Assembly: GCF_024521635.1 (NCBI RefSeq)
Contig: NW_026250408.1
Span: forward strand, 1,054,001-1,118,000
DNA: 64,000 nt
Direction: 5' to 3'
Source of the DNA: Tricharina praecox
Taxonomy: Eukaryota
The notes beneath the pieces were generated by a model. That model was not told where the DNA came from. It searched no databases and worked only from the letters and a program-made list of their open reading frames with translations. Shown in pieces: positions 1 to 64,000 of this stretch. Position 1 is the first letter of the stretch; every line of letters starts with the position of its first letter. The translations under genes and the position numbers were made by a program.

Positions 1-253
1 ACCATGACAGAGCATCAAAACCCGCTCGAGCAGAGCAGAACGTAAATGGTATTTCATGAACCATAGCACTTCATAGTAGCATCATGAAGAGCTGCTCGAC
101 CGAGCAGAACGTACATAACCTATATCCGGGCCAAACTTAACATTCAGAAAGAAAGAAAGAAAGAAAAAATCACCCCGAACAGACATTTCGCTTGTAATAA
201 TAAAACCAAAAAAAAACCCAAAAAAAAGAAGACATCCATCCATCCATCCATCA

Positions 254-3200
254 TTAAGCGCTTCCTTGTATATAAGGCTTGTTCTCGATGGTAACGCTCT
301 TGGTCTACGGATTTTATCAGCGACTGTATAGCGAGAAGAGGGGTGAGAGAGAAACTTACCATGTGATTGACCTTGTAGACACCCACTAAACGAGCCGCCA
401 GCTCGAACATGTTATTCCTGAGCGAGATGACGATGAACTGCGCGTTCTTCGTCCTCTCCTTGATGTAGCTAGCGACGATACTGACGTTCCTGAAGTCGAG
501 GGCCGCATCGATCTCGTCCATGACGTACAGTGGCGTGGGCTTGTAGTGGTGCAGGGCAAAGACGAGCGCGAGCGAAGAAAGCGTCTTCTCACCACCCGAG
601 AGATTCGAGATGTTCTTCCAGCTCTTCTTGGGCGGCATGACGGAAAAGAGGATGCCCTCCGAGAACGGGTCCAGCGAGTCGACGAGCTCGAGCTCGGCGT
701 TGCCTCCCATCGTAATCATCTTGTACATCTCTTTGAGTCGGATGGAGATCATATTAAATCCCTCCATGAACTCTTCGAGCCGTCGCTTGCGCAAGTCGTC
801 GAGGCGACGCTTGACGCCATCGCGGTTGTTGATCGCCGCCTGGAGATCGACGTTGCGAACTGTGTATTCTTCCACGCGACGGCGGTATTCGCTAAGCACC
901 GCAAGATCAATGTTGACGTCTTTGAGCTTCTCCTCGAGCACAGCGATCTTGATTTTCATCTTGTCCTTATCCAGGTCTTCCAACTCGTCCTCGGTGAGGA
1001 CTGGGAGTGTTTCCGGTTCGTCGTCGCCTGTCCCATCACTTCCACCGGTCAAGTCCCTTGTCTGATGAAGCCTAAGCTTGCTGAGCTTTTCCTGCCAGTG
1101 GGAAGATCGCCTCTGGTGGTCACTCAGCACTTTCTGGTGCTCTTCGAGTTTGTTCTTCATTTCGATTTCGGCAGCCCTGGTCTTGTTGAGACCCGCCATT
1201 TTCTCATCGTAGACCTCCTTCATCGCGGCGAGCTCATCCTTCTTGTTTTCGAGGAACTAACGAGTAAAGTTAGCCGCAATTGGGCAAGATGCTTGGGTTT
1301 GAGACTTACACCCTGCGCCTCAGTAGCCTTCTCGTTAGACTCTCGCGCTGACTTCTCAAGCTCCTTCATATCCTCCTTCAACTCCTCAAGCTCCAAGACG
1401 ATAGCTTCCAGTTCCTCATCACCCTTAGTAACAATCTTCTCGGCCTTCTTCTTGGTCTTCTCCGACTTGCTTTTCGCCAGTTCCGCTTGTGAGATCTGCT
1501 CGTTGAGGGTTTCGAGCTGTTCCCGGAGGCCATCGACCTTGGCCTTCTGGCTCCGCAACTGGATACCACCGACCTCCATAATCTTGTGTTGGAGGACCTG
1601 GATCTCGCCCTCGACCTCAGCGGTTTCCTCCTGGAGCTGTTCGATTTCACTTTCAAAGCCCTTGATCTTCTTCTCCAACCCGGCGATAAGACTCTTGTCG
1701 GTCGACGACGTGCTTTTCTGCTGGGTTATATTTTTAATCCTCTGTTCGGCATCGGCCATATGTTTCGCCGAAGACGAGATCTCAAGTTGTATTTTGGACA
1801 TGGTGACATCCAGTTCCGGGACCCGCTCCGTGATTTCGCGCAGCTTCGATTGGAGAGCTCTCAGCTCCTCCTGGAACAACGCGTATTCGTTTTCTTGGAC
1901 ATCGCGATCCTGCTCCAGCTTCTGCATCGCCTCCTTCGACATGTGCGACGAGAGTTTGTTCGACATGCGTCCCTTCGAAACGGTTTTACCACCTCCGCTC
2001 ATGGTACCCGCTTTCTCGAAGAGCTCGCCGCTCAAAGTTACTACCCTGTGGCGCTTGGCGCCGAATGCGACACGGTTGGCCTGCTGCAGGTCGTCGGCAA
2101 CCAATGTGTCCTGAAGGACCGAGTAGAATGCGGGCGCAAATCCGGGGTTCCTCGGCTGGAGCAGATCAAACAATCGAGGTACACCTTCCGGGGTTTGGAT
2201 CTTGGACATGTCTCGCTGAGGTAGTTTGTCCAAGCAGATGAAGTTCGCACGTCCCAGATCGTTTTTGCGCAGGTAATCAATACACGCCTGGCCGATTTCC
2301 ACTGTGTCAACAACTAAGTGCTCCAAACTAGGGCAAGCCGTGGACACCGCGATGTCGTACTTGGGGTCGATTGTTCCCAGATTCCCGAGACGACCGTGAA
2401 AACCGTCGATCCTTCCAGACTCACTTAACCGCATGAGCCCGGTCAGAACTTTACTTTGCGACTGAGCGGAAGACATGGATGATCTCGCTTCATCCGCCTT
2501 GACTCTGACGGCGGAGAGATTGGCTTTCAACTGCGGTTCCTTGCGTGCCATTTTCTCGATTTCGGCTTGCACCTTCAGGGCCTCCTTTGCCAGAGCGGCC
2601 TTTTCCTTTTGACACTCCTTGAGCTCGGCCTCTTTGGTTTGTCTGGCTTCCTCAATCGTTCCAATCCGGGCCTGGGCTTCTTCGAGCTCAACCTTTTTCT
2701 CATTTGCCCTGCCGTACAGAATTTCCAGTTCGCTTTGAGCAATGGCGATTTCCGACCGCTTTTTGTTGATCTTCTCGTTCCAGGGCTCCAAGGACTTCTG
2801 TTTCGCGGCAATCTCGTCGGAAAAGCCTTGCGTCTTCTCCTTCAACGCGTCTCGAATCTTTGCGAGCTCCGCCTCTTCGCCCTTGAGATTCTCTCTGATC
2901 TCTGCCGCCTCCACGCCGAATTGCTCGATATCCGATAGGGACCGCTCGATCAGAGACGTCGCCTCGGAAGCTTGTAGTCTGCTGGTTTGAATCGACTTCT
3001 GCAGCTTTTTCTCTTTCTGGGCGAGGAACTTTTCCTTCTCTTGGAACTTGACTTTCTCCTTGTCGGTTTTGGATGTCTCGTGAAGGATAGCCTGGGTTTG
3101 TTTCTCGATTTCCTGCGGATAATAAGTACCAAATATCACAAACAAAATCGCATTGCAAGATCATTACCTCAATCTCCTTGACACCAGCCTTATATTCCCT

Positions 3201-5171
3201 GTCCAGCTTTTTAATCTGATCCTCGGAGCCTCGATGATTCTCTTGCTCGGTATCCAACTCCGCTTGAAATTGCGTCTATCCAAAAAAAAAATCAGCCGGA
3301 CACGCTCTCCGTTGGCTCGGGGCAATACGTACAATCATTTCCGACGTGACCCGGATATTTTTATCGCACTCCTGCATATACAGCTGGAAAAGCTGAGCGT
3401 GCTCTATGGCAAGCTCATTTTCCATACGTATGAATTCCAGAGCAGCTTCCTTCTTCGGCTCCAAGCTATTTCTTTCTGTTTCGACGATCTTGACGCGAGA
3501 GCTCTTCTCCACACAGACATCGTTCAACTCCTCCACTTCGGTTATCGACTCTTCGATCGGCTGCTTGTATTTACTCGTTCCGATGATGTCCTCGAGATAC
3601 TCCAACAAACCCTCATCGCTGTCGTTAGTCGCCTTGGGCTTCATCTGTGCGATCGATTCGACTTCACCCTGCAGGATCAAGAACCGCTTGTGGTCCAGAT
3701 CGACGCCGCGACCGCGCAGCAGGGACGTCACTGTGGTGTAGTCGCTGGTCTTGCCGTTGATATAATATTTGTTTGTATTATTCTTGAGCGCGCGTCTCGA
3801 GACGACAATTTGGGAGTCCTCGATGACCTCGTACTTTCCATCTGGCAGATCCAGCACCTCCTGGAAGAACACCTGGACCTCGCAGAACTCCAGATTCGGG
3901 AATGCCTCGGAACTGTGGATCAGCGCCGACAACTTGCCCTGTCGCATCTTGCTGGCGCGGAATCCAAACACGAATAGTAGGGAGTCGATGACATTCGACT
4001 TCCCCGAACCGTTAGGCCCGACAACCGACGTGAAGGACGGGTGGAATGGGCCCACCATCCGCTCGCCGGCATACGACTTGAAGTTGTTCATCATCAGGTG
4101 TGTGATGACGAGACGCTTCTTCGGCCCCGTGTCCTCCGGCTGCTGAGAGAGTAACGTGTTCCCCCGGTTCTTGAGGACGATCGGCTCGATGTTCTGCGTG
4201 GCTTGTGGGTTTTGCGTGGAATGTGAGGATTGCGGCCGACTGCCGGGGGGGGCGCCCAGCCGTAGAGACCGTGCAGGGGACAGTTGCGCGGCGACGGGGG
4301 AGTCCTGGAAGTGCAAGGTATGCGTAGCTGAGGGAGTTACCACCGCCGCTGCTGCTGCTGCTGTATTGGGGGTTTGGCCCGCTCTCGGAGTACCTCCACG
4401 CTGCTGCTGTGGGGTTCTCGGTGGCTGCGAGCTTCTCAGTAGCTGTGGGGTACTCTGCGGCAGCAGCGACGTCCGTTGCGCCCGCGGCGTCTCCGGCGTA
4501 GGTGTAGCGTCCCGATCTCCAGGAGTAGGAGTAGCCGACGGCTCTCTCGCAGCAGGAGCCGGTGTCGCCGAAGCATCGCGTCCAGGCGCCGGAGTGACCT
4601 CTCTCTCGCTCCCAGCTTCGGACGACGGTTGCGCAGACTCTGTAGGCTCCGTCGGCGCGGCAGAGACCCGCTTCCTACGCGTAGCGCGTGCAGGAGTAGG
4701 TGGTGCCGGCTCCTCCGCCTCTTCCTCAGACGAATCCGGGACCCGCTGCCTACGCGCCGCCGCCCGTGCAGGAGCAGGTGCCGGCTCCTCCGCCGCTTCC
4801 TCTGCTGAATCGGAGATCCGCTGTCTACGCGTAGCACGGCCTCCGCGGCCTCGCGCCGTGACTCTACTCGGTGGGATGCGTTCGCGGGCGCCGCGGCTCG
4901 TCCTACTCGCGGGGGCGGCGGAGGCCGGCGGCTGCGATGTTACTCTTCGTGATGCTCGGCGCGGCGTCGCTGCCACTGGCGTGTATTCTGCCTCGTCCTC
5001 ATCTTCCTCCTCATCCTCTTCCTCCTCGTCGTCGTCCTCTTCGTCATCTTCGTCCTTCGGCTGAGCCACCTCCTCCTCCTCCTCCTCCTCTTCCTCTTCC
5101 TCGGAGGACGACGATTCGATTATTTTCTGGCGGCGGGTAGGAACGCGGCGGGGTCTGGATGAAGCAGGCAT
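254..5171 (-). CDS. SMC4: Condensin SMC ATPase subunit Smc4/Cut3; 5 exons (5171-3333, 3275-3168, 3112-1310, 1256-360, 304-254)
   Basis: Walker A region NNFKSY...VVGPNGSGKSNVIDSLLFVFGFRASKMRQGKLS, hinge GFHGRLGNLG, C-terminal signature LSGGEKTLSSLALVFALHHYKPTPLYVMDEIDAALDFRNVSIVA; four GT-AG introns of 53-57 nt join the ORF pieces in frame to TAA at 254-256. Confidence 0.97.
4668..4840. repeat. 75-bp degenerate coding tandem repeat (about 2.3 units) in the Smc4 N-terminal tail
   Basis: ccgct(t/g)(c/t)ctacgc recurs at 4668, 4743 and 4818; it encodes RRQRISDSAEEAAEEPAPAPARAAA / RRQRVPDSSEEEAEEPAPPTPARAT / RRKRVS. Confidence 0.85.
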
Positions 5172-5669
5172 TGTGGGCGGAATATACGGAATCTGTCAAA
5201 GCGGTAACGAGCAGTAATTACGTACGTAATTGAATCGTTGGTAGGTTGTTGATGGATTGGTGACTTGCAGGCCAAAGAGAGAGCGAGAGAGAGAGGGTGG
5301 AACAAAAACAAACTGACACACGGGAAAAACGTGGGGCACCCAACCCCATACGATCTTGGCGGCAACGATCGCGAGGTCCCGTGACTACCAGGCACGACAA
5401 AGCACTCAGAAATACGGATATCTAAAATCACGGTAGTTTTCTCTTCACAACCTCATGCTCGTTATGAAGACCCATCGAATTTACTTTTAATGCTCTCCTA
5501 GAGTCATTGCCCGTCATTAACAATACACCAGACCAAACCCACCAAATAACGCCACAAGAAAGACAGACCCCGAATAGCCACCACCCATATATAACAAGTA
5601 CATGATATCATCCAGATACAAATCAACGAACAAGCACTGCAAACCAAAAAAGCACAGATAAACAGGAAA

Positions 5670-7294
5670 TCACATAACCACACATCCGGCATCAGCACTG
5701 ATCGGCCCCGTGATGGCCGTGCGCAATTGCACATTCCTCCACTGTTCCTGGACGACCTCGTTCTCATTTTCTTTCTGCTTCTCCTTCGCCTCCTTTGGAA
5801 AATACAGCTTCAGGAAATTCTGCAGTCCATGATCCAGATTCGTGGCGTCGGCACTTAGCACCACGTCGCCGCGGCACATGGGACAGAACCGTTTCGACTC
5901 GCGCTGGAGCTTCACGAGACATCGGACGCAGAAGACGTGCGAGCACGAGAGCCGCACGGGCTTCATCGAGATGGATTGGCAGATCGGACAGAGGTAGTCG
6001 TCGAGTTGCGGTAGGATCGAGAGGAGCTTGGAGGACATGGTGAAGCAGATGGCTTTGGCCATGTGCGAGGCGAGAAAAGGGTTCGAGGCTACGAACGTCG
6101 GGAATAAATCGCGGGCGCCGAGAGCGGTGCGTTTATCGAATTCTGTTGGACCAGATTAGTCCAAGAAAAGCTATGACAACAGTCGGATGGAGAATATGAA
6201 CTCTTGAGAATCTTCCGCATGGCTAGCTTGTTGATGTCTTGGAACCGCATCACCCTCAGGACCTCCATATTCACGGCGATGAAGCGGGAATACAGTACCC
6301 CGCTCTCCCGACGTTTGAATTGCTTCCTGAGTCCCAACCGGCTCACCTCGTTGGAAAACTTCTCCAGGCGTACCTGCGCTTCGTCCGCGTCGCGCTCCTT
6401 GTGCCTCTCAATCTCGAGGTTCGAGATGAAGATGCCCATATCCAGGTACATTCGGAAGATCTCGCGCCACGGGTACAGATCCGACTGTTTGAGGGCTAGG
6501 GATCTCGGTGCTGCTACCGCTGTAACGGAATCTCCAAGAACGATGATCTCGTTCTGGATGATCTTTGCGGCGCGGGTTTGGACTATGTCGAGCGCCGATA
6601 GCTCGGACGTGAGGATGTGAAAGAACTCGGCATCGCTACTGAGCGGGATTTCTATGGTCGACACCGGTGTATCGGTGTCGATGTCGCCGTCGGGTTTCAC
6701 CGAAGACGGCAGTGTCTCGGACGGATCCGAACCCTCGGATTCGGGACTACTGGTACCGCTGTCTTCGGAGACTGTCGACGCTCTCCTCGGCAGCGGTAGT
6801 CCGCGTTGTTTCAGCAGCCGTTGCAAGGACTTTTTCGTCTCCTCCGTCAATCCCAAATCCAACAGTAGATCGTCATGGCCACGAATCGTCAATACCAGCC
6901 TGGGCTGGAAACTCTGCAGATTGCCTGTACCGAGCGAACCACGGTTAGCGTCCACACAAGAACCCCGCGATCCCCCCCCCCCACCACCACCATCACCCCC
7001 GCTCGTGTCCCTGCGTCCCTGCGCGCTGCCGTTCGAGAAGTGGAGGTCCGCACCATCAAACATGTACTGCAGCATCGGCCCGTGACCACCGTTGCCGCCA
7101 TCACCACAGCCCTGGTCCCTGCACTCGCAAATAAGGGATTTGAGCGTCTCGACGCTCAGTCCCAGCTCGTCGAGCTCGCGCTGTAGACGCTTGATGCACT
7201 TCTTGAGCTGGCGGTACTGGATAGCGGCGGCCTGCCACTCGGGCGGAAAATTCTCGCTCGACAGCGTTTCGTTAAAGGTGTGGGCGAACTTCAT
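5670..7294 (-). CDS. SPX-domain + C3HC4 RING E3 ubiquitin ligase (S. pombe Pqr1 / plant NLA-like); introns 7053-6925 (probable) and 6201-6143
   Basis: N-terminal SPX start MKFAHTF...YRQLKKCIK; splicing 6201-6143 restores the SPX lysine cluster KILKKFDKRT; C-terminal RING CPIC...CSHVFCVRC...CPMCR. Confidence 0.92.
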
Positions 7295-7618
7295 CGTCGG
7301 TTACGGTGGTAATGGTGATGGTTTCGCTGGGTCCCGGCGTGCTGTTTGCTGGGCCTTCTCAATATATGCGGTACAACGTTGGATGATACCCGGGAACGAT
7401 AGCCGGTCTCGAGCTCGAGGGGGGGTGGCGGTGACGGCGGTGGTAATGGTGGCAATGACGGCGACGGTGACTGGAGATGTGTCTCTTCGAAGGAAGAACG
7501 GGATAGCTATCTTAGCGTATAGTGTAGAAAGGCTTCTTTCGCAGAAAGCAAGAGCCAGACGGAGCCATTCCGACGACGAACGGCCGGTCTTTTGTAGTAC
7601 TCGGTAGTCATCAACGAC

Positions 7619-7619
<1 letters not shown>

Positions 7620-7667
<48 letters not shown>
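7620..7667. repeat. (CAGC)n microsatellite, about 12 units
   Basis: Directly visible perfect tetranucleotide run upstream of the SPX-RING start. Confidence 0.95.
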
Positions 7668-7668
<1 letters not shown>

Positions 7669-9534
7669 GTGTCCACCGTGCCGCCCACCCAGTTTTTTTC
7701 CTCGCTTCCAAACCACCACCACCCCAGCCCGCATCGGGCAATCGGGCACACGACACATGGGCTCCTCACCCCACCACCACCACCATGTGCCTGATAAGTG
7801 GGTTCTGGGAATCCTGTCACGCGCTTCCGAACTCCAAAAACGCTGCGTGCCGGGTATACATTCCGACCGATCCATTGGCTGGGTCGCTGGGATGGCGGCC
7901 CAATTGCGATCGGCCAGTGACAGTGGCAGTGACTATCAAAGTGACGGTGACGTTGATCACCGACCGACCAAACCTCGAGTTGGGGCGCAGAGGGCAGGGC
8001 TTCTCGGAGTAGGCAAGAGTAGGTAGGCTTTCAAGGCGCCAGGCAGCTTCCTCGAGTGCCGTACCGTACCGCACCGGACCGTACGGTAGTTGCGCGGAAA
8101 TAGGAATGGCCACGATGGGTGGGTGGGTGGCAGCAACACCGGGCGAGGCATTTCCCCGCTCCTCTGTATGCACCGTAGCATACGGACTTGGGTATGCGTA
8201 AAAGGTGTGCGCCCGGAAAAAGCGCGCAAAGATGATGTTCGCGGTTAGCCAACCAACCAACCAACACCGTACTCCCTCGCTACTCTATGTAGAGTTCTTG
8301 CGAATCCCGACTGCAGAGAGGGTCCAGACGTCAAACCGACCACGCCTTCACGTTGCTGCGGTCCTGCGGATCACCACTCTATGTGCTCTGGTTACCACTT
8401 GGCCGGGTGCTAGATGGCTTCAAGTATTCGGACGCGCTATGGGAGTGTCTCGACTCTCCTGGTGTGACTGCCCCTACATATGACTAGGACTCTAGAGTAG
8501 AGTGTCCGCATACCTACTCCCGAAGCCATCTAGTGAGCACATCTACAGGATAGCCACGGAAAATCCGGCCCAGGCCGCTCTCCCGGAGACCTAGCAATTC
8601 CTCGGGGAGGTGATATTCAGGGACATCCGATGGAACACCACCAGTGAGCACCACCACCACCACCACCACCACCACCACCACCACCACCACAGCGTAAGCG
8701 AGTCCCTCTCACACCAGGTATATAGAGTGATAGAGTAGAGGAGTATTTCAACCAAACGCATCCCCAGTTTCCCTCCGTATGTAGAACACCGGAATCCACA
8801 AAGCTCGAATGCCTACAGGTATGCAAACCCCCCCGTAGGATATGTAGGCGAGGCTACCGAACGTCGGCCAGGACTCCGTCAGACTGGGCCAATGGGGCGG
8901 GCCAATGGGGCTGAGCAAAGTCAACTTTTAGGTCAGCGGACAGTCCTCCGTGCGACTCTACCCAGCGCTATCCCAAGAATAGTGGCTTGCTCTTGCCCTG
9001 AATTGCTTTTGTAGACGCCGGAGGGTAACTCGAGTACTGATGGGACTGGACTGCGCGGGGCATTATACAATTTTACATACGGTAGGATATATCCGGATAT
9101 GCATTGTGCAACCCTTATCCTTGGCGCAAAGCCTTCCCCTCATCAGCAGTTTCGCAGAGTCCGGAATCTCCTGTTCGAGGCTTCGAGCAAAGATTCACAA
9201 TTTCACATCTCAGAAATTCTAGCGCGCTAAGGAAAACTCCGGATACTGGTGAGCGGAGTTTCCGCCACGAGTGTGTAGAGACCTTCTGAGGGGCAAGTCT
9301 TGGAAATTAGTGGGCTCGAAAAGGCGGGGCAGAATTGTGGCAGGGCAACGTCCAGACTCAGCAAGGATCGGGGGGCACATATCTGACTGACACGATAGCG
9401 TCGTGCAAACTCTGCATCAGCCTGGCAAGGCTCGCGTTCGCAACTTCGTGTGCGATGTCGGAGAAGCCCGGAGTCAGCCTAGCACCGTACATAGCACGGT
9501 CTTATGACGGGACGGAAGAGAAGAAGAGAAGAGA

Positions 9535-9779
9535 AGAAGAGGAGGAGGCTCGGCTCTGTCTGGACTCTGGACCTGCGAGGGGGTTGAGTGGCCACTCCGC
9601 TACATCCTGCCACGTGCAGCGAAGATAGAACTCAAGTAACAGCTTCCACGATCGTGAAGAGAAGAGGAGGAGGAGGCTCGGCTCTGTCTGGACCTACGGC
9701 CGGGGGGTTGAGTGGCCAATCCGCTACCTACCACGTGCAGCGAAGACATAACAAGTAACAGCTTCTAGAATCGTGAAGA
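9535..9779. repeat. Non-coding ~120-125-bp tandem duplication (9535-9660 / 9661-9779)
   Basis: Both copies read gaagaggaggaggctcggctctgtctggac...gggggttgagtggcca.tccgctac...ccacgtgcagcgaaga...caagtaacagcttc...atcgtgaaga. Confidence 0.9.
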
Positions 9780-12105
9780 TCCCACTCAATGGCGCGGGTG
9801 TCTTGGGTGCGATCGGAGTCCAATTAGTTATGGCGTAACCAGCATGGCGGATGTTGCGGACATCTATGTAGAAGCTTTTGTCCTACGTTCCATCACGTTC
9901 CATCATGTACCAGCACTCGGACGGAATGAACCTTATGCACGCCAAAATGCTTTGTTTCGTCGGCTTTTGACGGAGAGACGTCCTCGACGCCTAGTGCGGA
10001 TGGCACCGCCGTTGCAGGACCGAGGCCCGGGACTCGGGAGCACGTCTTCAGACTTCGAGTGCTGCCCCGTGTGGAAAAGCTAGCAGATGATCCTGTGGGT
10101 GATGTGAATTCGTCTATGTATTCGTTTGCTTTGTTTTTCTTTGTTTTGTTTAATCGTACTCAGATTCAGCCTAGACACTGGTCGCCTACCTATGGCAGCT
10201 TGTTCTTCCGTTCCTGCTCACAGTCTGGATGACTGCCTCGGCGTGGCAACTCCGTCTCACTCGCGGCCTCGCCCTCCGCCTAGTGCGCACCGAAAACATA
10301 TGGATTGCACCAGGGAAAAGAGCGCAACGATGAGAGTAGCGCACTAAGGAAATTCTATGTACATGAGAGAGCCGGTGCTGTCTTCCCAACTTGCCAACAT
10401 CAGCGCTGCGCAGAAAGTCCAAACTCAACTATCAGGCTACATGAAGAATCCGCGAACAAGGCACCAACCTCCCCCCCCGTCCGACTGCACCGCCTGCATA
10501 TGCATTTTATGCCTGTTATCCTCCGCTGTCCGTTCGAGAGTCTTCTGCTCCGCCCTCCAGGCACCGCAGTGCTCACTGCTTGAAGAGGTGTCTTCCCGAG
10601 TCTGGGCTCCTCGGTACGTAGGTACTCCACCACCACCACCACCACCACCACCACCACCACCATCACCAGCAATGATGGTCGGCCGGCTTGTTTTCCAGTA
10701 CAGGTTACAGGTGCTCCCCCCCCCATGAGCGCTTGCCCGGACTTGAGTTTGTCGTACATACCAATACATACCGGGATGCCGTCCGCTCCTCGGCCGTGGC
10801 CGACGTCGAGCCCGTCTTTTTTGGTTCAATTTGACCTTGGGTATTGGATCATGGCAGTTATAACCCGTTTCCTCTCACTGACTGTCGCCGTGAACCCCCG
10901 TCCGGCGTCTACCCACCATGGATTCTGGAAGACCTCACAGATTTAGGTGGCCGAGTGAGATACCTACCGGTACATATGTGAACAACTCTCTGAATAGGAT
11001 ATCGTCTCTAAATATAATGCTGGCCAGCAGTTTACCTACCTTCTTTCGGGATCTCGCGCGCGGCTCGTCTGATACCGGTACGTACGTTGGTCGGTTGCTC
11101 CGCGGTTCAAGACCCAATAGGTACAGTACCTAAGTTGAGAAACACTATGGATTTACCTAGTTGTCGGTGGAAAAACAATGACTGTATTCAGCCCAGTCGG
11201 TATAGAGTAGTTTCGCCTGCAGTATTTATTCTGTAGGCCTACGGAACTTTCTGCACTACAAGTTGAATGTCGTAAATGTCTGCTTGCGTATAAAACGCCT
11301 TACTCACGTTACTTATTCTTGGAACTAGAGGGTTTCTACGGTAGCCTGTAGGCATACCGGGTTCAGTCCCTGGAGCATTCTGCTCAGCACGGTATTTCTT
11401 CTTCCGTAAGACTCTTGTCGTCATAGTTTGATTAGCATAACAACGTTTTCTCTGCACGGCGTTGTGATGCGAATTAGGTAGTTCTCTGGTAGGTTTCTAG
11501 TATTCTGGACAGTGCGTAGTATGTTGCATTCAGAAGAACTGCGGTAGTTCTTCCGGTGTGTTAGTAAGCGTGTCTTTACAACACTGCGTATATTGGTGTG
11601 ATACTGTAGAATTGAGACTATAAGGGAAAACAAATACTAAGTTAAAGCTGTATTCTCCTGAGACTACCGGATTCAAATTCATGCGGTAGTACTACTGGAG
11701 ACCTTCGGCATTAATCGCGCCCCACTTTTTGCTACTCTATTCATGAGAGAAGAGTTTAGGTATTGATTCATCCTGCATGCAGCCTTTGAAAAAGGGGGTG
11801 GCAGATCAGTGATGATCCAAAACCGCACCTGTGTGATATTCCATGATCTTGATAAGTCGAGTGCATTATTATGATGAGATATCAAAAACCAAAAAGAACC
11901 GATCATTCATTCGTTGCAGGATATAGCGAATGGTGTATGTAAAACTGCAATGTCGATATCACAAAAACCAAACCCAACCCCCTTCCCCCCCCCCAAAAAA
12001 AAAAAAAAAAAAAAAAAAAACTGCTCGTGTTGAAATTACGAGCATCTATTAGGCAAATAGATTCTCCCGATCCCATCGGTGGATATGGCTATCGGAGGCG
12101 TAGTA

Positions 12106-14506
12106 TTAGTCCTTCTTCAGTTGGTAACTGTTTCTGCACCGAACATCCCCACTTTGGAGATCCTCCACCTCCGCAGCGGTACCCTCCACCTCCGCAGCGC
12201 TATCCTCCACCTCCGCAGCGCCATTCTCCACATTCGAACATTGATTCTCGGCTTCCTTGAGCGCTATCTTCTCGGCGTAATTCTTCTCGGCATCCCAGGC
12301 CCAGGGACTTTTGAGGTTGAACAGGTACTCGATATCCTCGAGCGTGCACTGGTTCGTCTCCGGACAGAGAGCCCACACAATCGGCATGGTGGACAGACTG
12401 CAGCATGCAAAGACGACGAGAGTCCACGGACCGATTCTCTGGAACATTATCGGGCAGAGGAGGGTCAGCCAGCCGCTGCCGAGTGACCAGCCTATCACAC
12501 CGAAGGAGGCACCCTTCACGCGGATTGTGGTGGGGAAGATCTCGGTCTGGTAGATCCAGGGGACGCAGAGCTGTATTTCCCCGTTAGCTGGATGGTATTC
12601 CAGTGTATTTCCAGGAGGAGGGGGACTTACCCAGGTCGCACCGAATGAGAATGTGAAGAGGAAGATGCTGACGGTGGCGCCAATTCCCCATCTCGCTCCG
12701 CCACCGTCGTCCCTCATTTTCGAGCAGCCTCCTGCGGCAGCCATGAAGATTGCCTGCAGGACTGCTCCGACATGGAGGAACTTCCGGCGGCCGTATTGGT
12801 CGAGATAGAGCACGGGTATGAGGGTGCTAAGGCAATAGGTGATCTGGAAGTTGTTAATTGTTATTAGAGAGGTAGAAAGTGAGTATATAGACGGTTTACA
12901 TTGTTGATTCCAGAGATGAAGGTGGCGGTTTGAGCGGCGAATCCTGCGTTCCTGAACATCACGGGCGCATACACCGTGACACAAGCCACGCCAACCCACT
13001 CCTGAATGATCTGCAACCAGATGATGAGGTACACGCGCCTGGTGATATGCATGGACCCACCACCGGTTCCGGTGATCATCGTCCAGTAGTTCGTAGTAAC
13101 ACCAGGTCTGTGGCCCCAACGTTTTTCGTTGGCGACTGATTTGTTGATGGCAAGATACTCCGTCTCCACGTCATGGTAGTTGCGGCCGCGGATGCGGGAG
13201 AGGATAAACCGGGCTCGCTCGAATTTACCGTCCTTGATGAGCCAGCGAGGGGATTCGGGGAAGAAGAAGATCACAATGAGGAGAATGATCAGTGGGATGA
13301 TCTGGAAGGCGATCGGGAAGCGCCAGCGCCATTGGGAGTTGCCACCATCAATGAAGGAGAGCCCGTACTGCGCTGATGTTAGGTACGGGGTTGATGGTTT
13401 GTGGGAGGTGGTAGACTTACGGCGAGCCAGTATGCAATCACGACACCAAAAATGTTGGAGGTAAACTCAGTAGAGATCATCTGGCCACGGGACGAATGCT
13501 CACAAACTTCGGTAGTCTACACTCAGGTAAGCTTCGACGGCTCGCGTCCCCTCCCCCCGTGTACCGTACGTACATACCCAGACAGGAATAACCGCGCTCA
13601 GAACTCCAGTGCCAACACCATTGATGATGCGAGCGATGCACATCCAAGAGACGTTCTGGGCAGTGCATTGTAGGGCTGCACCCACAATTCCGATGACGGC
13701 TCCAAGGGCGACACCCTTTATGCGGCCATAATCGTCACCGACGATGCCTCCGAGAAAGCATCCAATCAAGGTGCCTGTTGCACTGGTCAGCACAGCGACA
13801 AGATGGGCAGGAAACGCGGTCTGCTTACTTACCAAAGTAGTAGATGGCAATTATACCACCTATGAAGGGCGCACGCACGTTAGTGTCGTTGAATATAGCG
13901 GGTCACCATGTGGGGGGGGGGGGGGGGGGGGACACACCTTCGAGGAGGCCGTTGGTACTCCGGGGCTCATCATTCTCATCGACATAACCAAAACCCATCA
14001 GCTTCACGTAATCTGCACTTCGAATTGAGCGTTGACTTCGCAAACCAAACCCGTGGTGAGGGCAAGAGGGACGTACGGTTTGAAGCATTGACACCTGCGA
14101 TCATTCCCTGGTCGTAGCCGAAGAAACAGAAGCTCCCGCAAGCGACGATTGTAATCCTGCGCACAATCTCAGCCCACCGCATACTTCTTCCAACATCTCC
14201 GTGGTGAGGTGCTTACCAAAACCGCAACCACCTACCCTGACAGTGGTGAACAACATTGAGTCGGTGGATACCTTGTTGTCCGTCAATAGGATCATCATAA
14301 TCGAACTCTTCTAGCCCTGACTTCGCCGTATCTGGTGAGGCTGGTAAGGTAGAGACTGGCGAATCAATGGTTGCTAGTGTAAGGACTGGTGGTGTAGAGA
14401 TTGGTGGTGTAGGAACTGGTGTAGAGGCCTCGATGGCGACGGGGTCTGAACTGTTATGAGAGGACTCGGAGTCGTTACGATTCCGCAGATCCGGCGTGGG
14501 CGACAT
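12106..14506 (-). CDS. MFS sugar porter (STL1-like sugar/polyol:H+ symporter clade); 9 exons (14506-14217, 14156-14077, 14012-13938, 13859-13833, 13774-13578, 13516-13421, 13367-12900, 12843-12631, 12570-12106)
   Basis: Motifs FFGYDQG, DDYGR, ARIINGVGTG, WRFP, PESPRWL, DQYGRR, PWIYQTEIFP...R.KG, CPETN; all eight GT-AG introns keep the frame; start context CACC-ATG-TC at 14506. Confidence 0.92.
12161..12223. repeat. 21-bp coding tandem repeat x3 in the transporter C-terminal tail (AAEVED/AAEVEG)
   Basis: cctccacctccgcagcg repeated three times at a 21-nt period. Confidence 0.9.
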
Positions 14507-15301
14507 GGTGAATACCAAATCTATGGTGGAAGATTGTGGACTATAAAGGAGGGAAAAGTGGAGGGCACCATCTTTACCTTGTATCCCCTCGAAATCTACT
14601 GCTGGAAGTTCACGATGAGAGTTTCACTATGTGGATTGAGTATCAAGATTCATAATCTTACTGGCTTCGGGCAGCTACTGCCGGCGTCACCGAAGGCACA
14701 GCATTGCCCTGCTTCAGTGAGGTACTACTTCTATGTACACTGAATATCTTCGACCTCCGCATTGCCATCTTCCGCTTTGTATGTACCGCTTCACGAGTAA
14801 TATATCCCCTCGACCTCACAAAGCGATATCGGCCATTCGACATGGTCCGGAAACCAAACACCCTTCCCCTAATGACTACACCCGCTACCCTATTTGGGAT
14901 AATCATTTTCGCTTCACTGTTGTCTAGAAATATGGACGAACTATCCCACAGAGCAATTAATGATGAGTACATATACCTAAATCTTTAATCTAGTTTTGGA
15001 AAGGTTCTAGAGAAACTCATCTTAGTGTCCGTAGAACGGGGTAAGAGTTGGGCTGACGTGTCGACGAGTAATCGATTATTCTGCTTTTTGTGCAGCAGTT
15101 TATTCCCCAGCGCGGACACGTGGGAAACTATAATGATGGGGGAGCATCATGGACCATGAATCAGAAATATTCCGTCCTCGAGGACCTCAACCAGACATTC
15201 GCACCGCACATCACTCAAAATCTTCGGCAGTCTCGCTCAAAATACAGCCATTACTCTATTAAAAATTTACACGCATATAATACCCGAAGGATGAAACCAC
15301 C

Positions 15302-16837
15302 TTAAGCCGACATTCCATTGAAAAAGCCCATTCCGCCACTCGCCAAACTCGCTGGGTGTTGCTTTTCCGCCGGCGCAGGCGCGGGCGTGGGCGTGGGCTT
15401 CTTTCCCGCCAGCTCGATGGGCCTTCCGTTGAACAGCGCATAGCTGTCGCCGACCTTGACATTGATCGACTCTTGCTCCGTGGTGTGCGGACTCAACTCC
15501 TCGATGTGGTGTTCCTGCCTCTCCTGGTTCGTCTCGCCGTTGTCGTTGCTCGTAGCCGAGAGCCGCGAATCCTTGTGGCACCCGGTGATAGGGTTGGGCT
15601 TGAACGGGTTGAGGCCGGTGTACTTTCTGCCGGGATCGCGCTTCGCGAGGCGCGAGTAGTCGTTGTCCCGGCTGCCGCGGAATGCCGGACGCGGCTTCTT
15701 GATCTTGGCTCCGTTGAATGGACTTCCGTTCACTTCCACCGGCTTGCCGTTGTAGATGACGAAGCTCTTGCCCTGGGGGAGCTCATCGAATGGAAGGCCC
15801 CTGGCTTCGTCCATCGTCTGCGAAGGGTGCGGAAGGATCGCTTCTTTCTCCTTCTGGGCGGGGACAGCGGCAGGCTCCTCCTCCTCCACCACCTCCACCT
15901 CCTCCTCTTGATACTCCTCCTCATCCTCGGCAGGGGGCGCCTGGGTCGTCTTGCGCCGGCCGCTAACGCTCGGCATGTCGAACATCCCAAACCCAAACTT
16001 GTTGCGGATATCGCCACGCTTTTGGAGAGAAGAAGTGGCGGGGCCGGTGAACTTGGCCACTTCCAGAGCCTTGTTGGTCACATCGCCATCGACGGCGACG
16101 GGCACGCCATTGCAGATCATGTAGCTGTTGCTATTCCATGGCTGGATCTTAGGTTTCTTAGGAACCTCGGGGGTAGCGGCGGCGGGAGCGGCACTTTCGG
16201 CAGCGGCGGCAGCGTCGGCGAGCTCGTCGACAGTCTCGGACTGCTCGTCAAAAGTACCCTTGGGGGCCGCGAGTCCGGTTCCGATAAGCTGAGAGTTCAT
16301 CGCCTCGCGGATAACGTTCTCGTCGGCATTCGGGTCATCGAGGAACTGCAGCCCGAGCTTCTTCTTCAGTAGACCGCGCTTCGTGAGCGTCCCAGGCTCC
16401 TCATCCTCATCCTCGGCGGGAGGAACGATGGGCCGTCCGGTCATGGGGTCTACTGGGATGCCGTTAAACAGTGCGACGGAGTTGCTGGCGGCCATGCGGG
16501 TTACGTCGGAGCGCGCGGCGCTCTCCTTTGCCTGCTTCTGGCCGGCTTGGCCGTACGAGGGCTCCTCCTGAGGGGCGGGAGGTTGGGCGACGACGGGAGG
16601 GGCGGGAGGAGTAGAAACAGGAGGAGGAGGGGGAGGGGGAGCCCGGTATACTGGCGGCGGAGGCGGGGGAGGGGGGTTCCATTTGTCGCCCAGCTTACCG
16701 GGTTTGAAGGGCTTGCAAGATTCACCCCAGCTGCCAAAGATGGGCTTGATGGCAGTGGGATCCGCCGAGGCGGAGGGAATGGGAGCGGCGAGTGCCGTAA
16801 ACGGGAGGGCCAGGAGGATGAGTTTGAGAGGCAGCAT
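15302..16837 (-). CDS. Secreted Pro/Glu-rich modular protein (511 aa, intronless) with three L-x-KR Kex2-type sites; unknown function
   Basis: Signal-peptide-like MLPLKLILLALPFTALAAP from ATG 16837 (context CACA-ATG); long uninterrupted ORF; LTKR, LQKR and LAKR separate four modules sharing an NG-x-P-[VI] motif. Confidence 0.85.
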   Translation of the reverse strand: MLPLKLILLALPFTALAAPIPSASADPTAIKPIFGSWGESCKPFKPGKLGDKWNPPPPPPPPVYRAPPPPPPPVSTPPAPPVVAQPPAPQEEPSYGQAGQKQAKESAARSDVTRMAASNSVALFNGIPVDPMTGRPIVPPAEDEDEEPGTLTKRGLLKKKLGLQFLDDPNADENVIREAMNSQLIGTGLAAPKGTFDEQSETVDELADAAAAAESAAPAAATPEVPKKPKIQPWNSNSYMICNGVPVAVDGDVTNKALEVAKFTGPATSSLQKRGDIRNKFGFGMFDMPSVSGRRKTTQAPPAEDEEEYQEEEVEVVEEEEPAAVPAQKEKEAILPHPSQTMDEARGLPFDELPQGKSFVIYNGKPVEVNGSPFNGAKIKKPRPAFRGSRDNDYSRLAKRDPGRKYTGLNPFKPNPITGCHKDSRLSATSNDNGETNQERQEHHIEELSPHTTEQESINVKVGDSYALFNGRPIELAGKKPTPTPAPAPAEKQHPASLASGGMGFFNGMSA

Positions 16838-17372
16838 TGTGATTAAACTTGGCTGTGGATGAGAAGCCTGCAGGATCACCAGGCAGATATGGGCGGTTTA
16901 TGTCTGGTTTGCTGATACGGTACATCTACGGATTACCTTCACGGTGAAGCTGTGGATTGCGCATGCCTCCTGAAAAAGGGTCAGAACTCGCGAACAGGTA
17001 CGCACAACATCGGAAGCCACAGGAGTGTTATACATCCCTTAGCCCACATCACGATCTCTCCGAAGGGATCCGTATCTTACACCTCATGAAGCATTTTTTG
17101 CCGATGAGATCGAGTGTTACGCATGCGGAAATGAAGATATCTTCAGCCAGCAGTAAATCCCCGGTGGTATGCACTACTCCGAGATAAACTTTCACATCTC
17201 GGGGGGAAAAAACGTTTGGAGCCATAACGCCCAGAAGGGCTAGAAGATAGGTCATGTATTCAGTCTACGGCGTTGCGCAATACCGACAGTCCAACGTCGT
17301 GGAAGGCGACACGTATATCCAGACCGTTATACTCTGGAGCATTCTGGTCGTATCGGCACGCATAAAGATAAC

Positions 17373-18921
17373 TTAAAGTAGTGGTCTAGTCTCGACAACG
17401 GAACCTACCCGTCTCCTCTCCCCCTTGACTCTAACTCTCTCGATCCACCACCATCCGGCCAGATAGACAACGGCGCCAGCCCACCACGGTGTCCCTCTCC
17501 ACACGCCCCCTTGTAGCAGTCCCCATGACCAGAGACCTTGCAACATAGGCGCACTCGTCATCTCGCCGAAGCTTTCGACCACAGTTACGAGTGTGTACGC
17601 CCGGCCGATTTTTGCCGGATCTACCAGCGCAGTCAGAAGACTCAGCAGGCCCAATCGGATTCCAAAGCCTGCGGAGAATGTAATTGTCGAAACCACCAGC
17701 AGCGGGAATGTCCCGGCGAACCCAATCATGAGACTGCCGAGTGCCAGTAGCAACGACGAGTAGGATGCGGTGAGTGTGTCGATGCGACTTGGGCTAAGAG
17801 TGCGCCGCAGACGGCGGGTTATATATGGCAGCACGGATATAAAGATAGCAAGGTTAGTAAATGCAACGACCGAGAGAAGAAGACCAGCCTGTGGGTTGTC
17901 AGTGTTACGAGTACGAATGTACGGAGAGGGGACGGACGAACATTGGCGATTGGTAGCTCGAAACGCTTGGACGTATAAGGGATCAGAATTTGGAACACCA
18001 GCTCCTGTCTGACAGGACAGATGAAATGCCCAAGTAATACCAGCGCCGTCGATGCGTCAATATCCGCCACCACCTTCCATAAATCCTGCAGTAAGACGCG
18101 TAATGTCCATGGTTTCTTAGATCCTGCTGTTGTGGCCACACCATTATCCTCCCCAGTAGTCGTCTCCAACAACCCGGCGGTCGCCTCATCCCCTGACGTC
18201 CTCAGTTGTCCCTGAGCCCTTCTTCCTTTGATCATGCCCAGCACTGGGAAGCAACATCCCAACGACAGCAGTGCAATCACGAACGGCAGCATGATGCTCT
18301 TCTGCATCAACACGGAAGCCAACGGCAACGCCACCAGTTCCGTCACCAAAAATGCCGAGTAGGTATAGTAAAACCGCTCGCTCCTGCGCAAGCTGATCAG
18401 CATTATGCAGGCACCCGCTACCGACGATAACTGTCCAACGGTTGCCATATGTACCTCTCGGCGCCCGGCGAAACATCATTAACCAGCGCGAGTATCAAGA
18501 TGCCCGCCGTCCTCGGCCCGCCCCCCAGCACGAACGCCAATGCGCTCGCCCACACCCACTCGATCGCGATGTTGCTTCCAGGGTTACACACAAGCGCGAA
18601 CCACGCGATATGAATCGCGCACCCCACGAAATTCACAGCGAGGACCTTCTTCCTCCCGACCCTGTCTGCGAGCGCGCCCCACGGGATCGCAAGCGCCATC
18701 ACTGGTGTAGCCTCGAAGAACACCTGCCAGCCGCGGATGTACGCCAGCCGTCGCTGGACGTCGGGGATCTTGCATTCCGCCTCGGGTACGCTGGGGAGAC
18801 CGTAGTGCGTGCGGCAGATGGATGACTCGAGGAGTCGGATGCGCGGCGAGACGAGGAGGAGCTCGGAAAGCTCAGATAGTAGTAGAAGTAGCGCGGGGAG
18901 ATACGGGATCGGGAGCGGCAT
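17373..18921 (-). CDS. MFS efflux-type transporter (ustT/atnC-like family); exons 18921-18455, 18383-17942, 17888-17373
   Basis: PRIRLLESSICRTHY...ECKIPDVQRRLAYIRGWQ...ALAIPWGALADRVGRKKVL (motif A); multiple hydrophobic helices; both introns are GT-AG and keep the frame. Confidence 0.85.
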
Positions 18922-19529
18922 CGCAGAGCTGGAGCTCGAGAAATGGAGTTAGAGTTTAGCTACAGCAACGTCAGGGGCAGCGGGTATGTGCTCTAGTGCT
19001 GACCATCATGGCTTGGCGTAGATCCCTCACGAATGGCTTTTGCCCCGAGAATTACAGCTCGATCTAGGAAATGATAGGGACAAACTGAATGGATCTTCTC
19101 TGACGGATCATGATGTCTTGCTACCCAGTAGGCGCTTTATGCTCACCGAGTCACCGTTCCTCTATCGAGGAACCATTCGAGAATAGCACTCCGCACACTT
19201 TCTCACTCGCCGAATTCACATTCCTATACCACCTCTATTATTTTTCCTTTTAACTGTAGTTCTTGGTCTATTATTGGTTACAGCTCGGTAGGCACTATTC
19301 TGTCTTGCTCGACAGTTGCGATTCTACTTGGGGGTCAAATGACGGTACCTCGAGCTAATGTGATCTGGCGGAAGTTACTGAGGCATGGCCGTAGATGAAG
19401 GAAGGTGAATTCACCTGCATCGCGACCAGTGAGAATGACTACTAGTATAAGTGCATGTCTTTCCCCACGTGCTTGGAAACGCTACGACTCACAACGCCCA
19501 TTCAACCACACGGCCTCACTCGTATTTGG

Positions 19530-20160
19530 CTCTGAATTCACCAACTCCCAATAATCCGAGATTCCCTCCAGCTATCATCGACTGCGGACGTTTCGCGCGG
19601 AGAATCCATCGAATGTATCCCACCCTTTCCTTGGATGACCGAGGCTCCGGTTACTCATCTGATTCTCCACCCCGCACTGCAGCCGCTCTAGGAGGCCGGC
19701 GAGCGCTTTAGGATAGATGATGGATCCTCGCTGGCCGGTCAATGACGCCTTATTTACCTGCAGCTACCATTGAAATCCGCGAGTCATGGAATCTTCCCGA
19801 GCCCTAACGCAAGAGAATCCATCTTCAGCGGACCGGTGAGCGCTTTGTGCTCGCCGCTCGTAATCATGCATGGACCCGTCACTCGGCTGATCGACATTCT
19901 GCACTTTTTCTTCACGCGCCGGCGATCATCCGCAGTGCCCTCCAATGTCTATATGTGGACAGGCGAATCGATTGATAGGCATGTACTGTCAGCTGGGAGA
20001 TGCAAAACCCCGAAACGCCTCGAGAGTGGATTGGCCAGAAGTCGGCACCCTCGACCACTACCATACCTACGTACTCCATACATGGAACCACCCGCAACCC
20101 ATCAACGATCAGCAGCAGCAGCAGCAGCAGCTCGTATCTATGCGCAGCTCGGTACATATG
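19530..20160 (+). repeat. Copy A of a ~630-bp degenerate non-coding direct repeat
   Basis: Collinear blocks shared with 21383-22050, e.g. cgcactgcagccgct, cctcgctggccggtc, gagcgctttgtgctcg, tcatccgcagtg, cgatcagcagcagcagc, atgcgcagct. Confidence 0.85.
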
Positions 20161-21382
20161 AAAGGCTTGCCGCTGGTATCCAGAGCCCTCCTACCCGCGG
20201 GCTTGGGACGCAACGAGATTCTCAGCTCAGACCATCTTCTCCCTGCTCTTTTTTTTCGGCAGGTGCAGCCGCCCCTGCGAGTTGCAACTTACATGCACCA
20301 TCACCAGTATTTAGAGCTCTGAAGAAAACGTGCCAGCCGCGGTTAGACCTCCGAGGTAACATAGTTATTCCACTGCGAATCTACGATTGGAGAGGCCGTG
20401 GTGTATGCCCTGTGTCGTGCGTGGAGGGTTAGGAATGAGAGCGACAGCGACGTCAATAGTGAGGTTACGCAGTGGGTAGGTATGAGGTATGCAACGTTGA
20501 TCGCTACAGTGTGTGGAGAATCAGAGATCGTCCCATACACATGCGCTCCATTCATGATCGCTCCTCCTGTCTCTGATCCTGCCATTCACAACCAGCTGTA
20601 ACCACGCTTGGCAAACATTCAAGTCACGATATCTCGAGCCGATGTCGTGACCGATAGCAGGCCGGAGGGAGGACAAACTGAAACTTGACAACCCCCGGCC
20701 GGCAAAGAGCATGTTTGGCACGATGATCACTTTGAACGGCACAAAACAGTCAAGGATACCGGTGCACCGATATTCCATTCCCTTTCCACCACAACAACCA
20801 ACTAACCTAACCGGTAAATACAGGGCAAGTACGTAACGTACGTACAAGTACATACAAAGCATGAACGAAAGAGCAAAAAATCCGCCATCACATCCCAGGC
20901 AACGCCGAGCTGCGTGGCTCAGACTTTCTGGATGATCTGGTTATCGGATTTCAACACGTTTTCGCCGCCGGGGAAGGCTTGATCTGGTTTTTCCCATTTC
21001 CAGTCAGAAAACATGTACATTAGGTACCTGGTTTTCTCCGGATAGGAACTCACTGGTAGTCGCCGTTGTCGAGGACCCGAAGGATTTTGCCCTGCACGGT
21101 GACTCCGTCTGTCACGACTCACGATCAATACTATTCTCCCCCATAGCACTGGGGGGCGGTGGAGAGCCCACTTTAGTTGTACTTGACGGTATCGCCGACT
21201 TGGTACGCTATTTTTGCTGGTAAGATAGTATGATAGAACGGTTGGTAGGTAGGTAGGTAGGCAGGTATGTATTCGAAGGATTTGGAGGTCGCTGTGATTT
21301 CTGTGAAGTCTGTTGATCTGATCGTAGCTGTTGCTGGTGTATGTTGGTGGGAGGAACAGTCCCCTTTTTATACTGCCGCCAA

Positions 21383-22050
21383 CTCTGTAGCTTCACACGA
21401 CATCCTCCAGGCCAAACCTCGATTTCCTCGAGTTATCGTTGCCTCTAGTCCCGTAGGAGGGAACGCACCGAGTATGTTCCATCCCATCGCATCTTTCAGT
21501 CCGATCGAGGTTGCGGACACTCCTCCAACTCTCCGCCCGCGCACTGCAGCCGCTTCGGGGAGACCGGCGAGCGATTCGCGAGGAACGGACCCTCGCTGGC
21601 CGGTCCGTGAGGCTCTAGTTACTTGCAGCTGCAGCTGCAGTTGGAAGTCACGCGCCGTGTATCGCAGCCTTTCCCGGTTTTGCGCTGGAGGCTGGAGGAT
21701 CCGTCTTCAGAAGGCGGACCGGCGAGCGCTTTGTGCTCGTCGTTCCGTATATAACTATCCTGCACGGACACATCACTCGGCCATGCATATTCTACATCTA
21801 ACTACACTTTTAGTTCGCACCTGGCAATTCATCCGCAGTGTCCTCCCGGTTACGGATGGGGTAAAGAGGGATAATGGTTTGAGGTGCGGAAACTTGATGC
21901 AGTGCATCTCAAGGGTGGACTGGCCATAGTTGAAACAACCTCGGCCCGCTGCATTATGTGCAGATAACCCTCCTGCGACTCATCGACGATCAGCAGCAGC
22001 AGCAACAGCAGAGGTAGCCCATATTTCATGCGCAGCTTCGTATCATCTGC
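21383..22050 (+). repeat. Copy B of the ~630-bp degenerate non-coding direct repeat
   Basis: Same ordered blocks as 19530-20160 with indels and many transitions. Confidence 0.85.
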
Positions 22051-22376
22051 GCACTGCCGGTCACTAGAGTTCGAGTCCGTATGGGAGTCCTCGAGCCAAT
22101 CGATTGAATCTGGCCACTTGAAACGCACATACAGCACGTTTTCGTACGGTCTTTTGTCTTTGTGTTTGGTGGATACGCCTTCACCCTCTTGATGAGTTTA
22201 TATTTCAACTACCGTGGCTCACAACTCCCACAACTCCCACACCCCACACACACCCCACACACCCCACATTCGCCGAGTTCACGTCCCCGTTCATCCAGAA
22301 GCTTGATGGTGACCAAGTATTATCTATCCTTTTAGCCAAAAGGCTTGCCTGTGATCGCCGTGGAGATGGGAACGCT

Positions 22377-23202
22377 CTACTCCTGTACAAAAAACCTCCT
22401 ACTCCTGGTAACCTCCACTCCCGATCCTTTCGCAAACGTCAGGGCACTCGGCTTCTCGACCGCCACCGTGATTCTTTCGACCGCGAACTGCACACACATC
22501 ACCCTCGCGATCTCAGTCGCCAGGGTTTCGATCGTCAAGAACTCGGATTGCTCCACCGTCTGTATACGGGTCAGTGCAAGTCCCAGGTGCCGGGGCCGGG
22601 GGTCGGGGTGGGCTCACATCGACAACCACCTTCATAGCCGCGGGATATGTAGTCCACATCTCCTCGGGGAACTGCCACAGGCGGAGGTTGATGACGACCC
22701 ACTGTTTCTGCAAGCGCTCGTGGGAGTTGACGCCGACGACGCAGGCGACCCTCAGGCGGTCGACGAACAGCACGGCGTTGGCCAGCTCGCTCATCATCTT
22801 CGGGTCGCCGACCAGTCGCATCTCAACGCCCACGCCCTCGGCCAACAGCAGTCCTTCGGGGAGAACACTCCTCGTCTCCACGGCCACATCCTTCCTCCCC
22901 GCAAGGACCAGCGACGCAAGGCTCACATGCTCCGCGAACTCGCGGAGCGATGCGAAGCTGCCACGAGCGGCGATCGCTTTCGTCACCTCCTTGGCGAGGG
23001 TGCCGTAGGAGATGGTGTGCTCGACGTTGTCGCTGTGGCCGGGCCGCGCGAGGTCTTGCGAGGGAAGGAGGAGGCGGAGGGAGAGGATTACGGGTGTGGG
23101 CTTGCCCGCGCGGCTCCACACATCGCCGGGGGCTATGGTGGTTGTCAGCGTGAGGTTCGACAGGTAGATAGTGTCGTTGGTGGGGGGTGTGAGGTGTGGC
23201 AT
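22377..23202 (-). CDS. Stand-alone dihydroneopterin aldolase with two FolB-like domains; intron 22617-22560
   Basis: DTIYLSNL...DNVEHTISYGTLAKEV; second domain LFVDRLRVACVVGVNSHERLQKQWVVINL; spliced tail VEQSEFLTIETLA...TVAVEKPSALTFAKGSGVEVTR ending at TAG 22377-22379. Confidence 0.9.
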
Positions 23203-23736
23203 TTTGTTTTTGTCTTGTCGTGGTGGGGTATGCGGTTGACGCAGCGGGGATTTGGCGGTCCTGACGGAATGTCCCGTTTCGCTAGAGCACGGTATTTCAT
23301 GGACCCATCAGCCCTGCGATGACATCATCGCCAGACTGCAGTCGGTATCGCAAGAGAGGACTGGGCGATGGGTTTAGGAGATGAAGACTCTCAGTCTTGA
23401 AGTTGGGTACGAAAAAGCCAAAAAAAAGACCCATTGCCATTGCTCGCGCCCTCCTCCGTGCAACGAGACCTTGCCTCAAATAATCCACCAGAAAACAAAT
23501 CTCGGAAGAACGAACCCAATGCCACGATCAGCCATCGTATCATGCAATCAATATATGCCAGACTATCCCCCAGAAGATAAAAGAAGCAAGATGGCCTCTC
23601 AGCCCATCCCATCGTACATGCATCAAACTGCAGTCGACAAACCCTTCCCCCCGCCAGAAAACCCTACTCAAACACATCAAGACTCGTAGTTTGGCGATCC
23701 CAAAGCCTCGATCCATCGCTAGACCTCTGTGCGTTC

Positions 23737-25058
23737 CTAACGCGAAATCCACTGTTCTCCGTAAACTGGCTCGTGCCGCCGTTTATTCATTATCCATTGC
23801 GCCCAATGCACCATGTCGCATTTCGGCACCCAGAGCAAGTTCTCATAATCGTCCCAAACTAGTGAAGCTCCAAAGAGCATGTCGTCGAACTCCAGCTCAT
23901 TCAATAACAGAGGCGTCATGACATTTTTGAAGGATCTCATAAATTCGACAAAACAAACGTCCGGGTGCTCCAGAGAGCATTCATCGTCCAGGTAAAGATA
24001 TTTTCCCGAGAGAGAGTCAATACGTTCGGTGATGAGAATGCAGTTCAGCAAGATCCGAACTGTTCTCAACTGCTCCTTGTGCCGCCTCAGGAACGCCAAA
24101 AACAACCGATGCCAGAATTGAACGCCGCATAGGTTGAGGATCGACAGATTAGGCCAGAAACGCATGATCTCCGGTTTGATGGATTCGCCTTTTAGAATCT
24201 GTCCGCAGCAATGCTCGTGTGGGATCACTAGCTTCCATAATTCGGAAGTCTGATTGACAGATTCATAGTTGCCACCGACCGTCAATTCTTTCAGTTCTGT
24301 AGATTTGGCAATCAATACACCAGCGAATGTCATCCAATCGCTCTCCAGCATGGATGGATCAGGGCCTGTAAAAGTGACTCTCTTCAGTTTCTGCATTGCC
24401 TCAACAGCTCCAGCGGATACCCGTGAACTGTATTGCATTGCTACGGAGTTGATTCTCCCGATATTGAATTCCACAATTTCAGGCCCCCCCTCATTTTTGT
24501 CCACTCTTTTCTTGCATATATAGAGCGCATCCAGCAACCCTGCGATTGCCTGAGCCTGCCGATCCGACCCCATCATCTCGTGGAGAAAAGGATGCGGTTG
24601 GGTGTCAATGGTGATGCCTTTGAGGTTGCTCAGCATAGGGATATAATGCACATGCGCTGTATATAGATATTAGAAACTTCCCACTCCCTCGTCATCTATA
24701 GAGCTGTACTCACCATTCAATTCCTGGACGCAACCGACGATACAATCCTCGGCCTCTAATAGCGGCGTGGTTAGCCCGTAATCATTCCCCCGGAGCACAC
24801 TATTTCCATACCTGTCGGCCATTGAAGCAAGAACGAGTATCCCTTGACAAGCGTACGTAGGCGAGGTGATTCCGCTACATGGTAAAGCCGGCTCATCTCG
24901 CTGCTCTGGACGTAGAGGTGTGCGAATAATAACGGGGTGACCAATGCATCTAGCCTCTTGCACACCAGTCGAACTATTTTTCTATCAAGATCGGGCATCG
25001 ACCATTGCTCCATTATCATGAGAAGCAGCTCGTTAGGTAAAGCCAACAATGACGGCAT
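23737..25058 (-). CDS. F-box-domain protein, lineage-specific type; exons 25058-24812, 24755-24714, 24656-23737
   Basis: N-terminal LLALPNELLLMI...RKIVRLVCKRLDALVTPLLF F-box pattern; two GT-AG introns keep the frame; LRR-like WPNLSILNL stretch downstream. Confidence 0.75.
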
Positions 25059-25860
25059 GGTGATGCAGAGAATAGTAGCAGTAGGTTCGAGGGCTTTGAA
25101 GTCGTGGTTGCGGCGGTAGTGTGCCTACGGGTTGTTAGTATCAGGAAGAAGGAATAGATCCCATCAAGACGAACGAGGTAGCAATATGGGCAGGTAGAGT
25201 CCAGATATCCCTCAAGAGTTCAACCTCGCGACAGCTTTCCAGGTGACGAATTCATCAGCCCTCCCTCCCCTCCAACAAAACAGAGGTCCCTTATCCGGGG
25301 AGCGTACTATCGGCCAGTTATCGGAACGGTCGTCGAGCGGGTCTTCCGTAATTAATAAGTAGCACTGTCAAATGGAATCAAATCCGAGCAAATAACTTTT
25401 CCAGTGTGATTTCCGTTCGAATAGATCCTCCGGTGGACTCGAGGTGTTGAATGGGAGTGTATGATGGTACAAGTACAAGCAATGGCCTGTTACATATGCT
25501 AGCATAGATCTAGCTCAACCCTAAGCCCTGGCTTGCAGCCACCGAGCAGCTGCACAACTACTCTATGTAAATCGACCATAGCCGTTTCGATCTAAAACTT
25601 CTCGATAGCAAGTACATTGTACGAGATTCCAGTTGGTCCATTATTCAAATTTATTTCTTGCAGGTTGAGGAAGCCCACATCCGACCGAGGGACAGCATTT
25701 CAGTGGTGATGGGACTCTCTTCATTACCAATCACATCAGCCCTAGATGACGAGATTGGCAAGGATTCGAAGAAGCCTCCAAAGTGAGGGGTTCCGACGCT
25801 CTTAAGACTGCCAGAAATCCATTCACTCCTCCACGTCGTCAACACGTTCGTCTACATACG

Positions 25861-26904
25861 ATGCCTTCGCTCGCCACGATCCCGACGGAAATCACTCTCC
25901 TAATCACGTCCTTCCTCCCTCCCAACGGCGGCCTCGGCAGCCTCGTTCGCACCAACCGCCACCACTACAACACCCTCAACACCGTTCTCTACAAGCGCGC
26001 CGCCGCCGAACTCGAGCCCCAACACATCCTCGAATGGGCGCTCACCAACGAATCGGAGACAGTTCTTGACGTGCTCCTCGCGCAAGGCCTCGACCTCGAC
26101 GACCCACTTATCCGCGATGACGGCTTCGCAAAACATTGGTACCCTTGGTCGTTTGAGCTCCCCACGCCGCTTCTCGCCGCCGTGGCGGGTGGCAACGACT
26201 GGGCTGTTCTCACCCTCATCAAGAAGGGCGTCAACGTCAACACCTCCAAGGAATTCAACGAGACCCCACTACATCATGCGGCTCGGTGGGGATATACTAG
26301 TCTTATCCGGCCGCTAGTGGAGGCGGGGGCGGACATTGAGGCTCGGACGCTATCCAGCTGGTGCACGCCGTTGTGGGTGGCTAGCCATTGTGCTGGCTGG
26401 GAGGACCCCAGGAGGAAGCGTAACACGCTCGAGGCGATCAGGGAGCTGGTTGCGTTGGGCGCGGACATCGAAGCGAAAGATTTTAAGTCTGATCTGACGT
26501 GCTTGATGGAGGCGATTGAATCAGGATATGTCAAGGCGGTTCCTGTGCTTCTCGGGTGCGGAGCGTCAACCAAAGTTAAGGGGAAAAGGGGTCGCAACGA
26601 GCCTCAACCACTTCATTTTGCGTTGCGCAAGGGATGGTTGGCGACGATTAGGGATTTAGTGGAGCACGGTGCGGACATCGAGGCCACAATTGGCTGTATC
26701 CCGAACATCTACGTTGGTTCGCCTCTCGAATATTTCCATTATGAACGGCAAGAATACATTGATACTCTTGCCCGTACTGGTCGGCAGATTGGGGATATTT
26801 CGCCGCCGATGAAAGATGCGTTCACTGACGAGGGGGTTGAAGAGGTGGTGCGCCTACTCACCCCGAAAACGGGCCGGGAACACACGGAACTGGTTGTTGG
26901 GTGA
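25861..26904 (+). CDS. Ankyrin-repeat protein with an N-terminal F-box-like motif (intronless, 347 aa)
   Basis: MPSLATIPTEITLLITSFL...SLVRTNRHHYNTLNTVLY; ankyrin repeats TPLLAAV...GVNVN, ETPLHHAA...GADIE, TPLWVAS...GADIE, PLHFAL...GADIE. Confidence 0.88.
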   Translation: MPSLATIPTEITLLITSFLPPNGGLGSLVRTNRHHYNTLNTVLYKRAAAELEPQHILEWALTNESETVLDVLLAQGLDLDDPLIRDDGFAKHWYPWSFELPTPLLAAVAGGNDWAVLTLIKKGVNVNTSKEFNETPLHHAARWGYTSLIRPLVEAGADIEARTLSSWCTPLWVASHCAGWEDPRRKRNTLEAIRELVALGADIEAKDFKSDLTCLMEAIESGYVKAVPVLLGCGASTKVKGKRGRNEPQPLHFALRKGWLATIRDLVEHGADIEATIGCIPNIYVGSPLEYFHYERQEYIDTLARTGRQIGDISPPMKDAFTDEGVEEVVRLLTPKTGREHTELVVG

Positions 26905-28764
26905 TTATATGTATTGATTGTGTGAGTTTTGGGGGTCACCATGAGATAGTGGAAAGGGCGCAGGCGGGTGATTTGACGGAATGCGAGACTGCGGGGGTAC
27001 ATATTAGACGGCTGTCGGTACGGTACCGGAAGATAGCTGCTCGATACAGTGTGTGTGTGCCAACAGTAGGCTCTCATTTACCAGGGCCATCATTTAACAG
27101 TGTCCGTCCCCCCATCCATCCGCTGCGGTTCCCAGTATATATCCACAACCAGCACACCCAGAAAACCCCAGGTTTCGCAATCGAATCTGAATCACATTTG
27201 GTGTTTCTCGACCCAACCAACGATTCGCTAGCAACCTGCCTACCTGGTATGTACCAAGTAGCCACTTCCTGGTACCCGTACCTTGCATACGCATAAGTGG
27301 GTACATGTAGATACCACGCTTTCCCAACAGCCGCTGCAGACGCACGCACATCTCTGGTAACTCACCACCACCAACCAAACGTCTTTTCTACTGCATTGGC
27401 ACGTGCAACTGCAGGATCTGTAAGGCATGCGTAGTTCCGCGTGCAAGGCGTTAGGTACATACTTGGTTCGTCCGATATATACTAGTAAACTGTAAATCCC
27501 CCGGATTTTCGAAGGGCATCGTTTTTGGCGGTTTGTTATGGTCGCTTTCTTTGATGGGCATCGAAAGCGCACCAAATCACCATGCAAACCAACACGCGAG
27601 TGATCACCAATGAACATCGCCCCAACCCCATCATCCACTATCCACAGTAAAACAAATATTAATCTTCGCTCATCTCACGTTTCCATGCATCCCTCCTCCT
27701 CCTCCTCTCTGAAACATATGAAAAACAATACAAGTAAACATGATAAACAAAAGAGATAAACAAAAGAGATAACAAAGGAAAAAGTGCGGTCGACAAAAGA
27801 AATAAAACTCCAAAGGTATCATATACATGAATCAAGTACCACATCACTAAAAGTCGTCGTCCCCGGTTGTCAGCTCTCCTCTCCTCTCCTCGTCTTCCTC
27901 GCCAATATTGTTGTGTCTGCATCTCTTCCCGCCATAATCATACACCACACTTGCTCTCCTCTCCTCCTCTTTCACCCCCTCAACTCAACTTCATGCGTGC
28001 AATGCCTCTGCCCGTCCCCAGTGAAGAAAATCCAACCCGCATACCACCGTCTCACCATCGACCCACCACCCTCCTCCACTTCCAACAAACAAAACCCGCA
28101 AAACGCAACGCTGAAATCCAAAGGTCATAAACCGTAACGTCGTTTCGAGAGGTAGGTATGTAGTTGTAAGTTGAAAGTGTAGGTAGTCGGTGGGTAGGTA
28201 AAAAGTAGGTGTGTGGTTGTCGTTGTCGCGTAACATCATTAAATCCGATAATCCCAGCTCAAAAAAGGCTCCCATCAATCCACCCATCCACCCATCCAAC
28301 CAATGCGTCCATGCGTCCGTCCGTCCGCCCTCCAGTCACACCCCCCAGCACGCCAAAGACAAATAGAAAAAAACATTCCCAAGACTCCGGTGTCCTCAAA
28401 CTCTTTTTCTGTTGGTCCTCGGCGTCGGTAGGTAAAGGCCTGTCGGCGTCGTCGTCCACAACGAAAGAAAAAAGAAAGGAAAAACACAACAAACCACCAC
28501 CTGGTATCGGTGGAGTATCGCCACAAAAGAACCGGAAAAGCCCAGCCAATCCGCCAAACACCTCGACCGTATACTTCCATCTTGAGACAACGCATATATC
28601 CGTGTGAAACCCGAAACAATGCGCGTATCCGTCCGAAAAACGGCCCTGTTTCTTCACATCTCAGCTCGACACCGCTGGAAAACACTCACCGTGCTGTCCG
28701 TCCTCAAACCACACCCCTTCGCCGCCTGTCACCATCCACCAGTCTCATAAATTGCACCGTGAAT

Positions 28765-30827
28765 CTAAGGGTTACTTAGCAGTTCAGGCTTAATGTATAT
28801 GTCCTCACCAGCCAGTTCCAGAATGCCAGGGTCCCGCTCCAGCGCCGAGAGGCCAAATATGTCTAGTCCTTCTTGCGAAAACATGAAGTCCTCCCCATGA
28901 ACACTCGCTTGCGAAAATTCTTCCGATGAATATTCACTGGTTGATCCATACTTTCCATTATCGTGCCCTGGGTTTGGTAGCCCAAGTTCCGAGTAATCGA
29001 AGTCGCGAGGCTTGAAATCTTCAGGCTTGAAATCTTCATCGGGTAAGGAGCTTGATGCACAGGAGTTCCGCTTGCTTCCGTCCAACTTCGGGATGAAGTG
29101 TTCGAATTCGTACAGCTCCGGCGGAGAGGTTGGAGGCGTGTAATCGTCTGGCGAATACGGGCGGTGAAGTTCGGGAGACTCTTCCTTCACCGAGCGCCCG
29201 GCCGACGACGCAGAAGAATCGTATTGGTCCTGGTCGAAGTTCGGAGTGCCAGGCGGAGGACTGACACAATCCAATGCGGTTGGTGTACGGGGATCCGACA
29301 CATCTGATCCCGAGGATGACGAAGAGGAATTATCTTGCTCTTGGTCAGAGCTTCCATCCGAGTTTTTTTCCATCTTCATATCCTCAGATCCGTCTTCGTT
29401 CAAAGGTTTTTTTCTCGGCCTGCCGCGCTTGGCAACTTTCTTAACGATGCCCTCGAATGCTCCAATACACATTCCACGCTGGCGATGCCTGGTCAACGCG
29501 TCGTGTCTTGCGAAGGAATTGCCGCATAGGCAGGGATAAGGCTTGATGCCAGTGTGTATCTTGGAATGTCTCTTGAGATCGTGCTGCCGAACAAAGCACT
29601 TTTTGCAAACCGCACATTGGAACTGCCGGTCGCCAAGATGTGTCTGCACATGAGATTTGATGTTTTCCTTGCGTCCGAACCGCTTGTCGCACTCTGGGAA
29701 TTTGCAAACCCACTTGCCATCAGATGGCTCGGGTCCAGAGATAAAGCTTGTGATCTCCTCCATGCTTATGCCGGTAGTCTTGGCGCCGATAGGTTGAGGC
29801 GTGGTTTCCCCACGCTCGCGTCGCTTGAGCGGCATCTCTGTGATGTCGAAAGTGGAGTGCTCGGGAAGGGGCGGGACCTTGATCATGCCGCTCTCGAATG
29901 TCTCCTCGATGACGGTCGACATGGTGTTCTCGAACATGCTCGCGTGACGGGATTCAGTGGGAGACTGCATTGCAGGGAACGTGGGCGATGCCAATGCGGA
30001 CCCCGGCGGAAAGTACGATTCAACGTCATTATTGAGCGGGATGCTCAGAGTAGCCAGATTGATGAAGCTGTTGTGCGGCAAGGGCGCCAAGTCGAAAGTG
30101 CTAAGGCACTGCATCGACGCGCTGTGCGGAGGCGAGGGAAGCGATGAGTTGTTCCTTGGAAATGTTTGGGCGCGTTGCAAATTGTTGTTCTTCAACGCGT
30201 CGGAGCCAAACAGGCTGTTCTGGGGTGCAGATCCACGTCGCATCATCGGGCCATGAGCGTAAGTGTCGAAGGAGAAAAGATCGTCAATAATCTTTGCTGC
30301 ATCATCTGAATGACTGGGCAAGAAATCGGGGAATTGGTTTTGCGCGGCGGACTCTGTGATGATGTTAGAACTAGCACGCGTAATACGATGCACATTCAAC
30401 ACGTACTGGTCTGCCCTTGAGTGGCTTCAGAAGGCGACAGCATGTAGAAACTGTTGCCAATGCTTGCATCTGTCGCCTGTCTGTGCCGGTCTCCACCCCC
30501 ATTCATCAAATCATCCACAGTATTCCTCAGAAGACTCGGCTGATACAGCTTGAAGTTGTCGTGCGCGCCTCCCTCTGGCGCAGCCGAGGCGATGTTCATA
30601 AGCACGTTATCGGGAACCGAATAGTGCCGGCGATGCTGCTGCTTCCGAGGCGCAATTGGCCGTTGAACTCGTCGCATCGTGTCGGGTTTAGCATCGATGA
30701 CTGGATTCTCATTGACGGTGAGTCGTCGCGGTGGACGCTGGATTCGAGAGTTCGGCGATTCCAACATGACGGATGCGAGTCTCGAGTGATGGTTATCCTG
30801 CGACTGAAATGCACGCATGTCAGTCAT
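28765..30827 (-). CDS. ACE2: Ace2/Swi5-type C2H2 zinc-finger transcription factor; intron 30406-30354
   Basis: Fingers CKFPECDKRFGRKENIKSHVQTH, CAVCKKCFVRQHDLKRHSKIH, CLCGNSFARHDALTRHRQRGMC followed by KRGRPRK; the start codon choice is approximate. Confidence 0.88.
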
Positions 30828-31675
30828 GTTTTGGCGACCGAGTGAGCAAAAGCATACCTCGCGATTAATCAACGACGCAAACGACGTGCCTGTAGCCAAC
30901 ACCTCGCTTCTCAAAGGATGTGATAGCTAGCTTGAAGACGCGATTATCTAGGCCAGAGCTGGTTTGTTATTGTGGGTGGTCTGTGATGTTTTGGCTATCG
31001 CAGCTGGCGAGCTCGAGCGTCCGAGAGGGGTCCGGGTTCAGTCGGGATCAATGGAGCCTGTCTAGACCAGTGGGATGTAGTGTCTTCGGGGCGAGTAGGG
31101 GGCGAGGGATGGAACGGGCAGGTATTGTGTTTGTATGTTGTGAAGACAAAGATAGGAGAAGCGCGTCGTGAGAGAAACAAAAGACGAAGTTATATGGGAA
31201 TTTGATGGAGAAATGTTTGTTTGTCTTTTCGGGGAGTATAAGACGAAGAGCGGAATAGCGATAATAACAGGCAGAAGTGAGAAATGGGCTATTGTATGGG
31301 CGGGGGGGATTGTGCTTTTCAGGCGGGTGGATGGGTAGGAACGAACCATCAACAAGTCATAGGCGGCAGAGAGACTATTACCAAATTGGACGAGATAAAC
31401 AACTGGGATGGCCGTTGTCAAGACAACGTGCGAGTGACAGGGGGCAAAGCTAAAAGAGGAGCAACGTCATTTCCCGCGAGCGCTTACGGAGCCGCCAGAG
31501 AAAATTGAGAGATGGATGGAGCCAGGGCGGTCGGAAGCGGAGTAGCGGACACAACCAAGGAGAAGATGGCGAATGTGGCGAGTGTGGCTTGGCCACTGTG
31601 GCTGTGTCAGAGGCCACGTTCACGTGCAAACGCATGAAGCTCTGCCAAGACACACCACCACCACAGCACACACAC

Positions 31676-31690
31676 TAAGCCCTGTGACTG
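31676..31690. promoter_or_regulatory. Homol-D box (TGTGACTG = reverse complement of CAGTCACA) next to an AGCCCT element in a ribosomal-protein promoter
   Basis: taagccctgtgactg about 200 nt upstream of the RPS31 ATG; Homol-D is a known ribosomal-protein gene element in fission yeast and filamentous ascomycetes. Confidence 0.65.
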
Positions 31691-31788
31691 CGAAGAATCG
31701 TCTCTACCCACACTAACACCCCCACCGCATCACGTTCTTACTTATCGACGAGAGTTTCACACTCGACAAACTCCAACCAACATCAAAG

Positions 31789-31851
31789 GTATAGTGCCAA
31801 TTCCAACAAAATCGAATTACGTCCGGTGGCTGACTTATTCGCAATCGACAG
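31789..31851 (+). other. Probable 5'-UTR intron of RPS31
   Basis: aag|GTATAG donor, GCTGAC branch at ~31829, CAG acceptor at 31849-31851; 63 nt long, upstream of ATG 31892. Confidence 0.6.
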
Positions 31852-31882
31852 AAGCATCGTTTGCGGAGCTGCTGGTTGTTGA

Positions 31883-32527
<645 letters not shown>

Positions 32528-33605
32528 GTTCTCTAAAGATTCTGCGGGACGGACTATAGATGAATAAAGTCTGGTTTCGGAGCTACCTTGTACAATCATG
32601 TGATGAATTCTCAAGTGATGAAGATCTTCGCCCACGGCTTGCAGATTTTCCCTTCTCGGTAAGCTTGGAGAGGCGTCGGGGACCGCGAATTTATGGCGGA
32701 CCGAGGGAATCAAGAGCCAGGCCCACTGTCCTAAGGAGCTTGTACATGTAGTCCACCAGTTTCATGCCCAACCTGAACGGCCGACCTGATGCATCCAGGG
32801 AAAATGCTCCAGGTTGATGATGCTCGGTTATGCGGATATCCTGACACCCTTAGATCACGAAGTTTGGTATCCGAGACACCGCTTCCAATACATCTATTTA
32901 TCCTTCTCTGTACCATCAGGATTTCCTTTGCCATGACTTCTAACAGATCTTGGTTTCATCGCTTCCTGTCGGAGCTCGCTAAGCGCGTGCGATGTGCGGT
33001 ATCGTTTCAACCGCGACAACACACCTGAAACGCTGCATGCATGAACCGGCTACCCGAACAGGCCCCGAGCCTTATGACTGAGCGTTATGATGGTTGACAG
33101 CAAGCTCTCAAGCCCCGCGGCTGTCGAAGCTTTTGCGGAACACCAACAACTTTCCGACCAGCAATTATTAGCTCCCGTTTTTGACGTAAGTCACACACTG
33201 TCCAATACCATGGTCCGCGGAGCTTCTAGCGATGGATCTTCATCGTTACGACGCTTCCGTATTCCTCGACGTCGCAGCTGTACGCTGTACGGAATGCCGT
33301 CCCGCCGCTCGCCAGATTATAAAGCAAGCTTTCCAGACGTTCGGCTTCTGGCCTGGCCTATATCTCTCCTCTTGGCTCCACTTTCTTATCCTCATATTTC
33401 TTCTTCTTTGGGTTTGTTAGACTGGATGCTGTTGTTTTGATTGATATACGATTCTTCTTCATTTTCTTCTTCTTCCATTCTTTCAATACGACCTCTACGG
33501 CTTTAATCCCCAATTGCATAGATTGCAACCTCTTTCACATCGCCAACCTTCATCGCCGGCCGGTGAAAACTAATTCCTATTCAATCCAATATACACATCA
33601 TCACC

Positions 33606-34655
33606 ATGCATCTCCTGCCCTTCCTCCTCCTCATCTCCAGCGTCATCGCCGCTCCCCGGCCGCAAAACAACAACAATGCCGCAGCCCTCACCCTCGACCC
33701 CGCCAACGTGCAAGCCGCCTCCGCAGCCACAGGTCAAGAAGGCGGCGACGATCCGGCCCAAGCCGACAGTCTCACGGACGATGCCAACTTCATAAACTTC
33801 TGCACGGGCAAGACGCCCACGAACGGAGCGCAGGTGACCGGTGGCTCGTGCAATGGCATCGTCATGGGGGACATCCCAGACCAGGGGAATATGGTCAGCA
33901 GCCTCATCACGTCCCCAACACCTGGCGAGGATATCGCCGCCGATACGTCATTCACAGTCAACGTGAAGGTGGACGGACTGGTCGCTGGAAGCTTTACTAG
34001 TACCTATTCCACACCTTCCCGACTCACTGGACAGGGACCGTAGTAGCTGACCCGTGTGATGTGAAGATCCGGAGACTACGTACTATGCTGCCCCGCAGGC
34101 CCTCAGCGGCGGAAAGATTGTCGGCCATACACACGTCACCATCCAGAAGCTGAGTGACGACTCGTTCGCGGTGGCTCAGCCACCAGACGCCGCAACGTTT
34201 GTGTTCTTTAAGGGGATCAACGATGCTGGTGATGGAAATGGGAATCTTGCGGCTACAGTGGACGAAGGATTGCCTGCTGTAAGTACATCAGATGTGAAGG
34301 TCGACGAACCATGCTAATGTGACAGGGCTTCTACCGTGTCTGCACAATGACCTCGAGCAGTAACCATCAGCCAGTGTTGATGCCCGTTGCGCAAAGAGGC
34401 GCACAGGACGATTGTCAGAAGTTTTCGGTTGGGCAGGGTCAAGCTGCCCAGGGTCAAGCTGCCCAAGGTCAAGCCGCCCAAGGTCAAAATGGGCAGAATC
34501 AAGCTGGGCAGAATCAAGCTGGGCAGAATCAAGGGCAGAATCAAGCTGGGCAGAATCAAGCTGGGCAGAATCAAGCTGGGCAGGGTCAAGCTGGGGGGAA
34601 CGGCGGGAACGGCGGGAATGGCGGTGGAAATAATGCAAACGCGAGGAAAGCTTGA
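33606..34655 (+). CDS. Secreted Cys-containing conserved fungal protein with a Q/N/G/A-rich repeat tail; exons 33606-33999, 34067-34278, 34326-34655
   Basis: Signal peptide MHLLPFLLLISSVIAAP; NFINFCTGKTPTNG...GSCNGIVMGDIP, YYAAPQ, GHTHVTIQ, FFKGIND, YRVCTMTSSSNHQPVLMPVAQRGAQDDC join in frame across two GT-AG introns. Confidence 0.88.
34431..34592 (+). repeat. 15-bp coding tandem repeats (GQAAQ x3, then GQNQA x~5)
   Basis: ggtcaagctgcccag and gggcagaatcaagct units are directly visible. Confidence 0.92.
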
Positions 34656-35723
34656 GCGTGACGAATGTGCCTATGTATTTATTTATTTTGTTTTATGTTC
34701 TGGTTTACTGGTTTGCTGGTAGTAACGTAATTGATGGAAGAAATCTTCAAATCATTCCTTCGGTACAATGGCAGCGGTTGCATTCAGTATGTACCGGGGG
34801 TCGACCCGTTTCATGCACTGGTGGTTCGCACCCCTCAAGTCTGAATCGTGTATGTACATAGGTGGCACGACCTATCGCTAATTTTGGGTTAAGCTTACTT
34901 TAATCAACCAGTGGTGGAGACGCTGGGCGAACCATGCGGTCAAGTGCGGAAATATGGCAGGATCGCAGTCGACGAAACTTTGTGCCATCACGAGTGGTCA
35001 AAAAAAACTTCCAGCATACATGAAAATTTGTCCACACGTCGTGAGACATCATGATCACTGCTGCATATTATATCACTCGGCTTATTTAAGCGTCCAATGA
35101 GACTTCGCTCCGAATGAAAGGGGGGCCAATCTCAGGGGACACATGCAAAAACTACTTACTTACGTGCTCGTGCCCACCTGAGGTAAAATTGGGATTTGGC
35201 ATACCGCTATCCGATCACGTCAGCGCGCATCTTGTGAAGCCTCGTAGGTAGGTAGCTCAAACAATTGACTTTGCATCCAAACCTGTATCACATGATTATA
35301 GAATGCCGCCGTACGTAGTGCTCGTGAGGACGTCCTTTAAAAGCATCTAGTTATTAGGATAGCCACTTGGTTTGGATACTGTCACAGCAAAGGAGGATCC
35401 TATCGTGTAGTGGTCTCGTTCCATTCGATTGAATAGGTACTTGGGAGTTTGCCGTGTTTGAGCTACCAGAAGATCGTCTGGCTCGTGTCAGCTTCAATGA
35501 AGCCTGCCAACTCTCTACCATTCTCGGTCAACACACCGCTTGGAAGAGCTCAGTCGTCGAGTGACTCCTTGTGAGTGCCAACGTGTTCCACCCACGGGTC
35601 TGCAACTTGAAGTGTGTCTAAAACAGCCCACTCAAGGTGCAAGTGCAAGCGATTCCTCTTCACGCCGAGCTCCCGCCGAGAAGTATTATTTTTGGTTTAA
35701 TCATCGAACTCGCCGAGTAGAGT

Positions 35724-36260
35724 AAGCAATCTGGACAAAGTTCTGGGTGCAGCAAATCGCCCGAGTGATCCGCCATGCATCGGATATCGTCAATGCGCAA
35801 TACTGTAGAGTACCTACCTACTCGTTGCCGATAGGTATATATTTCTATCCCAGTGATCCCGGGGGGCTCAATTCGTGTCGGTCAGGGAATAACCAACTGG
35901 GCTGGTGAACTGCCAGTCTGCCAGACCGACCACCTACCTACCTATGCCTGCACAGTGCACAGTGAACAGTGCACAGTTGCGCCGAGTGATCGCGGCGGGG
36001 GAAGTAGATATACCTACCTAGTACATATTGGCAGCAAGGGTAGATACTGCCAGCATACTGCCAGCATACTACCTTCTAGGAGGTATATACCCATCCCCAC
36101 CCATCCAAATTTCCTCTCACCATACCTTAGATGAAGTACATACCGACCCACCCGACCCACCCGACCACCCGACACACTCGACACACCTAGACCATGATCC
36201 ATCCCCATCACGGGCCCAGTGACCACAGGCGCACCAGATCCGCACTATCCCAGCGCGTTA
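35724..36260 (+). repeat. Left arm of a ~500-bp degenerate inverted repeat
   Basis: Reverse complement of 48450-48918 across ordered blocks, e.g. ccgagtgatc.gccatg, gttgccgata, gtgcacagttgcgccgagtgatcg, tactgccagcatactgccagca, ctctcaccataccttagatgaagtacataccgac. Confidence 0.9.
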
Positions 36261-38587
36261 TTACCCACAGTCCGACTAGGTATGTACATTCCTTGTTCCA
36301 TCCCGTCCTGTATATTCCGTTTTGTTTTTTGAGGGTTCAATGGCAGAATGTCTCCGCCAATTTCCAAATACTTCACCGCGGATACCTCTAGGCTGTACCT
36401 CTACCGGCCATACGGCACCATAGGTAGCTATGGTAGTTGTGTAGAATAACCCTAGGGCCGGCTTCTACGCTGCGCTGCGCTGTGTGAATTGATACAGAGT
36501 ACAGTGGAGTACCTGACTACTCGAGTGATCGTCCATGCCCGCCCCGCCCGCCCCGCCCGCACCCGCACCCGCACCTGCACCCTCCTCTGCCGCCACAAAA
36601 TGCCACGCCACGCCGCGCTTCGCTAGAGTAGCCGCCGCGAAACGTTGTATATTTGCAGGTCCCACATTGCAGGTCGCACATGTCAGCCAGTCAGGTCCCA
36701 CATGCCAGTCAGCACTTAGGAGTCAGCACAGCCCCGCGACGCCCAGCTCCCCATACAGAGGTACATACACCAGTACTCCAAGCCGACTCAAGATCCGTCA
36801 CCCAAAACCCAACACCCAAGACAAGACCCAACACCCAAGACAAGACCCGAGACCCAAGACAAGACCTGTCATCAGCTACATAGGTACGTACCGTATGGTA
36901 CTTGACAGCACCCCCACCCGTCGTCATCCCGCATCCTCCCTGCACCTCAAGCATACGTAACCACGTGTAGCCACCAAGCACGTGCACGTGTCCGCGCTCA
37001 CTCGCGCGCGCTCCTGCAAGTCTGCAACGCTGCTGCAACGTTGCGACCAGCGATCAGCGAGTGCTGCGCCTCACTTCACTTCCCTTGGTATAGGTATTCA
37101 CTCCTCGAATCTCGGGTTTCACAACTCACAACTGTCGGCGAATCTCCAGCTGTTAACGAGTCGAGTCGTCATCAGCCTCATCGTTCATGCCTCACATCTC
37201 CAGATTCCAGAAGCGGAAGCGTCGTCACTCCTCAGAGACGGATATATATTGACTTCGCCCCGCACACCCCCACCCCCCGCTCGCCCGCCAAGCTCACACT
37301 CGTGCGGGAGATCGTCGCATACTCTAGGTACACACACATGTTGAGGGGAGGATGTGGTGGGATGGGATGCATGTGGGATGCATGTGGGATCAGTGGTTAC
37401 TTCTTACTTATGTATGATTTATGGTTATGGTTATATACCGGTATGAGGTATGTACTAATTGTGGTATCATCAGATCTCAATCTCCTAGATGCCCCGCCAG
37501 ATACTCGAGTAGATACCCCCACCAGATAGCTAGACATATATCCCCTCCCCCACCCCCCCCCCCCCCCCCCCCCCCTTCCCCGCGGACTCCCGCAATAGCT
37601 CCCGTAATAGTAGTAATAGTAGCAGCAGCAGCAATAGCAATAGTAGTAGTAGTAACAACACTATAGTAGCGAACGACAAGAAGAAACGCCCACTCCCCAA
37701 TCCCAACCGACCCAACCCAACGCGCGCAAGACCTCTTCTAAACTCAAAGACAGCCGCAGACAGCTAAAGACAGAAATTACAAAGCCCCGCTCAGTAGTAG
37801 TGATACACCTCCCCCTCCCCCACCAAACACCACACACAAACACAAACACCACACGCAAACACCACATAACACCACACACAACACATTACATGTTAAATCT
37901 CCATCATCCTTCGCGAGCGAGGAAATATCTTCACACAGAAAACAAACGTATGTACCTCGTGGGGCCGGGTATTAACATCGACATCCACATCCACATCACA
38001 GAGCAGTACCGAAAGACACCCCAACATATTACAACCAGAAAGCAAAGCCCCGATGTAAATACAACCGATGTGCGCCCATCAGATTAGATCCCCATTACTC
38101 GCTTCCCCCCCACCATCGGCGTCTGTCGAGGTTGAAAGTTGATGATGTCACACTTGAAGCCAAGAAGATTGAAAAACGATATGTAGAGATGGAAAGAAAT
38201 AGGTAGATGGCCAACTCCCTGAGAGGCTAGGAGGTTATTAACTATTGTATGTAAGAGGGGGGGGGTATGAGCTAAGTGCGGAGTAGAATAGCCCAGCCAA
38301 AACACCGCTGCGAGTAGAGAGATGCATGCGAAAAATAAAGCAAAAAAAGATGAGACCCGCAAATCCCAAAGCAAATGTAACTCCATTCCCATGGTAGCCG
38401 TGAGTTCATAAGTTAAACAAAGGAGAGGTGGCATACAAAACAAGAGAAAAGAAAAAAGGATACTAAAGAGGATACGCATCCCGAAAGGATCATTGTTCGG
38501 AAACGCAGAAGAATGGTGACGTTGAATGATCAAAATGCTGATCGTGACGAAATTCGGTGCACGTGACATCGCTCCGATTGGACCCGT

Positions 38588-40233
38588 CTATCGGCGATCA
38601 TCAACGGGAATGTAGACTTCCGATGAATCGACCTCGGAAGTAGCAGCCAGGGTTTCGCTGGCAGACGACCACACCGATTGGATGTCATCGCTCGGGCTAA
38701 CGGGACTCCTGCAGCCGGAGGAGATTCCGGAAGAGGATCCAACCGTCCATTCGTCATCTTCCGAGTGGTACGAGTCGAGGTCATACAACCCGTAGTCGAA
38801 GCGCTCGCTGCTGGAGCCCGAACCGATCTCCAGGTAATCGTAGTCCCATCGGAATTCCTTATCGGGCTGCAGCCTGGCGAGGAATTTGGTCTTTGCGACG
38901 TAGAAGCTGAGTCCGGCCACTGGATGACAAAGTCAGCACGACCGACCCTGGAGAACACTGAAAGGGGGGAGGGCTCAACGTACAGAGACTTCCGGCGATC
39001 AGATCGACGGCGTAATGGTGCTGAAGGTACAGAGTTGCCCACCAGATCCACATGACGTAGCTGTAAAACACCCATCTGGCCTTGGGGAAGACGTGCGCGA
39101 GGAACAGCGCCTCAAGCGTAGCGCAACCCGAGTGCAGGGAAGGCATAGCGCCAAAAACCAACGGCGAAGCGGTGAAAGTCGAGCTGTACAGGTTCCATCC
39201 AAACAGGGCATCAATACGCGCGAGTCCGGCCGGAGATCCGCCCATCGAGTAATTGGCAGGTGCCATTCCGAACTTGGCCTCGTACCCTGAAAAAACATCA
39301 CCCGTCAGTCACAGGCAACGGAGAATCGGCGTAGTTTGAGGTTTGAACTCACATGGCGGTGCGCAAGGGAAGCACAGCTGGATTATGACACCGATCAGGT
39401 TCATGTATCCGAAGGTCCGTGCGTAAACGCGCAGAGTACCCGGAGCGGCGAAGAGGAACATGACGCCGGCGCAGACGAAGGGGAACGCGAAGTGGAAGAT
39501 TCCGTAAGGAAGCCATGCGAGAACATCAAGGATGGGGTGCTTGTGTGCCGAGAGGATGTTGCTCAAGTTCGCGCCGTAGATGATGTTCTCGAGTGCCGGA
39601 AGCACCCGAACCCAGATATGTGGTCGCCATTCCGCAGGAATGAAACTAGATGAGAGACATGTGAGATCATGCCCGGTAATTCTGTGGGTCGGTCGAATTC
39701 CGCCCCGCCCCACCCCTCTGCCGCGCCCCGCCGTTGCCACGTGACGAAGGGTGCGTTGAAACACTCAACGCACATGGCGTCGGAGGTGGCGGCAGTAGCG
39801 GCGGTGGTGAGCAACGGATGATGACATACCTGCACGAGTAGAACAAGACGAGCCAACTAGCAATCGGCAGGAACGGCAGAAAGAACTGCCTCGTTATGGG
39901 CAACAGCAACGAGAGCATCAACAGCGTCGCAATCGAAGTCTTCACGAGCGCGCCCGGCTCCTCAATCACGGACAAACAGAAGATGCCCAGGATCATCAGG
40001 ATCAGGTACTGGCCATCGTAGATGGACCATGTGTGCGCTCGCAGGGACCGTATCGTGTCGTTCGGATCGAAGGACGTCTGCAGTTTCGCGAGGTTCGAGG
40101 CCGGCGACTGGCCGCTGCGCATGCGAGAGCCGAACTTTCTTCGTATCCGGTTGAAGCCGGAGACCGACGGCCAGCCCAGGCCCTTCGGACTGGTATCGAG
40201 CATGGGAAACAGTTTTGTCGACGACGACTTCAT
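38588..40233 (-). CDS. AUR1: Inositol phosphorylceramide synthase catalytic subunit Aur1; exons 40233-39830, 39645-39353, 39286-38984, 38919-38588
   Basis: RPHIWVRVLPALENIIYGANLSNILS, LAWLPYG, CAPPWYE, GSPAGLARID, FGAMPSLHSG, LYLQHHYAVDL; the start could instead be ATG 40203. Confidence 0.96.
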
Positions 40234-41207
40234 GGTGAGGGTGGATGTAGCGCGGTCGAGCGGGAAGGCGAGGGTTCGGAAGGGCGATTGAGATGTCGGG
40301 ACGGGCGATACGCGTGTAGTGACGATACAGTTCCGTTGGGAGGGGAGTTGGTGGGAAATCCAAAGTTGCGCAGGCAGGGGAGACGACACGCGACGTTGAC
40401 TTCAACGGCAGTCACGCAACCTCTTTATCGGTGGAGGAGGAGGTGTCGAAGAAGTGTGCGGGACGAGGAGTTGAAGGCAGGAAGCGGATGCGGAGAAGGA
40501 GGTTGAAGTAGGGGGAGGGAGGAAGTATAGTGGTGGAGGAGGAGGAGGAGGAGGAGGAGGAGGAGGAGGAGGCGTAGCGACAACAACGACCGGGCGGAAC
40601 GGAAACGGATGAGTACCGGTAGATGTAGGTGAAGCGACTCTGGTGTGTGCAAGCCGGCAGGAGGTAGGCAGTTGCGTGTTGTTTGTTGGTTATGTACTCA
40701 GGCCGGGGCCCCCGTACCGTGCCGGGCTGGGTGGAGGACTAACCACTGATTCTCGTCTTTCTCGGTGCCTTGCCTATTTGGTGGTAGGTAGCCAGGCAAG
40801 TAAGATACCGCGATGTTTAGTGTAGCGGTAATACACACATCCATACCCTACGACAGCACCACGGCCCCTGCGAAATTCCGCCGTCCTTCGCTTGACTGGC
40901 CTCCCTCGGCCTTGACGGTCGCGTCGGAGTCTGAGAAGAATCTCCACTGGCGCTGCGAGCGAAGGGAGAGAGAGGGAGAGCGAGTGACCCGGGAGAGCGA
41001 GTGGCCTGCGCGACCTCGCATTCGTTTCTCTGCCAGCCAGCCAGCCAGCCAGCCTTCCACTCTCCCACCCTCCGTCGCCACCGAGCCGCCGCTCGCCAAT
41101 CACCGCGCCGTGAGTCCGTATGACTCCACTTTGGCATGTAAGTACTCTACATACTATGGACTTGGTTTGGTTGGTTTTCTCCGTGGCATGGCGTTCACTC
41201 GGCGATG

Positions 41208-41259
41208 CCCTTCGTATGTAGCCCTTCGTATGTAGCCCTTCGTATGTAGCCCTTCGTAG
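41208..41259. repeat. 14-bp minisatellite cccttcgtatgtag x~3.7 upstream of AUR1
   Basis: Directly visible perfect repeats. Confidence 0.9.
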
Positions 41260-43639
41260 CTCTTCATAGCCACAGCCCTTTCCGGTTCAGGTGGCACGAC
41301 AGACAATCTGAGACACACCGCGGCGGTCCAGACGAGCACGGGTTTAACTGCTCTAGAGGCGATACACGGGCTCCCGAGTCCCTCGATGAACTTTTCCCAG
41401 CCACATCAAATCCTGAGTGAGCGAGCGACCACCCGCCCCCCCGCCCCCCCCGCCCCCCCGCCCCCCCCCCCCGCGCGCCGCGCGAAACGACAAATCCAAC
41501 CGTAATCGCTCTTTTTCTGCCAGATCTGAAATCGTGACAGCTCTGGCGCCAAGTCCCCTTGAAAAAAGAAAAAAAAGAACGAGAAAAAAAAAGTGAGAGA
41601 AAGCGAAATGAAACTGCTGCGACTGCCAGATCCGGCCGGCTGCCACTGGTCGAATCAGTCCCTGTCCCGACGGGCTTTCGCGAAAACCCATCCCCCCATC
41701 CCCCTCGGAGTGAGGTCATGTCGTTTCCTTATCCAGGCAAGGCTCGAAAAAGAAGAAGAAAGAAGGAAGAAAGAAAGAAAACGGTTCCTTCCGATTCGGA
41801 ACGGAAAACTCATCGCGGCAAGACATGCCCGTTTTCCGCTGCCTGATCATTTTGTTATTATTTCACGCCGGGAGCCACCACCACCACCACCACCACCACC
41901 ACCATCTTCACTGTGATTGCTAACCATCTACATCGCGTTCACGGGACCCCGGCGACAGCTAGGTACCTCGTGATGAGCAGGAGCAGAAGGAGGAGAAGAT
42001 AGAAAGCGGGGCTTCTTATCCTCAACTCTACATACACACGATTCCGTGATGGTTAGGTTATCTCCGATTCCGATGGTCCATGCGTTTCAACTGTCGCCTT
42101 CTGCTGCATGCTCGTCACCCACCGACACCTCTGATCTCCTCCAGGGTTAGCTATGACGGTGTGCCCGTGTCGCTTTTCTGTGTGTGTGGTGGTGTGTGGG
42201 TGGATGTGTGTGTGGGTGGGTGTTTATGTAGGTGTGTGGATGTGTATGTAGGTGTCTGTATAGATAGTGTGCGTATGCATTCGCAGTTGCAGTTGCAGCT
42301 CCTCCTCTTCTGTGATTATGTTATCTACACAGGATCACCATACGAACCTCACGAGAAAAACAAAGGTTTCGGTGAACGCACGAGTGGCATATGCGAGTGC
42401 GCGTGCTGAGCCTGCATACAGACGAGAGTCGAGACGAGACGAGACGATAGGGCCGTTGCTACAACCCGTTGCCTGCCAGGCTGCCAAACTCCAGAGTCTA
42501 TATTCTATTTGTTGAGGCCTCGAACGAGCAAACTTTATGACCCCCCTCTCCCTCTGGGCGCCTTGGCTCACACACTCCTGCCACCATCATTCGACTCCGT
42601 TGACTCCGTGGGGAGCTGGAACCGGCCGAGTTTTCCATATAGTAGTATGGGCTACATATAGACGCCCAGCAGCCCAGCAGCCCAGCAGCCCAGCTCATCG
42701 CCGCGCCGCCGCGGGCGCTAAACGTTTACCAAACTTTTGGTGTTTACCGCTGTGGCGATGCCGATTGGCCGTTCCGGTGTCCAGTGAACATTGTCCAGTG
42801 AGCAATGACCACTCGAGCGAGCTGCGAGGATGCGAGGATGCGAAGTGATGTCTTCTCTCGTGCGTCTCGTGCGTCGTCGTCGTCGTCGCCGCCGGCCAAA
42901 TGGACGTTGTTGTTTTTGTTTTTCGAGCCGTTGTGTGATAGCGGTATGATAGAGTTCCACCACCTGTGGTATGTAACACTGGGCCACTGGCCGGTGGCAT
43001 GCAAACCTCCCACCCCCCACACATTCCTCAACCCGCACAGCCCAATCCGCCCAGTCCGCCCAGTCCGCCCAGCCCGCCCAGCCAAGCCCGTACAGATCAC
43101 CGACACCGACGTGAGGAGACGAATCCGTTACGCACGCGTCAGGCGGCATCGGGCGGACTTGGTGGTCCTCCGTCATCGCTCGCCCCGCACTGCACACGGA
43201 CAGACAGACAGACAGGCGCAGCGCGGTCGAAATGAATCCCGATCGGCAAATAAGAACACGAATCTCGGGCTGCGCCTTCGTTCGGAAATGTGGAGCTATC
43301 CAGGTCCCAGCTAACAAGCTACTATCGGTCATACCGGGTCCCTCCCGCGCAGAGCACCCGGTGCCGAGTGGGTACATACCGTGCAATACATACCGTACCA
43401 GGTACATACCGTACATATGTAGCCGACTCGGCTCATTTCCTGATTTCCTCATTTCCTCGGGATATTGGTTCGGGATATTGGGCTTGTGTCCAATGATAAT
43501 GATCCATACATACGAGTACAGTGCGAGTACGAGTACGTACGAGTGCGAGTACGCGCGAAACCGGAACCGGGCCAATCCAGAGTTAGTGATTTGGTGATTA
43601 GAGTGGTGACTGCGACCTGCGACCTGCGGCGGACGCCTA

Positions 43640-43845
43640 AAGGCTGAAATCAGCAAAATCAGCAAAATCAGCGAAGTTCGCTTGTTTGTTTGTTTTGTTT
43701 GATCGCTGATTAGACGATGGATGATGGATGCCCAAACAAACGTGCCTGAAGGCTGAAATATCGGTGCTCAGAGGTTGCTTGTTCGCTTGTTGTTTAATCG
43801 CTGATTGGATCACTGGATGACTGGATCCCCGAAACAAACGTGGCT
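43640..43845. repeat. ~105-bp degenerate tandem duplication in the AUR1 upstream region
   Basis: aaggctgaaat...gttcgcttgtt...tgttt(g/a)atcgctgatt.ga...ggatga..ggat.ccc.aaacaaacgtg occurs at 43640-43746 and 43749-43845. Confidence 0.8.
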
Positions 43846-46800
43846 TATTTTGTTCTGTTTAATCATCAATTGATTGAATGCCAATTAATAGTCGCTGTGC
43901 GACTGACGTGCGTTCGTGCGCGGCTCGATGATGGCCCGAGTCGAGTCGGCGTGCGAATACGAACACTGAACACTGAACACCGAATAGCGTGGGACGCCTT
44001 GTGTCAACATACCAATATACACACGCCCCGTATCGCCGCACGCTCTCCGCCCCATCGCCTACAAGTCCCGACTATGTACCTACTACTAGCAGTAGAGCTC
44101 ATCAGCCTTCCCGCGCGGTTATATACTCTATATATGCTAGTATACGAGTCCGCCGTTCGCCTGGCCGCAGCACTCAGCACTCAGCACTCCGCCGGGCCAA
44201 ACAAGGGGTACGTATTGTGCGTACCTACACTACAGTGCAACAGGTAAGTACCAGTACTTAGGGAAATAGGTAATCGATAAACAACCCTGGATTTCGGAAA
44301 TTACTGCTTCGGACGGAAACGGCCAGTGGTAAGGAGAGGCGAGGCGACCAGGCAAGCGAATCTTACTCATACATAGAGTACACATCGTTTCGCCGAGTTG
44401 TCCATCCATCGGGGGAGGGTCTGAGCCCCCAGTCGGAGCGGACATTTGTATGTACCGTAGATATCGCCGGTGCATGCATAGGTAGGGTACGGGCATCATT
44501 CGGACACGGAAACCTACCAGTGTCCGCCTGCCCGCAGCTGATCATCATACCTATAAAGTATACGCAGCGAAAAGGGGGAGGGGGAGGAGTTAAGGTTAAA
44601 CGACCGCCATGTAGAGTACTTACCATACCTCATACCTATGTATACCTCACACCTATAGGTACCGTATATGGATACCGTTTATAGATACCCCTCTACCCTC
44701 CAGATCGCCGCCAAAGTTCGAACTTCAAACCGTCTTACATATGCAGAGTATGTACGCGCTCGAGAGTCGAGATGTTTCAGCACTCCGTGACTCCGTTACA
44801 CTCTACCGATACATACATACATGGAGTACTCATTCTGCGCGTCCCCAGCGGCCCAGCCAGCGCAGTTGAGCACACCCGAAGCGCGGTGTCGTCCGAGACA
44901 CAATTAGAATTCAGATTACCCGCGCTCTGGATGACAGGATCACTTGCTTCCGTCCCGCCCGCCCGCCCGCCGGCCATACATAGATACTTATGTACATAGG
45001 GCCCTTGCCCGCTTCGGAGTATCGCTGATTCGCTACTTACCTAACAGTAGGCTCGGGAGTCGGGACACTTTCACTACCGTAGGTACTAGTACCGACTACT
45101 GCGTGTGGCGCCTTCTCCCGAGTCCCAGCCACCTCGTTCCGTGCTCAAGCTCCGGAATTCGGTGTCTGGATGATGTCTGGATGATGTCTCGACTCTCGAA
45201 GCTCAGTGCTTCCATGCGAGTCGCGACGTCCATAGAAAACTCAAAAAACTACCGTACGATATCGACATGGTCGCATATATACCTACCGTAGAGTACATAA
45301 GCGAATTCCAGCGGGCTGCTACCGGGTTCGGAATGCCTCTGCTATGTAAATCATGTGTGAGCGGGCTGCGGAAGTGGTCATATGTAATATGCAAACTACC
45401 CATAGTACTGTAGAGTAAATGATTTCTCACTCCCGTCTGCGCGCATAGGTATCTCGTGTAGGTATCATTTCGCTTGTGAGGATGTATGGGTGAGTGAGAG
45501 TGAGTATTCCCCGGAGATAAGCAGACTCAGCTTTTCCCGGACCGGGCATCTACTTTCGGTACTGCGCTCTTCATACCTGCGGTATCTCCGTCCACCAAAC
45601 GAAACAAGCCAACACCCACACAACACCTACATAGCAACAGCAACAACAAAAACAACAACAACAGCAGCAGCAGCAGCAGCAGCCAGCCTCGCTCGTCGAG
45701 ATTCGAGAAACTCAAAGTCGCGTGAGGCATTTGTGTCACACACACAAATCGCATCGCAATTTAAAAACCCCCCCAAATCTTTTTTTCTTTTTCCAAAATT
45801 CTCTTTTTTGCCGGGGTGGGGTGTGGTGGTCTCGGAACGAGCAGAGCCGGGGCTGGTGGATGGTGGATGGTGGATGGTGGACGGTGGATGGTGCACTGGG
45901 GATCAATAATCACGCCGCCCCGCGCCGATCGCAAAGCAGAGCAAAGCTTTAGAAAAAAGTCGGACTTCCGTTTACTCCGGCTTCCGGTGCCGATCCGATG
46001 AATGAATGCTGCTGCAGAAAGAAAAAAAAATACCCCACACAAATTATAACTTCTATCTAAGCGGAGGGTGGGCAGTCGGAGGAAAAGCAAATTCAGACTT
46101 TTGGGCGGACGGGGGAGATGGAACTCCTTACTCACCTGCTAGTAGTTAAATACGGATGGAGAGGGAGAGGGAGACGCAGATGCAGATGGCGATGGAGGTG
46201 GAGATTGGAAATAAAGGAGTTTGCAGTGCAGATCGAGTCATGGATTGTGTTTCACCTACCAGCACTCTACTCTACCGTAGTACCGTACCAACATGATGCG
46301 ATGATCCAATCTGCAGCATCTTATCAGATCCTGCAGGGCTCCTGCTCGGCTATCTCGGGAGCGGCCCTAGTTTACTCGTTAGCACTTGGAACTTTGAGGC
46401 TTGGAAGTTGGAGCCGGGTTTCGGATGCGCCTGCCTGTTCTGCTTGCCCGCGTCGTTGTCGTGTCGTGTGAGCCCTCTGCAACTCTGCCAGCAACGCGAG
46501 CTCCGTGCCCGCCCGGTGATGCCGACTGGAGTCGCTTCGGTGCTTCGAGATGGGGCTGGCGGCGCGTGGTTGGCGGTACGGTGCTAGTAGAGTAGAGCAC
46601 CTAAGGCTGTCGCCGGACGCCTCCCTCCATAACGCATCACAACGTATCACACCAGATCACTCCCCCGTGGTCCTTTGGTCCTTGGGCCTCGGGGCTCGGC
46701 ACCGGCTAAGGACATACCGGTAGTAGATCCTGCCACTGGAGCATGTATTGTGTTTTCGGACGCGCTAGCTTCGGCCCACCGGCGGATCGAGGACGTTCGC

Positions 46801-48449
46801 AGTGAGCGTAGGCCGCGACACCCGAGACGTGTCGGCTTTCGGCGAAGACATCGGGCGGAGCAGACCCCCAGATCGGATGCGGTGCCTACCGGTACATACA
46901 CGTGCTAGCGGAGTTCCGCCCTCCCTCCGACATACCTGGGTCTGTATATCCGCAGCATCCGTTCGGAATAGAGATGCTATGTAAGACAAGGCTGCATCGC
47001 CGTTATACAGTAGTAGTGCAGGGACCATTGCGCTTCGGAACCACCCTACTAGGTAGTAGGGCGGTTGTCCGCCGAGGCTGCCGAGAGGCTCCTTCCGGCA
47101 GATGCGTTGATGCCGCGCCGCGAGTGATTACCCGTACATGCGCGAGGCAACGCCTGAGCATGTGTCGCCCGCCTGGCGATGGCGCGGCCGAAGGGTGGCG
47201 CGCGGTGGGACCATGTCTTGTCTGATGGTGTTCAGAGGCACGCGTTGTCAACTCTAGGTTGGTAGTGAGTGCCCATAACGGGTGTGAGAAATGTAAAACG
47301 TGATTCGATTGAAAAAGAGGTTTATGAATCTTTGAGTATTGAACAACAGAAGGACCGACAAGACGAGCAGAAAAGCAACAACAGAAACATTTCAACGTTC
47401 AACGACCGCATCGGGTCTGCCCTTCATACACTTGGTCCCACCAGGTCCCTGCAAGGTCTCTCCCCCCAAATACAAGGTCCCACCCGGGTCTCGACAAGGT
47501 CTCCTCTCTCCGGCGCCCACCCATGATGTCAAGCCGCCTCTTCCTACACACCCCTCAGCAGGTACTACTCGAGTATTGTACTTACATGCCACTGGCGGAC
47601 GTAACTCACTCCGCAAGCCTTGGCGGTGGGAGAGGTGATAGCAGACGTGACAACCGCCATCATGAACCGCTGTTCGGCCGTCACCGCTCGGCCCAACGTG
47701 CTTGCTCAGCCGTGCGGTTTCCACAGCACCCATCTCGGACTAGTAGTACTCGCGGCGAGTGATTTCGCACGACACCGGTGACAGCGAGACAAAACCGGCC
47801 AAAACCTAGCGGCGTCTCACGATTATAGAGAACTTAAAGACGAGCCGAGTGGGTTGTGGTGTCGAAAAGAAGTCGTTGTATGTATCATACACATGGGATT
47901 TTATATCATCGTTCGTATGGTACTTATCATGTCCTTTCTGCATCGCCATTCACACCGTGCATCGCATCATCCATATCACTGGACTGACGCATACAACTTC
48001 ATCCGCGTGCCACGGTGCTCCTTCCACCAATTCCTCCGCGGCAGCCTCGCCAATATGTAATCACCTACGGTATAGCTCCGCCCCTTCTCCCATGGCACTT
48101 CTGGACCGGCCTCGTGCACGACCACACACAACCCGTAGGTATTGATCCCGCCTAACTTTTGCCAGCCAGCCAGCCAGCCAGTTCTACCCCAGCACCAACC
48201 AGAGCACTTTTCTCTGCCTCATCCGACTGTGAGCAGACCAGAAAAAGACCACGTCCTGCAATCTTCGAGTGACATATCATGTCCCGAAACACCGCATCAC
48301 CGCATCACCGCGCAAAAGGTCCAATGTTTCATATAAATATACACGGAGAGCAGCACGAGGAGTGGAGGGTAATGGTGCTGCCGACAGTACGCATGGCGAC
48401 ATCCAAGGAGTAGCGCGTTCTATGTGACTGGTTGGTTCGCCGACGGGAT

Positions 48450-48918
48450 GGGGGGATGGGTCTGTAGTGAGGATAGGCCTGTGGTAAGGATGGGTGTGTC
48501 GACTGGCCCGGATGGTCGGGTCAGTCGGTATGTACTTCATCTAAGGTATGGTGAGAGGGGAGTTGGATGAGTGGGGATGGGTAGATACATTGTAGGTAGT
48601 GTGCTGGCAGTATGCTGGCAGTACCCTTGCTACCAATACTTTATCTACTTCTACCGCCACGATCACTCGGCGCAACTGTGCACTGTGCACTGTGCAGGCA
48701 AAAAATAGGTGGTCTGGCTGACTAGCAGCTCAGGTACCAGCGCAGTTGGCTTTTCACAAGCCGGTATGAGCTGCCCCCCTCCCCGATCGTCGCGATAGAA
48801 ATTAGAAATATCGGCAACACGAGTATGGGTAGTAGGTATTGGGCATTGACGTGATCCACTCCATGGCAGATCACTCGGCTAACTGGTACACCCAGCACTT
48901 TGGCCGGCCGGAATGCTT
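48450..48918 (-). repeat. Right arm of the ~500-bp degenerate inverted repeat (partner of 35724-36260)
   Basis: gtcggtatgtacttcatctaaggtatggtgagag, tgctggcagtatgctggcagta and cgatcactcggcgcaactgtgcactgt are reverse complements of left-arm blocks, in mirrored order. Confidence 0.9.
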
Positions 48919-49746
48919 CTCTGCGAGATTGCAGCGGCGCTGTATCAGTCAGGGCTACCAGGAAAGCCCGAGACCACGTACGCACGCACGCTGGATACAT
49001 ACCGGCTCGTCCGCAAGGTGCACGGTCGTCGCGTGAGTACAAAAGGCCGGTCGCCCTAGTACATACTATAGGCGCCGACGTCGCTGCATGATCCGTGCCC
49101 GTTGATCTTTCCGCCATGCCATGTGTCGGTTCGCCAGACACGTGTGTTGCTGGGTGTGCTGGGTAAAGAACTCCCCGCCGCCGGTCTCGTAAGAATCGGG
49201 TTTCTGAAGGAGTGATAGGTGATGTACCGTAGAGTACATACCACTCGCTCCGAGTTGGAATTGGCGTTCCCGCGGGATACTAGTAATTTGGATATACAGC
49301 CATCCACCCGTGGTCTTTTCGGGATGTCTGTTGTTGTCGTCGTTGGGATGTGTCGGTTGGTTTCAGATGGAGTCCAGAAAGAGCACGAGTTCCTTTATTT
49401 CGCTCGAGTAGATAGCCCATTGGAAGGAGCCCTGTAGAAAAGGTCGGGTTCTGGCTGATCGGGTTGTTCTAGGTGCTCGTGTGGTCAACCAAATAACGAG
49501 TCGTCGTCGTGCTCGACTAGCTGCCCGTCCCGCTATCAGATCCATCTTATCACCAACCTTGGCCTGCAAGGCTCTCCCCCAGCTAGCGTGATAAAAGAGC
49601 CTCAAGAAAAAAGTTCAGAAACGTTTTATCCACACATATGAAACCCACCGAGTGAGCCGCCGCACAAACCCTCCTTCACGACAGCGTCTCGCACCGACCC
49701 ACAAGATACCCGAAACCTGGTGCCCAGGACTCTACCGCCGCTGTCC

Positions 49747-52044
49747 ATGTTTCGGAATGGCATAGCTATCGCGCGGCGCCCACTTCGACAGCTGACCACA
49801 CACTCGAAACATGAGGCGCCATTATTATTCGTGTGCACGGCCTGCCAGCAGCAGCAGCAGGCGAGAGCCATGGCCAGCCACGCCGCCCGCCCCGCCAAGG
49901 CCGCGAGGAAACCGAAAGTGCAGCAGGAGGACGGCATGCTCGACCAGATCCGGAGGCTCGAGGCGCACGTGCGGCTGATGGAGCGGAGCTATGTCGAACA
50001 GTTGCGGAAACGGGCGACGGAAGAGGTGGAGATTGAGTTTTCTTTTTTGGGGTTTTTTTTTGGGTTTGGACATCGGGGCGCTGACCGGCTGGTGGTGGTT
50101 CGCTGCAGGAAATACCAAAGGGTGATGTTACCGAAGAGGATAAGGACCGGGCATACGCTGCCCTCATGGCCCCGACGGAATCGCTGTTCCTACCGAAACC
50201 AGCCGAGCCCGTGGAGCGACTCCCCGCTCCGATCGTGAAGCGGTTGGGCGAGGCTGAATTGGAACTTGTCAACTCGGATGTTCCCGAGTGGAAGCTGGTA
50301 TTGACGAAGCTGGAGGAGACCGGCGGACTGGAGGGAATGGATGCCGGTGCGGTCAATGGAATGTTGGCTTGCATCGAACTTGCCCAGCGGGTGGAGCTCT
50401 CGCCGAGGATATTCGAGATGATGAAGGAGGCCAATATCGAACCAGATACCTTCACGTACGATCTGATGATGGTTGCGTTTGCGGGAATGCGCCTTCCGGC
50501 GAAGGTGAAGCATCTGTTCAAACAAATGAAGAAGAGTAAGTCTGACTACTCTACCGCCGGGCATCGCACAAAACACTGACATGAGGAATGCAGAGGGACT
50601 GAAGCCAACCGTCTACTCCTACGGCCATCTGCTCAAAGCGTACTCGCAAGAAAACGACGTCGCCAAAGCCGCCAAAGCCTTCCAGGAAATGCAAGCCGCC
50701 GGCATCGAGCCCAACCTTGTCGTCTACACCACCTTGATCCAGACCTGCATCAACCGCAAAGACCTAGACACCGCGTGGCAGGTCTTCAACCTGATCAAGT
50801 TCAAATCCACAGCGACAGCACCGGACCAATCTGCGTATGCACTGATGATCCACGCCTGCGCTCTGGACGGAGAAACCGAGAAGGCACTCGACCTGTTCGC
50901 GGACATGACGGAGCGCCGGGGGATTGCGCCTTCCGCAGAGGTGTACCACTCGGTCGTGCACGCCTGCGCCGTCCGAAAGGACTACTTCTCGGAAGCGTGG
51001 CGATACGCCGTGCGGATGCAGCGCGAGGGCATGGAGCTCAACCGGCGCGCGCTCAACGTCCTCGTGCAAGCCTGCGGGCGCACTGGAGAACTCACGCGCG
51101 CGCGACTGCTGGTGCGCCACATGATGGCCTCGGGCAAAGAAGACTTCGTCCCGGACCGCTTCACGTACCAAAACCTGTTGCGCTGCTATGCGACGTGCAA
51201 AGTGAAGCGGCCGCGCCAACAACTTCTGGACCGGCAGGTAATCGATAACGACACGGCAGCATTCATCCAGCCGGGCAAAGAGCTGCAGCCCGAAAAGGGC
51301 GGCTTCATCGAAAAGATCCCGTTCCTCGACAAAGCCGTGCTGGAAACCCAGCGCCAGGTCCTCGACGAGGCCGCGCTGATAGTCAACTGGCTCCGCGAGA
51401 CCCGCCCAGACATGGTCGATATCCAGATGATGAACTCGTACATGGACGTATGCGTCGCGCAGGACTCCCTCATGGACCTGAAATGGAGCTACGAGAACGA
51501 CACTAAGAACCCGCCGAATCCGTTCGACCGCTCGAACGCCGACGCCGAGGAGAACGCAGACGGTGACGAAACAGCCGGCACCGCAACATCCGCCTCAGCC
51601 TCAGCCGACGAAGTAGACGCCACGCTACTAATCGACCTCCCGGCGCTCAACCGGAACATCCACACCTTCAACACGGCATTACAAGGCGCACTAAAATTCC
51701 GCAACCTCCCCTTCGCGCGGCAAGTATGGGGAGACCGAATGGTGTACTCCCGCACTCCCCTATACCTATCCCTCCCAAAGCGACTCCGCGACAACCTCGA
51801 CTTCAGCGCCGAGCGGCACATGATCAACACGCTTGCGGCGACGGGGCTCATCGGCGAGGCGCTCGAGCGCATCAGGATCCTCTACGAGGAGGGCGGAATC
51901 GACTGGAAGTGGGATGACCTTAAGGGCGTCTATACCCGCGCTGCGGAAGTAGAGGATGTTAAGACTATGCGCTATATACGATTCATCACCGGTAAGGACG
52001 CTGCTGAGTACCCGCCAACGCTCGAGTGGGAGAGTGGTATGTAA
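49747..52044 (+). CDS. CCM1: Mitochondrial pentatricopeptide-repeat protein, Ccm1/Dmr1-like; exons 49747-50025, 50109-50535, 50594-52044
   Basis: Arg-rich presequence MFRNGIAIARRPLRQLTT; tandem PPR motifs (IEPDTFTYDLMM, LKPTVYSYGHLL, IEPNLVVYTTLIQTC, APDQSAYALMIHACA...EKALDLF). The PPR class is secure; the orthology call is from recalled motif similarity. Confidence 0.75.
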
Positions 52045-52661
52045 ATTGGAAATATGTTGTATTTGGCTGGCTTGCTGGCTTGGTGGGATTGGATTGGATT
52101 GGATTGGATTGGTACATATTATTCGCTTCTCTGCAGTAGGGTGGGGTGTGGTGTGGGGGTGTGGGGTGTGCTTTTCGGTGGATGGCTGGGTTATGGAACT
52201 GGAACTGGAACTGGAAGTGTAAAATAGAAGTTGACGGTGTCGGTGTTGGGGAGTTTTGAATGTGCATGTTGTACTTTACATCATGATATGTAACATACCT
52301 AGTGTAGTGTACTATAGACTGGCTACTGGCGGTGGTAGGATTCACACAAATCACAATCCTGAAAAAGAATATATGAAGATTGTGCTGTGTGGTACTCAAA
52401 TATTGATTCCATCCATCCGTCCATCCATTAACTACCCGCCAACACAGCGCAAAACGCCCCTAGATAGGTACCTATGGAAGCAGCTAAGGTACTATAGTAC
52501 TAGTATTCACACACATCATGAAAGCATTGAATCATCATCACCACGCCCCAAGCCCACGCCCCAAGCCCAAGCCGAAAAGAGAGGTAAAGAAAATAAGGGA
52601 TGAACGTATGCTACAAATTAAAATTCCCCACATGCCTGCTTGCAAACATCAAGTATCAAGA

Positions 52662-55600
52662 TCAAACATAATACCTCGGCCGATCGAAGACATGATACCT
52701 ATGCCCTCTTGCTCCGTCACCCTTAAATACCTCCGGGAACCTGAGTCCGAGGGAGACCTCCTTCTCGTCCACCTGAGTCTCACCGCCCTCCTTCTCGCCC
52801 ACAACGAACTTGCCGACCTGGATCTCGGTATCGGTAATCGTCCCGCGGGAGACGCGGGCATAGCCGACGCGGCGCAGGCCGCGGTAGAGGATGTACTCGC
52901 ACCAGCGGTCCCAGTCGCTGCTGTCGATGTCGCGCATGCGCGACTTCTCCGAGACGTAGCGGTTGTAGTTGCCCTCCTTGGGGTTGGTGACGAGGTACGA
53001 GAGGAGGATCAGCGGGCGGGGGGAGTCGGCCATGATCTGCTCGACGCCTATGCTCTGGAGGCGGCGGTCTTCGACGTCTTCTTCCTGCCCGGAGTGGAAG
53101 ACGAGGACGTCGACCATTTCGCCGTACATATCCAGCGTGGCTAAGATTGCGGGAGCGAGTTCGCCCACGGGAGAGGGCAGGAGGTGGTGCGTGGAATTCA
53201 CGATGGGAAACTTGGAGAGCAGTGCACAGCCCCATGTGTGCTTGTTTGGTCCCGGGCCAAAGTCGGCGTACATCCCCAGGTCCTCGGCGAGGAATTGTGT
53301 CATGTCACGGTTTCCCATGATGATACGCTGGAGATCGGATTCCAGCAGACCGACAACGTCAAGTTCGAGCTCCTTGATCGCGTCGCGCATCCGGCGTTCC
53401 GAAGACCACATGTCGTTGTCGAGCGCGAAGTGAACGGTCCAGATTCCGGCGGTGACAAGTTTCTCCTGCGGGTGGTAGGGGGTATAGTTAAAGGTTGGGA
53501 AGCGGAGGTAGGCTACGGAGACGGAGATCATTTGGAGAATAGTGAGGGCATATATGGTGTAAGTGCGGAAGCGGCGGCGGTGTGGGGTGTCGTGTTTGGT
53601 GTATTTGCTGCTCAACGGTTGGGGGGTTGAGGCGGCAGCCGAAATGGTCGAGAAGACACCGCATCCAATCATGGCCATCATTCCAGTGAGGACGAGGTCG
53701 CTTCGTTCACGGAGGAGAGGACCACCGGGGACGAAGGCGTACGCTACCACCCACACGTGCGCGAGGACGATGAGGTTGTAAAAGAAGAATGCCAGGCCAA
53801 AGGTCTTTCCTGGGCCATAGCGAGTCGCAGTGATGATCATAGAGGGGACGAGAGCCATGAGGTACGTAGCAAGTACAAGGGCACCGTAAAATCCAGTCCA
53901 GCCAGCTTTGCTGTAGAATGTCGCGGTGGCGATAGACGCAACACCAAAGAAGCTCCATGTCGCTGCTGCTTGCGGGTTGAAAAGACCTATCAGGAACCCG
54001 GCGCCCATGGCCGCAATCGTGTATGCACCGTGAGGAGCGGGAATGGGCCCCTTGATTGGGTAACCATCCCAAACCCAGGTGATCATGGTGCTAGAATCCG
54101 AGAGCAGAGAGTGCAAGCCAAAAATCAATCCGGCGAGGCCGATTGCCGAAAGCGTTGCGGACCCTTTCTTCTTCTGCTGCAACGGGGTAAGATCGACCGA
54201 ACCCACAGTGCTCCGCCTAGTGGACCTCAAAACGGCTAGGATCGCAAGGACCAATCCCGTCTTGTTCCATCCACCGTTGACGGAGTTCATGATCGGCCAT
54301 ACGGGGTTGTTGGTGTGGTTGGCAAATTTGGCGATGCTCGACAGAATCAATCCTAGGGAGAAGGCCGAGATCTTCGCGTTCAATCGGCTAGAGTTATTGC
54401 GTTCGGCCCAGAAGCTACCAGTCCATGCCAGGCAGGAGAAGAAAACACCCGCACCGACGGAGAAGAGCCGGGTCTCCTGGTGCGTAACCAAGAAAGCTGA
54501 GAGTCCAAGCAGTGACAATCCGTACACATAGCCAGGCTGGTTAGCAGCGATGCGGCGGACGGCGGGGATGCCTAGCAAGAATGGAGATACAGTAGTCATG
54601 ATGAGAACCTCATAGCCAGAAATTCCCATGTGCCACAGCGGGAAGTCTGAAAAACCGTCAGTTTCAACCTTCACAAACACCCACGGGGATCAACGTACAC
54701 CACACGGTAACGCCCAACGACGTCAAGATGGACCAAAACATAAACTATCACCCGACTCGTTAGCTCAGCCCCGGGTGGCGTACGGAACGCGCCGTGAGTG
54801 GACAGCTGGCAGATGCATAGAACTCACTCCAGTGTAGATGTCGGCAGCAGCATCGAAGACGTCATCCCGGGAGTATGAGGCGCCCAATAACTCCTGAGGC
54901 AAGATCTGACCGCGTTCCCTACGAGTCCCATCAATACAAGCCCCCGGCCCCATCGTCGTTTGATTGGACTCACTTGGACTTTTGAATGACGGTATCCGCT
55001 AGAAATACGTCGTTTCTATAGCACCAAAAAGAAGAAATGTAAGAATCCGGGTATTCGTTTTTCGCTCGCGATAAATAAGGCGATAATCCAACGATCTTCA
55101 ATCCTTCCTGCCGTACAGCGGGATCCTGACATACCCTTTGCTACTAATACCCCTCACGTCCACCACCCTCAATTCGAGACCAGCGAAATCAAACGCCGTA
55201 GCAGCGTCGAAACCAACGTCAAAGAGAATCAACGACCACTCGAAGAATGCGTAAATGGTGTAGGCTAGATTTCCACGAGAAATCCCGTCGTCAGTATGTT
55301 TTTACCCTGCCAACCACAAAACAACATGGGGTTTGGGCCCGCGCACCTCCGGCAACTTTGTGGACTTTGTGCTGGATGAAATAGTAGATCAATGGCACCA
55401 ACGTTCCAAAGAACAACGTGGCAAAGATCTTGCGCCACTTGATGGCGTCACGGTTCATGGGCGACAGCGCGAGACAACCCAGGGTCCACGGCAGCGTAAA
55501 CACCAGATACGAGATCATGAAGATGTCGTGCCAGGCATGGTCGTCCGTCGACGTGATGTAGACCCATCCACCGCAGAGTATAGTCCTCAGCAAGCCCACG

Positions 55601-56411
55601 GTGGCCACGAACTTGGGTCCGCGCGCGCCGGGACGCGCGGTGACAAGGTACCAGAGGATGACCAGGGCGAAGCGGGGACCCGACGTGATCGCGATGAACA
55701 CCTGGAAGATGGATCGTTCGGGATACCGGTCGCCAATCGTCGCCGAAACGGAGGGAAACCATTCTTGCGGATAACCCTGTTGTTTCGTCAGCGCTTGCAA
55801 ATGCAAGCTCGCGCGATCCGAGCAAGCATCGCGAATTACGTACATAGTACTCGTTCTTCACAATCTTATGGAAGTGTAGTGACCTGGTACGGAGAGTTGC
55901 GAGTGTCAGCTAGAGTGCTATTCGCCGCCGCTCTCGATCTGCCGGTCATCCGCTAGCGAGAAGAGCGGTCGCACGTCTGCGATCCATACATACATCCCGA
56001 CGATTAACGCGCTGAAGAAAGCACCTATTCAGCCAGCTGGCGCATCAGCACACCTTGCTCGAAATCGAAATGGCTGCATGGCAGTCAAGCTGACAGGCAG
56101 GCAGTGGGGGGGTGTATAGAGAGGTAAGGTAGGAGGCAGGCAGTGGGTTGGGTTGACCGACAGTATGCGATGAGCGTGTGCGTGTATGATATCCATTTTG
56201 CTGACACCTGTTATTGTTGCGCTCGGACGGCGGGGTGTTAGCAAGCAGAGTTTCAGTTGCATATCTGGGTAGGTATCTCGATATCGCTCGGTGCTTTGAC
56301 CGAATCGCAAAGTCGCCAGGGTGTCACAGAACGGGATGGGGCTCGCTCCGTCATCTGTAGGGAATGACGTACCGAGGCCAGGACGACACCGCCATCCTTC
56401 TCTTTCGGCAT
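52662..56411 (-). CDS. CWH43: Cwh43 (PGAP2/Frag1 domain + endonuclease/phosphatase-like C-terminus; GPI lipid remodelling); 10 exons (56411-56373, 56207-56162, 56024-55994, 55883-55844, 55776-55347, 55264-55135, 55015-54974, 54918-54828, 54744-54699, 54646-52662)
   Basis: [100 protein letters not shown]; all introns are GT-AG and keep the frame. Confidence 0.96.
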
Positions 56412-58954
56412 GAGGGAAAGACGAGAGCGATCGATTAGTCGAATGGAGAGTGGCTTTTAGCCCAAGGACTGGAAGCAGAGAGAGAGAGGTGTGTGGCTTG
56501 TTGATCGAACACCGAACGAGTGGTCGGGACGGAGTGGGAGAAGAGGTAGGGAGAAGAGAGAGAAGAAGAGAGGAAGAGAGAGAAAGCCAACAGCATCGCA
56601 GAAAGGATTTGATTACTATATCGACTGGACCCCTAACGCGAAGGTGGTCGCGGCGGGTGGTATTGGCGGCGGGTGGTATTGGCTTGGTGTTGTTGCTGGG
56701 CGGGGGGGAAGGTTGGGATTGGGGAGATACCTTCTTCTCGGCAATCACGGAATTCGGGGGTTCCGCTCCCAGGCTCTGACTGTCAACTGTCGACTGTCTT
56801 TCTTTCACACCTGGCTGTTTGTTCTCGTGGCAGATTGCCTTGCCTGACTAATAGGCAGCGGCACAACAATCTCTGGAGCACCGGCCGGAGCCGAGTGGAT
56901 TACAGAAGCAACGCCTACCGAGGCACGGCTGCAATTGAGCGAGGTGGATGGTTGAGGAAGATGGATACGGACATTCTCTTGGCACTAAGCACCGGGGGGT
57001 GGAGATCTCTGCTGTTCTGAGCCGGCCGGGGAGCGAAGGCCGAGAGAAGAAGAGGAGCCTCGTTTGCACCGTATCTACATACGGAGCAGCAGGCACGCGC
57101 GACGTGCATGTGCCAGAGGCCGCTGCAAACCTTATATAAAAACCGTGTTGAGGGATTGGAGCTCACTCCTAGACCCTTGGGATCGGGGATACCGGTCGTT
57201 GCCGTAGTGCGAGATCCAAGCCGGAGTTTCGGAACAGAAATCTATAACTCCCTAGAGCCAAGCGCCGCTTTTTGGTGTTTCACTCCACTTTCGGCCATCC
57301 TTGTCCACGTCTGGCCTGTTTTTTCTCGCTTGTGGACCCGTGTTCCCGAGTTGGCAGTAAGACACGTGATTCTCTAATGATCGCTAAATGTCCGGCGGTG
57401 GATATAACGGACCTTTGTGGCATCCAAATAGGCAATAACTGGGGCAGACATCTGTTGATTGATTGATAATTCATACAGCATGGAACCCTGAGGATATGGC
57501 CGGAAGAGGTATTGTATCCGCAATAGAGCATTTGACAAAGAAATTCCACCACCAAACCCCTGGAACAGGAATGACAGTCCAAATCCCTTTGTCCTCGCAA
57601 TGGGTATTTAAAAGTGAGCCTCCAAAGAGGCTCGAGTTTTCGGACTAATAACCACCCTTTTGATATCGATTCTATCCAATCGATTCTCTACCAATAAAGG
57701 GTTTCTCTTTTTTCTTTTTTCTTTTTTTGTAGGTGATTGGGCATCCCCGGCGACGCAGCGTGGCCACTCGAATGCGTTCTGTCTCCTACCATTGACCAGG
57801 CCGTCTAGATGTCGAGGGCTTTGAGCGGAGTGGCACTCGTATCTTTGGTATGTACAGGTGCATGAGTACATATGCCTTCCTCACCTCCGGCGGATGTGAA
57901 CGAATTTTATATCCGGCGGGCGAATACTCTAGAGGCACGCGTATGGCGAAGTAACGTAGTATCGGAGGAGATGAGCAGCAGTGGCATTCAACACGGAGCA
58001 TGGATATATCATATGGAGTACAGCAGACACTGACGGACGCAGCATCGGACAACCGCCGGAGACGGCGTTTAATTGGAGGCCGGCCGAGCCAACGGCAGTG
58101 GATTAGGCGGCGGCGGCTCTAGATCATCTCGCCTTGCCGCTCGGGTTGAAGACCGACACACCTGTTCTACATAGCGGGTATATGTTGTATCGGGATCTGT
58201 CAATGAGAGGCAGGGAATCAGCTGATTGGGCTCTCGTAGAGTGCATATATACTCCGTTCCTCTTTGTCAAGCTTTGAACACCTGAAGACGTTGACGCGCA
58301 TATGGTTGCGCGGCGGGCGGTCGAGATCCGGTGCTGTGTGGGGTGAGGAACCTTCGACGGCACCTCAGTCTGTATATAAATAGAGATCTCGCCGCCGATG
58401 ATATTGCTGTATAGAATGGATTGTCTCTTCCCGTCTACCCAAATATTCCAACACTCTTCCACTACATAATCGTGAAGCACCCCACCCCACCGTTCGAAAT
58501 CGACAAACACCAATCGTTCCGTTAACGGTGAGTTCGAGTCAGTAATTTCTGTTTTTGTTTAATCATCTTAGCATTCGAACTTAGTAGACCGTGGCTGTAG
58601 TACATATCCGGTTCCTCCCCACTGTCTCCGGCCGCTGGCCGTGAGCTCGATGTGTATGAGCCCGTAAGTATCAAGAATTTTCGTCAGAGACGCCGGAGTC
58701 AGAGTGATGACCTATGTTCGGAATTTTCCTGGCGGTAGGTGCCGTTGTTTGCTGGGTTGCTCGAGGCTCGTCCATGCAGGAGTGAAACGTCTGGTGGGAA
58801 CTTCCCACATCCAAGCGTACCTAGTTGCGGATTAAGGCTGTACCGCCGGAACTTTGGTCTGGCGAGGAATGGAAGTGTATGGCTGTCCCGCCCCGGGCAG
58901 ACTTTTCCAGGCAATACACCGTCCACCGACCGGTCCAGTCCCGTTCAGTCCCAT

Positions 58955-58991
58955 CCAGTCCAGTCCAGTCCAGTCCAGTCCAATCCAGTCC
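58955..58991. repeat. (CAGTC)n pentanucleotide microsatellite
   Basis: ccagtccagtccagtccagtccagtccaatccagtcc. Confidence 0.85.
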
Positions 58992-60311
58992 GATGGTGTA
59001 AATGTCCAGATACGGTACCCACTAGGACCCGATCACAGTACATGATTTTCCAAACCGGTCACCGAACCGCCAGTTAACGGGAAACCCTTTTTTTGTATTT
59101 TCATGAAGAGAAATTTCTTCTGCCTCAATCTCGATTCGTGCTTCAAGCTTTAAGCTTTGACTCGATCCGTCAGTTGCAATCTGTACTATCATATGTAGGC
59201 GTGTGCACGTCGTAATACGGTACCTACCTCATACCAAGGGTGTAAATATAGTAACGGGCCGCGTTTTGTGTTCTGTCGGGTGTTGGGAAGTCAAGGCTCC
59301 CGTTCCTAGGAGATGCATATCCGAGCACATGCGCAGCAACACTGAAGTCGTGATCGGTAGCGGTCAAGAACCATCAGCAATCACCCAGGAGCTGGTTCGT
59401 ATCCTCACTTGAAATGGGCGGGAGATCCATCGATCCTTTGGAAGGGAGCTTTCGTTCGGGAGGCTAGCAGACTCTGAAGAAGGTTGATTGGATAAAACCT
59501 GTTCACCAAAGCAAAGTTTAAGCAACGTGGGCCGCGTTTCATCGTGATGGCTGGCTGCGGCGTGAAAGTTTGTTCTTAGCTGGTTGAATTGCTTTTTGTC
59601 TTCTAAGAGGGTGTTGATCGCATTTCTACATGCTTTGGACGATTGGGTTGGTATGAATGAATGGGGTTTCCTGTGGTCAAGACTCAATTTGACTTCCGTC
59701 TGCCACCGTCGTCGGTCTTCCAGGTCTATTGCTACGTTACTTCGGCAACGGAAGAGCTGCGTCCGTGTAAAATAGAGTATCTGGAGTAGAGCAATGGTAC
59801 CCGGACTCTGCGGAGCTCAAGCTACATGCCGGCGGTACCGTGATGATGCCGAACCCGCAATGCTCAGAACATCTGATTTACGATCCTATCAGGGAATAGG
59901 ATATCATAGTACCATACTCTATAACCATACGGCTACCATTACCACTGACATAATCCAATCAATGATCAATCACTCGACCAACCAACTAATTGATTGAACT
60001 GTCAGCTGCTTTTGTTTCGGTGAGTGAGTGGATCGAACACCGGCATGCAGCAGGTGCTGATGTAAGCCTGAAGGAAGACGCGCTTTACTCTACTCTACTC
60101 TACTCTGTGTAATATAGACAATCACGTGCCTGGTCCGTGTGTTCTCCATCTCCAAGCTAGTATCGTCCGCAAGCGTGGTGTAACCCAACCAGAGTGCGGC
60201 TCCAACAAAAATTCAACCGCAGTGGTGAGAACCTGCCCCACAACTCTCGTCGAACTCGTCGAACCCGTCGAACTCAGCGAACCACGGCAACCTCCCTCCA
60301 TATCAATCGCC

Positions 60312-61719
60312 ATGGCCGCCGCTGACAAAGCCCGCTTCTACCTGGAGCAGTCGATCCCAGAGCTGCACGAGTACGAGAAGAAAAAAGTTTTCAACAAGGT
60401 GAGTTGTGCCTCCACCTCCCCTCCCCCCCTCCACCATCGCTGACCGTTTGTTCCAGGATGAAATCGCCGCGATAACACGCAAGCGCTCGGACTTCGAGCA
60501 CCGGATCGCGGCGTCCGGCTGCAGCGCGCAAGTGTTTACACGGTACGCATCATACGAGATGAACCTGTCCTCTTTATTCCGGCTGCGGTGCTCGCGGCTG
60601 CAGATCCGCGCGCGGATGCACTACGGGACGCGGCGGATATTTTTCATTCTCGATCGGGCAACACGGAAGTTTCCGGGAGATGTGGGCTTGTGGCTGCAGT
60701 ATATCGATTATGCGAAGAGGGAGAAGGCGAATACCGTGCTCGCGAAGGCACTAGCAAACGTGCTGAAGCTTCATCCCGCGAAACCGATGTTGTGGATTCT
60801 GGCCGCGAGGCAGGCGGTCGAGGGTGAGGGGGATGTCGCGGCTGCGAGAAGTCATATGCAGAGGGGTCTGAGGTTTAATGCTAAAAGTAGAGAACTGTGG
60901 AGGGAGTATGCCAAGCTCGAGATGGTGTTTGTGGCGAAGGTGTTCCTGCGCCGGAAGGTGCTCGGGATCGATCAGCCGAAGGAGGCGGAGGCGCAGGCGG
61001 ACAAGGACGCGGACGGCGACGAGAATATGTGGAAGCTGCCGGAGATCACGGGCGAGGACTTTGAAGGCGTCAAGAAGGACAAGTCGCTGGACACGATCGC
61101 GCTCGAGAATGCCGAGACCAACCCCGCGCTTAACGGCGCGCTGGCGATCGCGATCTTTGACCAGGCCATGAAGGAGATTCCCGGCGATCTGGCGTTCGCG
61201 GCCGAGTTCTACGATCTGTTTGCGCAGTTCGACCGGCTCAGCTGCTGTGCGAGGCTGCTCGAGCACGTCGTTAAGCATATGCTCGATACTGCGCCCAAGA
61301 GTGCCAGGTCGCTGTGGCTGGGTGTACAACTGCCGCTGTTTGGTGTCGACACGGCCGACCCGTTGTTCCCCGGACGGTTGTCGACGGCTCTCTCCGGCAT
61401 GGCGGCGGCGGTTGGCGAGACCGATCAGAAGAGCGAGCTATACCTCTCCTTTGTTAGGTACTTCACAGGGCTCCTGGAGGCCTCGCCCGAGCTGGATGCC
61501 GGCATCAGGAAGGTCATCTCGGCCAGCTTGATCAAGTACTTCAAGCAGGCAGAGAAGGAGGGCGAGACCACGCCTGAGCTCTACGCACTGTGGGTCCAGT
61601 TCACGGACCGAAGGGAAAAGAAGGAGGAAGCGGCACGAATAGCACAGAGAGGGCGTGAGAGATATCCCGGAGATCTAGTGTTGTTGCAATTGGAGGGGAG
61701 CGAGTCGAAAAGTTCTTGA
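60312..61719 (+). CDS. UTP6: U3 snoRNP / SSU processome HAT-repeat protein Utp6; intron 60399-60456
   Basis: ADKARFYLEQSIPELHEYEKKKVFNKDEIAAITRKRSDFEHRI; RIFFILDRATRKFPGDVGLWLQY; ARSHMQRGLRFN...LWREYAKLE. Confidence 0.93.
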
Positions 61720-61820
61720 TTTCACACTATTGGCATAATGTGCGGCTTTCTTTTCTTGTAGATACTTCTTATATACACACTGGCGTTTTGGGTGGTCGAT
61801 AGCATGTACCTGTACCCTGC

Positions 61821-62523
61821 TTAGTAGTCGTCGCTCGGCCTGCTTCGCCGCGAGTCTTTCTTTGCTTTCTGCACCGTCTTCAACTTCCTCCGCAACCGCT
61901 CATCCTGCTTTTGACTGTAGCGGGTCAGCCATGTGACGGTCAGTGATGCTAGAAGGGGGGAGAATACAGCTCCTTCACGCGCTTCTTCTTCTCGGCGCTG
62001 GTGACACCCGGCACGTCGACCGACACGGACTCGACCAGTATCTTATGCAGGCGCTGGTAGGCTTCCTCCAGGTTCTCGGACTGCTTCCTTGTGCCATCGG
62101 CCTGGATGACGATCTCGTCCTCGCGGGTGATATGTCTCGAGTTTTCGCGCACCTTCTGGAGCACGAAGTCCGGCAAGAAGGTTGCATTCTTGGTCAGGTC
62201 CAGATGCAGCGTTGCTTTCGTCGCCAATCTTTATTTTTTGCTTTCTTTGTCACTACGATTTCTTTCATCGGCGCATGGCACGGTGTACTATACTTGTTGA
62301 CATTCTGCCCGCCCGGACCGGACGAGGACGAGAACGAGACCGTACACGACTTCTTGGGGATGTCGGTCACTTTGAAGCTCTCGACCCACTCCCGCGCCCG
62401 CTCGATTTCTTCGTCCGACGTCCATTTGGAGGCCGTCTGCGTGCGCCAGTCGTCCGTGTAGGAGCGCGTAAGGAGGCGTCGGCTGGTCGAAGGTAGCAGT
62501 GCGCGGAGACGGAAGAGCGACAT
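61821..62523 (-). CDS. PTH4: Mitochondrial RF-1-domain peptidyl-tRNA hydrolase (Pth4/ICT1/ArfB-like); exons 62523-62294, 62228-61968, 61914-61821
   Basis: Presequence MSLFRLRALLPSTSRRLLTRSY; FSSSSGPGGQNVNKLATKATL (GGQ); RKQSENLEEAYQRL; basic tail RLRRKLKTVQKAKKDSRRS. Confidence 0.88.
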
Positions 62524-63598
62524 GGTTACAGCAGTTCGAATGGAAACCGGTCGCGGTTCTTCGGTTCGGTTTGTTCGGTTTGTTCGTTTCGTTCGTGATT
62601 GATCGATGCAGATCGGCGTCGGCTGGATGTGGAGGTGCGGGTAGTGACGTAGTGGCTGAGCGGAAGGCGGTGGGTGGCTCATGCGCTGCTGCGGGCTCGA
62701 CCGCTCTGTGGCTGCTGTGCTGTGGCCAATGTGGCTAGTGCAGCCGCTTCTGCCACCCACCCATCACTTTTCTTTTTCAACGTCCCTTCTTCGCTCCTTC
62801 TCTTCCCTTCCCTGCCCGTTCGTTGCCTTTCTCTGCGTGCCTACACACCATCCACATCAACCTCTACATCCACATCCACAGCCATATCCCCGTTCCCGTT
62901 CCACAACTCTCCGCCTTCCTGCCTGCTCTCCTCTCGTCTCGAGTCTCTCTCCTCCTCCCCTTCCAACCAACACGTCTTCTCCTTCTCTCCGCCGCCGCAC
63001 TAACACCAATTCTCCCATCATCCATCTTAAGTTAAGTTTTGCTCCAAAACTCTCGCCCGCCACCACCACCACAACAACCACCACCAAGTCAACTCAAATA
63101 CCGCCGCCCGCCCTTCAACCCTCTCCCCTTCCCCCCATTACTTCTTTCAAACCAACCTCCTCTCCCCTCTTTGACCAGTCCATCAACAACCTTCCCACCA
63201 CCACTACCACCGCCTCGCAAACCCACATCTACTCCCCAACAACAACCCACATCACAACTGCCACCACCAAACTTGCCTCGCTCCTCCGACACAGCTACAT
63301 CGTCACGAACAAAAAAAAACTCAAACAAGAAAACTCGCTGAAAATTGCCGTTTCTCTTCTCTGTCATATCCTGTCATCCGCCGCAACCCTTTCTCCCCCC
63401 ATTTCCTCCAAATACTCTACACACCCCCCTCCACCCAACTCCCCACCATCCCATCCAGCACCTCAATTCCTCGCTCGTACAGTTACAGACCGATTTCAAA
63501 GAGAAAAGAGAAAGAAGACACATACTTCAATACTTCATACAAACTCGGGTTGCCCGCTGCTGAATCGCTGCTGTTCATGCGCAAAAGCATAGTTCTGT

Positions 63599-64000
63599 AT
63601 GTCTGAAAACCAGTTACCCCCCCCACCCCAACCAACCCAAACCCCTCCACCCGCAACGACACCTCCACCGCCGCAACAGTTTCCTGCCCTCTCCTCCGCC
63701 GCCGACAACCAACTTCACCAGGAATCCCTCTCCTCTCCAACACCACCATTGCAGCAGCCACCACACTCACAACCACAGTCCCCTCCAACAAACGGGTTCG
63801 AAAGCCGACAGCCACTCTCCCCAGTCTCCCCCCACCCAGTACACGTCGCTGAACCCGCGGTTCTAAAGAACCAGATGGAACTCGCTTTTAACTTCACTGA
63901 TGCTCATCCCCCCCAACCGTTCGCGACTCCCAACGACAATTCTGCCGTGAGCCCGGTGTCAAACTCCCTAGAGTCGTTGATGCTTCAGCACCAGCAACAG
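63599..64000 (+). CDS. 5' part of a Pro/Gln-rich protein, truncated by the window end; product unidentifiable
   Basis: ATG 63599 opens 134 stop-free codons (MSENQLPPPPQPTQTPPP...LESLMLQHQQQ) running to the edge, preceded by a long C/T-rich leader. Confidence 0.6.
   Translation, partial: MSENQLPPPPQPTQTPPPATTPPPPQQFPALSSAADNQLHQESLSSPTPPLQQPPHSQPQSPPTNGFESRQPLSPVSPHPVHVAEPAVLKNQMELAFNFTDAHPPQPFATPNDNSAVSPVSNSLESLMLQHQQQ

Follow-up and report, generated by a model that had tools for sequence, protein, structure and literature searches.

In the window, the 64,000-nucleotide stretch of Tricharina praecox DNA that was analysed, an ORF of 511 codons plus a stop codon lies on the minus strand at 15302..16837, as an earlier note on this DNA had claimed. 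Its 511-aa translation requires no intron and is collinear with its homologs over the full length. The GC content by codon position is 0.64/0.49/0.75, the start codon lies in the context cacaATG, and the ORF is present in a single copy within the 64-kb window. The protein has a low-complexity composition rich in Pro, Ala, and Glu. The public gene model for the same gene (P0002) begins at Met115 and has no signal peptide. Thus, secretome-based surveys would skip this gene. An MFS transporter gene is located directly upstream (17376-18948, minus strand), and the neighbors in the window are housekeeping genes. All features described below are on the minus strand.

Residues 1-17 (16787..16837) form a predicted signal peptide, in which an N-terminal hydrophobic core (Kyte-Doolittle 9-aa mean of about 2.2 over residues 1-9) is followed by A-L-A. 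The prediction is based on hydropathy and inspection, and the segment is conserved in homologs. Further along the protein, no hydrophobic stretch was found, the highest 19-aa Kyte-Doolittle mean there being 0.70. With respect to the KEP definition of Le Marquer et al. (2019), an N-terminal signal peptide is therefore present, as judged by inspection. The next twelve residues (18-29, 16751..16786) can be read as six X-Pro/X-Ala dipeptides (AP IP SA SA DP TA), and they are proposed to be an extension trimmed by Ste13. In eight sequences, the 12-residue stretch leading up to the IKP block has Ala or Pro at all 48 in-phase positions versus 20 of the 48 out-of-phase positions. The latter count speaks against the Ste13 reading, as the region behind the signal peptide is A/P-rich overall. 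The extension is followed by an N-terminal block, IKPIFGSWG..PFKPGKLGDKWNP (residues 30-55, 16673..16750), which is conserved in homologs.

Three L-x-K-R sequences, which the earlier note had taken for Kex2 sites, were found where it had placed them: L-T-K-R at residues 151-154 (16376-16387), which is preceded by an acidic stretch, L-Q-K-R at residues 271-274 (16016-16027), and L-A-K-R at residues 397-400 (15638-15649). Are they there by chance? Residues 19-511 were shuffled 100000 times. The L.KR pattern, observed three times, has a shuffled mean of 0.066 and reached three copies in 2 of the 100000 shuffles. In contrast, bare KR is not enriched (3 observed, shuffled mean 1.42, reached in 16134 of 100000 shuffles). 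Thus, the signal is the L-x-K-R context and its conservation rather than the number of KR pairs. Loss of the KR sites in homologs, which the earlier note had named as an outcome that would count against it, does not occur. Site 1 is dibasic in all 15 sequences covering it, with Leu or Val at P4 in 12 of them; the Asn at P4 in the other 3 of 15 speaks against the Kex2 reading. Site 2 has Arg at P1 and Leu, Val, or Ile at P4 in 17/17 sequences and is dibasic in 16/17, the sole non-dibasic copy being V-Q-P-R. Site 3 is dibasic in 17/17, with Leu, Met, or Val at P4 in 14/17. In summary, all three sites are kept down to about 30% identity with a mostly aliphatic P4. In the alignment of 17 sequences (A2), the mean column identity is 23% and only 11 columns are invariant; R274 and R400 are among these, and K399 is nearly invariant. 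Since the sequences are related, these counts do not represent independent events. According to the parts of the source consulted (PMC8528282), the Kex2 motif has an invariant Arg at P1, a preference for Lys at P2 with Pro among the alternatives, and Leu or another aliphatic residue at P4. The counts of P1, P2, and P4 at each site, including V-Q-P-R, fit this motif.

The motif said to recur in the four pieces is also present: SVALFNGIPV (residues 120-129), SYMICNGVPV (238-247), SFVIYNGKPV (358-367), and SYALFNGRPI (465-474). The pattern NG.P[VI] was observed four times against a shuffled mean of 0.022, and neither it nor the full pattern S..[LI][FCY]NG.P[VI], also observed four times, reached four copies in any of the 100000 shuffles. 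The motif belongs to a core of about 20 aa, G-[NDK]-S-[FY]-x-[LI]-[FY]-N-G-x-P-V, present in four copies. Copy 1 (MAASNSVALFNGIPVDPMTG, residues 115-134, 16436..16495) scores 24.8 bits with the core HMM and is near-invariant in 11 sequences. Copy 2 (residues 233-253, 16079..16141) scores 35.5 bits. Copy 3 (residues 354-373, 15719..15778) scores 34.9 bits, and its F359, N363, and G364 do not vary among 17 sequences. Copy 4 (residues 460-479, 15401..15460) scores 26.0 bits. The 21-aa core HMM detected exactly four copies (8.4-24.6 bits) in a held-out relative, P0016, while the best of 300 shuffles scored 1.5 bits. The shared core sits 25-30 residues ahead of the next KR, and each of the KR pairs (153-154, 273-274, and 399-400) lies between two cores. 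KEX2 sites (KR, RR, or KK) between repeats, another element of the definition of Le Marquer et al. (2019), are thus found.

The KR-delimited pieces are 154 (136 without the signal peptide), 120, 126, and 111 aa in length. Are they copies of one module? In hhalign comparisons, modules 2 and 3 were aligned with a probability of 97.2% (E-value of 3e-11, 89 columns), and the other pairs gave 91% (M1-M2), 91% (M1-M4), 87% (M3-M4), 80% (M2-M4), and 71% (M1-M3), with module-to-module identities of 21-39%. Thus, the four modules are true repeats, every pair being matched at 71-97%, but only the core of about 20 aa is common to all four, and the alignment runs end to end only between modules 2 and 3; modules 1 and 4 share only a core of about 20-30 residues with the other modules. 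The three or more internal repeats of the KEP definition (Le Marquer et al. 2019) were found by hhalign and the core HMM.

Further evidence comes from the residues that follow the third KR. The spacer between this KR and a conserved G[RK][RK][YVIF]..NPF block varies from 2 to 8 residues, but its length is even in 16/16 sequences (14 distinct spacers). Ala or Pro occupies 36 of 41 second positions of the spacer dipeptides versus 7 of 41 first positions (Fisher 9e-11); among distinct spacers only, the counts are 31/35 and 5/35. The X residue is often Asp or Glu. In alpha-pheromone precursors, the STE13 motifs described in the available portion of PMC9769878 are repeated X-A/X-P dipeptides after the Kex2 site, X being often D or E. 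In T. praecox, the spacer is a single Asp-Pro (residues 401-402, 15632..15637), for which removal by Ste13 is proposed from the spacer parity and the A/P phase in homologs. On the other hand, five of the 16 spacers hold one dipeptide that is neither X-A nor X-P, namely AS (P0007 and P0008), VV (P0012), or ST (P0016 and P0020), and P0018 has no recognisable block downstream of site 3. Such spacers follow only site 3, plus site 1 in P0009, where an S-A-E-P insertion separates KR1 from the conserved block.

Conservation is limited to short islands, and the linkers between them are variable and acidic or proline-rich. The resemblance noted earlier between the starts after KR applies to GLLKKKLGLQFLDDP (residues 155-169, 16331..16375) and GDIRNKFGFGMFDMP (residues 275-289), and both were verified; the former is a conserved block and matches the beginning of module 3 in the module alignment. 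Residues 275-296 (15950..16015), one of the best conserved islands, comprise a 19-aa segment, GDIRNKFGFGMFDMPSVSG, and RRK, and the segment is a candidate short peptide between basic sites. RRK (294-296) is invariant in 11/11 closer relatives. A basic block, KKPRPAFRG (residues 380-388, 15674..15700), and the block GRKYTGLNPFKPNPITG (residues 403-419, 15581..15631), the proposed mature N-terminus of piece 4, are also conserved in homologs. The recurrence of PFKP (residues 43-46 and 411-414) is real, and two copies were reached in 29 of 100000 shuffles. GFFNGM indeed lies at the C-terminus (residues 504-509, 15311..15328); it is weakly conserved, appearing as F-[DN]-G-M in relatives.

I found 15 credible relatives, of which the two named ones are Pyronemataceae (Wilcoxina and Pyronema). 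A further candidate, P0022 (785 aa, E-value of 3e-4), was dropped since it matches only through a poly-proline run. So far, judging from these sequences, the family seems to occur only in Pezizomycete-type fungi, an early-branching lineage of filamentous ascomycetes. Two relatives differ in modular structure. P0012 lacks exactly the module between KR1 and KR2 and hence one of the four cores. P0016 has five tandem units of 25-34 aa inserted at site 1, each ending in LEK[RH] or QKR, and two more further on. The core HMM gives no score on these short units, which were thus rejected as copies of the NG-x-P core and represent a separate repeat type. A resemblance of these units to PIR cell-wall repeat proteins was likewise given up: the Pfam PIR repeat had no match in the window protein (E-values up to 10) or in ten relatives including P0016 (E-values up to 1).

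That the motif might be part of a known domain was not borne out, as Pfam gave no family and the PDB no relevant match. The Pfam search returned zero families for the window protein and only sub-threshold noise for ten relatives, and the rows for PAAR_motif, UvrA_inter, Pro-rich, and CDC45 were rejected as such. The PAAR_motif (PF05488) row concerns residues 443-470 of P0004 (18.9 bits versus a cut-off of 27, E-value of 0.0018) and was seen in one of the ten relatives. The only row of the PDB sequence profile search, a WD repeat protein (E-value of 0.11), matches through an acidic low-complexity stretch and was also rejected. In the Protein Atlas, no relative was found; the feature scores were at most 0.79, all for unnamed clusters, and the structure matches had TM scores of 0.18 or lower. 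The Atlas's own model of P0004 has a pTM of 0.13 and a mean pLDDT of 0.36. A hydrophobic-moment scan of the protein found no strongly amphipathic helix, and a cationic amphipathic (antimicrobial-like) helix after KR1 was dropped from consideration since GLLKKK is not among the top windows.

From these sequence features, I put the probability at roughly two in three that the gene encodes a secretory, KEP-like pro-polyprotein processed by Kex2, Kex1, and Ste13; each proteolytic step, the disorder, and the extracellular role are inferred from sequence. Signal peptidase would cut after Ala17. The late-Golgi kexin Kex2 would then cut after Arg154, Arg274, and Arg400, and the Lys-Arg left at the C-termini would be taken off by the carboxypeptidase Kex1. 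Ste13, a dipeptidyl aminopeptidase, may trim the new N-termini of their X-Pro/X-Ala dipeptides, namely residues 18-29 and, after the third cut, Asp-Pro 401-402. Four related polypeptides of roughly 110-130 aa would be expected to reach the wall or the medium, all of them acidic and for the most part disordered, and each would contain a single strand-turn-strand-like core, G-[NDK]-S-[FY]-x-[LI]-[FY]-N-G-x-P-V-x-[VIL]-x-G. Additional cleavage at the conserved RRK (294-296) could release a 19-aa peptide. By analogy with the Rep1 repellents and other KEP products, one might guess at a wall-associated or signalling role. That the pieces exceed 100 aa, unlike documented KEP peptides, speaks against the precursor reading.

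Might the protein instead remain whole? It could be secreted and intrinsically disordered, a component of the wall or matrix whose basic motifs and NG-x-P cores are binding motifs, for instance for a wall polysaccharide or a partner protein. The low-complexity Pro/Ala/Glu-rich composition, the short conserved islands among variable linkers, and the low-confidence Atlas model of P0004 are consistent with this idea, and the conserved KKPRPAFRG and RRK would make improbable or non-canonical Kex2 sites. I nevertheless consider it unlikely, since it leaves unexplained the aliphatic P4 with a free P3, the X-A/X-P spacers that stay even through length changes, the clean KR-to-KR loss of a module in P0012, and the insertion of LEKR units in P0016. 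It is most unlikely that the four NG-x-P hairpins build one small beta domain with the KR pairs in disordered loops, the protein being uncut or cut but held together. The resemblance of the cores to strand-turn-strand units and the weak PAAR_motif match on P0004 point in that direction. However, that match is below threshold and confined to one of ten relatives, there is no sequence relative in the PDB, the pTM, pLDDT, and TM values given above are poor for P0004, and P0012 does without one of the four cores.

A signal peptide combined with Kex2 sites and with dipeptides of the Ste13 type constitutes the processing signature of alpha-pheromones as presented in the sections consulted of PMC9769878, and pheromone genes of Pyronema confluens were not found according to the portion consulted of PMC3778014. 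The ORF might thus encode the precursor of an alpha-type mating pheromone in Pezizomycetes, or of another short active peptide such as the well-conserved 19-aa segment between KR274 and RRK294-296. This seems very unlikely. No short peptide recurs with Kex2 sites flanking it, and no set of copies of a short peptide that are each bounded by a Kex2 site with Ste13 dipeptides was found. The Ste13 spacer at site 3 leads a piece of about 110 aa running to the C-terminus, the module 2 counterpart of the 19-aa segment lacks a downstream basic stop, and RRK is absent from two distant relatives, P0019 and P0020. The KEP-like layout and the MFS transporter gene directly upstream may also bring to mind RiPP precursors of the dikaritin/ustiloxin type, in which neighboring tailoring enzymes cyclise the cores. 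The UstYa (DUF3328) gene lies at an average distance of 3.09 genes in the part consulted of Umemura (PMC7329392). In the 64-kb window, 186 stop-to-stop ORFs of at least 110 aa were listed, and the 185 other than the target include none with a DUF3328/UstYa, tyrosinase, P450, or methyltransferase domain. With housekeeping genes as neighbors and units of 111-136 aa rather than short cores, a RiPP origin is extremely improbable. Quite unlikely, finally, is a prohormone-style precursor specific to cup fungi and truffles that yields several distinct conserved bioactive peptides rather than four equivalent pieces. Its candidate products would be the 19-aa segment between KR274 and RRK294-296, the KLGL-type N-termini, and the Ste13-trimmed GRKY..NPF..NPITG end. 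If this were true, the peptides could be developmental or mating signals in a lineage in which no pheromone precursor genes of the classical kind were found, and the short LEKR-delimited insertions in relatives would show new peptide families arising from the scaffold of this precursor.

Pheromones and repellents that coat the wall come from fungal precursors processed by Kex2, as do RiPP mycotoxins and a peptide toxin. The genome-wide KEP surveys in print target short, near-identical repeats in proteins predicted to be secreted. If the reading as a KEP-like pro-polyprotein holds, the Golgi machinery of Kex2, Kex1, and Ste13 may also process long and strongly diverged modules. Such precursors can escape the surveys because their units are too long and too dissimilar for the cut-offs applied and because gene models lose the signal peptide. 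The Ste13 phase test, in which Ala and Pro are counted at even versus odd spacer positions, is a cheap comparative signature for other candidates. Since the family occurs, judging from the relatives found, in early-branching filamentous ascomycetes, it may offer a testable entry to the secreted peptide biology of cup fungi and truffles.

How does the protein compare with known systems? As with the KEPs of both surveys (PMC6339444, PMC7329392), the protein combines a signal peptide with three or more related units, has dibasic L-x-K-R sites between them, and carries Ste13-type dipeptides after one site, and the relative P0016 carries classic short LEKR-delimited repeats. Unlike those KEPs, the present units are 111-136 aa long and have about 20 aa in common, the rest being variable linkers and module-specific conserved blocks. 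As stated in the parts consulted, Le Marquer et al. 2019 require at least 15% of the protein to consist of the repeated motif (PMC6339444), and Umemura 2020 requires at least three tandem repeats of at least 8 aa between Kex2 sites, none longer than 100 aa, with an identity above 0.6 (PMC7329392). The four core HMM envelopes (20-21 aa) cover 81 of 511 residues (about 16%), and the strict 10-aa motif covers 40 of 511 (about 8%). The units of 136, 120, 126, and 111 aa and the module identities of 21-39% fall outside the rule of Umemura. The earlier proposal of a KEP-like precursor with long, diverged units is thus supported by the sites, repeats, and spacers, but the protein does not fully conform to the strict KEP definitions. 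Since the units are beyond the 100-aa limit of Umemura and fall on either side of the 15% rule of Le Marquer et al. depending on how the motif is delimited, "KEP-like" is apt while "KEP" does not strictly apply. No earlier description of this precursor family was found in the literature; for Pyronema, the survey supplements give counts or accessions without sequences, namely seven KEPs counted by Le Marquer et al. (PMC6339444) and nine KEP accessions in the table of Umemura (PMC7329392), as far as the available portions go.

The alpha-type pheromone precursors share the Kex2 site followed by X-A/X-P dipeptides that Ste13 removes (PMC9769878, in the part consulted), but their cores are short with sites on both sides, whereas here the Ste13 spacer leads a piece of about 110 aa. 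Ece1p, the candidalysin precursor of Candida albicans, has 271 aa with seven KR motifs, giving pieces of about 30 aa, one of which is a hydrophobic membrane-active toxin (PMC5784256, in the sections available). A signal peptide and KR-separated, non-identical pieces are common to both proteins, and Ece1p is processed stepwise by Kex2p and then Kex1p (same source). In contrast, the present pieces are acidic and hydrophilic, with no strongly amphipathic helix. Rep1 of the basidiomycete Ustilago maydis has 12 repeats and gives ten peptides of 34-53 aa and one 229-aa piece, according to the portion consulted of PMC3133707. No sequence similarity between Rep1 and the present protein was found, and amyloid formation and the role at hydrophobic surfaces are features of Rep1. 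In that same source, Rep1, which likewise has a signal sequence and repeats, is itself cut at KEX2 sites, within the secretory pathway, into several wall-located polypeptides, and its 229-aa piece makes it the known case nearest in product size. The T. praecox protein looks like a fungal peptide precursor of a familiar kind, but with unusually long units.

The ORF at 15302..16837 (-) runs unbroken for 511 codons (ORF listing, standard code) in fungal nuclear DNA whose GC is 0.49-0.59. Its codon-position GC of 0.64/0.49/0.75 is a strong coding signature, its ATG lies in a cacaATG context, and tblastn with the protein found a single copy in the window. The full-length reading begins with Met1 at window position 16837, while the public model of the gene (P0002, 397 aa) begins with Met115 (16495) and thus has no signal peptide; the model of the closest relative, P0003, likewise begins at the internal Met115 without a signal peptide. 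The full-length relatives align to the precursor from the first Met and have an N-terminal block in common (I-K-P-I-F-G-S-W-G...P-F-K-x-G...G-D-K-x-N-P). Thus, the 511-aa reading is supported. By inspection, the protein starts with a hydrophobic core and then A-L-A, a putative signal peptide, and no further hydrophobic segment was found after it in the hydropathy profile. The model of another relative, P0009, has a short, unrelated N-terminus; models such as these three would be skipped by secretome-based surveys. On the opposite strand, a 363-codon stop-free frame (15281-16369, +) lies antisense to the gene; it has no Pfam match and probably arises from the high GC3 of the coding strand.

The earlier note had read this ORF as a secreted polyprotein cut by Kex2 into four modules (M1 to M4), and every feature on which it drew was found where it had been placed: L-T-K-R at residues 151-154 (site 1), L-Q-K-R at 271-274 (site 2), L-A-K-R at 397-400 (site 3), four copies of S-x-x-[LI]-[FCY]-N-G-x-P-[VI] with N-G at residues 125, 243, 363, and 470, G-F-F-N-G-M at 504-509, and two copies of P-F-K-P. 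When the mature part was shuffled 100000 times, the three L.KR were equalled in 2/100000 shuffles and the four NG.P[VI] in 0/100000, while three bare KR against 1.42 expected are not unusual.

Are these features conserved in other proteins? A word-indexed search found 11 proteins matching the precursor, and an exhaustive phmmer search against 1.84 billion representatives found 16 matches at E <= 0.001, of which P0022 was dropped, its match being a poly-proline run alone. The sole named matches are from Wilcoxina mikolae CBS 423.85 and Pyronema omphalodes, both Pyronemataceae; the distant relatives (P0013, P0015, P0016, and P0018-P0020) show 32-40% identity (phmmer). No Pfam family was found for the precursor, none was above threshold among ten relatives, and neither a profile search of the PDB nor the protein Atlas yielded a relative. 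The N-G-x-P motif is therefore not a piece of a known domain, given the empty Pfam and PDB profile searches. As far as single-sequence search reaches, the family is small and without annotation. Two fragments, P0017 (78 aa) and P0021 (110 aa), are 62-66% identical to portions of the precursor. P0021 no longer has the KR of site 1 and passes into unrelated sequence; this protein, which is from another genome, may come from a degenerate copy or from poor gene modelling.

The precursor and its relatives were aligned (17 sequences), leaving out P0002 (the truncated model of the gene itself, identical to the window), P0011 (also truncated and nearly the same as P0010), P0017, P0021, and P0022. The columns average 23% identity; of the 11 that are invariant, two are the P1 arginines R274 and R400. 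Site 1, ending at R154, is dibasic in all 15 sequences covering it (12 KR, 3 RR), with Arg at P1 in 15/15 and L/V at P4 in 12/15. Site 2 is dibasic in 16/17, the lone exception being V-Q-P-R, with Arg at P1 and L/V/I at P4 in 17/17; site 3 is dibasic with Arg at P1 in 17/17 and has L/M/V at P4 in 14/17. Thus, the homologs do not lack the KR sites: Arg is at P1 of every covered site. PMC8528282 outlines the Kex2 motif as an invariant Arg at P1, Lys as the preferred residue at P2 (Pro being one of the others tolerated), any residue at P3, and an aliphatic residue such as Leu at P4. The conserved pattern is exactly this motif, while the neighbouring residues drift.

A further trait was found downstream of site 3. 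The spacer between its KR and the next block, G-[RK]-[RK]-[YVIF]-x-x-x-N-P-F, is 2-8 residues long and has an even length in 16/16 sequences having the block (14 distinct spacers; P0018 has no conserved block there). Examples are D-P in the precursor, EA-DA-EP-AA, EA-GA-EA, SA-EP-LA, and SA-IP-GA-DP. Ala or Pro occupies 36/41 second versus 7/41 first positions of these dipeptides (Fisher 9e-11), or 31/35 versus 5/35 when each distinct spacer is counted once. The off-pattern dipeptides are an initial A-S in P0007 and P0008, an initial V-V in P0012, an initial S-T in P0016, and an internal S-T in P0020. In P0009, S-A-E-P is inserted after the KR of site 1, ahead of the conserved G-L-L-K-K-K-L-G-L. 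The 12 residues between the signal peptide and the I-K-P block have Ala/Pro in phase at 48/48 and out of phase at 20/48 positions (8 sequences, without the near-duplicate P0011 and the distant relatives, which lack the exact block). With related sequences, and a region rich in Ala and Pro as a whole, the p-values overstate independence. Repeated X-Ala/X-Pro after a Kex2 site, X being frequently Asp or Glu, is described as the recognition motif of Ste13, a Golgi dipeptidyl aminopeptidase (PMC9769878, PMC6339444). A phase kept despite length changes is still hard to explain otherwise than by dipeptide-wise trimming, and the spacers seem to be a second, independent processing signature besides L-x-K-R.

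The modules were compared profile-profile after splitting the alignment at the three sites, with precursor-residue columns only and rows of <40 residues removed. M2 and M3 match over 89 columns, beginning after the KR and reaching the core, the ~20-residue segment around N-G-x-P (97.2%, E 3e-11), and M1 and M2 from the core through the L-x-K-R end (91%, E 1e-6). The remaining pairs match in the core only: M1-M4 (91%, E 9e-7), M3-M4 (87%, E 4.2e-6), M2-M4 (80%, E 1.5e-5), and M1-M3 (71%, E 3.7e-5). A 21-residue core HMM, trained on 60 core windows from 16 sequences, found exactly four copies in the held-out P0016 (23.5, 8.6, 8.4, and 24.6 bits); the highest score among 300 shuffles was 1.5 bits. 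Thus, a core with the consensus G-[NDK]-S-[FY]-x-[LI]-[FY]-N-G-x-P-V-x-[VIL]-x-G is common to all four modules, and the modules are related, as had been proposed. The proposed likeness of the post-KR starts holds for modules 2 and 3 (both K-L-G-L-x-F), while modules 1 and 4 have only P-F-K in common.

Some relatives have altered the layout. P0012 lacks exactly the stretch from site 1 to site 2; this may reflect the clean deletion of one module, or else an error in the gene model or in the assembly of its 2-kb contig. At site 1, P0016 has five tandem units of 25-34 aa (residues 118-267) and two further units at 544-600, seven in all, which end in L-E-K-[RH] or Q-K-R; the five at site 1 have N-G-Q-[ILV]-[YF] at their centre. 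The units have the classical KEP (Kex2-processed repeat protein) layout, inside the family scaffold. They were rejected as copies of the core; the core HMM does not match them, and thus they are a different repeat. Before site 2, P0019 has seven copies of P-L-x-L-V-x-D-H-A-A-G-x-G-P-[LF]-[DE] (residues ~340-649). The units of both proteins are lineage-specific insertions of other repeats.

Conservation is limited to short islands (residues 112-136, 156-168, 241-247, 272-296, 355-371, 377-388, 405-418, and 466-473) between variable acidic or proline-rich linkers. The island Q-K-R-G-D-I-R-N-K-F-G-F-G-M-F-D-M-P-S-V-S-G-R-R-K has basic sites at both ends; its R-R-K is kept unchanged by the 11 closer relatives and missing from P0019 and P0020. 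The Atlas model of the relative P0004 (pTM 0.13, mean pLDDT 0.36) is of low confidence, which is consistent with disorder, although models of this kind are weak for small families. From published descriptions of secretion in yeast and fungi (PMC9769878, PMC8528282, PMC5784256), signal peptidase would cut after Ala17, Kex2 after R154, R274, and R400, Kex1 would take off the C-terminal Lys-Arg, and Ste13 would trim residues 18-29 and 401-402. The products would be four acidic polypeptides (predicted pI 4.5-6.2) of about 110-130 aa with one core motif each. The precursor is best described, on comparative sequence evidence, as a KEP-like pro-polyprotein of cup fungi with long, diverged modules, in line with the earlier proposal and with the Ste13 phase as added support.

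Might the gene belong to a RiPP cluster? Of the 186 stop-to-stop ORFs with at least 110 aa, Pfam was run separately on the target ORF and on the other 185. They show housekeeping genes: SMC (147-5195, -), RING plus SPX (5673-7300, -), FolB, F-box, ankyrin, C2H2, S27a, PAP2, PPR, PGAP2IP/Frag1, Utp6-like, RF-1, and two transporters. The transporter genes, of the sugar-transporter family (12109-13850, -) and the MFS (17376-18948, -), flank the precursor gene on the same strand. These ORFs yielded no DUF3328/UstYa, tyrosinase, P450, or methyltransferase, and a RiPP cluster is therefore unlikely. Elsewhere, a 145-aa ORF with a signal-peptide-like start (33606-34043, +) and a downstream ORF of G-Q-A-A-Q / G-Q-N-Q-A repeats (34347-34655, +; 15-bp tandem repeat at 34430-34595) may be one intron-split secreted repeat protein. 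A 128-bp unit occurs in two tandem copies (9528-9779, 84% matches) within a region, 8.3-10.3 kb, that has no ORF of at least 110 aa. An alpha-type pheromone precursor with a signalling role was also considered. According to PMC3778014, no pheromone genes were found in Pyronema confluens, so this role is kept at a low probability, although the layout is not that of a pheromone precursor. By analogy, one might guess that the products have a wall or signalling role.

Literature on Kex2-processed repeats, Pezizomycotina included, yielded the two KEP surveys (PMC6339444, PMC7329392) and follow-ups and nothing on this family; for Pyronema, Tuber, Pezizales, and Pezizomycetes, Kex2 was absent among the matches listed. 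Le Marquer et al. counted 7 KEPs in Pyronema (PMC6339444 supplement) and Umemura lists 9 Pyronema accessions (PMC7329392); judged by the survey criteria, the Pyronema relative is not expected among them. The precursor seems to work like KEPs, with a signal-like N-terminus, repeats, and Kex2-type sites. Of the criteria in PMC6339444, it has the signal peptide, at least three repeats, and sites between the repeats, and is borderline for the 15% repeat coverage (~16% by HMM envelope, ~8% by strict motif). The criteria in PMC7329392 exclude it, its units being >100 aa and inter-module identity 21-39%. Ece1p (271 aa, seven KR motifs, processed by Kex2p and then Kex1p; PMC5784256) gives non-identical pieces, as the precursor would. 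Among functional analogues, the closest by size of the products is Ustilago maydis Rep1, which combines a signal sequence with 12 repeats and is described as yielding 10 peptides of 34-53 aa and one of 229 aa that form amyloid fibrils in the wall (PMC3133707).
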